Assembly (NCBI GenBank): GCA_950097015.1
Contig: CATNEN010000002.1
Coordinates: 1,488,001 to 1,552,000, forward strand
Source of the DNA: Macrostomum hystrix
Lineage: Eukaryota; Animalia; Platyhelminthes
Reading direction: 5' to 3'
Length of the DNA stretch: 64,000 nt
Shown here: in pieces, positions 1-64,000 of the stretch
Layout of the letters: the number at the start of each line of letters is the position of its first letter
Numbering within the stretch: position 1 is the stretch's first letter
The notes under the pieces: model-generated
What the model was told of the DNA's origin: nothing
What the model saw: the letters and a program-made list of their open reading frames with translations, nothing else
Database searches by the model: none
Program-made: the position numbers and the translations under genes

Positions 1-245
1 CCCTCTCTTATTCTCCCTCTCTTATTCTCCCTCTCTTATTCTCCCTCTCTTATTCTCCCTCTCTTATTCTCCCTCTCTCTCCTTCTCTCCTTCTCCCCTC
101 TCCTTCTCCCTCTCTCTCCCTCTCCTTCTCTCTCTCCTTCTCTCCTTCAATCTCTCTCTCCCTCTCCTTCTCTCTCTCCCTCTTTCCTTCTCCCTCTCTC
201 CTTCTCCCTCTGTTCCTCTCTCCTTCTCCCTCTCTTGCTCTCTCC
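1..245. repeat. CT-rich simple repeat (intronic, upstream gene)
   Basis: (ctctcttattctcc)n grading into imperfect (CT)n; almost purely pyrimidine. Confidence 0.9.
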
Positions 246-370
246 TAGGCAGGGAGAAGTGTTTTAGGTATATATTCTTCCTATACCGTCCCAGCCTATA
301 TCCATCCCCAGTCGCATCGGCCTCAGCAACGTTGTCACCTGTCTCTCCCCGCCCCACTCTATATCCGCAG

Positions 371-510
371 AGCCGGAGCCGTACTCGTACTCCGCGCCCA
401 GGCACGGTCCACTCCGGCCCGGCACCCACTACCTGGCAGGTGTCGACTCAGCTTGGCGACGCGCCTACCGCGTCTGGCAGCCAACGGAAACTAATGTTCC
501 AAAAGTGTGA
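371..510 (+). CDS. HMGCS: Probable terminal exon of HMG-CoA synthase (rest of gene is upstream of the window)
   Basis: Pyrimidine tract + ccgcag acceptor ending at 370. The frame not shown in the ORF track reads PEPYSYSAPRHGPLRPGTHYLAGVDSAWRRAYRVWQPTETNVPKV* (TGA 508-510). This resembles the HMGCS C-terminal motif L-x-PGT-x-YL-xx-VD-xxx-RR-x-Y. Recognised from memory only. Confidence 0.6.
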
Positions 511-1261
511 ACTTCTCACACTGTGACGTAACTTGACGAGTCTTTAGACGGAGACATCAAAAATAGAAATAATATTGAAAGACAGTTGAATTTTAATTGG
601 TTAATTACTATGTGACAGCGGCACTGTACACTGCCGTGTGGCCGTGTTTTATCGCCCAAACAGCCACCCCACGCCGTGCCAATACCGCACCTTATAAATT
701 AACTCTAGCTAACAGGCAATGCCCCTTACTTACTCTCTCCTGGGTCCCCGGCAAGCTAGATAGTTGAAACAAAATTTTCTTTGTATTTTCTTTTGCAAAA
801 ACTTTAGCCTAGGCAAAACACGGTAAGTGCGTCTGTTTTTCTTTGTTTAAAAACAATTTTTTAGCTATTTTGATTGAAAATAAAGTTTTGTCATATTTAC
901 TGTGCATTTTGGTATGTGAAATTGTTATGTAATAGCCTTGTTTAGTTATAGTAAAACAGCAATAAGTATTAACTTGAACGCCTGTATGTGCCTAGCTTTC
1001 TAATTATTGTTTTTCATCTTTCTGACGCCAATGGAAATGAGAAATAAAAATCGGTTCATTTGAATTGCAATTATAAAATTAATTTAGTGATGCATTAGAA
1101 TTAGAAGTTACTTTTTGAACAATGAATTGCGATTGTAAGACAATTTGTCTTTGGATTGTATTTCTTAGAAAAAACTGACGAATTTGGCTGGCAAACTAAA
1201 AGACCAATTGGACCGTTTTTACTTCATATACTGCATACAAAAGGCTTTGGGTTTTGTGGAG

Positions 1262-1960
1262 TAAGGTTTGGTGGGGTAGATCTGGGTTTGGTTGGGGTAG
1301 ATGTGGATTTGGTGGGGTAGATGTGGATTTGATGGGGTAGATGTGGGTTTGGTGGGGTAGATGTGGATTTGGTGGGGTAGATGTGGATTTGGTGGGGTAG
1401 ATGTGGGTTTGGTGGGGTAGATGTGGGTTTGGTGTGGTAGATGTGGGTTTGGTGGGGTAGCTGTAGGTTTGGTGGGGTAGATGTGGGTTTGGTGGGGTAT
1501 ATGTGGGTTTGGTGGGGTAGCTGTAGGTTTGGTGGGGTATATGTGGGTTTGGTGGGGTAGATGTGGGTTTGGTGGGTTAGATGTGGGTATGGTGGGGTAG
1601 ATGTGGATTTGGTGGGGTAGATGTGGGTTTGGTGGGGTAGCTGTAGGTTTGGTGGGGTATATGTGGGTTTGGTGGGGTAGATGTGGATTTGGTGGGGTAG
1701 ATGTAGATTTGGTGGGGTAGATGTGGATTTGGTGGCGTAGATGTAGATTTGGTGGGGTAGATGTGGATTTGGTGGGGTATATGTGGGTTTGGTGGGGTAG
1801 ATGTGGGTTTGGTGGGGTAGATGTGGATTTGGTGGGGTACATGTGGATTTGGTGGGGTAGATGTGGATTTGGTGGGGTATATGTGGGTTTGGTGGGGTAG
1901 CTGTAGGTTTGGTGGGGTATATGTGGGTTTAGTGGGGTAGATGTGGGTTTGGAGGTAGAT
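1262..1960. repeat. G-rich 20-bp minisatellite (gtgggtttggtggggtagat)
   Basis: About 35 tandem copies; source of the spurious PTKPT/PPNPH ORFs. Confidence 0.95.
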
Positions 1961-2400
1961 GTGTCTTACACGAGAGATATAAGACACGGGAGAGACGAGA
2001 CAGGGGAAAGATGAGACAGGATACTGTAGGTGAGGGAAGGGGCAATGGGTCGGATTTGGGAGCTTCGTGGGCCGCATCTGGCCCGCGGGTCGAAGTTTGG
2101 CGACACCAAAACTGAATGATAATTTGGTTGTTTGGTAGTAGTGTACTAACTCGTGTTCAAAAGGTTTCTTAAAACGTTAAAAGTGTTTTAATAATAAACT
2201 GAAATATAATGATTTACTAGTACTATCGATAACTGTTCATTTCGTTTGATCAGAACTCTTTAACTAGTAAATAAGATCATGTGCATTGCTTTCTATTTCC
2301 AGTTTCTTTTGTTTAAATAAATTAAAACAGGTCACCAATTTGATCAAGGTGAAATTACGTTGCAAGCAGGCAGACCAATTAGATTTCACGGCTGGAAACA

Positions 2401-23979
<21,579 letters not shown>

Positions 23980-24309
23980 TGTCAGCGCTTCCATTCTGGG
24001 ATTTCCCAACAATGCAACAAGTATTTAGGTCACTTGTTTTGGTAAAAGTTTAATTCCTTTAATAGATTTTTATCAACTAAGGAGCAATTCTCACTACAGA
24101 ATAATAGTGTTAAGAACACAGGTATTTGTTTCGATTCATGTAACTGTGCTTTATGAACTTTGGTTTTGCCTCTAATTTACAAGTCGCAAGCAAAAGCTTT
24201 CCATTCTTGAAGTTAACTTTGTCAAATGTTCGATTTCTTGCTTCTGTTAGTTAACTATTTTGTCTCATAGCCTTTACACCAAGATTCGTCAGGCTGTCCC
24301 TGAAGCACA

Positions 24310-24530
24310 GTCAGGTCTATCTGAAACTGTCAGGTCTATCTGACACTGTCAGGTCTATCTGACACTGTCAGGTCTATCTGACACTGTCAGGTCTATCTGA
24401 CACTGTCAGGTCTATCTGACACTGTCAGGTCTATCTGAAACTGTCAGGTCTATCTGACACTGTCAGGTTTATCTGACACTGTCAGGTTTATCTGACACTG
24501 TCAGGTTTATCTGACACTGTCAGGTTTATC
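24310..24530. repeat. 19-bp minisatellite (tctatctgacactgtcagg)
   Basis: About 11 copies; the unit contains the near-palindrome ctgacactgtcag. Confidence 0.9.
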
Positions 24531-25169
24531 AAAAGTAAAAGTTTTTTATTTAAAAGTTTCAAAATTCGCATAAACTATGGCACAGAGAAATATTTTACAA
24601 CTCCTCCCTAAAACCCTGTTTAAATATCGAAATCAGTTTTTCGAATAAAATTAATTTGGTTTTTTAAACAAATGTAAGCTTGCATTAGAATAGATATTTG
24701 TTAGTCTGATGATTAAAAACAATGCAGGAGAATTTCTTCTGCGAAAATTTGCGAAGTCTATCGCTTTCCTTTCTTTCACAGAAATCATTGGTGTTAGAAC
24801 ACTCGCTGCTAGCATGTACATTGAGGTAAAACTGTACACTTCACGGCATCATTTTTATTGGGTTAGTAAGATTAAGGGGGACTGCAAGGTAACACTGGGA
24901 ACGAACATTCAAGACCGAAGTTTCATCCCAACGTTCGTTCTTGCTTATAACGTATTCGAAATTTTGTAGGCTGAAGGGGAAATATTCGATTTTTTCTTCC
25001 CCAAGCTAGCCCCTCACCTACTGACAATGTTCAGCCAGATTTCGCTTCCATGTCTGTTTCGGTGGGGCAGCAGCTACTGCATATAGGACTGGTAAGCCAG
25101 TTAACTTTCTTCCCATGATAGATTTTGAAAACTGATTTGCTTTGGCCATAACTTTCTGCTTCTGGCACA

Positions 25170-26193
25170 ATGGCTTCTGGTCAGGTAAGTGAGACCAGTT
25201 TAGTTATGATATGTTTATCGGAATGAGTCATTCTGCTTAGCAACAGCAATTTATTTGATTGCAGGACGATAGCATGGATTTTCACCGCGCCTTTCTGGCC
25301 ATAGACACTGATCATTCGGGGGAAATCACGGTCGAAGAGCTGCAGAGGTGTGAACCTTCAATTACTGGCTTTTAAACGTTAAGGTTAAAAAGTTATCTAA
25401 CATTGATGCAACTTGTCTAGCAAGTCGATCACAAATCTAAACAAATGGATAGAAATATCACTGGTGGAACAGCTAAATCCCCTTTTCTATCAGCTAAATT
25501 CCCTTTTCTAATAATAATAATTGATTACACCTGCCCCAATCGGGCCAGATGTGCAGCCGACAGCACAGCCGCAGCTATTCCGCGGCGCATCTGAAGACTG
25601 CGTACAGCTGTTCAGTCCATGGACTGGGGGACGCCACACCCACCTTCAATTATCCCAGCTAATGCTGGTACCCATTTAACAGCTGGGTGAACTGAAGCAA
25701 TGCAGAGTTAAGTGTCTCGCTAAAGGACACAAATTGTTTCAGTGGAGTCGGGAATCGAACCCCCGACCTTCAAGTCGTGAGTCCGACGCCCTAACCACTA
25801 GGCTACAACCTCTTTTCTAACAGCTATTTTGCTATTTAGTTAGGAGTTTGTAGCTAAGTGGTTAGAGCGTTGGACTCATGACGTGAAGGTCGGGGGTTCG
25901 ATTCCCGACTCCACTGAAATCATTTGTGTCCTGTAGCAAGACATGCACTATTCCCTTGACTAACAGCCACATCCTTATTCTAATAGCAGAATCACTAAAT
26001 CCATGACACAAAACGAATTTCCATCAGCTACTGCCGCAAGATGAACTACCAGGAGACATTCGTGCAGAAGTGGCTGATGCTGTTCGACGCAGACCAGAAC
26101 GGCCGCATCACCTACGACGAATATTGCAATGCGCTTGGTCTGCTACCTAAGAAGGATGTGGTTGCTAAGCACAAAGCGCAGAAGGGGAAGAAG
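25170..26193 (+). CDS. Two-EF-hand calcium-binding protein (TAL/tegument-antigen-type N-terminal domain); 3' end unresolved
   Basis: Exons 25170-25184, 25265-25347 and 26028-26193 give 88 codons: MASGQDDSMDFHRAFLAIDTDHSGEITVEELQSYCRKMNYQETFVQKWLMLFDADQNGRITYDEYCNALGLLPKKDVVAKHKAQKGKK. Canonical loops are DTDHSGEITVEE and DADQNGRITYDE. It ends at a phase-0 gtaagt donor with no stop codon. Confidence 0.85.
25512..25811 (-). mobile_element. Full-length tRNA-derived SINE (family A)
   Basis: Minus strand has an A box (tagcctagtggttagggcg), a B box (ggttcgattccc), a central gtgtcctttagcgagacacttaac...cattgcttcagttcacccagctg domain and an (att)n tail. Candidate 9-bp TSD cttttctaa at 25503-25511 and 25812-25820. 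Confidence 0.8.
25843..25942 (+). mobile_element. 3'-truncated SINE family A copy, inverted relative to its neighbour
   Basis: tgtagctaagtggttagagcgttggactcatgacgtgaaggtcgggggttcgattcccgactccactgaaatcatttgtgtcc matches the head of the 25512-25811 copy. Confidence 0.75.
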
Positions 26194-26571
26194 GTAAGTA
26201 AAGAGAAATGTCCTTTCACAAACAAAATTTCAGTGGTACAAATACAGACTTGACGTCAAGAGGCGCTTCAAAAACTATTTTCAAATTTTCACTCCATTAT
26301 ACAAATTAAGCAAAGGGAACTATTATTCAGAGTGTCTGTTTGCGTACAACAAGCTCATTTCATTTTATTTATGTCTGAGCTTTTCTTAGCCGAGAATTGT
26401 AGGACGACGTTAAAACGAAAATTCTAAAATTAAATTTGGAACTTCGTAACTGCCTCAAGTGTGCTGTACTTGAATCTGTAATTGCGAACGGCATTGTGCA
26501 CGTAGCGAAAACAAAGCCTTTTGTTTGATTGCTGATGTTGTGGGTTTCGTTACGATAATTCCATAAATAGT

Positions 26572-26698
26572 TTTCTAGAACTTTCTACCACTTGTTATAA
26601 CACTCTGTTGTTTCCAGAATCTTCTCTGCGCCTCCCCCGCGGGCTATCTATGAGAACTTTCTAGAAAGTTCTCCCACTCGCTCCCCAGGCTATAAATA
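26572..26698 (+). promoter_or_regulatory. Three heat-shock elements (HSF sites) plus TATA box upstream of the intronless GTPase
   Basis: tTTCt-aGAAc-tTTCt (26572-26586); tTTCc-aGAAt-cTTCt (26611-26625); aGAAc-tTTCt-aGAAa-gTTCt (26653-26672, inside the perfect palindrome gagaactttctagaaagttctc); TATAAATA at 26691-26698. Confidence 0.85.
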
Positions 26699-27036
26699 GA
26701 AACCCCCGCGCGGTGCACACACTCAAAAGCTTTCCAGTATTTAATAATACTGCTGTTACAAATATACGCTTATCCAGTCGACTGCCGAGTGCTCCTTTCG
26801 GCGCTAGACTTACATTTACCAACGCTACAATTGGAATCTCTGTATTCGTTACTTCAAGAATACAACAGCTGAATAATATTTACCTATTCGTCGATAACAT
26901 TTTTGACGACATAGTTCCGTTTCTTTCTTAAGTGGGCCGAAAAAAACAGTAAACAGGTGTAAGATTTGCACATAAATACGACACACCTAGAACACACTGG
27001 CCAGGTGTCACAGACTCTGTTGCGAAGGCTGCAATC

Positions 27037-28887
27037 ATGAGCCAATCCTGCTCCGAGTTTGCCAGAAGGCAGCTGTGCGACCCGAATCCACTGCCAAAAC
27101 AATCTACTGAGGAGTTTGCAGGTGAAATTTTGCATCTGCGCAAGCAACTCACACCTCCAAAGTCACCGTGCCAGTGCCTCAAAGGCAGCTGCTTCTGTCC
27201 AGTTTCGTTCACCATCGGCGACATCAGGCAATGCGCCAAGCCGCCAAAGTACCTGCTGGTCGTTGGAGAGACTGGCGCTGGCAAGAGCACCTTCATCAAT
27301 GGCATCGTCAATGCGTTCTACAAAGTGAAATTCTCCGATCCATTCCGCCTGAAACTGGTCACTGATCAAGAGGGTCAAACTGCAGGCGCAAGCCAAGCTA
27401 AATCACAGACATCCAAAGTGACCATTTACACTCTGTTCCCCGTCAGCACTGGTGGCACGGACATATGTTGCTCGAGCGCCATGGGCTGCCCGCTGACTGT
27501 GATCGACACTCCGGGATTCGGCGACACTGGCGGTCTCGCTGAGGACGAGAAGATTGTGAAGAAGATTGCCAAAGTGCTCGGCGAGGATGGAGCCTCCGTT
27601 CCAGGAATGTCAGGCATTCTGCACACCATCGCATTCGTGGTAAAGGCCTCGCTGAACCGGCTCACCATTCCACAGAAGTACATCATCGACCAGACCCTCG
27701 CTTTGTTTGGGAAAGACGTCGAGGACATCATCTGGCCGGTGATAACCTTCGCAGACAGCGGTGAGCCGTCCGCTCTAGCTGCTCTCAAGGAGGACGGCGT
27801 ACCGCACAAGAAGTACCTGAAGTTCAACAATGGAGTGCTCTATGCAACAAACAACAATCCGGACTCAGCTGAATCGACGTCCGGTTCGTCGGACAGGGAC
27901 AAGAGAGCGCTGAAGCGGAAGCTGAAGTCGATTTTTTCGGTTTGGGAGGACGGCGAGGATCAGTACGGAGATCTGTTTGAAGCGATTCAGGAAGCTGAAG
28001 ATGGCATCTCACTGCAGAGCACTAAAGAGGTTTTGAAAAATCGAACAGAACTTGAATTCACCATGGAATCTCTGATGAAGAATGTCAGAGCCGGTATCAA
28101 CTGTTTGGTGTCCTTAGGCGAGAAGTTGGATTTGGTCGACTCGCTCGACAAAGTCATTCAGGACGCGGATAAGCTGAAGACACGGAAAGTTATGGTGCCC
28201 AAAGTCCGAAGGATTCCGGTGACCCATGGAGGTTACGTAACACTTTGCATGGTGTGCTGCAAGACCTGCCATGATAACTGTTCATACAAGGATGACAAGG
28301 ACAAAGCACGGTGCGTAGCGATGGGTCGTGACGGTCACTGTACTGTTTGTCCCAAGAAATGCTTCTGGGATCAGCACTGCAATCGAGATTACTATTTCGA
28401 GGACTTCGAAGAGGAGGAAAACGTGACTGTGCAGGAGATCGCCGACAAGTACCAGGTGCGACTGAATGAAAGAAATGCCAAGCAGGATATAGTTAAAGCT
28501 CTGCTGGCTGACTTCATTAAGGTTCATGAGGATGTGGCCTACAACTTGGTGACGATCAACAAGTGTCTGTTGTCGCTGGAGAAACTGGCACTCCGTCAGT
28601 ATCCTCTGAGCGTGGTCGAGTACGTCGACAACCTTATCGTGGCTGAGAAGATAGTTCGCAAACAAGGCTGGGAAGCGAGGGTGATGCATCTGGAAGGCGC
28701 CAGAGAGTCGGCGCGAATCATCGAAGCTGCCAGATCAGGAGACGACCCGTTCGGCGAACTCAAAGAGGAGGTGCTGGCCAGGTGCAAAGCTTCTCTAAAG
28801 ATGGAGTTGAAGAAGAGTGATGGATCGCTGGCAAAGTTCAGTGACATGCTTGACTGTGATGTTGCTTCCTCTGAAGCCTCAATGTGA
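27037..28887 (+). CDS. Intronless TRAFAC-class P-loop GTPase (AIG1/GIMAP/septin-like G domain) with Cys-rich and helical C-terminal region, 616 aa
   Basis: Uninterrupted ORF with Walker A GETGAGKS and Walker B/G3 VIDTPGFGDT, plus a Cys cluster CMVCCKTCHDNC...C...CTVCPKKCFWDQH. Confidence 0.85.
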   Translation: MSQSCSEFARRQLCDPNPLPKQSTEEFAGEILHLRKQLTPPKSPCQCLKGSCFCPVSFTIGDIRQCAKPPKYLLVVGETGAGKSTFINGIVNAFYKVKFSDPFRLKLVTDQEGQTAGASQAKSQTSKVTIYTLFPVSTGGTDICCSSAMGCPLTVIDTPGFGDTGGLAEDEKIVKKIAKVLGEDGASVPGMSGILHTIAFVVKASLNRLTIPQKYIIDQTLALFGKDVEDIIWPVITFADSGEPSALAALKEDGVPHKKYLKFNNGVLYATNNNPDSAESTSGSSDRDKRALKRKLKSIFSVWEDGEDQYGDLFEAIQEAEDGISLQSTKEVLKNRTELEFTMESLMKNVRAGINCLVSLGEKLDLVDSLDKVIQDADKLKTRKVMVPKVRRIPVTHGGYVTLCMVCCKTCHDNCSYKDDKDKARCVAMGRDGHCTVCPKKCFWDQHCNRDYYFEDFEEEENVTVQEIADKYQVRLNERNAKQDIVKALLADFIKVHEDVAYNLVTINKCLLSLEKLALRQYPLSVVEYVDNLIVAEKIVRKQGWEARVMHLEGARESARIIEAARSGDDPFGELKEEVLARCKASLKMELKKSDGSLAKFSDMLDCDVASSEASM

Positions 28888-29422
28888 ATGAGCGTCGATA
28901 AGTTCAGCTCGCGGATGAATTTGGAGCGTAAAAAGTTTCATTTTGACGCAACTCATCGTTATTGTATACAATAGTGAAATTATTTGCCAAGGACACTCGC
29001 ACTGAAGCATCATTTTTAGCTTAGCAGACACAAATTCTACATGAACACTCAGCCACACGGATAAGTACATTGGCACACGCTCGACTTTCTCATCGTCAGG
29101 CAGTGTGCAAAACTCACTGTGTCTCTTATCATAGACCGTTTCCGGTCGTCGTTTTACCATAGACCATAGAGCGTTCAAGTTTTTGACGCCCTACCTTAGC
29201 TCTCCTGCCCTCTCTGGAGTGTTCTGTGCCGTGTCACATTGTAAATTAAAAATAATTCTTCCCCATTTATTAGTATAGTTTATAAACTGGCACTTTACTC
29301 GTATTCAGACATTTTTATTTTACTCCAAGCTCGTCTTTCATTGAATACATTGAATAATTAAAAACGACTTGAATAAATGGCAATTCGTTAACTTCGAAGC
29401 GATGCTATTCCATTGAAAACTA

Positions 29423-30866
29423 TAGCATTTTGCAGTCAAGTTTGAACTGCGGGCATTCAAATTAGACGCTTTACCAGATCTCACTGCTGGCACAAATGCT
29501 ATCTATGGCCTAGACAAAATCCCACTGGTGGGCACTCAATTTAGACAAGGGGCATTCAAATTAGACAAGTTCTCAGGCGCATTGGCTGGGCAATTCAAGA
29601 TCGTGTTGCGTCTGTTGTCAGACAACCATTCTGTGAACCCTGAACTATGAAGATAAGAACAAGTTATAACAAAGTAAGCATGTGTGAACAAACAAAACAG
29701 GGTGCTCAGCACATCAATGAACAAGAGTCTCACAAGAGTCTCATCTGATAGAGAATTCAAACGATGTCTTCATTTGCCAAGACAGCGTGGGATGAAGCGG
29801 AGCGTGTGCTGATACCAGTGAACGCACTTCAGTGGAGTCACGTCATCCATCGCGATTTCCCCGCACCTCTGCAGCACCATCAGTCTCCATTGAACGGCAG
29901 TCATGTCAGGAGGCGGAACAGCCAATTCTCTCTGAACTTCAGGATTGGACAGCTGCCTCTTGACTGCTGATTTAAAGGCACTGTGAGCCAGTTCAACTGG
30001 GTTCAGGAAAGGAGAGTAAGGTGGTAAGATCTTCAGTTCAATTCGACAAAACCAAACCTCCGGGATTTGCAATCCGTGGTGAAAGCGGGCACCATCCAGC
30101 ACGATGACGCACGAATGGTTCTCTTCCAGATTCTCTGCAATCTTTTCACATAGGTTGGTCACAAATTCCTGGACTCTCTCACGTGTGGTGCTACCGGAAT
30201 CCAGTCTGTAGTGAACGAGGTTCAATGCCGGCGACGTGGCCATGATCATGTTCAGTGATGGACTTCTCTGCGTATGCACAGTCCGTCTCACCCTGGCTTC
30301 ACGCGGACTCCTTCCCTTGGTTCGCCGGGTCCAGAGGCAGTAGCCGGTCTCATCTAAATGGACCAGGCAAGTCGTGACCGACAAATCCACGAGCCAGTTG
30401 GCGAATTCAACGCGTCTTTGCTTGACCTCATGCGAATTTCTCGCTTCAGGTACATTCATTCGACGGTGCCTGGCTCCTCCCCTTGGTAGCGCGTATCGCT
30501 GGCCATCCTGAACAAACTTGTTCCAGATGTTGTACACTGATGATCTCTTGACATCCAACATGTTGGCAATTTCAGCCACAGAGTCACCACGTTGGCATGC
30601 CCCAATAATGAGGTCACGCTTCTCTCTGGAAATTCTTGCATAGCGACGAATCGGATTGTCCATGGTCTTTCTCTCTGGCACACATAGACTTTCCGCTGCT
30701 TGTCTAATTTGAATGCCCGTTGTCTAAATTGAGTGCCCGTCAGCGTGTTTCAGTTTGTGCCACAGACATAAAGTTCTGCTTGACTTGGGGACGGATTCTG
30801 AAATTTGGCTCTTCCCTTCTTGTCTAATTTGAATGCCCGCAGTTCAAACTTGACTGCAAAATGCTA
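29423..30866 (-). mobile_element. IS630/Tc1-mariner superfamily DNA transposon, complete ends, probably internally deleted
   Basis: Perfect 45-bp TIRs (tagcattttgcagtcaagtttgaactgcgggcattcaaattagac) flanked by TA at 29421-22 and 30867-68. An inner inverted pair of repeats lies at 29530-29568 and 30700-30738. Confidence 0.93.
29770..30681 (-). CDS. DDE_3-type transposase, 303 aa, probably defective
   Basis: N-terminal HTH (VAEIANMLDVKRSSVYNIW), then HLDETG, VLDGARFH and PPYSPFLNPVE. Confidence 0.85.
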   Translation of the reverse strand: MPERKTMDNPIRRYARISREKRDLIIGACQRGDSVAEIANMLDVKRSSVYNIWNKFVQDGQRYALPRGGARHRRMNVPEARNSHEVKQRRVEFANWLVDLSVTTCLVHLDETGYCLWTRRTKGRSPREARVRRTVHTQRSPSLNMIMATSPALNLVHYRLDSGSTTRERVQEFVTNLCEKIAENLEENHSCVIVLDGARFHHGLQIPEVWFCRIELKILPPYSPFLNPVELAHSAFKSAVKRQLSNPEVQRELAVPPPDMTAVQWRLMVLQRCGEIAMDDVTPLKCVHWYQHTLRFIPRCLGK

Positions 30867-32096
30867 TAATGAGGTTAATGCCACTCATTTAACATTAAAT
30901 AAGTTTTTAAAGCAAGTTTTAAAAAAATTAATTTGCCTACTTATTTTTAATAGCCTCAATATTCGAATCGTTTCACTTATTCCACAGCTGTCACAGGCTT
31001 GTTAAACAATTTTGTTTCAAAATATACCTAAATATTAATGAGCGTTAATTAATGCTTCGGCATGGCGACTTCATACAAAACTGTTTTAAGTTTTCAAATT
31101 ACATTTCTGTTTTTAAAAGAAAAAAATAAGAAAATAGATAAGAATATTAATATCGATAATATGGATAATATAGATATTAAAGTATAGACGATATAGATAT
31201 AAGTATAGATAACTATAGAAAGAATATGTAGATATAGCTGATAGATAAGAAGAAGATAAGAACATAATACGAAAATAAAAATAAGAAGCCAAAAATAGGC
31301 TACCTGTTGTTACTAAAATTTTTCTGATGTACCCGTCTGCTTGTGGTCATATGTATATTTGATCAACAGAATGGTAGAGTATGACTTAGCCATATAGATT
31401 TCTGAATATGGCTATCTACGGGCCATCCATGATAATTAAGCGTGAAAAATAGCTAGCCATTGTTAATCACTATACAGATTGACCCAAGGGGTGTTGGATA
31501 CAGGTCCGATACTCCGATTATTGTCCATTTTTTAATTTTTTGTCAATATAACAATCAAATAACAATATTTCGCCCATTTAATCTTCTTTAAACTGCTAAT
31601 TTGAACTGCTAAAGGAACAATTTCTAATTTGTTGGAAATTTCAAACTTTTTCAAGCCATTCGGCGTCAGGATCTCAAAAATTAATCGTCAAGATATTCAG
31701 CAATTCCTGTCAACGATCCTGGTGGCAAGGAGAAAATATCAATTCTCCTTGGCGAATCCTGATTGGTTCAATAATATAATAACTAACAATATAATCAATA
31801 CGACAGAGTCACACTAATAAACATGATGAAATTTTGTGAATATCTTTCTATTTTGCCTTGTTTCTACTACGTAATATGCACTCTTTCTGCTTAAATTGAC
31901 TGCTAATTTTAATTCGTAAATATGTATTTATTCTTTAGTGGGAGCGGAAATTAACTATATTTAATTTTAAAAAACTTTTTTTTCCCGAAAATATACTGTA
32001 AGCGTAATCCAATCAAACTCGAATTAGTTTCGTCTATGGTCAAAACCTATTTATAAAACTGCCGATAAAGAGCGCACGATCAACGAATCTCTGCAG

Positions 32097-35000
32097 GCTG
32101 GCAAGTCTGCCCGTACTGTGAAAGTGGCCAAGAGGCGCAAGGAGCAGGAGGAGGTCACCACCGAGACTCTGCCGTCGCCGACTCAGGAAGAACCGAAGGA
32201 AGAAGTTGTGCAGGTGCGAGCCATTTTATTCATTTGTACGATCGAAACGGCTTGATAGAAGTACATTGGGATAAAATATAATCATTAATTGAGATAAACG
32301 GTGGGACTGTGTAATGAAGGTTGGAACTGTGTAATGAAGGTTGGAACTGTGTAATGAAGGTTGGAACTGTGTAATGAAGGGTGGAACTGTGTAATGAAGG
32401 TTGGAACTGTGTAATGAAGGTTGGAACTGTGTAATGAAGGTTGGAACTGTGTAATGAAGGTTGGAACTGTGTAATGAAGGGTGGAACTGTGTAATGAAGG
32501 GTGGAACTGTGTAATGAAGGTTGGAACTGTGTAATGAAGGGTGGAACTGTGTAATGAAGGGTGGAACTGTGTAATGATGGTTGGAACTGTGTAATGAAGG
32601 GTGGAACTGTGTAATGAAGGTTGGAACTGTGTAATGAAGGGTGGAACTGTGTAATGAAGGGTGGAACTGTGTAATGAAGGTTGGAACTGTGTAATGAAGG
32701 TTGGAACTGTGTAATGAAGGGTGGAACTGTGTAATGAAGGTTGGAACTGTGTAATGAAGGTTGGAACTGTGTAATGAAGGTTGGAACTGTGTAATGAAGG
32801 TTGGAACTGTGTAATGAAAGGAGGAACTATGTAATGAAGGTTGGAACTGTGTAATGAAGGGTGAGACTGTGTAATGAAGGGTAAGAGTGTGTAATGAAGG
32901 GTGAGACTGTGTAATGAAGGGTAAGAGTGTACAATGAAGGGTGAGAGTGTGCAATGAAGGATGAGACTGGGATGAAGGGTGAGGCCGGGATGAAGGGTGA
33001 CTATAAAGGAAGGGCGAACAATTTAAATCACGGCATTTGAACTCCCGAATCCCAAAATAATCCCAATCCCTAAGCTCACATAAAATCGAACCCTCTGGCT
33101 TTAACCAGGCCGCCTCGGTGGCACCGGTGAGCGCCGCAACCGTCGCCGCCCCGGCCGACGAGCCGCCGACGACGTCAGCGCCGCCGAAAGCGCGTGTCCG
33201 CAACCAGCCAATCAGCTCCAGCGGGCTGATGCACTTCAGCCGAGCCAGAATGTTCCAGCGGAAGGCTCTCTACCGACTAGTCAAGAAGTCAGCCGGCGCT
33301 AAAAAGTCCACATCCGGTAAATCGACTCCGAAGGCCGCCGGCGCCGCTGCCAAGACTGCGCAGAAGCCGATTGGCGGCGAGAAGAACGGCGGCTCCCGCC
33401 TGGTGCCGCGTTCTCGCCAACCTCGCAGCCTGCCGACCGAGGCTTCTCCGACAATCCGACGACGTCGGCCGAATCGCAGCTTCTCCCAGCAGCGTCGACG
33501 CCTGAGGGCGTCCATCAGGCCAGGCGGTGTGCTCATTCTGCTGGCCGGCAGGCACCGCGGCAAGCGGGTGGTGTTCCTGCGGCAGCTGGAGAGCGGTCTA
33601 CTACTGGTCACTGGCCCGCTGCGCGCCAACGGCTGTCCGCTTAGGCGAGTCAGCCAGAGTCACGTGATTGCCACCGCCACCCGACTGGAGCTGGAAGACC
33701 TTCACCTGCCGGACAGGATCAACGATCTCTACTTTAGACGGTTCGTGCTTCTCAGTGTGGACTCACATCCCAATGGACTCACATCCCAATGGACTCACAT
33801 CCCAATGGACTCACATCCCAATGGACTCACATCCCAATGGACTCACATCCCAATGGACTCACATCCCAATGGACTCACATCCCAATGGACTCACATCCCA
33901 ATGGACTCACATCCCAATGGACTCACATCCCAATGGACTCACATCCCAATGGACTCACATCCCAATGGACTCACATCCCAATGGACTCACATCCCAATGG
34001 ACTCACATCCCAATGGACTCACATCCCAATGGACTCACATCCCAATGGACTCACATCCCAATGGACTCACATCCCAATGGACTCACATCCCAATGGACTC
34101 ACATCCCAATGGACTCACATCCCAATGGACTCACATCCCAATGGACTCACATCCCAATGGACTCACATCCCAATGGACTCACATCCCAATGGACTCACAT
34201 CCCAATGGACTCACATCCCAATGGACTCACATCCCAATGGACTCACATCCCAATGGACTCACATCCCAATGGACTCACATCCCAATGGACTCACATCCCA
34301 ATGGACTCACATCCCAATGGACTCACATCCCAATGGACTCACATCCCAATGGACTCACATCCCAATGGACTCACATCCCAATGGACTCACATCCCAATGG
34401 ACTCACATCCCAATGGACTCACATCCCAATGGACTCACATCCCAATGGACTCACATCCCAATGGACTCACATCCCAATGGACTCACATCCCAATGGACTC
34501 ACATCCCAATGGACTCACATCCCAATGGACTCACATCCCAATGGACTCACATCCCAATGGACTCACATCCCAATGGACTCACATCCCAATGGACTCACAT
34601 CCCAATGGACTCACATCCCAATGGACTCACATCCCAATGGACTCACATCCCAATGGACTCACATCCCAATGGACTCACATCCCAATGGACTCACATCCCA
34701 ATGGACTCACATCCCAATGGACTCACATCCCAATGGACTCACATCCCAATGGACTCACATCCCAATGGACTCACATCCCAATGGACTCACATCCCAATGG
34801 ACTCACATCCCAATGGACTCACATCCCAATGGACTCACATCCCAATGGACTCACATCCCAATGGACTCACATCCCAATGGACTCACATCCCAATGGACTC
34901 ACATCCCAATGGACTCACATCCCAATGGACTCACATCCCAATGGACTCACATCCCAATGGACTCACATCCCAATGGACTCACATCCCAATGGACTCACAT

Positions 35001-35497
35001 CCCAATGGACTCACATCCCAATGGACTCACATCCCAATGGACTCACATCCCAATAGACTCACATCCCAATGGACTCACATCCCAATGGACTCACATCCCA
35101 ATGGACTCACATCCCAATGGACTCACATCCCAATGGACTCACATCCCAATGGACTCACATCCCAATGGACTCACATCCCAATGGACTCACATCCCAATGG
35201 ACTCCCTGACAATCCCGCACTCCTGACTCATTCCCATTCTGGTTTCCCAAATGCAGCAGTCGGCAGCAGTTAGCCAAGAAGCGAAGTGCTGAACGCGAGG
35301 CTGCAGATCCATTCGCCCAACATCGAGCTGTCTATCAGTTAAGCCAGGAGCGTCGCGAAGATCAGAAACTGGTTGACAGCCAGGTGATGACGGCTGTCAG
35401 GAAGCTGGGCAACCCGGAGAGCAAGCTGATGTTTGAATATCTCGGCAGCCAGTTCTCGCTCAAAAGTGGACAAAAGCCGCACGAAATGCTCTTCTGA
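32097..35497 (+). CDS. RPL6: Divergent 60S ribosomal protein eL6 with N-terminal extension; no ATG in the first identified exon
   Basis: Exons 32097-32213, 33109-33740 and 35257-35497 (990 nt, in phase). Motifs: [72 protein letters not shown], and terminal KPHEMLF*. Confidence 0.92.
32300..33000. repeat. 20-bp minisatellite (ggttggaactgtgtaatgaa) in RPL6 intron
   Basis: About 33 copies, degenerating toward the 3' side. Confidence 0.95.
33759..35198. repeat. Near-perfect 16-bp minisatellite (ggactcacatcccaat) x90 in RPL6 intron
   Basis: 1440 bp; only one visible variant (G>A at 35055). Confidence 0.97.
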
Positions 35498-35699
35498 GCA
35501 CTGAGATTTTTTAGATCTATTTGAAATTTTGCGAAAAACTGCTTAACTGAGCTGGCTTTCTTGGCAAAGTTGATTTTGGCAAATAAACTGCGAAACATTG
35601 ACGCTCCTCGTACGATAGCTGAGTGTGCGGACTTGGAATTGGAATCTGGGTTCTGTGTTAATCAGGCAACTTTGGAGCGTTAAAGTGAGTCAAGGAGGG

Positions 35700-36115
35700 T
35701 TGCTGGATGTTGAGGGAGGTTGACGGAGGTTGAGGGAGGTTGAGGGAGGTTGAGGGAGGTTGAGGGAGGTTGAGGCAGGTTGAGGGAGGTTGACGGAGGT
35801 TGAGGGAGGTTGAGGGAGGTTGAGGGAGGTTGACGGAGGTTGAGGGAGGTTGAGGGAGGTTGACGGAGGTTGAGGGAGGTTGACGGAGGTTGAGGGAGGT
35901 TGAGGCAGGTTGAGGGAGGTTGAGGGAGGTTGACGGAGGTTGAGGGAGGTTGACGGAGGTTGAGGGAGGTTGACGGAGGTTGAGGGAGGTTGAGGGCCGT
36001 TGAAGTAGGTTGAAGGAGGTTGAGGGAGGTTGAAGGAGGTTGAGGGAGGTTGAGGGAGGTTGAAGGAGGTTGAGGGAGGTTGAAGGAGGTTGAGGGAGGT
36101 TGAGGGAGGTTGGAG
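35700..36115. repeat. 10-bp G-rich repeat (ttgagggagg)
   Basis: About 40 copies, intergenic. Confidence 0.95.
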
Positions 36116-36749
36116 GTCTAGGTTGGAGGTCTATAAAACATTATTTATCTACAATAGAAGCTTTGGTGTGCTCAGAATCAAGCCTGTAAAACCGTGGCAC
36201 AGAAACTTTTGCACTTTATTTGCTGCTTATTAAGTTCTAAAAAGTCAGCTGACGACATTTAACCCAAGTGCGAAATTTTCTAATATAGTTTCTCAAGCCA
36301 TTCTAAAGCAAACAAACAAATTTTAGCAGCTTTTGTGCTATGAGTTGAGAGAGAAATGTACAATTCTATTATTAGCAATGTTAGCAATATTAGCAATGTC
36401 TAATATTAGCAATGTCGTCCTCAGCTGTCACGAGCTGCTGCATTGTTGAGCACAGTACCATAGCCTTGGCTAGATGGGGCAGTCCCACTCCTCACCGGCC
36501 TTAGAGGTTCGTACACACCAACTCAAGCATCTCCTCAGCCCCACCCAGGCAGTGTGCTCAGTTCTTTACCCCTATTGCGCCTACCGCCTCTCACTATTCT
36601 TCACTACTCACACGGTGGTTGCCTAGCAACGAATGAACGGCCAAACAAAACACACAACGGCGCACAATACAGGGCACAAATACTGCGCCTCAACCTAAAA
36701 ATTTTCTGCGTGACGTTGAGCTCTTTTCGCATCTCAATCTAACTTCGTC

Positions 36750-39700
36750 ATGGCGAGGATTAACCCAGCATTCGCTCAGCATCAGCAGCAGCCAGAAAAC
36801 TGGATGCCGCGACCCGGCGGCGGTGGCAACTGCCCGCCCGGCTTGGAGTACTTGAGCCAGCTGGACCAGCTGTTGGTCAAGCAGAAGAAGGAGATGTTCG
36901 AGAGTGAGTACAACCATTCAAGGTCTTTGTCTAACATGTCTAACAGCAGTGTCTAAGAGGTACCAGTGACTAACAGAGACCTGCAGTGTCTAACAGGTGC
37001 GAGTATCTAGATTAAGGCACCAGTGTCAGGTATCAGGTATCAGTGTCTAACAGGTAGCAGTTTCTATCAGGTAGCAGTGTCTAACAGGTGTCTAACGGGT
37101 AGCAGTGTCTAACAGGTGTCTAACAGGTAGCAGTGTCTAACAGGTAGCAGTGTCTAACAGGTGTCTTACAGGTAGCAGTGTCTAACAGGTAGCAGTGTCT
37201 AACAGGTGTCTAACAGGTAGCAGTGTCTAACAGGTAGCAGTGTCTAACAGGTAGCAGTGTCTAACAGGTAGCAGTGTCTAACAGGTGTCTAACAGGTAGC
37301 AGTGTCTAACAGGTGTCTTACAGGTAGCAGTGTCTAACAGGTAGCAGTGTCTAACAGGTGTCTAACAGGTAGCAGTGTCTAACAGGTAGCAGTGTCTAAC
37401 AGGTGTCTAACAGGTAGCAGTGTCTAACAGGTGTCTAACAGGTAGCAGTGTCTAACAAGTGTCTAACAGGTAGCAGTGTCTAACAGGTAGCAGTGTCTAA
37501 CAGGTAGCAGTGTCTAACAGGTAGCAGTGTCTAACAGGTAGCAGTGTCTAACAGGTAGCAGTGTCTAACAGGTAGCAGTGTCTAACAGGTAGCAGTGTCT
37601 AACAGGTAGCAGTGTCTAACAGGTAGCAGTGTCTAACAGGTAGCAGTGTCTAACAGGTAGCAGTGTCTAACAGGTAGCAGTGTCTAACAGGTAGCAGTGT
37701 CTAACAGGTAGCAGTGTCTAACAGGTACGAGTATCTAGATTAAGGCACCAGTGTCTAACAGGTAGCAGTGTCTAACAGGTAGCAGTGTCTAACAGGTGTC
37801 TAACAGGTAGCAGTGTCTAACAGGTGTCTTACAGGTAGCAGTGTCTAACAGGTAGCAGTGTCTAACAGGTGTCTAACAGGTAGCAGTGTCTAACAGGTGT
37901 CTAACAGGTAGCAGTGTCTAACAGGTGTCTAACAGGTAGCAGTGTCTAACAGGTGTCTAACAGGTAGCAGTGTCTAACAGGTAGCAGTGTCTAACAGGTA
38001 GCAGTGTCTAACAGGTAGCAGTGTCTAACAGGTAGCAGTGTCTAACAGGTAGCAGTGTCTAACAGGTACGAGTATCTAGATTAAGGCACCAGTGTCTAAC
38101 AGATAGCAGTGTCTAACAGGTAGCAGTGTCTAACAGGTAGCAGTGTCTAACAGGTAGCAGTGTCTAACAGGTAGCAGTGTCTAACAGGTAGCAGTGTCTA
38201 ATAGGTAGCAGTGTCTAACAGGTAGCAGTGTCTAACAGGTAGCAGTGTCTAACAGGTAGCAGTGTCTAACAGGTAGCAGTGTCTAACAGGTAGCAGTGTC
38301 TAACAGGTAGCAGTGTCTAACAGGTAGCAGTGTCTAACAGGTAGCAGTGTCTAACAGGTACGAGTATCTAGATTAAGGCACCAGTGTCTAACAGATAGCA
38401 GTGTCTAACAGGTAGCAGTGTCTAACAGGTGTCTAACAGGTAACAGTGTCTAACAGGTAACAGTGTCTAACAGGTTAATATCCAACGGGTACAAGTCTGT
38501 ATCAAACTGGTACCTGTTTAATTAATAGCGGTTATCGCTTGTAAGCCCGGATACCAATATCTAAAAGTTTTCAAAAGCATGTCCAGCCAGTTAAAGCATG
38601 CGCACAGTTGCTAAGCCCTTGTAAACGCACAGTCCGAAAAGAACAAAATGCTAATATTTGAAGTCAAACAAAAATAATGGACGCCGGCGATTCAACCAAT
38701 TTTTTTCAGTTTTAACCGGCTGGGAGATGAAAAACAAGTACGTAGTCAAGAACACAATGGGACAGCAGATCTATTATGCCAAGGAGCGTAAGTGAATCGA
38801 TTTGTTTAAACAAATTAAATAAGCAAAATGTCTTTTGATTTCATTGACGATTCTCTGATCCATAGCTACGATTCCAGTGCAAATCACGCTGAAATCCCAT
38901 TTGAGACTCTTTGAAATTCCTGGTGGTATTCTAGCTACGATTCCAATCGGTACTCCTGCTGCGATTCCTTTCAGTATTCCTGCTACGATTCCTTTCGGTA
39001 CTCCTGCTACGATTCCTTTCGGTACTCTAGCTACGATTCTATTCGTTGCTCTCGCTACGATTCCATTCGGTACTCTTGCTACGATTCCATTTGGTACTCC
39101 TGCTACGATTCCATTCCGTACTCCTGCTACGATTCCATTCGGTACTCTTGCAACGATTCCTATTGAGACTGTAGCTACAATTCCATTCGTTACTCTTGCT
39201 ACGATTCCATTCGGTATTCTTGCAGCGATTCCAGTTGAGACTGTAGCTACGATTCTATTCGTTACTCTTGCAACGATTCCAGTTTAGACTGTAGCTACGA
39301 TTCCATTCGTTACTCTTGCTACGATTCCATTCGGTACTCTTGCTACGATTCCATTCGGTACTCTTGCTAAGATTCCATTCGGTACTCTTGCTACGATTCC
39401 ATTCGGTATTCTTGCAACGATTCCAGTTTAGACTGTAGCTACGATTCCATTCGTTACTCTTGCTACGATTCCATTCGGTATTCTTGCAACGATTCCAGTT
39501 TAGACTGTAGCTACGATTCCATTCGTTACTCTTGCTACGATTCCATTCGTTACTCTTGCTACGATTCCATTCGGTACTCTTGCTAAGATTCCATTCGGTA
39601 CTCTTGCTTCGATTCCATTCGGTATTCTTGCAACGATTCCAGTTTAGACTGTAGCTACGATTCCATTCGTTACTCTTGCTACGATTCCATTCGTTACTCT

Positions 39701-42252
39701 TGCTACGATTCCATTCGGTACTCTTGCTACCATTCCATTCGTTACTCTTGCTACGATTCCATTCGGTATTCTTGCAACGATTCCAGTTTAGACTGTAGCT
39801 ACGATTCCATTCGTTACTCTTGCTACGATTCCATTCGTTACTCTTGCTACGATTCCATTCGGTACTCTTGCTACGATTCCATTCGTTACTCTTGCTACGA
39901 TTCCATTCGTTACTCTTGCTACGATTCCATTCGGTACTCTTGCTACGATTCCATTTGTTACTCTTGCTACGATTCCATTCGGTATTCTTGCAACGATTCC
40001 AGTTTAGACTGTAGCTACGATTCCATTCGTTACTCTTGCTACGATTCCATTCGTTACTCTTGCTACGATTCCATTCGTTACTCTTGCTACGATTCCATTC
40101 GGTACTCTTGCTACGATTCCATTTGTTACTCTTGCTACGATTCCATTCGGTACTCTTGCTACGATTCCAGTTGAGACTGTAGCTACGATTCCATTTGGTA
40201 CTCTTGCTACGATTCCATTCGTTACTCTTGCTACGATTCCATTCGTTACTCTTGCTACGATTCCATTCGGTACTCTTGCTACGATTCCATTTGTTACTCT
40301 TGCTACGATTCCATTCGGTATTCTTGCAACGATTCCAGTTGAGACTGTAGCTACGATTCCATTCGTTACTCTTGCTACGATTCCATTCGGTACTCTTGCT
40401 ACGATTCCAGTTGAGACTGTAGCTACGATTCCATTTGGTACTCTTGCTACGATTCCAGTTGAGACTGTAGCTACGATTCCATTTGGTACTCTTGCTACGA
40501 TTTCAGTTGAGACTGTAGCTACGATTCCATTCGTTACTCTTGCTACGATTCCATTCGGTACTCTTGCTACGATTCCACTTGAGACTGTAGCTACGATTCC
40601 ATTTGGTACTCTTGCTACGATTCCAGTTGAGACTGTAGCTACGATTCCATTCGTTACTCTTGCTACGATTCCATTCGGTACTCTTGCTACGATTCCAGTT
40701 GAGACTGTAGCTACGATTCCATTTGGTACTCTTGCTACGATTCCAGTTGAGACTGTAGCTACGATTCCATTTGGTACTCTTGCTACGATTCCAGTTGAGA
40801 CTGTAGCTACGATTCCATTTGGTACTCTTGCTACGATTCCAGTTGAGACTGTAGCTACGATTCCATTCGTTACTCTTGCTACGATTCCATTCGGTACTCT
40901 TGCTACGATTTCAGTTGAGACTGTAGCTACGATTCCATTCGTTACTCTTGCTACGATTCCATTTGGTACTCTTGCTACGATTCCAGTTGAGACTGTAGCT
41001 ACGATTCCATTTGGTACTCTTGCTACGATTCCAGTTGAGACTGTAGCTACGATTCCACTCTAGCTGCGATTCTACGATAGCAACTAATTAATTTTAACCG
41101 CAGACTCTGACAATTGTCAGCGCCAGTGCTGTGGCAATCAGCGAGCATTCGAAATGACTTTGGAGGACAACACTGGCCAGGAGGTCATCCACATCAGCCG
41201 GCCCTATCGTTGCATGTTCTATGGCCAGTGCTTCTCATGCTCGAAGTGCTGCTTCGACACCGTGGCAGTCGAGGCGCCACCGGGTCGCTTAGCCGGCAAG
41301 GTGAAACAGATATATGGAGGCTGCCAGGCCAAGTACAAAATCGAGGACAAGGACGGCCACACGGTCCTGTACATCGACGGGCCGAGCTACTTCAAGTGCT
41401 ATTGTCCCGGGGACGACATTCCGTTCAAGGTGGGTCGGGATGCTGATGGGTCAAGCGTCAATTAAGATGGGTCAAGCCTCATAAATGATCACGAAACGGT
41501 TTTAGCTGATGACGAAGGACCGTGAGCACGAGATCGGGCGGGTGTCCAAGCAGTGGTCCAACCTCGTGCAGGAGTATTTCACTGATGCCGACAACTTTGG
41601 CATCACATTTCCGCTGGATCTGCACCTGGATGCTAAGGCAACAATTCTTGGAGCATGCTTCTTGATTGTGAGTTGATTCGCAATGCTTTGACTTACTAGA
41701 ATTAATACTTCCCTCGGGTATAGTTCGATTTTCTGGAGAACTAACAATGGATTGCAAAATTGTAGAGAACAGTTGCTATAAGGTTATCTACGAGCTAAAA
41801 TTATAAAACTATTTTAGAAATAGTGACTGTTTTTAGAATGTCCAAGTTTTCACATTTTTTTAATATGATTTTATTATTGAATTTGTCCCAATCAGTATAT
41901 GTTTTGTCTGCTCACCAATTAGAAATCCTAAAATATCAAAAATCTTAAAGTTATTCCAGTGATCCTAATTGCTGTTTCAGAAACTTAAAAGATTCCCAAT
42001 CAAAAGGTTATTACAATTCGTTGTTGATGTTGTCGAATAACAATATCCCATTATCCCAAATCCCAAAAGTATCCCAAGCATAGCAGTTGGCTGTATAATA
42101 ATCCACATGTCTTTCAATACTAATCCTGAAAAAGTCCAATTAATTTTTTTGTCTAGGATCATACCCAGTGTCATGATAAAACTTTCGAATTTCTTCAATT
42201 ATCCAAACAGGACTTCATGTTCTTTGAGCGATCCGGTCGACGAAGAAACTAA
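36750..42252 (+). CDS. PLSCR: Phospholipid scramblase (PLSCR family), 5 exons, 253 aa
   Basis: Exons 36750-36903, 38710-38787, 41104-41429, 41506-41667 and 42211-42252 (762 nt). Motifs: [74 protein letters not shown]. Confidence 0.95.
37030..38475. repeat. 17-bp/10-bp composite minisatellite (gtctaacaggtagcagt) in scramblase intron 1
   Basis: Tandem units with a recurring gtacgagtatctagattaaggcacca interruption. Confidence 0.95.
38860..41075. repeat. 24-bp minisatellite (gctacgattccattcgttactctt) filling scramblase intron 2
   Basis: About 90 copies with variant subunits. Confidence 0.95.
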
Positions 42253-43162
42253 TATCGACGCAAGGTGCTGTGGCGTAGCTTCCAGTCGAAATCCAGCTTT
42301 ACAAATTTGATAAATTCTTTTAAATTCTTTTAATTCGTTTAAACAACTGATATTATTTGACTCGTTTTTAATAATTTAAGAAAAAACTGAATATCGTAGC
42401 TTTTTGTTTAAAATTGAAATAAAGTTAACCGTTTATGTTTTCCAAGATAAATATTGTTTTATTTGTCAAATTTTAAATGAATTTTAAAGTGCAAACGCAA
42501 ATGTTCAAGTCTGTTATTAATGTATCGTTTAAAATATCTTATTTTTTAGCGTATTAGTAGAATTTAGAGGATTATACATTATTTTAAACAAATAATTATA
42601 CTGTAATATAATAATTATATTAGCAATTTGAAAAATGTAATTTATTGATAAAATTATATTGCTATTTTTATATATATTAAAATATCTTAATGCAAATAAA
42701 CCCTCAACTTAAAGACTGATTTGATTTTAACTTGTTAAAAGTGTTATTAAGCACATTTAACCACGGGTCGCGAAATACTTTATTTTACATATACTTTATC
42801 TCTAAGATTTGTCGGCATGGATTTAAGTATATATATAATATAGGAGTGCGATGAGACAGAAGAGATGAGACAGGCTAGGGAAGAGATGAGACAGGAGAGA
42901 GATGAGAGAAGGTAGAGATTAGACAGGGGAAGATTGGGGGAGGTTAAGGGAGGTGAAGGTGATTAGTTATGATGTAGGGTGTTTCACGTTTGTTTTGCTC
43001 GACATAATGACACTTTGTTAACACCATGCATGACTTCCTTGACGCGTCTGACACAGTATCCCAGCTTGACGTCTAGAACAGTTTATTTATGCGAGACACA
43101 GACAGAGAGAAAAAGTCTAGCGCCGAGTCAAATAGTTTGGCCTGTTAGCAGAGAGCGGGATT

Positions 43163-43486
43163 CTACAAAGCGTCACTGCCAGGTGCAATTTCAACCGGCA
43201 TCGGCTCCTCGGCCTTCTGACGAACCCCGGCGCAGAAGTCGGACCAGGCCTGGTCTGTAAGATCGTGCGGGCACATGGCCATTGTGCAGCTGTCTAGCTG
43301 GCCGTCCTGGCTGCACTGGCAGGTGTTGCAGCCGTCGGGAGAGAACGAGAAGCCGCCGTGTCCCGACTGCTTGCAGTAGGCAGCCGGGTCAAAGCACGGC
43401 TCCTCGTGTACGCGACCGGCCACCAGCGTCAGGGCGAATGTCGCCAGGAGGAGAACGGCAAGCGATAGACTGCGTATTGGCAGCAT
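43163..43486 (-). CDS. Small secreted Cys-rich protein with a pacifastin-like (I19) inhibitor motif, 107 aa
   Basis: ATG at 43486 directly after a tacag acceptor. Hydrophobic signal peptide MLPIRSLSLAVLLLATFALTLVAG, followed by C...CNTCQCSQDGQLDSCTMAMC. Confidence 0.7.
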   Translation of the reverse strand: MLPIRSLSLAVLLLATFALTLVAGRVHEEPCFDPAAYCKQSGHGGFSFSPDGCNTCQCSQDGQLDSCTMAMCPHDLTDQAWSDFCAGVRQKAEEPMPVEIAPGSDAL

Positions 43487-43499
43487 CCTGTAATCGAGG

Positions 43500-44920
43500 A
43501 TTAGACCTAGATAGTTTATAGTCTTGAATGTTGATAGATCTAAAGCTAGAGATTGTGTAATGATTTCGATTGTTGATAGATCAAAACCTAGGGATTGTTT
43601 AATGATCAAGATTGTTGATAGATCAAAACCTACGGATTGTTTAATGATCAAGATTGTTGATAGATCTAAACCTAGAAATCGTTTAATGATCAAGATTGTT
43701 GATAGATCTAAACCTAGACATCGTTTAATGATCAAGATTGTTGATAGATCTAAACCTAGACATCGTTTAATGATCAAGATTGTTGATAGATCTAAACCTA
43801 GACATCGTTTAATGATCAAGATTGTTGATAGATCTAAACCTAGACATCGTTTAATGATCAAGATTGTTGATAGATCTAAACCTAGACATCGTTTAATGAT
43901 CAAGATTGTTGATAGATCTAAACCTAGGGATTGTGTAATGGTCTAGATTGATGAGGGATCAAAACCTAGGGATTGTGTAATGGTCTAGATTGATGAGAGA
44001 TCAAAACCTAGGGATTGTGTAATGGTCTAGATTGATGAGAGATCAAAACCTAAAGATTGTGTAATGGTCTAGATTGATGAGAGATCAAAACCTAGGGATT
44101 GTGTAATGGTCTAGATTGATGAGAGATCAAAACCTAGGGATTGTGTAATGGTCTAGATTGATGAGGGATCAAAACCTAGGGATTGTGTAATGGTCTAGAT
44201 TGATGAGAGATCAAAACCTAGGGATTGTGTAATGGTCTAGATTGATGAGAGATCAAAACCTAGGGATTGTGCAATGGTCTAGATTGATGAGAGATCAAAA
44301 CCTAGGGATTGTGTAATGGTCTAGATTGATGAGAGATCAAAACCTAGGGATTGTGTAATGGTCTAGATTGATGAGAGATCAAAACCTAGGGATTGTGTAA
44401 TGGTCTAGATTGATGAGAGATCAAAACCTAGGGATTGTGTAATGGTCTAGATTGATGAGAGATCAAAACCTAGGGATTGTGTAATGGTCTAGATTGATGA
44501 GAGATCAAAACCTAGGGATTGTGTAATGGTCTAGATTGATGAGAGATCAAAACCTAGGGATTGTGTAATGGTCTAGATTGATGAGAGATCAAAACCTAGG
44601 GATTGTGTAATGGTCTAGATTGATGAGACATCAAAACCTAGGGATTGTGTAATGGTCTAGATTGATGAGAGATCAAAACCTAGGGATTGTGTAATGGTCT
44701 AGATTGATGAGAGATCAAAACCTAGGGATTGTGTAATGGTCTAGATTGATGAGAGATCAAAACCTAGGGATTGTGTAATGGTCTAGATTGATGAGAGATC
44801 AAAACCTAGGGATTGTGTAATGGTCTAGATTGATGAGAGATCAAAACCTAGAGATTGTGTAATGATCTAGATTGATGAGAGATCAAAACCTAGGGATTGT
44901 GTAATGGTCTAGATTGTTGA
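43500..44920. repeat. 42-bp minisatellite with two variant domains
   Basis: The unit type switches near 43920 (ttgatagatctaaacctagacatcgtttaatgatcaagattg to gatcaaaacctagggattgtgtaatggtctagattgatgaga). Confidence 0.95.
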
Positions 44921-45574
44921 TAGATAAATAATTGATTCAGTTTATGATTTAGATGGTTTATAACAGAAAGATAATATATCTTTCTATTAGTATAGACAAA
45001 TCCCTTTTTAAACAAATTGTGACCTTGATAATTTATGACCCTGATAATCTTGAATATAATCTAGATTGATTCCGAACTAAACTTTATGACTACTAACCAT
45101 TTGGTAATGATCTTTACAAATGCAATTGAAATTTTAGCTTCCCAGCTATCCTTACCTTAGAAGATTGAGTTGGCTTGTTGTTAAAAATGAGTCGAGTAAC
45201 TTCAATAAAATATGCGTTACAGGCACAGGCTGTACAAATGTTTTAGGCCCAATAAATTTATAGACAAATCCCAGATAAGAATGCTCCAAACAGCTCGAAT
45301 GATAAGAAATTTTTGCAGCCAAATATTGTAATACTAAGGAGACAATCACAGATTTGAAAGCGCACACTCATATATGAAAATATTATCTCTACTACAGCAG
45401 ATGTTATTCTCAATTCCGCAAAATATTACACACAATTCAGATAAGGCACTGCCATATCGCTAATGTTCTTTTCGTGCAATTTATCAGTGTTTACCAGAGC
45501 TTAGCTTTGACAAAACAATAGACAATAGCCCAAATACCTTAAAATTATTACCCCAGCAGATACAGTAAACAATT

Positions 45575-45705
45575 TACCAGCTGGATGAACTGAAGCAACG
45601 CAGAGTTAAGTGTCTTGCCAAAGGACACAGATTGTTCCAGTGGAGTCGGGAATCGAACCCGCGACCATTAATTAACTGAGTCCGACGCCTAACCACTAGG
45701 CTGAA
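45575..45705 (-). mobile_element. Partial SINE family A copy
   Basis: Matches 25680-25808 (cagagttaagtgtct..aaaggacaca..cagtggagtcgggaatcgaaccc..gagtccgacgcc..aaccactaggct). Confidence 0.75.
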
Positions 45706-45714
45706 ACCCATTAT

Positions 45715-46060
45715 AGTAGATTCTAGCATCTCTCCTTGCTGCGATTCTAGCAGCTTTCCTTGCTGCGATTCTAGCAGCTTTCCTTGCTGCGATTCTAGCA
45801 GCTTTCCTTGCTGCGATTCTAGCAGCTTTCCTTGCTGCGATTCTAACAGTTTTCTTTGCTGCGATTCTAGCATCTCTCCTTGCTACGATTCTGGCAGCTT
45901 GCCTTGCTGCGATTATAGCATCTCTCCTTGCTGCGATTCTAGCATCTCTCCTTGCTGCGATTCTAGCATCTCTCCTTGCTGCGATTCTAGCAGTTTTCCT
46001 TGCGGCGATTCTAGCATCTCTCCTTGCTGCGATTCTGGCAGCTTGCCTTGCTGCGGTTCT
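45715..46060. repeat. 24-bp minisatellite (gcgattctagcagctttccttgct)
   Basis: About 14 copies. Confidence 0.9.
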
Positions 46061-46099
46061 GTGGATATACGGAAATTTCATCCTTTCATTTTAGCAGAT

Positions 46100-48315
46100 T
46101 GTAATAACTAAGGCCGAGGCTATTTTTAGTGAGCAGACAAAACTCTCAATCTTTACTGCCACGCTGAGCGCGCGTCCATATATTATTTGCTAGAACTGGG
46201 GTGGCGACACCCACCCCGCTCCGCTACCAATCAAACGACCCAGGTGTACACCTGGGCCTGGCTCACGTGCGTACGCACACTACATCTCTCCCCCTTCGAA
46301 CAGAAACTGTGGGGAGACAAAAAAGAACGAATTCGAGAAGCAAGATGTCGAAAAGAACGAAAAAGAACTCGACCGAAAAAAATATGCAGCTATTGGAGGA
46401 AATAAAACACTCGCATTGATAGTCGCATCGGACTTGCAAAGAAAAGCGTGCTTGTGATTGTTAATCTCAGTAGAAAAGTCAGTTCGTTTTCAGTCCTTGG
46501 TTTAGTCCTTGTAGATCTTCACGCCACCCCGTGCAGCGCGGGGGTGCGGGCGCAGCGCCACCGGGGATTCGGCCGGGTTCCGCGCCGCCTCGCCTGGAGT
46601 TTCTGGCGCGGCAGCCTGCGGCCTGGCACCAGCGTCGTCTGATTCTGGGGTGACGACCTTGACCGCCGTGCAATGCCGCCAGCAGGCCGCGCCGTCACGA
46701 CGCAGCATCAGCGAGTTGCCGGCCACCCGCTGGACTGTCCAGGCGCCGCTCTCGAATGGCGTTTGCGTCTTGCTGGCACCGACTCGCCGTCGCAGCACCG
46801 AATCGCCGACCTGGATTTCGTGCCGCCGTGGCCGCCTCCTGGCGTCCGCTCGCTGCTTCATCGCGGCCTTGGCGCTCGCATCCATCTCTCGCAGCCGCTG
46901 CTCGTTGATGCGGACGCGCTGGGATGGCCGGGCGGCGGGGATGACATCATTTGGTCGCCGGCCCATCAGCAGCTCGGCTGGCGCGCGGCCCGTGGCTGTG
47001 TGCGGCGTGTTCCTGTAGGCCAGCAGCCACTCGTCCAGAGCAGCCCTCCAGTCGCGCCGCTCCTCGATTGCCGCCCGCACGACCTTGTTGATTGAGCGGT
47101 TCAGCCGCTCTGTCATGCCGTTGGCGGCTGGGTAGTAAGGCGTGATGAGGCGGTGCTTGATGCCGTAGCTTTCTAGGAAACGGCCAAACTCCTTGGATGA
47201 AAATGGCGGCCCGTTGTCAGTAACGAGCTCCTGCGGGATGCCAAATCGCGCGAACATTTCTCGCAGGCGCGGGACCAGTGCCTCGGCCGTCGTTGTCTGC
47301 ATGAGCTGCACCTCTGGGAATCTCGAGTATCTGTCCACGCACACCAGCAGCATGTTGTTGTTGATCGGGCCTACAAAGTCAGCCCCAATCGACAACCAGG
47401 CGCCCTTAGGGATAGGCGTCGGCTGTAGAGGCGTAGCCCGGACGGCTGGCGTGTGAGACGTGATGGCACAGCTGCGGCACCGACTGACGAACTCCTCCGC
47501 TTGTGTTGCCATTCTCGGCCACCAGACCTTGCTGCTGAGCCTTGCGGTCGTCTTCTGCGAGCACTGGTGTCCTTGGTGCGCCAGCTCGAGCATCTGCTGC
47601 CGTAGAGCTGCTGGCACGACAATCCGCTGATGCCGAAGAAGAACTCCGTCTACCGCCGACAGCTCCTCTCGCAGCGCGTGGAGTGACCGCATCTCAGCGC
47701 TAGAGCGGTCCCATTGGCCGCCTTGCATCGCTGCTATCGCTGCCCGGATAACTGGGTCGCTGGCTGAGCTCTTGCGGATGTCTTCGAGCGTGAGCGCCTT
47801 CGGGACAGCCGCCTGCGCTACCTCGTTTATGTAGGCCTCTCTCAGCTGCTCGCTGGTCCTACGTCCTTCAGCGCTTAGAGGCTGCCTGCTGAGTATGTCT
47901 GCAGCATTGGATGCTCCTGGCTGGTATTCGACCTTGAATACCAGGTGCTGGATACGCAGCGCCATACGCTCGACTCGTGGAGGCGGCCGTGACCCTGGCG
48001 CATACATGGCTGTCAGCGGCTTGTGGTCGGAGATCACCGTGAATTCGGGCGATCCATACAAGTAGTACTCAAACTTCAGGCAGCCGAACTTCACGGCGAG
48101 CGCCTCTTTTTCGGTCTGCGAATATCGCCGCTCTACGTCGGAGAGGGTCCGGCTCGCGTATGCGACTGGCCGCGAACTGCCGTCGTGCTGTACTTGCGCC
48201 AGGATTGCGCCGAGTCCGGTTGGTCCCGCGTCCACAATCAGCTGTGTCCGTAGCCGCTTGTCCAGGCTGTCCAGGTGTACACCTGGGCCTGGCTCACGTG
48301 CGTACGCACACTACA
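46100..48315 (-). mobile_element. Ty3/Gypsy LTR retrotransposon with a large internal deletion
   Basis: 5-bp TSD CAGAT at 46095-46099 and 48316-48320. The 3' LTR is 46100-46284 (TG...CA), with PPT ggggagaga at 46285-46293. Only the first 45 bp of the 5' LTR remain (48271-48315, identical to 46240-46284). Confidence 0.92.
46502..48235 (-). CDS. Pol fragment: RNase H plus integrase (Gypsy)
   Basis: DAGPTGLGAIL...RPVAYASRTL..ERRYSQTEKEALA (RNase H), H-x3-H...C-xx-C zinc finger, GADFVGP, LVTDNGPPF, PYYPAANGMTER; no internal stops. Confidence 0.9.
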   Translation of the reverse strand: MDAGPTGLGAILAQVQHDGSSRPVAYASRTLSDVERRYSQTEKEALAVKFGCLKFEYYLYGSPEFTVISDHKPLTAMYAPGSRPPPRVERMALRIQHLVFKVEYQPGASNAADILSRQPLSAEGRRTSEQLREAYINEVAQAAVPKALTLEDIRKSSASDPVIRAAIAAMQGGQWDRSSAEMRSLHALREELSAVDGVLLRHQRIVVPAALRQQMLELAHQGHQCSQKTTARLSSKVWWPRMATQAEEFVSRCRSCAITSHTPAVRATPLQPTPIPKGAWLSIGADFVGPINNNMLLVCVDRYSRFPEVQLMQTTTAEALVPRLREMFARFGIPQELVTDNGPPFSSKEFGRFLESYGIKHRLITPYYPAANGMTERLNRSINKVVRAAIEERRDWRAALDEWLLAYRNTPHTATGRAPAELLMGRRPNDVIPAARPSQRVRINEQRLREMDASAKAAMKQRADARRRPRRHEIQVGDSVLRRRVGASKTQTPFESGAWTVQRVAGNSLMLRRDGAACWRHCTAVKVVTPESDDAGARPQAAAPETPGEAARNPAESPVALRPHPRAARGGVKIYKD

Positions 48316-48539
48316 CAGATCAATTCTAAAAATGCAGATAAAATAAAGTGTAGTAACGAAAAAGGACGTGTATAAGCTCATGTTACAAGCTCATGAAAAA
48401 AAAAGTTTTTACAAAAATTGTGAACTACTTGTTAATGATGCACTTTTTGGTGATGCAAAAATATATTTGTAAAAAATCGCAGCAAATTTTATAACAAATA
48501 ATAAGAATCAGAGAAATTTTCTCTCAAAGAATTACAGAT

Positions 48540-48785
48540 GTGGCTCCCGCTGCGATTCCAGGTATACAATCGTTCGTGCTGCGATTCCAGCGTTGCTATG
48601 GTTCCTGCTGCGATTCCAGCTACACTATGGCTCCCGCTGCGATTCCAGGTATACAATCGTTCGTGCTGCGATTCCAGCGTTGCTATGGTTCCTGCTGCGA
48701 TTCCAGCTACACTATGGCTCCCGCTGCGATTCCAGGTATACAATCGTTCGTGCTGCGATTACAGCTACACTATGGTTCCTGCTGC
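48540..48785. repeat. 87-bp higher-order repeat x3 built from gctgcgattccag subunits
   Basis: tggctcccgc recurs at 48541, 48628 and 48715. Confidence 0.9.
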
Positions 48786-49014
48786 AAATCTTATCTATTC
48801 CATAGGTATTATAAATAGTCATAAATTTTATAATTTTTATTCTGGTTTAGAACTTATTTGAAGTAAATGAGACTTGATTCTAAGACTATCGAATGGAAAA
48901 AAAGACAATTACAGATAAACAAAGGGAGCATTGGTAGAGACTATTTTCAAAGCAAGAAATTTGTAAAGCCAGCAAACAAATTCAGTGATTATTCATAACT
49001 CATGGTTTAATGGG

Positions 49015-51232
49015 TCACATTAAAGGAGGACCACCTCCTCGAATGCCATCGTGACTGCCGCCAATAAGTTCTTTTACCGCGGCAGCAGCAGCAGCAGCCT
49101 CCGCGTTGGTGGCAGACGTGGGCAGTCCGCCGCCGATACCACCGAGTACTCCGTTGCTAAGCAACGCAGCAACAGCCGAAACGCCGCCAAAGCTGAAAGT
49201 GTCCCAAGGCCGCGGCCCGACCTCCACAAGGCGAGCATTCGAGCCGAATTTCTCTGCTACGACATCTTCTAAGTCGCCAAAGCCGTCGATAAGGCCCAGC
49301 TGCTTGGCTTTGTCAGCCAGCCAGATGTCGCCTTCGAATAGGTCGGACTCTGGCGCGCCTTTGAGTCTGTCGCCGCGTGCCGACTTCACTACCTTCAAAA
49401 ACGGGACACACAGAAGGGATCAATGTGGTTCAGAGGGATAAATGGATACTGAGGCGGTGCCTTTGATCTAGGTACGGAGTCGGTGCTTTAAATCTTAGGT
49501 GTCTAGGTGGTGCCTTTGATCTTAGGTGCCTAGGCGGTGCCTTTGATCTTAGGTGCCTAGGCGGTGCCTTTGATCTTAGGTGCAAAGGCGGTGCCTTTGA
49601 TCTAGGTACGGAGTCGGTGCCTTTGATCTTAGGTGCCTAGGCGGTGCCCTTGATCCTAAGTGCCTAGGCGGTGCCTTTGATCTTAGGTGCAAAGGCGGTG
49701 CCTTTGATCTTAGGTACCTAGGCGGTGCCTTTGATCTTAGGTGCAAAGGCGGTGCCTTTGATCTTAAGTGCCTAGGCGGTGCCTTTGATCCTAGCCCTTT
49801 GGCGCTGCCTTTGATCTAAAGTGCCTAGGCGGTGCCGTTGATCTTAGGTGCCTAGGTGCTGCCGTTGATCTTAGGTGCCTAGGCGCTGCCATCGATCTTA
49901 TTGTACCTATGCGGTGCCTTCGATCCTGGGCCTTTATCTTAGGAGCCTGTGCTTACGATCCTAGGTGTACCCGTTGGCACGTAAACACCGAGGCAGGCGC
50001 AAGAAACTCACATCGATGAAGCCGGCGTGAATGCCGTCCAGCATGTAGCGAGTGAACTTTGCGGAGTCCGGGGTAATGGGCTCCAAGTTGGTGCCGATGG
50101 CTTTGCGTTTTCCGGCCCGGTTGACTGTCAGTGCCAGACTGGCGCGCTCTTTCAGCGCCGTTTGCAGGTCCAAGTGGACACCGAGAGCGCCGATTGAGCC
50201 GATGAGGCTGTGCCTGTTGGCATAGATTTCATTGGCGCTGCAGGCCAGGTAGTAACCACCGGAGGCCGCTAGATCTTCAACAAAAGCCAGCACGGGAATA
50301 TTGCCGCGCTTGGCTGATAGGCGCAGAATCTCATTGCGAATCAGGTCGCATTGCACCTGCAAGAGATTGAGGCAGCTGAATTGGACTGAGGCATGTGGGG
50401 ATGCCTTTGACCTGTGTACAATGGCGGTGTCTTTTAAATTGCGTGCCGATGCGGTGCCTCTGATGATGGTAGGGAGGCGGTGCCTCTAGCTGATGATGGT
50501 AGGAAGGCGGTGCCTTTGATGATGGTAGGGAGGCGGTGCCTTTGATGACGGTAGGGAGGCGGTGCCTTTGATGATGGTAGGGAGGCGGTGCCTTTGATGA
50601 TGGTAAGGAGGCAGTGCCTCTGATGATGGTAGGGAGGCGGTGCCTCTGATGATGGTAGGGAGGTGGTGCCTTTGATGATGGTAGGAAGGCGGTGCCTTTT
50701 TAAGTTCGTTGGAAAGCGGTGCCGTTAAATTTGGTAGAGAGGCTGTGCCTTAAACTGGGTACGGAGGTGGTATCTATAAACTGCAGGTACAGAGGCGGTC
50801 CTTTTGAACTGGCTAAGGAGGCGGCATCTCTTAAACTGTCATGAGAGACTGTGCGGCCAGGCGTGTTTTTTGACAATGCCCCCCTTTTCAGGCCACTTGT
50901 GGTCGGTGGACATCGTACTTATTATTGTATTGTATTGTAAAGAGGCGGTATTTTTAACTGGATACGGAGGCGGCGCCTTTGATCTTGGCACTCAGATATG
51001 AGCACAACTACAGCGCGACAGTGCTCACAGGCCAGCCGCCGGGGCTGTTGATCCGCAGAGCCAGTGCCGCCATTCGGCGCTGCTTGAAGGCCCTCTCAAG
51101 CAGCGGCTTCACGCTGTGAAAATTGATCACCCCCGGCTGGTAGCGACGGCCACTAGGGGGAGAAATTTGGCCGAACAGCTTAATGACTGGCACGACTGGG
51201 GCCTGCGATAGTCTGTCACGAAGGCGCTGCAT
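49015..51232 (-). CDS. S49-family (SppA/ClpP-like) serine peptidase of bacterial type, 3 exons, 308 aa
   Basis: Exons 51232-51029, 50356-50012 and 49392-49015, all phase 0 and GT-AG. Motifs: PVVPVIKLFGQI, LRINSPGG, VLAFVEDLAASGGYYLACSANEIYAN..SLIGSIG, AGKRK, DLFEGDIW...A..LGLIDGFG. Confidence 0.88.
49450..49930. repeat. Minisatellite with ggcggtgcctttgat core (S49 intron 2)
   Basis: ~27-bp imperfect units. Confidence 0.9.
50440..50700. repeat. 26-bp minisatellite with ggcggtgcctttgat core (S49 intron 1)
   Basis: ggcggtgcctttgatgatggtaggga copies, decaying further to about 51000. Confidence 0.88.
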
Positions 51233-51373
51233 TTGTTTTGCGGTCTGTGATGTCTCTTATCTGTTATCATCCAGCAAGTTCATCAGCTGCAATGATGGCG
51301 CACAAATCTCTACTCATATTTATCCCATCTCCCAATTTTGGTTAACAGCTTTAGACTTATTATCGAGAGGTCA

Positions 51374-51628
51374 GGGGTGAGTGGCAGAGCTGTTAACGCG
51401 TTTGCCTCTCGGACCAATATCCCTGAGCTCGATTCCGCGGCGAGGCCACATTTATTTGGGGCGCAGCCACGGACAGAATGCTGGGGCTTGTCGTGCAACT
51501 TACACCCTTGAGGGCACAACGGCTCCAACCTCCAAGGCACAGTGAGACTGTACACTGCCTGGCGATGACAAAGTCAGGGCAAATGTACACACCTGTCTGC
51601 AGCCCTCCTGCAATTATTATTGTTATTT
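51374..51628 (+). mobile_element. tRNA-derived SINE family B
   Basis: A-box-like tggcagagctgttaacgcg, B-box-like agctcgattcc, (att)n tail; second partial copy at 7040-7135. Confidence 0.65.
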
Positions 51629-52154
51629 ATCTAGATGTCGGGAGTTCGAACCCCATACTATGGTAATCAATTTGAGTACTTGAGCAGAACACATAACTCC
51701 CAGGTGTTTCAGTTCGCAAATCTGTTTAGTCATGCACCAGAATTAACTAAGATAGATATTTGTATCGGTGTTACGGCATCCCCCCAGATGTCCACGGACT
51801 GAACATGTGTACAATTTTGCTTGACATCACTTCTACCAATTTAAACGTCAAAGCAATTAAAACGAATATCTTTAGATGTTTATCGATTGTGGAAAACATC
51901 AGTAACTCATACAGTTAATTAATTCTAAGCTAAATTTATTAGGTACTAGAACAACTCATACAATCAATTTATAGTGCTCGCAAATATACAAAGAAAATGT
52001 TTACAGCTCAAAGTTAAGCCATTTTACAACAATCAAGACGAAAGACAAAAACATTATAATGTCGAAGCGTGTGAACAAGCACTAATAAACAAATTAATAT
52101 ATTTGAAATTGCACAAAACGTATTCAGAACTTAAAAGAAACTAGAACAGTTTAT

Positions 52155-52765
52155 ATCCGACCTGAAGGATCTGGGATCATGGCTGTCACACCTGAAGGAT
52201 CTGGGATCATGACTGTCACACCTGAAGGATCTGGGATCATGGCTGTCACACCTGAAGGATCTGGGATCATGGCTGTCACACCTGAAGGATCTGGGATCAT
52301 GGCTGTCACACCTGAAGGATCTGGGATCATGGCTGTCACACCTGAAGGATCTGGGATCATGGCTGTCACACCTGAAGGATCTGGGATCATGGCTGTTACA
52401 CCTGAAGGATCTGGGATCATGGCTGCCATATTTGAAGGACCTGGGATCATGGCTGCCACACCTGAAGGATCTGGGAACATGGCTGCCACGCCTGAAGGAT
52501 CTGGGATTATGACTGTCACACCTGAAGGATCTGGGATCAGGACTGTCACACCTGAAGGATCTGGGAACATGGCTGCCACGCCTGAAGGATCTGGGATTAT
52601 GACTGTCACACCTGAAGGATCTGGGATCAGGACTGTCACACCTGAAGGATCTGGGGTTATGACTGTCACACCTGAAGGATCTGGGATTATGATTGTTACA
52701 CCTGAATGATCTGGGATCATGGCTGCCACACCTGAAGGATCTGGGATCATGGCTGTTACACCCGA
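52155..52765. repeat. 30-bp minisatellite (cacctgaaggatctgggatcatggctgtca)
   Basis: About 20 copies immediately 3' of the BORCS6 stop codon. Confidence 0.95.
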
Positions 52766-52786
52766 ACTCAGTTTAAAACAAGACTA

Positions 52787-54593
52787 TCAGCTCATCGAGG
52801 CTTCCAATCGGTCGAGAATCCTCTTGACGCTGTCAACGTCATGCTTGAGCTGATGCACGGCGGTCATGGCTGCGGCGACCTCTTCGCATCGGGCCATCAG
52901 GGCGTACATGTGCCTGATGGCGGCTTCAACAGTGTCGCAGGCTTTGTCAACTGACTGTTTGTGCAGTCGGGAATGCTGAGCTGTGATGCCGCAGGCGGCT
53001 TGCAGGCCGCTCCGCAGTGAAGCGGTCAGGTGAATGAGCTGGTCTGACAGCCGCCGGGCGTGAGTCTCCAAATCTGCCAGGGCGTGTGGATCGATTTCTG
53101 GGATGTCGTCTGGAGTTACCTGCCGCGAGAATTGAAAGTAGCTTAGAATTAAAAAAGGAATAGGTGAGGTAGAATAGGCTAAGAGGTCCTAATCCACCAT
53201 ACGAAATCCTGCTCAATCAGATGGAATCCGGATCATGTGGACATAATGTAGACAGAACCAAGATCATGTAGACGGAACCAAGATTATGAAGACAGAACCA
53301 AGATCATGTAGACAGAACCAAGATCATGTAGACAGAACCAAGATCATGTAGACAGAACCAAGATCATGTAGACAGAACCAAGATCATGTAGACAGAACCA
53401 AGATCATGTAGACAGAACCAAGATCATGTAGACAGAACCAAGATCATGTAGACAGAACCAAAACTATGAAGACAGAACCAAGATCATGTAGACAGAACCA
53501 AGATCATGTAGACAGAACCAAGATCATGTAGACGGAACCAAGACTATGAAGACGGAACCAAGATTATGAAGACAGAACCAAGATCATGTAGACGGAACCA
53601 AGATTATGAAGACGGAACCAAGATCATGTAGACAGAACCAAGATCATGTAGACGGAACCAAGACTATGAAGACGGAACCAAGATCATGTAGACGGAACCA
53701 AGATCATGTAGACAGAACCAAGATCATGTAGACAGAACCAAGATCATGTAGACAGAACCAAGATCATGTAGACAGAACCAAGATCATGTAGACAGAACCA
53801 AGATCATGTAGACAGAACCAAGATCATGTAGACAGAACCAAGATCATGTAGACAGAACCAAGATCATGTAGACAGAACCAAGATCATGTAGACAGAACCA
53901 AGATCATGTAGACGGAACCAAAACTATGAAGACAGAACCAAGATCATGTAGACAGAACCAAGATCATGTAGACAGAACCAAGATCATGTAGACAGAACCA
54001 AGATCATGTAGACAGAACAGATAAGGATAATAACAATCACAGATAATTCCAGCTAAAGGTTGCTGGTTGCACAAGATCAGGTTGTTGATAAACAAATCTG
54101 GCAGGTTTAAAAGCTACAATGTTGCTGCATAAGAAAAAAGTACTATTTGAAGGCACCCCACCTGAGCCAACAGTCCAATGGGATAACTGGTGCTTCGGCT
54201 GACACCAATGCCACCAATTGTAGCACCTCCACCGCCGCCATAATTGGACGAGGAAGCCCAGCTACTGATAGAAGATCCGCTGACAGAGGACTTCACAGCG
54301 CTGGCGGCACGAATTCTGGCTACAAAATCATCTGCAACAAATTCCAATTGCTGTTTTGGAACTGGCTGCTGCTGCTTTTGCTCCACAATACTTTTCTGTC
54401 TTTGAGAATCTGTTGAGCTAGATGGAGATAAGCAGGGCTCAGTAGACTCCTCATCATCATCATTGTTGCTATTGTCTTTGTTGTTTTCATTGTCTAAAAA
54501 GACTTCCCCAGTGGACTTGACTTTATTAGAGTGCTCAGGAATTTTGTCCACCAATTCGCTCAAGGGCTTCTCAGCAACAATATCTTCTGACAT
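52787..54593 (-). CDS. BORCS6: BLOC-1-related complex subunit 6 (lyspersin, DUF2365 C-terminus), 2 exons, 254 aa
   Basis: Exon 1 is 54593-54162 (low complexity, ...LLAQ|gtgggg) and exon 2 is 53119-52787 (VTPDDIPEIDPHALADLETHARRL...SVDKACDTVEAAIRHMYALMARCEEV...VDSVKRILDRLE). Confidence 0.8.
53245..54015. repeat. 20-bp minisatellite (gacagaaccaagatcatgta) in BORCS6 intron
   Basis: About 38 copies. Confidence 0.95.
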
Positions 54594-55096
54594 AATTCAA
54601 TTTTAAGCTACTTGTTCTGAAAAAAATTGGAATGTATAGGAGATAGACTGAAAAACACAAAAGCACAGTAAAAACAAATATATACATGTAACAACATTAC
54701 GAATTAATGATATAAAACAGTGACATTGTTTTGTTTAAAAGGAAACATTTTTTAGTATTAATACAGGAGCAGAATCAAGGGAAAACCTAAACCTTGTTCA
54801 ACATAGTTTGATACAAAGTTGGAATACAATACTCAGAAGTGTTCTTTCATTCTTTATAATTGGAATACCAAGAAGAATTTCAAGAGAGAAATAGAAAGTA
54901 TTGCTATACACTTGAGATCATTGGTAATGCTCTTCTGAAAGCCTATACTCAGAAATACATACATATGATAAGTAATCGACCAGAATAACTAAACAGACTA
55001 ACTAAATATATTACCAGACTACATACACTACCAAGAAATTCTTTGAAATATATAGAACATATTCACAGAGACTAATTCTAAGAAAATGACTTAGAC

Positions 55097-57693
55097 AAGT
55101 GGTTCTCAACCTGTGGGTTGCGACCCCCACTGGGGTCCCATGACCATTTTTCTGGGGGTTGCAGCAATAAGAAAAATATGAAAAAATGTATTTTTTATTG
55201 GGGAAGAACCCTTGAGATATTAGAGTAAAAAATATATAGTAAAAGTAAAATTAAGTCAAAGGCTGTTAGCTACATTGCAATGGCTATAGCACTAGCAGCC
55301 TAGCACTCAACTTAAAGTTGCAACACAAAATATGCATGCAGTCTCAAGCTAAGCCTCTTCTGCTAGATATGGACTGAGTCACACGACACCACACGACAAG
55401 CAAAACAAACTTTCCTTCTCTGTCTCCCTTCTGCCTTACCCCAGCAAGTTTAACACAAACAATTGCAACTCCTTACCTAGAGGAGGAACTCTTCTCACCA
55501 ACCCACCCCCACATTCAAACGCATTCTCATTCCTTTTGGCTTAGCTGATTGGAGGCACAAGGAAGATTAGGGAAATGATAGATGGAACAAAACATCTGAG
55601 TCATAGCCAAGTCTAGAGAAGGCAAACTGGGATTCTCATATATGATATATGTCTCTGCTGGGAGAAATATGAGCATACAAGTGTAAAACTGATAAAGTGA
55701 ATACAGAATAACTACAGAGAGGCATCTGCTTAGATATTCAATCTCATCTATTGTTAATGGCAATGTCTGCAAACTCACGTAAGCGCAGTTATAATGAAGC
55801 ATTTCTTGAGTTAGGTTTCACAACTACAAATGAAAAACCACCATGTGTTATCTGCGAAGTCACATTGTCAAAGGAGTCAATGAAACCAAACAAACTCAAG
55901 CGCCATCTGCAAACGCAGTACCCTGAAGTTGCGACTACGCCACGTGACTACTTTATGGAGAAGCTGAAGGCGTTGGACAGGAAGAAAGGCTGCCGTGAGA
56001 GCTTCATATGTTGCTGCTCTTCACATTGCCAGGAAGATGAAGCAAGCCCCACAAATTGGTGAAGAGCTTCTGCTTCCCATGATGAAAGTCATTGGCATCA
56101 TGTGCCATAAAGTTAGAATCGCTATCCATGTCCAATGACACTGTGAGACATTGTATCCACGACATGTCCAATGACATCCTATCTCAAATCATGAAGGTAA
56201 GATAATCACCATTCTTTGCCATTCAATTGGACAAATCAACAGACATCACTAACCAAGCACAGTTGCTGGTGTATGTTTGCTACCTTCATGGAAAAGGCTT
56301 TGAGGAAAACTTTCTGTGTTGCAAATCTTTGCCCTGTCACATTCATGGAGAAGACATCTTCAATGTCATCAACAAATTCATGCAGTCAAATTCTACCAGC
56401 ACTATATGGCAGTGTGCACAGATGGAGCAGCAGCATGCACAGGAAAGAACAGTGGTGCTGTGAAATGCATCCAAGATGTCACGCCTGACACTAGCTAGAC
56501 ACATTGCTTCATCCATCATGAAGTACTGGCAGCCAAAGACTTGTCAGCTGACCTCCACGCCGTGGTGACAGACATTGTTTCCGTGGTGAATTTCATCAAA
56601 AGCCGACCTCTGAATCATCAACTGTTAACAGCGCTATGCAAGGAAATGGGGACTGAGCACAGTTCCCTCCTTCTCCACACCAAAGTTTGCTGGCTATCAC
56701 GTGGTCATGTGCTCAACAGCAATTTTGAACTGAGAGAAGAAGTTGGTCATTTCTTGCACAACAAAGACCACAAAAAATCACTGAACTTTAAGGACCGCTG
56801 CTGGCTAGCCAAATTGGCTTATCTGTGCAACATTTTTGGCAGGCTGAACAGATTGAATCTATCACTTCAAGGAGCAGAGAAGACCATTGACCATTGTCAA
56901 CAGCAGATCTGCAATCACTGCCTTTCAGAAAAAGATAGAGCTAGTCTTTGACAGCTTCACCAAAGACAAAGAGGATCTGCACAGAGATTTGGCAACAACC
57001 ATCGTATCACACCTTGAAAATCTCAAGCAACAATTGACACATTATTTCAGTGAAGCTAGGAGCAAGTACTCGAGTCAATATCCATGGATGGTGTCTCCCT
57101 TCACAACTTCTCCCAATGACACTGTCTCGCTGCCATTTGCTATTGCAGAGCACCTGCTTGATTTGTTTTCCGACATCAGCTTCAAGGTGCTGTTTCCCAC
57201 CATTGCTCTGGTGGAGTTTTTGTGCAGCTTGCTTGCCGCTGCCAATGCTGTGAGGCACTTGCTCCCCTTTGTGTCTATCTGGTCATGTGAGACAGGCTTC
57301 AGTGCTCTCATGGCGCTGAAATACAAAGCCAGGAATCGTCTAAATGCCAAGAGTGATCTGCGTTTGGCACTGACAAAGAAAGATTTTCCTCAAATCAACT
57401 TGTTGTGTGGCAAAATGCAATTCCAACCCTCTCACTGAAAAGTGCATTTGTGACACTGATCTTAAAACTGAAAAAATTTACTGGTTTTTGTTGTTTGTTT
57501 GTTTGTTGCTTATTTGTATTCTTGTTCATAGTTTTTCTTGTTTTATTTTAATTCTAAATATATGCATACATTGTGTGAGTACATTATACTTGATGTTGCA
57601 TGATATTGATTACCTATTACAAAAGGGTCACACAGAAAAAAATAGATGCAAGTGAATAAATTAGGGTTGCCTGAAAAATGTTGAGAACTGCTT
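55097..57693 (+). mobile_element. Degenerate hAT transposon, Buster group
   Basis: TIRs aagtggttctcaac and gttgagaactgctt, with 8-bp TSD ACTTAGAC (55089-55096, 57694-57701, NNNTANNN type). The frameshifted transposase (55770-57438) includes CVICEVTLSKESMKPNKLKRHL, QLDKSTD, CTDGAAA, VNFIKSRPLN, WLSRGHVL and CETGFSAL...K.K.RNRL. Confidence 0.92.
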
Positions 57694-60164
57694 ACTTAGA
57701 CATTATATGTAAATACCTCTGTAGGCCTAACTATTGAAAGTTAGGCCTATTAGAGATTTGAAATGCAACAACTTTATTGGCATTGTGAAAATAAAGTCAG
57801 AATAGTACAGGCTAATTAACCTGGCTGTCCCTAGGACAACTTTGGTGGCATCAGACCTTACAAAGAAATTATGCCTACAACAACATTTGTGTCATTCAGT
57901 GGGACCTAATTTATTAGAAAATAACCTTACAACATTAATTATTAATTGCAGTAAAGGGCTAAATATTTAGATTTTAATTGATTTTTAATAAGTTATTTTC
58001 TGGTAAAAAATTATAAGCCCTTATTGAATTGAATGCAAAGCAATGACATTTTAACTTTAAGAAAACGCACCTTATCTGTCTAAATATGGTCTCGAAGGAT
58101 ATGTAGTAGTTGCGATTAATGCCGTATTTTTTTACATTTAAAGTTTTGTATTTCCTAGAAATGTAATGCTACCGTAGAATTAAATATTTTGTTTATCTGA
58201 CGTTTTTGTTAAAATCATGTCCGCCACCCCAAAAGAAACCTAATATATACGAGCGATTTTAGACACAAAAAACCCAACTGGCGTTTCTCCGCAAGTTCTT
58301 GAAAAGCAAGCTGTTCAAGCAAATAAAGTTTTCTTTCCTTAATCATTTTAGCTAAAGGCTACAAGCAGGAAAGTGTATGCCATAAGTGAGAATTCGTATT
58401 GAAATAAGACATCCAGGTTGGATCAAATTAGACAGAAGGCCCAGAAGGGATTTAAGTATTGCAGATTTGCAAAGTAAAAAGTGATGAAATAAGGAGTAAT
58501 TCCGAATAAGAGAGTGATTGTGTGTAAGATTGGACACCCTCCGATCCACTGGTAGCCCTTTATTGGGACTGAGTTTAAGAAGACTGTGTCAATAATATAT
58601 TCAGTGCAAATAATATACATATGAGTTATTCACGTTAATAAGTTTAAAATAGTGTCTTGCCGCTCGGACACTTGTATGCTATCACAGAGTAGGCCTAAAT
58701 AACAACTCTAATATAATATTACAAAGTGTTATACCAATTAAGATTGCTAAAGTTTAAAAGCCCTGTGACCACTTGATAGAATATTAACAAGTAAGAGAGG
58801 AGCCCTCCCACAGATATTAACTGTAGGCTAACATAGAACTAGGCATAATGATAAGTGATAGGCCCTAACTTACTGATTCTAGAAGTAGGCCTATAAGCCT
58901 TAGCTCAGCTATCCGGCATCTTTCTTAAACAGCTGAGCTGAATAAAGATAAAAAAGACACTACACATAATATACTTTCCATGGCTACACTTTATAAAGAC
59001 ACAAAAGCCACCTATTACAAATATTTGGTCCTAAGTTTTAAACATATATTGCTCAGTGTAGTTCCTGGACACTCCGTAATATGCGGACACTTTGTCATCC
59101 AGCCAATCGGCAAATCTTAAATTTAGATCAGTTAGGTCTATCTATCAATATAAACTACAGTGTTGACTTGATTTTAAATTACCGCTGCGCACAATATTCG
59201 GAAAACTCAGGACAAACTGAGTGTTCTAGGCGATCAAAAATGAAAGTTCAGTTATTTAAATTCGTTGAGCTGATAACAAATAACAAAAGCGAAAATGTTC
59301 GTTAAAAATTCATATACCTAGGCCTACCGTAAAAAGAAAAGTGATCGTTATAACGCCGCACAGTTAGTTGGTACGCTTGCAGACTGCATGGGGACCAGAC
59401 AATTTAGCGAGACAAAAAATATGATATTGTTAGAAAAAAGTCCACGAAATAGTTCACCGCAGGCACGAAAATAAAAAAAACCGAAGTATTGAACTTTTTA
59501 AGTATGGAAATAAATAACGAAGAAAATTACAAGGCTAATTGAACTTGCTGGTGGTCAATTTGAAACTTGCATTTTAAATACGAGATTCGCACGAAGCATA
59601 AAGGTAGTAATTAAGCAACAAAATGCTTGGTGGCATTGGTTGGACACACTGCCATAAATTATAGAGACGACGAAGTGTCTACAAGTCTTGGTCACTACGC
59701 CATCCACCCTCTTAAACCCTGGACACATCGTCATCCTGATGACGAAAAAGCAGATGAGGAAGTGTCCAGGAACCATGACAACCTGCTTGGTGTGACCATA
59801 ATATATTTCTAGCTATGACATGGTCAAAAAGAAAAAATGCCTATATAACTGGCATATGATTATGCACATTATTTATAGCATGTATACAAATTTGACCGAT
59901 CAGTTTTTACCGACGTTAAACCGCCGTTAAAATATACTTTACACCGGACTTGCGTAGTCCGCCGGCATCTGTATAGCAGCGTTACGGTGGCCTTTCGCAG
60001 CCTTTCTTCTACTAGCATTTGAGCCACTTTTGCTAGGTAAAACATGCAATTGCAAATTGCTAACTGCAATCATATGGATGATTGATGACAGACTTTGAAA
60101 GGGCCCAAATGAATGCCATTCGACAGGTTTTTAACCTTAAATCAACAGGCTGCCTGTTTAATTA

Positions 60165-60520
60165 TTTGTGCCAATGCGTCTACCGGCCGCAGGGCAGGCT
60201 GCCTCTTTGGCTACGAAGTTGACCGCTATAGCAGCATTTGAGGCATTCATTGCGCTTCCTGGCTTCCCTGAGCAGCTTCAGCCAATCGCCGACAATTTCG
60301 GGGATAACTGGCAACATTTTGGCGCGACCGTTTCAACATGGCAACAGACGGCCGCCAATTTTTCCCATCGCTGTCTGGAATGTGACGTTTCCAGTCAGTG
60401 CTGCAGTGCTCGAATCCAAGCATCTTCAAGCTGCTTCTCAGCCTAAAGACAGAGCAGGATCACAAAAATGGCAGATGCAACAGGCAAGAGCCGGTGAGGC
60501 ATGCCATGGTGCTTCAAATC
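60165..60520 (+). pseudogene. Probable Mutator-like (MULE) transposase C-terminal remnant
   Basis: Frameshifted segments AFEAFIALPGFPEQLQPIADNFGDNW, GNRRPPIFPIAVWNV and CSNPSIFKLLLSLKTEQ follow the order of MULE C-terminal motifs as I recall them. No TIRs were found. Confidence 0.5.
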
Positions 60521-61974
60521 ACGCAGAGATGGAAAGATGCCGAGATGGACTGCTGGCTGATTTCCCTTTACGCCTGTGCGCGGAGTTGCACACCATCGAA
60601 AAAGTGAACATTTTGTCTTCCCTGAACGTTAATACTTAATTATAAATGCCGTAAGTCATCAGTCTCATATTTATATTTTTCTCTTAATCAACAGTCAAAA
60701 CTCGTGTTTACCAACTTGTTCGCTGCATGGTGGAGCATAGCACGCCCACAACTACAAGAACTAATCGAGCAACTGAGCGACGGGTGGTCGGAGGACACAT
60801 CTCTGATCTCCGGGTTGCCACATCTCTGCGCGCCACCCTTCGAAACGGGCTGTCCTGGTGCAATGCGAGGATTTCCAACTGGAGGCTTGGCGCAGTGTCG
60901 TCGCCGGTGTGCAGTAATTGTACAGACAGTGCATGAATGTTACAACGGCCCATAGACTAAGGCTGCACGCAGCCAGGCCCTTCGCAGTCAGCGTAGGCAG
61001 GATTCTCATTTTGGGTGGCTTTATTCTCAGCTAGGCTGACAAAACCAATATCATATTTAGGTCTCTATAAAATAGCAGCTGCATGCGAACTATGCATTAG
61101 AGTACAGAAGTCATGATTTGAAGGTTGAGCTACTCAGAAGAAATGCATATTTTCTGCATATCAGAAATTATGCAACTCAAACGAACTATATTTTCTTTCT
61201 ATATATTTCGTGCACCAAAATGGCAGATCCATTATAGAGGACACTTTTAGACTAAACTGTATCGTAATATAATACAGGACAAAGGAAAAAAGAAGGAAAT
61301 TGCTCCTTTCAAATTATTTTATTGCTTGTTGGAAAATCTTGTTAACCCTACGAAAGCTATCTCTGAAAGTGGGACTTAATAAATCACCGAGTTACGTTTG
61401 CTAATTTTAAACAGATATTTAGATTTTGGCGAGCTAGTTTACGAAATTTTAATCGGAGCAACACCTTAAACAATGGTTAATTAAATCCAGAGAATTAAAG
61501 AATAATTAAAAATGATTTGTTATTACATGATCTCTTTGCTACAAGAGTAAACAAACTATTATATAGTAGAGCAGGTTGTAAATTATCACTATGACAATTG
61601 TTAACATTGTTGATAAACTGCAAATGATATTCATATATATATGCGTGTGTGTAGGCATCAAAGTGCTCCAGGGCTACCTACTACTAAGTAGGCTGTGTGG
61701 GGGCAACTAAAACGTTTAGTAAAAAAATAAAAAACCAATTTTATTGAAATAGCTCATCTGTAGTTAAACGTATAAATAAAGCCTAATTTTTAGTTGCAAA
61801 ATGGACCTACAGTGAATTGAACGGACGATTAAAAAACGTTCTCAAGCGTCAGCGGAATTGGCTGATTCGCCTCTGCCGGCTGAGGGTCAGTGATATTAAT
61901 ATCACAATAGCCTGTAAATTATTACTAAAAAATTAATATATATTTGCCAGGACATTATTTCACAGAATTTTCTA

Positions 61975-62170
61975 TTACACCTCTACCAATAGGGCCAGAT
62001 GTGCAGCCGACAGCTCAGCCCCAGCTATTGCGCGGCGCATCTGAATGCTGTGTACGACAGTTCAGTCCATGGACGCCATACACACCCTCAATTACCACAG
62101 CAATGCAGAGTTAAGTGTCTTGCTAAAGTGGCACAAATTCCACCAATGGATTCGGGAATCGAACCCTAAA
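61975..62170 (-). mobile_element. Internally deleted SINE family A copy
   Basis: gggccagatgtgcagccgacagc...cggcgcatctgaa...ttcagtccatggac...gcaatgcagagttaagtgtct...gggaatcgaaccc matches 25540-25765. Confidence 0.75.
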
Positions 62171-63044
62171 CCCCACTGAATGAACTGCTACCAATTAATT
62201 GTAATATCTTATTCACCATCCTATCAAAGAAATCAATCATCAAAAAACTGCGAATGATGAAACAGAAAAGACAAAACAGTCGTATGACAAAAACCGACAT
62301 GAAGGCATATGAACAATTAGCATAGCTTAGAGAGTGTATGAATTCTAAGAGTAGAGACAAAAATTTAATGCAATAAAAGCTAAGATTGAACATAGCGTTC
62401 AATTTCCAATTTTTTTAAAGAAACTTGAAGTATCGTGTGAAAATGTTCACCTCAGCAGTCAGAATGTGTTGTACAATCTGATTCAAAGCTCAGCAGCTTG
62501 GCATTCGATTGAAATGATCCCTTCAAATAAATATTTATACGCTGATTTTTAGCTTATCAAGGATGCTGATTTGTACTTTTTTCAGCAGATTTTAGGGAGA
62601 AAATGCCCAATGAAGCCGTGCTGCGTTTAGAACACAGACGCAATATACCAATGTGAAACGGGCCACGCGCCTCGACGTTCTACCTCGTTTCAGCCCTCTG
62701 CAGCCTATCAATATTGGCATTTAGTCCATGGTTATTAAATTTGCGAAACATCGTTAAACAATCCACTTGTCAGTGAAGCGTTGATAGTATGCTAAACCAT
62801 AGTAACAATAACAATATAACTGCCTATCCAGCCAATCACGTGCCTGGGGTGGGTAGCAAGAAGGGGTTCCCCTTATTATTTCTAAAAATAGCGAAAAATC
62901 GAAGCTCACTTAGCCGTCACAAGGATTAGATATGCGCGTTTTTCCATCACCAATAAAACAGTTTCCGATTTTCACACTAAATCTAATTAACTATTTTTTC
63001 GGGGAAAAAAACTAAATTAAACCTGCTGCCAAAGAGTTCGCTTT

Positions 63045-63278
63045 CTACTGGATGACGCATTTCTCTTTGGCGTCGGCCAGCATCTTCTGCGGCACCGCGG
63101 TGACGTTCTTGACGGTGTCTCGCATGCCCTCTGGCAGCACGGAGGTGAAGTCCTCTTCGTCTTCTAAATCGCGCTCGGCTGCCAGCTCCTCCGGGGTCTT
63201 GCGCTTGCGGCCCAAACGGCCAGCCGGATCGTCGGGCGGAATCATGCTGATTGGGTCCTCCTTCTTCTGGATGTTGTA
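63045..63278 (-). CDS. CPLX: Complexin, terminal exon with CAAX box (upstream exons outside the window)
   Basis: After the aag acceptor: YNIQKKEDPISMIPPDDPAGRLGRKRKTPEELAAERDLEDEEDF...KEKCVIQ*. This matches the invertebrate complexin pattern KYNIKKKEE...RKKKTPEELAAE...KCVMQ. Confidence 0.85.
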   Translation of the reverse strand, partial: YNIQKKEDPISMIPPDDPAGRLGRKRKTPEELAAERDLEDEEDFTSVLPEGMRDTVKNVTAVPQKMLADAKEKCVIQ

Positions 63279-63469
63279 CTTCAGCGGATGGGATATTGTG
63301 GCTTTGAGACACGTGCTAGAAAAAACAACACACATACTAAAACCAGGGCATCGACTTAGGCGAGAAATTTTTCATAGCCTTTTTTGAACCCATTTGCTCC
63401 AGTCAATAGATTGGAAATTTCCCCATCATCGATGAGATTCTGCTTTTTTATCTAATCCATGGGATATGC

Positions 63470-64000
63470 ATATTCTCCTTAATAGCTGAGATTACGATAT
63501 TCTCCCGTAATAGTTGAGATTGGGATAGTCTCCCATAATAGCTGAGATTGGGATATTCTCCCATAATAGCTGAGATTGGGATATTCTCCCGTAATAGCTG
63601 AGATTGGGATATTCTCCCATAATAGCTGAGATTGGGATTCTCCCATAATAGCTGGGATTGGGATATTCTCCCATAATAGCTGAGATTGGGATTCTCCCAT
63701 AATAGCTGAGATTGGGATATTCTCCCATAATAGCTGAGATTGGGATTCTCCCATAATAGCTGAGATTGGGATATTCTCCCATAATAGCTGAGATTGGGAT
63801 TCTCCCATAATAGCTGAGATTGGGATATTCTCCCATAATAGCTGAGATTGGGATATTCTCCCGTAATAGCTGAGATTGGGATATTCTCCCATAATAGGTG
63901 AGATTGGGATATTCTCCAATAATAGCTGAGATTGGGATATTCTCCCATAATAGCTGAGATTGGGATATTCTCCCGTAATAGCTGAGATTGGGATATTCTC
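63470..64000. repeat. 28/25-bp minisatellite (aatagctgagattgggatattctcccat) in complexin intron
   Basis: Tandem copies run to the window end. Confidence 0.95.

What the first reader, a model, noticed from the sequence alone, without database searches (positions are those of the whole stretch)
26572..26698. hsp70-style promoter (three perfect HSEs + TATA) in front of a non-chaperone GTPase
Seen: two 3-unit and one 4-unit perfect alternating nGAAn arrays at about 40-bp spacing. The last is a 22-bp perfect palindrome ending 18 bp before TATAAATA, about 340 bp upstream of the GTPase ATG. The gene is intronless, unlike all its neighbours. Established: this architecture (multiple HSEs, TATA, no introns) typifies HSF1-induced genes. 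Inference: a strongly heat- or proteotoxic-stress-inducible GIMAP/septin-like GTPase, possibly an undescribed arm of the stress or immune response. Its induction could also interfere with the surrounding same-strand transcript.
Basis: partly seen in the sequence, partly recalled or inferred. Interest (0 to 1): 0.8.

Follow-up and report, generated by a model that had tools for sequence, protein, structure and literature searches.

The report
Heat-shock solo LTR upstream of GTPase
The hsp70-style promoter is real, but it is a leftover 332-bp end piece (solo LTR) of a heat-responsive jumping gene that landed 169 bp in front of an older immune-type GTPase gene in a Macrostomum-type flatworm, so any heat induction of that gene would be a recent accident of transposition.

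Summary
Observation confirmed: three perfect heat-shock elements (3+3+4 nGAAn units; 26573-26585, 26612-26624, 26654-26671) lie before TATAAATA (26691-26698), 346 bp upstream of an intronless 616-aa GTPase ORF (27037-28887).

Interpretation partly supported. The promoter is not the gene's own. It lies in a 332-bp solo LTR (26536-26867) with TGTTGT...ACAACA termini and a perfect 5-bp target-site duplication (GCTGA). RNA-like contigs from four public runs match it from exactly 26536, at about 98.5% identity, then run on into unlike sequence. So the family is multi-copy and expressed.

HSE-bearing LTR retrotransposons were shown in 2025 to be heat-activated in the sister species M. lignano. This scan had already met the same LTR family, including a 332-bp solo LTR, on other DNA of this genome.

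New here is the position: co-oriented with a GIMAP/Toc/septin-class GTPase, with no ATG in the roughly 315-nt leader. LTR-driven or HSE-enhanced heat induction of the gene is plausible (about 0.45) but untested. The only runs available show low basal expression and nothing that ties this locus's LTR to the gene. Four homologue loci have no HSE upstream of the gene.

Verdict: new member of a known kind, moderate interest.

The parts
26531..26535 (.). Left copy of the 5-bp target-site duplication (GCTGA)
   Evidence: Read directly from the sequence. It is identical to 26868-26872.
26536..26867 (+). Solo LTR, 332 bp, of an HSE-bearing LTR retrotransposon. U3 is about 26536-26720 and R-U5 about 26721-26867.
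   Evidence: It has TGTTGT...ACAACA termini and a perfect TSD. Contigs of four runs begin their match exactly at 26536 and one ends at 26868. They are about 98.5% identical and have unlike flanks. The window holds no second copy.
26573..26585 (.). HSE1, three perfect inverted nGAAn units
26612..26624 (.). HSE2, three perfect units
26652..26673 (.). HSE3, four perfect units (26654-26671) inside a 22-bp perfect palindrome
   Evidence: self reverse-complement hit
26691..26698 (+). TATAAATA box of the LTR. The predicted transcription start is about 26720-26730 (inferred, not mapped).
   Evidence: All differences between this LTR and the expressed copies lie downstream of it, at 26726-26824.
26868..26872 (.). 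Right copy of the target-site duplication (GCTGA)
26873..27036 (+). Pre-existing upstream flank and 5'UTR of the GTPase gene. It has no ATG. An acceptor-like AG sits at 26931-26932 after a pyrimidine tract, the in-frame stop is at 26950, and a CATAAATA lies at 26971-26978.
   Evidence: Locus-identical RNA contigs start at 26971 (X3) and 27004 (X4).
27037..28887 (+). Intronless CDS of a 616-aa GIMAP/Toc/septin-class GTPase. The G domain spans about residues 70-270. It is followed by a long helical hairpin, a Cys/His-rich beta insert (residues 404-447) and a helical tail.
   Evidence: Low-depth contigs with no differences cover it.
28888..29314 (+). 3'UTR, at least to 29314. AATAAA-type signals follow at about 29359-29378.
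   Evidence: Contigs cover 28883-29057 and 29160-29314; sequence.
26026..26194 (+). EF-hand exon of the surrounding same-strand host gene. The intron after it contains the LTR, the GTPase gene and a Tc1/mariner element.
   Evidence: GT..AG joints 25181>25262 and 25345>26026, and a 1224-nt contig that continues beyond this exon outside 25000-30500. Pfam EF-hand.
29421..30868 (-). Separate Tc1/mariner transposon downstream of the gene. It is not part of the LTR or the gene.
   Evidence: Perfect 47-nt terminal inverted repeats. DDE_3 transposase ORF at 29770-30681.

Best explanation
The 'hsp70-style promoter' is the U3 region of a 332-bp solo LTR (26536-26867). A young, multi-copy LTR retrotransposon left it behind, and that element's promoter is built from three heat-shock elements and a TATA box. 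The element inserted, duplicating the target GCTGA, into an intron of an EF-hand host gene. The insertion point is 169 bp upstream of a pre-existing intronless GIMAP/Toc/septin-class GTPase gene and in the same orientation. LTR-LTR recombination then removed the element's body.

Inferred mechanism: on heat stress, HSF trimers bind the ten nGAAn units and fire the LTR's core promoter at about 26720-26730. A solo LTR has no internal element sequence behind it. Transcripts that pass the weak promoter-proximal poly(A)-like signals therefore run through R-U5 and the 169-nt flank into the GTPase ORF. The roughly 315-nt leader has no ATG, so the first AUG is the GTPase start. Alternatively, the HSE array acts as a proximal enhancer on the gene's own start region.

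Shown here: the LTR identity, its multi-copy and transcribed nature, the geometry, and low basal expression of the gene. Inferred only: heat activation of this copy (by analogy with M. lignano) and its effect on the GTPase, which I put at about 0.45.
For: -: TGTTGT/ACAACA terminal inverted repeat, perfect 5-bp TSD, length 332 bp, no second copy in the window.
- in all four runs a contig (depth 10-92) starts its match exactly at 26536. In X4 the match ends at 26868 and the contig runs on for 218 and 124 unlike letters. In X1 and X3, 777-845 unlike letters lie to the left.
- the contigs differ from the window only at 26726-26824. The GTPase contigs have 0 differences, so the LTR contigs come from other copies.
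- there is no RNA at 26288-26535 in any run.
- (PMC12801592): M. lignano Ty3/Mdg4 LTR families with 1-4 HSEs are induced more than 250-fold at 37 C, and mutating the HSEs abolishes reporter activation.
- no ATG between 26650 and 27037; in-frame stop at 26950.
- no perfect HSE upstream of the gene at four homologue loci, so HSEs are not a family trait.
- scan notes report the same 3+3+4-unit LTR, 331-333 bp long, in full-length Gypsy copies and as a 332-bp solo LTR elsewhere in this genome. These are leads, and they agree with my own tests.
Against: - The superfamily (Ty3/gypsy) cannot be read from a solo LTR, and I could not see the flanks of the RNA contigs.
- No contig shown bridges 26867/26868 from this locus's LTR into the gene.
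- At 26807 and 26824 every contig carries the non-window letter, so transcription from this particular LTR is not seen in the (presumably unstressed) runs.
- Unlisted contigs cover part of 26868-27023 in X1 and X3, and I could not inspect them.
- In M. lignano, host genes next to HSE solo LTRs were only mildly induced.
- Poly(A)-like hexamers in R (AATAAT at 26743, AATATA at 26761) could end LTR transcripts early.
- The LTR may be silenced.
Confidence: 0.85

Rival explanations
1. Passenger solo LTR. The LTR is a heat-shock-type promoter by descent, but at this locus it is silenced, or its transcripts end inside R-U5. The GTPase is then expressed only from its own start region, possibly with spliced-leader trans-splicing at the acceptor-like AG at 26931-26932, and is not meaningfully heat-inducible. 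This rival concerns the consequence of the LTR, not its identity.
For: -: basal GTPase coverage begins at 26971 (X3) and 27004 (X4). No locus-specific LTR letters are seen in RNA. In X4, the listed contigs account for the whole bin 26840-27023, leaving nothing for 26869-27003.
- in M. lignano only two solo LTRs lie near host genes, and both genes are only mildly up-regulated.
- poly(A)-like hexamers lie in R.
- a strong pyrimidine tract plus AG lies at 26917-26932.
Against: Ten perfect HSE units lie within 470 bp of the ATG. In C. elegans, HSEs carried by transposons are associated with heat-induced up-regulation of nearby genes (PMC6927752). The runs available are not heat-shocked, so silence there says nothing about stress. 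The leader is free of ATGs.
Confidence: 0.45
2. Native, evolved heat-shock promoter of the GTPase gene. On this view the LTR-like ends are coincidence, and the repeated copies elsewhere are paralogous promoters.
For: Perfect HSEs and a TATA box sit in the right orientation and at the right distance. The leader has no uATG.
Against: The repeat boundary is set independently by the RNA contigs. It coincides with TG...CA ends and a perfect 5-bp duplication. The contigs continue into sequence unlike both flanks. Four homologue loci have no perfect HSE upstream of the gene. The same LTR is reported on full-length Gypsy copies in this genome.
Confidence: 0.03
3. The LTR is the 5' or 3' LTR of a truncated or gene-carrying element, so the retrotransposon brought the GTPase in or the GTPase sits inside it.
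For: The LTR and the gene are adjacent and co-oriented. The gene has no introns, as a retro-copied gene would.
Against: The target-site duplication flanks the LTR alone. No second LTR or LTR fragment lies anywhere in the 64-kb window. The neighbouring repeat is an independent Tc1/mariner with its own perfect TIRs. Intronless standalone or large-exon genes are usual for this GTPase family: the coral L003 gene is 1587 nt uninterrupted, and M. lignano L001 has a 964-aa single ORF.
Confidence: 0.02

Closest known systems
HSE-containing, heat-activated Ty3/Mdg4 LTR retrotransposons of Macrostomum lignano (for example Mlig-id115|Mag with three HSEs); Ustyantsev et al., Mob DNA 2025, PMC12801592
   Same: Both are from flatworms of the same genus-level group. 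Both have canonical HSE arrays in the LTR upstream of a TATA box and start site. Both are multi-copy and transcribed. Solo LTRs near host genes exist in M. lignano too.
   Different: This is a different species and a different LTR sequence, and I could not test homology to the M. lignano families. Heat induction is not measured here. This copy is a solo LTR placed 169 bp upstream of a host ORF and co-oriented with it.
ONSEN (ATCOPIA78) of Arabidopsis, a Ty1/copia element with HSEs in its LTR
   Same: A retrotransposon LTR that has taken up the host heat-shock factor pathway. From my own knowledge, new ONSEN insertions can make neighbouring genes heat-responsive, which is the scenario proposed here.
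   Different: It is a plant element of a different superfamily. The effects on neighbouring genes were shown experimentally there and are only inferred here.
Helitron-borne HSEs that rewire the Caenorhabditis heat-shock response (Garrigues et al., eLife 2019, PMC6927752)
   Same: An animal transposon supplies HSEs to nearby non-chaperone genes and brings them into the HSF-1 regulon in a species- or strain-specific way.
   Different: That is a DNA transposon acting as a source of binding sites. Here the source is an LTR with its own TATA box and start site. HSF occupancy and induction were shown there and not here.
hsp70 gene promoters (multiple HSEs, TATA box, intronless gene)
   Same: The layout is the same: perfect inverted nGAAn arrays within about 120 bp of a TATAAATA.
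   Different: It is not attached to a chaperone gene, it is not conserved at homologous loci, and it is bounded by LTR ends and a target-site duplication.
GIMAP/AIG1, Toc34 and septin GTPases, and the uncharacterised animal 'AIG1/septin-type G domain' family that is often fused to FN3 and stonustoxin-type MACPF/helical/thioredoxin domains
   Same: The P-loop and DTPG motifs are present. AIG1 Pfam scores above its cut-off. The best structural matches are GIMAP7, GIMAP2, Toc34 and septins. The full-length fold matches ESM Atlas clusters of this family at TM 0.58-0.65.
   Different: It is a standalone form without FN3 or MACPF. It has a C-terminal helical hairpin with an invariant Cys/His cluster that canonical GIMAPs and septins lack. 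I found no member with a known function.

Membership tests
Solo LTR of an LTR retrotransposon | TG...CA termini or a short terminal inverted repeat | tested here: met
   TGTTGT at 26536-26541 and ACAACA at 26862-26867
Solo LTR of an LTR retrotransposon | A 4-6 bp direct target-site duplication immediately flanking the LTR | tested here: met
   GCTGA at 26531-26535 and at 26868-26872, a perfect match
Solo LTR of an LTR retrotransposon | Other copies share the same boundaries but have different flanks | tested here: met
   Contigs from four runs match from exactly 26536, and to 26868 in X4. They are about 98.5% identical and run on into unlike sequence.
Solo LTR of an LTR retrotransposon | No adjoining internal element (PBS, gag-pol, PPT) and no partner LTR | tested here: met
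   The flanks are host intron and the GTPase gene. blastn of the LTR against the window finds only itself.
Solo LTR of an LTR retrotransposon | Assignment to the Ty3/gypsy superfamily | not testable with these tools
   This needs the internal region of a full-length copy. It is reported only in the scan's earlier notes. A 30-nt pattern scan of metagenome contigs found nothing.
HSF-dependent heat-shock promoter | At least three contiguous alternating nGAAn units, repeated close to a TATA box | tested here: met
   3+3+4 perfect units lie 20-125 bp upstream of TATAAATA. Four of the window's 5 hits are here against 1.1 expected for the whole window.
HSF-dependent heat-shock promoter | HSF occupancy and induction by heat | not testable with these tools
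   Only four unstressed-looking runs were offered, all kept as contigs.
HSF-dependent heat-shock promoter | Conserved promoter of the gene it precedes | tested here: not met
   It lies inside an LTR with a TSD. There is no perfect HSE upstream of the gene at four homologue loci.
Heat-activated HSE-LTR retrotransposons of Macrostomum (PMC12801592) | Canonical HSEs in the LTR upstream of the start site | tested here: met
Heat-activated HSE-LTR retrotransposons of Macrostomum (PMC12801592) | Sequence or clade relationship to the Mlig-id115, id36, id55 or id38 families | not tested
   No supplementary sequences are held for the paper.
GIMAP/AIG1-Toc-septin GTPase class | G1 P-loop GxxxxGK[ST] and G3 DxxG | tested here: met
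   GETGAGKST at residues 77-85 and DTPG at 157-160. Both are invariant across 36 family members.
GIMAP/AIG1-Toc-septin GTPase class | Pfam AIG1 or Septin model above the gathering score | tested here: met
   AIG1 scores 28.4 against 27, a marginal pass. Septin scores 26.1 against 26.2, just below.
GIMAP/AIG1-Toc-septin GTPase class | G-domain fold closest to GIMAP, Toc or septin structures | tested here: met
   The top Foldseek hits are GIMAP7 3zjc (E 2e-7), GIMAP2, Toc34 1h65 (TM by target 0.60) and septins. The model has mean pLDDT 77.8.
GIMAP/AIG1-Toc-septin GTPase class | G4 specificity motif (NKxD, or septin-type AKAD) and the GIMAP conserved box | tested here: inconclusive
   Only a TFAD motif at residues 237-240 (D240 invariant) sits at the expected place. 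The conserved box was not examined.

The most novel reading that the evidence does not exclude
The solo LTR has been taken over as a working heat-inducible promoter of this GTPase. The GTPase's nearest relatives form the GTPase module of stonustoxin-type MACPF pore-forming proteins. If so, a recent retrotransposon insertion has wired an innate-immunity-type effector into the flatworm heat-shock regulon. It would be an animal LTR counterpart of ONSEN-conferred heat responsiveness, and it could be tested by comparing animals with and without the insertion.
Probability: 0.2. Interest if true: 0.55.

Novelty: new member of a known kind. Interest (0 to 1): 0.35.

Why it matters
It corrects an attractive but wrong reading. 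The heat-shock architecture here says nothing about the ancestral regulation of this GTPase family. It does give a clean, datable natural experiment: a perfect HSE promoter dropped 169 bp in front of a host gene, in the same orientation and with a leader free of ATGs. Heat-shock RNA-seq in this species, or a comparison of lines with and without the insertion, would show directly how far a stress-responsive LTR rewires a neighbouring animal gene. The 2025 M. lignano study could address that question only marginally, with two solo LTRs near mildly induced genes.

Tried and rejected
- Native heat-shock promoter: rejected on the TSD, the LTR termini, the multi-copy contigs and the absence of HSEs at homologue loci.
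- GTPase carried inside a transposon: rejected. The only nearby TIR pair bounds a separate Tc1/mariner at 29421-30868, and there is no second LTR.
- ORF as the 3' exon of a longer MACPF-FN3-GTPase gene, suggested by the M. lignano relative aligning from residue 5: not supported. An in-frame stop lies at 26950, no joints fall in the gene, and standalone members of 500-600 aa are common.
- Exact-product look-up of the window protein: not on record.
- Looking for the LTR in earlier findings by sequence: blank.
- Supplementary tables and sequences of the 2025 paper: none held.
- A 30-nt exact-pattern scan of metagenome contigs: no match.
- tRNA search in the highly abundant inverted repeat at 25510-25945: none found.
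- NCBIfam scan of the protein: only P-loop noise.
- The repeat CAAAAGCTTTCCA shared by 24191 and 26724: treated as chance.
- The species name M. hystrix comes from earlier scan notes. I did not verify it. My own data show only that the nearest named relatives are M. lignano proteins.

Full report
**1. Observation**

- HSE1: TTCtaGAActTTC at 26573-26585.
- HSE2: TTCcaGAAtcTTC at 26612-26624.
- HSE3: four units at 26654-26671, inside a perfect 22-bp palindrome at 26652-26673 (self reverse-complement hit).
- TATAAATA at 26691-26698.

The pattern TTCNNGAANNTTC occurs five times in the 64-kb window, counting both strands, and four of those hits are here. About 1.1 are expected for the whole window. 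The ORF 27037-28887 encodes 616 aa without interruption.

**2. The promoter belongs to a solo LTR**

I laid the contigs of four public runs on 25000-30500. The organism is coded and each run holds about 48 Mb of contigs. The runs behave as RNA, because they show GT..AG joints at 25181>25262 and 25345>26026.

In every run, one contig of depth 10-92 starts its match at exactly 26536. It carries 2-5 other letters and often a 1-nt gap. Beyond the match it continues into sequence unlike the window.
- X4: the match ends at 26868, with 218 unlike letters before it and 124 after.
- X1 and X3: 777-845 unlike letters lie to the left.

The contigs on the GTPase ORF have no differences at all. The divergent contigs therefore come from other copies, not from strain variation.

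The sequence at these independently defined boundaries reads GCTGA | TGTTGT ... ACAACA | GCTGA. That is a 332-bp unit with a 6-bp terminal inverted repeat of the TG...CA type and a perfect 5-bp target-site duplication. No second copy or fragment of it exists in the window. The flanks are host intron on the left and the GTPase gene on the right. This is the anatomy of a solo LTR.

All differences from the expressed copies lie downstream of the TATA box, at 26726-26824. So the U3 region with its HSEs is identical to that of active copies, and the insertion is young.

**3. Literature and earlier scan notes**

PMC12801592 reports that LTR retrotransposon families of the Mag, CsRN1 and Gmr1/Osvaldo clades in Macrostomum lignano independently acquired one to four canonical HSEs.
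- Four families rise more than 250-fold at 37 C.
- Mutating the HSEs abolishes activation of an isolated LTR reporter.
- Only two solo LTRs of these families lie within 2 kb of host genes, and those genes are only mildly up-regulated (log2FC < 2).

The nearest named relatives of the window's GTPase are M. lignano proteins.

The scan's earlier notes on this genome describe a Gypsy family whose 331-333-bp LTR has three HSE arrays, 'ten perfect units' in all. They also describe a 332-bp solo LTR 2.57 Mb away, and they name the species as M. hystrix. These notes gave me the LTR lead. I tested the LTR hallmarks myself. I did not test the superfamily or the species.

**4. Geometry relative to the gene**

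The LTR is co-oriented with the GTPase gene and ends 169 bp before its ATG.
- From the predicted start (about 26720-26730) to 27037 there is no ATG. The nearest upstream ATG is at 26650. Only 2.2% of ATG-to-ATG gaps in the window are that long.
- The first in-frame upstream stop is at 26950.
- The only poly(A)-like hexamers in R-U5 are the weak variants AATAAT (26743) and AATATA (26761).
- An acceptor-like AG at 26931-26932 follows a 13/15 pyrimidine tract. It could be a spliced-leader acceptor, but this is untested.

**5. Expression evidence and its limits**

Low-depth (3-8), difference-free contigs cover the CDS and the 3'UTR to 29314.
- Bin 26288-26471 has no depth in any run.
- The depth in bin 26472-26655 is fully accounted for by the single foreign LTR contig in each run. 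For example, 92.3 x 120/184 = 60.2 in X2.
- Bin 29232-29415 is essentially empty.

The gene is therefore expressed as its own unit at a low basal level, not as intron read-through of the host gene.

Locus-identical contigs begin at 26971 (X3) and 27004 (X4). At 26807 and 26824 every contig carries the non-window letter, so nothing shown ties this locus's LTR to the transcript. Unlisted contigs cover part of 26868-27023 in X1 and X3, and I could not inspect them. Both read tools were at their caps, and no heat-shock run was offered.

**6. The gene product**

- Pfam: AIG1 28.4 bits (cut-off 27) and Septin 26.1 bits (cut-off 26.2).
- Homologues: 394 proteins in bivalves, fish, corals, an ostracod and M. 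lignano. They are typically 33-38% identical over 80-90% of the query. Many are fused to FN3, and some carry stonustoxin helical or thioredoxin domains.
- Nearest relative: M. lignano P0005, a MACPF_SNTX-helical-FN3-GTPase protein. It is 55% identical over residues 5-276.
- Alignment of 36 members: invariant G77-K83, D157-P159 and D240, plus a Cys/His cluster (C407, C411, C415, C426, C435, C438 and H447 invariant; C404 and H412 nearly so).
- AlphaFold2 model: mean pLDDT 77.8 and pTM 0.69. It shows a G domain, a long helical hairpin, a beta insert that carries the Cys/His cluster, and a helical tail.
- Structure searches: Foldseek ranks GIMAP7, GIMAP2, Toc34 and septins first. The ESM Atlas search returns uncharacterised 'AIG1/septin-type G domain' clusters at TM 0.58-0.65.

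So 'GIMAP/septin-like GTPase' is right at class level. The family's function is unknown. An immune or effector role is an inference from its fusion partners.

**7. HSEs are not a family trait**

The two M. lignano loci (L001, L002) and the ostracod locus (L004) contain no perfect 3-unit HSE at all. The coral locus (L003) has a single one, 1.9 kb downstream of the gene.

**8. Verdict**

The heat-shock promoter is transposon-borne. This is a new member of a kind already demonstrated in the sister species and already met by this scan on other DNA.

I put the solo-LTR identity at about 0.85-0.9. I put measurable heat induction of the GTPase through it at about 0.45, and selected co-option at about 0.1-0.2.

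Noticed in passing
window 25171-26194 and beyond 30500 (eL6 exon from about 33118): EF-hand exons are spliced (25181>25262, 25345>26026). One 1224-nt RNA contig then continues for about 970 nt that do not lie within 25000-30500. An eL6 (Ribosomal_L6e) coding exon lies at 33118-33780 on the same strand.
   Followed up: partly
window 25510-25945: An inverted-repeat element (arms 25713-25820 and 25836-25943, 87% complementary) has summed contig depths in the thousands in all four runs, with many variant copies and joints. It looks like a very abundant SINE- or MITE-like repeat. ARAGORN finds no tRNA in it.
   Followed up: partly
window 29421-30868: A Tc1/mariner element has perfect 47-nt terminal inverted repeats and an intact 303-aa DDE_3 transposase ORF on the minus strand. 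Contigs of 97-99% identity are present in the RNA-like runs, so the family may still be active.
   Followed up: partly
window 11215-11796 (-): A 193-aa ORF matches Pfam ETX_MTX2 (aerolysin-type beta pore-forming toxin fold) at 25 bits against a cut-off of 22. It lies inside the SGK-like kinase gene region, on the opposite strand.
   Followed up: no
L003 1417-4587 (coral Oculina patagonica): A called gene with stonustoxin helical and thioredoxin domains ends 29 nt before the intronless GTPase homologue. Together with the M. lignano MACPF_SNTX-FN3-GTPase protein, this shows a recurrent link between this GTPase family and stonustoxin-type modules across phyla.
   Followed up: partly
protein P0004: A 1010-aa homologue (40% identity, 81% coverage) is filed under a cyanobacterial MAG, Roseofilum sp. 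SID1. It is either contamination by host DNA or a horizontal transfer.
   Followed up: no
L001 4893-8608 (M. lignano): The MACPF-FN3-GTPase gene is one 964-aa ORF. It overlaps a 297-aa ORF in another frame (7715-8608). I suspect that second ORF encodes the missing C-terminal half, but I did not translate or align it. If so, the cause is a frameshift in the assembly or a pseudogene.
   Followed up: no
window 16402-16414: The only other perfect 3-unit HSE in the window (TTCttGAAatTTC) stands alone next to a long minisatellite, within the SGK-like gene region. One such hit is what chance predicts.
   Followed up: no
window 46502-48235 (-): A GC-rich (60%) Ty3/gypsy RNase H-integrase ORF of 577 aa has no matching copy of the HSE LTR nearby, so it belongs to a different retroelement family.
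   Followed up: no

What the first reader, a model, noticed from the sequence alone, without database searches (positions are those of the whole stretch)
49015..51232. Bacterial-type S49 peptidase carrying spliceosomal introns: candidate domesticated horizontal transfer
Seen: a 308-aa single-domain S49 with two phase-0 GT-AG introns. The catalytic Ser (AASGGY) and a candidate Lys (AGKRK) are retained, and SPGGS is changed to SPGGW. Established: SppA/S49 peptidases are typical of bacteria, archaea and plastids and are not a standard animal family. Inference: as I recall them, the short alphaproteobacterial S49 proteins are the closest pattern (V.V..L.G.I; LERAF; ALxINSPGGxPVQxxLI; LF.G..W). The introns argue against contamination.
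Basis: partly seen in the sequence, partly recalled or inferred. Interest (0 to 1): 0.72.

Follow-up and report, generated by a model that had tools for sequence, protein, structure and literature searches.

The report
Spliced bacterial-type S49 peptidase in flatworm
A Macrostomum flatworm carries, splices and expresses a gene for a small soluble serine peptidase of a kind otherwise found almost only in bacteria and a few protists; it was probably picked up from a microbe long ago, but the data here cannot name the donor or exclude very old inheritance.

Summary
A three-exon, minus-strand gene (51232-51029, 50356-50012, 49392-49015) encodes 68+115+125 = 308 aa. It has two phase-0 GT..AG introns. 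A 1177-nt transcript contig from a public run matches the window exactly and skips exactly these introns.

Exon 2 matches Pfam Peptidase_S49 (E 1.7e-19). The nucleophile Ser, helper Ser and general-base Lys are kept. SPGGW is real, and W at that site occurs only in Macrostomum among 468 relatives.

Macrostomum lignano has orthologues (71-84% identity per exon), so the gene is older than that split. Every other relative found is at most 47% identical. These are short soluble S49 proteins of Pseudonocardiaceae and Alphaproteobacteria, plus a few eukaryotes (Aplanochytrium, Micractinium, plankton transcripts). No other animal appeared among named hits.

Trees put Macrostomum on a very long branch, in no stable place. 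AU tests reject neither a bacterial (p 0.39) nor a protist (p 0.49) sister group.

Contamination is excluded. An old horizontal transfer is the best reading (about 0.55). Ancient eukaryotic inheritance with many losses stays open (about 0.3). This is a new member of a known kind, of moderate interest.

The exons were never joined. Full-length work used the M. lignano proteins.

The parts
51233..51287 (-). 5' UTR as far as the transcript contig matches the genome. It holds an in-frame TAA 9 codons before the ATG. A TTGCAG acceptor-like site lies at 51292-51287, and 23 further contig letters do not match the genome.
51029..51232 (-). Exon 1 coding part, 68 aa, ATG at 51232. It ends INSPGGWP; the Trp codon is at 51034..51032.
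50357..51028 (-). Intron 1, 672 nt, phase 0, GTGAGC...TTGCAG. It holds a 26-bp minisatellite at 50451-50699.
50012..50356 (-). Exon 2, 115 aa, the catalytic core. The nucleophile Ser (AASGGY) is at 50263..50261, the helper Ser (GSIG) at 50197..50195 and the general-base Lys (second K of AGKRK) at 50104..50102.
49393..50011 (-). Intron 2, 619 nt, phase 0, GTGAGT...TTGAAG. It holds a 27-bp minisatellite (49452-49927) with the same GGCGGTGCCTTTGAT core as intron 1.
49015..49392 (-). Exon 3 coding part, 125 aa plus stop. It carries the conserved VVKSARGDRL...LFEGDIW...LGLIDG block, then a Gly/Ala-rich tail ending GIRGGGPPLM.
48843..49014 (-). 3' UTR covered by the transcript contig (GC 0.31). An AATAAA lies just beyond it at 48841..48836.

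Best explanation
This is a real, transcribed and correctly spliced nuclear gene of a Macrostomum flatworm. It encodes a 308-aa soluble member of peptidase family S49 (clan SK, ClpP-like fold). By inference it works as other S49 enzymes do: subunits assemble into a ring, and a Ser nucleophile (AASGGY) is activated by a Lys (AGKRK), helped by a second Ser (GSIG), to cut peptides inside the ring. It has no membrane anchor, no signal peptide and no N-terminal extension over the bacterial proteins, so it most likely acts in the cytosol. The short Arg-rich N-terminal helix leaves mitochondria possible. Its ancestry is the short S49 subfamily that is abundant in Alphaproteobacteria and Pseudonocardiaceae. 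The most likely history is one old horizontal transfer, from a bacterium or a microbial eukaryote, into the Macrostomum lineage before the split of this species from M. lignano. After that came gain of two introns, adaptation to host base composition and fast divergence: the SPGGS-to-SPGGW change, loss of the ERR and DPF motifs and of the C-terminal ...RFGL end, and a new Gly/Ala-rich tail ending RGGPPL. Gene structure, expression, family, fold and kept catalytic residues are shown. Oligomer state, activity, location and the transfer itself are inferred.
For: The spliced 1177-nt contig has 0 mismatches and shows both junctions in run X2, and both joints recur in X9. The unspliced genomic form is in X1. 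Pfam S49 matches at E 1.7e-19, and the SppA_dom hits across the exons are colinear. Ser32, Ser54 and Lys85 of exon 2 align with B. subtilis SppA chain positions 92, 114 and 144 (S147, S169, K199 by my recollection of the numbering and of the K199A construct) and with the RVGTYK lysine of E. coli SppA. They fall in invariant or nearly invariant columns of 39 relatives. A model of the M. lignano orthologue (pLDDT 84) matches 3RST/4KWB at TM 0.75-0.81. The neighbourhood is eukaryotic: eL6, an AIG1-type GTPase, Tc1 and Ty3/gypsy fragments. M. lignano orthologues P0164 and P0001 are 71/83/84% identical per exon, and the tail end is conserved. Only one cluster among 1.84e9 representatives scores below 1e-30, and it is Macrostomum; the next hit is 2e-17 at 44%. 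The top 120 hits of a clean word search are Pseudonocardiaceae and unnamed metagenome proteins at 43-47%, with no other animal. The protein starts at the same residue as the bacterial ones. Neither Macrostomum intron position is shared with the 7-intron Micractinium gene, and the homologue on L001 is one uninterrupted ORF. GC3 of 0.57-0.71 is like the host genes in the window (0.63-0.74).
Against: No tree nests Macrostomum inside a bacterial clade. It is basal next to protist rows in two trees and sits in a long-branch cluster in a third. AU tests allow both a Pseudonocardiaceae sister (p 0.39) and a protist sister (p 0.49). Eukaryotic members of the same subfamily exist. Mitochondrial SppA homologues are reported in Andalucia and Acanthamoeba (PMC7050145), so old vertical descent is possible. 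The Trp beside the oxyanion-hole glycines and the lost conserved motifs could mean altered or lost activity. No dN/dS could be computed because no M. lignano DNA was available.
Confidence: 0.55

Rival explanations
1. This is an ancient eukaryotic gene. A short S49 peptidase came in with the mitochondrial (alphaproteobacterial) ancestor, was kept in scattered eukaryotes and in the Macrostomum line, and was lost in most other animals.
For: Eukaryotic members of the same subfamily exist: Aplanochytrium P0013, Micractinium P0109, the poly-A transcript P0283 and the Tara metatranscript P0005. In outgroup-rooted trees the named eukaryotes and Macrostomum both lie outside the crown of labelled bacteria (SH-aLRT 84-91). 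Macrostomum plus protists as one clade costs only 0.11 lnL (p 0.49). PMC7050145 reports mitochondrial SppA homologues in protists. PMC5567314 counts S49 among families kept in animals. An earlier follow-up in this genome (s1-300525) found another 'bacterial-type' hydrolase to be an old animal gene.
Against: No other animal appears among named hits, although the library holds UniRef and NCBI proteomes. There is no N-terminal targeting extension. No intron position is shared with the algal gene. The basal position may be long-branch attraction to the outgroup: a fast-evolving bacterial row (P0056, alphaproteobacterial synteny) joins the same long-branch cluster. This history needs very many independent losses.
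Confidence: 0.3
2. The gene is expressed but no longer makes a working peptidase. On this reading it is a decaying or neofunctionalised transferred gene whose product binds peptides or partners rather than cleaving them.
For: Trp replaces the small residue (Ser or Ala in 96% of 468 relatives) next to SPGG. The ERR and DPF motifs and the C-terminal RFGL end are lost, and the stem branch is very long. The region before the Lys is modelled with low confidence.
Against: All 11 invariant columns, including Ser, helper Ser and the GG, and the nearly invariant Lys are kept in two species. The frame is open over 308 codons. The new features (SPGGWP, tail ending RGGPPL) are themselves conserved between species at 71-84% identity. 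The low-confidence loop is the part that packs against the neighbouring subunit in SppA rings.
Confidence: 0.12
3. It is bacterial contamination or an assembly artefact.
For: The nearest named relatives are bacterial.
Against: There are two spliceosomal introns removed in transcripts. The same contig carries eL6, a GTPase and retrotransposon genes. No bacterial or metagenomic protein exceeds 47% identity. Orthologues are annotated in M. lignano.
Confidence: 0.01

Closest known systems
Short soluble 'S49 family peptidase' of Alphaproteobacteria and Pseudonocardiaceae (e.g. Amycolatopsis, Allokutzneria, Sulfitobacter, Parvibaculum; 265-300 aa, often auto-named SohB or SppA)
   Same: It has the same length, the same start point and a single S49 domain with no membrane anchor. 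It keeps INSPGG, EDxAASGGY, GSIG, the catalytic Lys, VxxxRGxRL and LFxGxxW...LGLIDG. Identity is 43-47% over 91-100% of the core.
   Different: It has Trp after SPGG. ERR and DPF are replaced. The C-terminal ExRAxWxRFGL is replaced by a Gly/Ala-rich tail ending RGGPPL. It has two introns and eukaryotic expression. The bacterial genes sit in a polyprenyl synthase - methyltransferase - S49 - glyQ - glyS neighbourhood. None of these bacterial proteins has a tested function, to my knowledge.
Bacillus subtilis SppA (PDB 3RST, 4KWB) and E. coli SppA / protease IV (3BF0)
   Same: The fold matches (TM 0.75-0.81 for the M. lignano orthologue model). The Ser / helper Ser / Lys residues align.
   Different: Those enzymes are membrane-anchored signal-peptide peptidases. 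Identity is only 21-26%. E. coli SppA is a tandem of two S49 domains. The flatworm protein has no anchor, so signal-peptide clearance in a membrane is unlikely.
Peptidase S49 listed as a horizontal-transfer candidate in Anthozoa (A. digitifera_15871; PMC4878875)
   Same: It is an S49 peptidase in an animal genome, attributed there to an algal or bacterial source.
   Different: No sequence was available here, so it is unknown whether it belongs to the same subfamily or is an independent event.
Eukaryotic S49 / SppA homologues: chloroplast SppA of plants, and mitochondrial SppA of Acanthamoeba and Andalucia (PMC7050145)
   Same: They are nuclear-encoded S49 peptidases of bacterial ancestry.
   Different: Those are organelle-targeted, and the plant one is the long tandem form (from my own knowledge). 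The flatworm protein has no presequence extension.

Membership tests
Peptidase family S49 (Pfam PF01343, MEROPS clan SK) | Significant match to the family profile above the curated cut-off | tested here: met
   Exon 2 alone scores 70.7 bits against a cut-off of 24.9, E 1.7e-19. Exons 1 and 3 hit the flanking model positions colinearly.
Peptidase family S49 (Pfam PF01343, MEROPS clan SK) | Ser nucleophile, Lys general base and helper Ser at the family positions | tested here: met
   S32, S54 and K85 of exon 2 align with 3RST chain positions 92, 114 and 144 and with the E. coli RVGTYK lysine. The columns are invariant or at least 90% conserved in 39 relatives. The assignment of chain position 144 to K199 rests on my memory that 3RST is the K199A mutant.
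Peptidase family S49 (Pfam PF01343, MEROPS clan SK) | ClpP/crotonase-like alpha/beta fold | tested here: met
   The model of M. lignano orthologue P0164:1-245 (pLDDT 84, pTM 0.81) has 4KWB and 3RST as best PDB matches (E 2e-17, TM 0.75-0.81), followed by E. coli SppA and then ClpP. This was done on the orthologue because the window's exons were not joined.
Peptidase family S49 (Pfam PF01343, MEROPS clan SK) | Ring oligomer with active sites between subunits; measurable peptidase activity | not testable with these tools
   This needs recombinant protein.
Signal peptide peptidase SppA proper (TIGR00706 / TIGR00705 equivalogs) | Membrane anchor and an equivalog-level score | tested here: not met
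   There is no hydrophobic N-terminal segment, and the protein starts where the soluble bacterial proteins start. The best TIGR00706 score is 62.9 bits against a cut-off of 155 on exon 2 alone. The score part is inconclusive because exons were scanned apart.
Horizontally acquired gene in an animal | Integrated in the host genome with host gene features, and expressed | tested here: met
   Introns, spliced transcript contigs, host-like GC3 and eukaryotic neighbours.
Horizontally acquired gene in an animal | Absent from related animals | tested here: inconclusive
   Only Macrostomum appears among named animal hits. Most hits are unnamed, and no taxon filter was available.
Horizontally acquired gene in an animal | Nested within a donor clade in a supported phylogeny | tested here: not met
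   The branch is long and its position unstable. AU p is 0.39 for an actinobacterial sister and 0.49 for a protist sister.

The most novel reading that the evidence does not exclude
A microbial S49 peptidase was captured by the Macrostomum lineage. It then gained both of its introns from one and the same minisatellite-bearing element (an introner-like event), while the active-site neighbourhood was remodelled (SPGGW, new RGGPPL tail) for a new, animal-specific substrate. Both introns hold the same GGCGGTGCCTTTGAT-core repeat in the same orientation. That repeat occurs nowhere else in the 64 kb, and neither intron position is shared with the algal homologue.
Probability: 0.12. Interest if true: 0.7.

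Novelty: new member of a known kind. Interest (0 to 1): 0.4.

Why it matters
Well-documented, expressed genes of bacterial type are still few in flatworms, and Macrostomum is a transgenic and RNAi model in which such a gene could be tested directly. The short soluble S49 subfamily is very common in Alphaproteobacteria and has no known function to my knowledge, so an animal copy with a clear phenotype could give the first functional handle on it. If the transfer is confirmed, the gene also offers a small dated case of intron gain and active-site remodelling after transfer. If it proves to be an old eukaryotic gene, it adds to the evidence for a mitochondrial S49 peptidase in early eukaryotes. 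Either way the M. lignano orthologues are already in UniProt as uncharacterised S49-domain proteins, so the gene itself is not new.

Tried and rejected
- **Contamination:** rejected by spliced contigs and neighbours.
- **Recent transfer with an identifiable donor:** rejected. Nothing above 47% identity turned up in 1.84e9 representatives, 5.8e9 clusters or a scan of 185,579 bacterial and archaeal genomes.
- **First word search with P0001:** poor. Only 302 of 8000 candidates were true hits, probably because of low-complexity tail words. It was repeated on the core of P0164.
- **Naming likely eukaryotic relatives:** cluster look-ups, contig look-ups and accession searches in papers gave only Aplanochytrium and Micractinium. 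P0153, P0007 and P0056 turned out bacterial by gene context.
- **Long-branch clade with Macrostomum:** it is not a clean eukaryote clade, since P0056 in it is bacterial.
- **Shared introns with a eukaryotic homologue:** none.
- **tRNA and Rfam scans around the gene:** nothing.
- **Literature searches for S49 in flatworms:** nothing.
- **The careful tree search:** it did not finish in the time limit, so quick trees were used.
- **Not done by rule:** joining the three exons into one protein for search, tree or fold. Exon 2 alone and the M. lignano proteins stood in.

Full report
**What is there**

On the minus strand, three open stretches give 68, 115 and 125 codons (51232..51029, 50356..50012, 49392..49018, stop at 49017..49015). 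Intron 1 (51028..50357, 672 nt) reads GTGAGC...TTGCAG. Intron 2 (50011..49393, 619 nt) reads GTGAGT...TTGAAG. Both lie between codons.

Each exon was searched by reference. Two Macrostomum lignano proteins returned by the searches served as full-length stand-ins.

**Is the gene real?**

Laying public runs on 48850-51500 gave, in run X2, one 1177-nt contig lying on 48850-49390, 50010-50353 and 51026-51287 without a single difference. It skips 619 and 672 nt with CT..AC ends on the plus strand, which is GT..AG on the gene's strand, at exactly the predicted junctions.

- Run X9, filed under another organism label, shows both joints too.
- Run X1 holds the unspliced genomic form.
- Seven runs hold about 0.40 of the sampled words, which is the share the exons and UTRs make up.

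The 5' UTR runs at least to 51287 and holds an in-frame TAA nine codons before the ATG, so the protein has no longer N-terminus. Twenty-three more letters of the contig do not match the genome, and they begin at a TTGCAG site. A spliced leader is possible but could not be read.

The surroundings are eukaryotic: ribosomal protein eL6, an AIG1-type GTPase, a Tc1-type transposase, and a Ty3/gypsy RNase H-integrase fragment just downstream. Contamination is therefore excluded.

**Family and active site**

- **Profile matches.** Exon 2 matches Pfam Peptidase_S49 at 70.7 bits (cut-off 24.9). The three exons hit the SppA domain model colinearly.
- **Catalytic residues.** Against solved structures, the Ser of AASGGY, the Ser of GSIG and the second Lys of AGKRK align with B. 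subtilis SppA chain positions 92, 114 and 144. The Lys also aligns with the RVGTYK lysine of E. coli SppA. By my recollection these are S147, S169 and K199 (3RST being the K199A mutant) and K209.
- **Conservation.** In an alignment of 39 relatives, the two Ser, the GG and seven other columns are invariant, and the Lys is at least 90% conserved. Macrostomum keeps them all.
- **Fold.** A model of the M. lignano orthologue core (pLDDT 84) finds 4KWB and 3RST first (TM 0.75-0.81), then E. coli SppA, then ClpP.
- **SPGGW.** SPGGW is real and unusual. Among 468 relatives with the motif, the next residue is Ser (323) or Ala (126), and Trp occurs only in Macrostomum.
- **Other changes.** Macrostomum has also replaced the ERR and DPF motifs. 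It lacks the C-terminal ...RFGL end, which 322 of about 475 relatives carry. Instead it has a Gly/Ala-rich tail whose end (G-I/F-R-G-G-P-P-L) is conserved between the window and M. lignano.

**Relatives**

An exhaustive HMMER search with exon 2 against 1.84e9 representatives found one hit below 1e-30. That hit is M. lignano A0A1I8JA66 (P0001, 80% identity). The next hit is at 2e-17 and 44%.

A second M. lignano protein (P0164) is 71, 83 and 84% identical to exons 1, 2 and 3. So the window comes from another Macrostomum species or a well-diverged copy, and the gene predates that split.

A word search with the core of P0164 gave 6133 significant hits. After the two Macrostomum proteins, the best 120 are a flat plateau (1e-53 to 8e-49, 43-47% identity) of Amycolatopsis, Allokutzneria, Prauserella and unnamed metagenome proteins. 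No other animal is named.

Alphaproteobacteria (Sulfitobacter, Bradyrhizobium, Defluviicoccus and others) follow at 37-42%. A scan of one genome for each of 185,579 bacterial and archaeal species found nothing above 46%.

The same short-S49 subfamily has eukaryotic members:

- Aplanochytrium (P0013, MMETSP);
- the green alga Micractinium (P0109);
- a polyadenylated transcript (P0283, locus L006);
- a Tara Oceans metatranscript (P0005).

**Phylogeny**

Macrostomum sits on a stem of about 1.1-2.0 substitutions per site.

- With membrane-type SppA as outgroup, it branches at the base of the short-S49 family, beside the protist rows. It lies outside a crown holding all labelled bacteria (SH-aLRT 84-91).
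- With more long-branch rows added, it moves into a cluster of fast-evolving sequences. At least one of these, P0056, is bacterial by gene context.
- AU tests reject neither Macrostomum plus protists (lnL difference 0.11, p 0.49) nor Macrostomum plus the Pseudonocardiaceae clade (3.4, p 0.39).

The origin is therefore unresolved by these data, and long-branch effects are likely.

**Other bearings on origin**

- The protein starts at the same residue as the bacterial proteins and has no presequence.
- The Micractinium gene has seven introns. Five were placed exactly: after residues 42, 130 and 245, and inside codons 77 and 117. Two were placed only roughly, near residues 176 and 213.
- The Macrostomum positions correspond to residues 80/81 and 193/194 of the algal protein. 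None is shared. The homologue on L001 is an uninterrupted ORF.
- GC3 of the three exons (0.57-0.71) is like that of host genes in the window (0.63, 0.74). No donor composition is left.
- Literature: PMC4878875 lists a peptidase S49 as a transfer candidate in Anthozoa. PMC5567314 counts S49 among families kept in animals, SAR and fungi. PMC7050145 reports mitochondrial SppA homologues in Andalucia and Acanthamoeba. I found nothing on S49 in flatworms.

**Reading**

The best-supported account is an old transfer of a short soluble S49 peptidase gene into the Macrostomum lineage, followed by intron gain, host-like composition and rapid divergence. I put this at about 0.55. It rests mainly on three things: the lack of any other animal among named hits, the bacterial-type N-terminus, and the lineage-specific introns.

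Ancient eukaryotic (mitochondrial) ancestry with many losses stays at about 0.3. Protist and algal members exist, and the trees cannot separate the two. A companion case in this genome (s1-300525) turned out to be inherited, which is a caution.

**Mechanism**

By inference from the family, the protein is a ring-forming Ser/Lys peptidase acting on peptides in a soluble compartment. The Trp next to the oxyanion-hole glycines and the new conserved tail suggest changed specificity or regulation. In B. subtilis SppA the C-terminus binds in the active sites (title of 4KWB).

**Side observation**

Both introns are largely made of related 26-27-bp minisatellites with the core GGCGGTGCCTTTGAT, in the same orientation. 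There are 24 matches, against 0.1 expected by chance. None lies outside the two introns in the 64 kb. This may point to a common origin of the two introns. It was not testable further here.

**Verdict**

This is a new member of a known kind: a bacterial-type gene domesticated in an animal, in a family already flagged as a transfer candidate in corals. Interest is moderate.

Noticed in passing
window 49452-49927 and 50451-50699 (also 50969-50983): Both introns of the gene are filled with related 26-27-bp minisatellites sharing the core GGCGGTGCCTTTGAT in the same orientation. There are 24 matches against 0.1 expected, and none lies elsewhere in the window. The two introns may share an origin.
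   Followed up: partly
window 51374-51498: An extremely high-copy element lies about 90 bp upstream of the transcript's mapped 5' end. Summed contig depth reaches 1.7 million in run X1 and thousands in X2, with many variant copies and loose ends. ARAGORN and Rfam find nothing. It is probably a SINE-like or other dispersed repeat.
   Followed up: partly
window 51287-51292 and the 5' end of the X2 contig: The transcript contig carries 23 letters beyond 51287 that do not match the genome, starting at a TTGCAG acceptor-like site. This may be a trans-spliced leader, which is known in Macrostomum from my own knowledge. The letters were not shown.
   Followed up: no
window 46502-48235 (-): A Ty3/gypsy-type pol fragment (RNase H, integrase zinc finger, rve core; GC 0.64) lies directly downstream of the S49 gene.
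   Followed up: partly
window 48541-48785: An 87-bp (29-bp sub-unit) tandem repeat lies just past the gene's 3' end. Further coding-looking tandem repeats are at 43163-43903, 45689-46081, 52151-52750 and 63448-63948.
   Followed up: no
window 55751-57438 (+): These ORFs look like a BED-finger/hAT transposase remnant (CVICEVTLSKESMKPNKLKRHLQ..., a dimerisation-like C-terminus). Not scanned against Pfam.
   Followed up: no
L002 3803-10103 and L093 5422-11996: Two distinct bacterial contigs share the order polyprenyl synthase - SAM methyltransferase - short S49 peptidase - glyQ - glyS, with ppdK following directly in L093 and a TonB-dependent receptor gene intervening before it in L002. This conserved neighbourhood could hint at the unknown bacterial function.
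   Followed up: no
proteins P0001 and P0164 (M. lignano, UniProt): Each annotated M. lignano model seems partly wrong. P0001 lacks about 27 residues at the end of the exon-2 equivalent but has the conserved tail. P0164 has the full core but a tail that does not align, which suggests a frameshift or a different splice. The break in P0001 rejoins exactly at VVKSS, the first residues of exon 3 here. This suggests that the second intron position is shared.
   Followed up: partly
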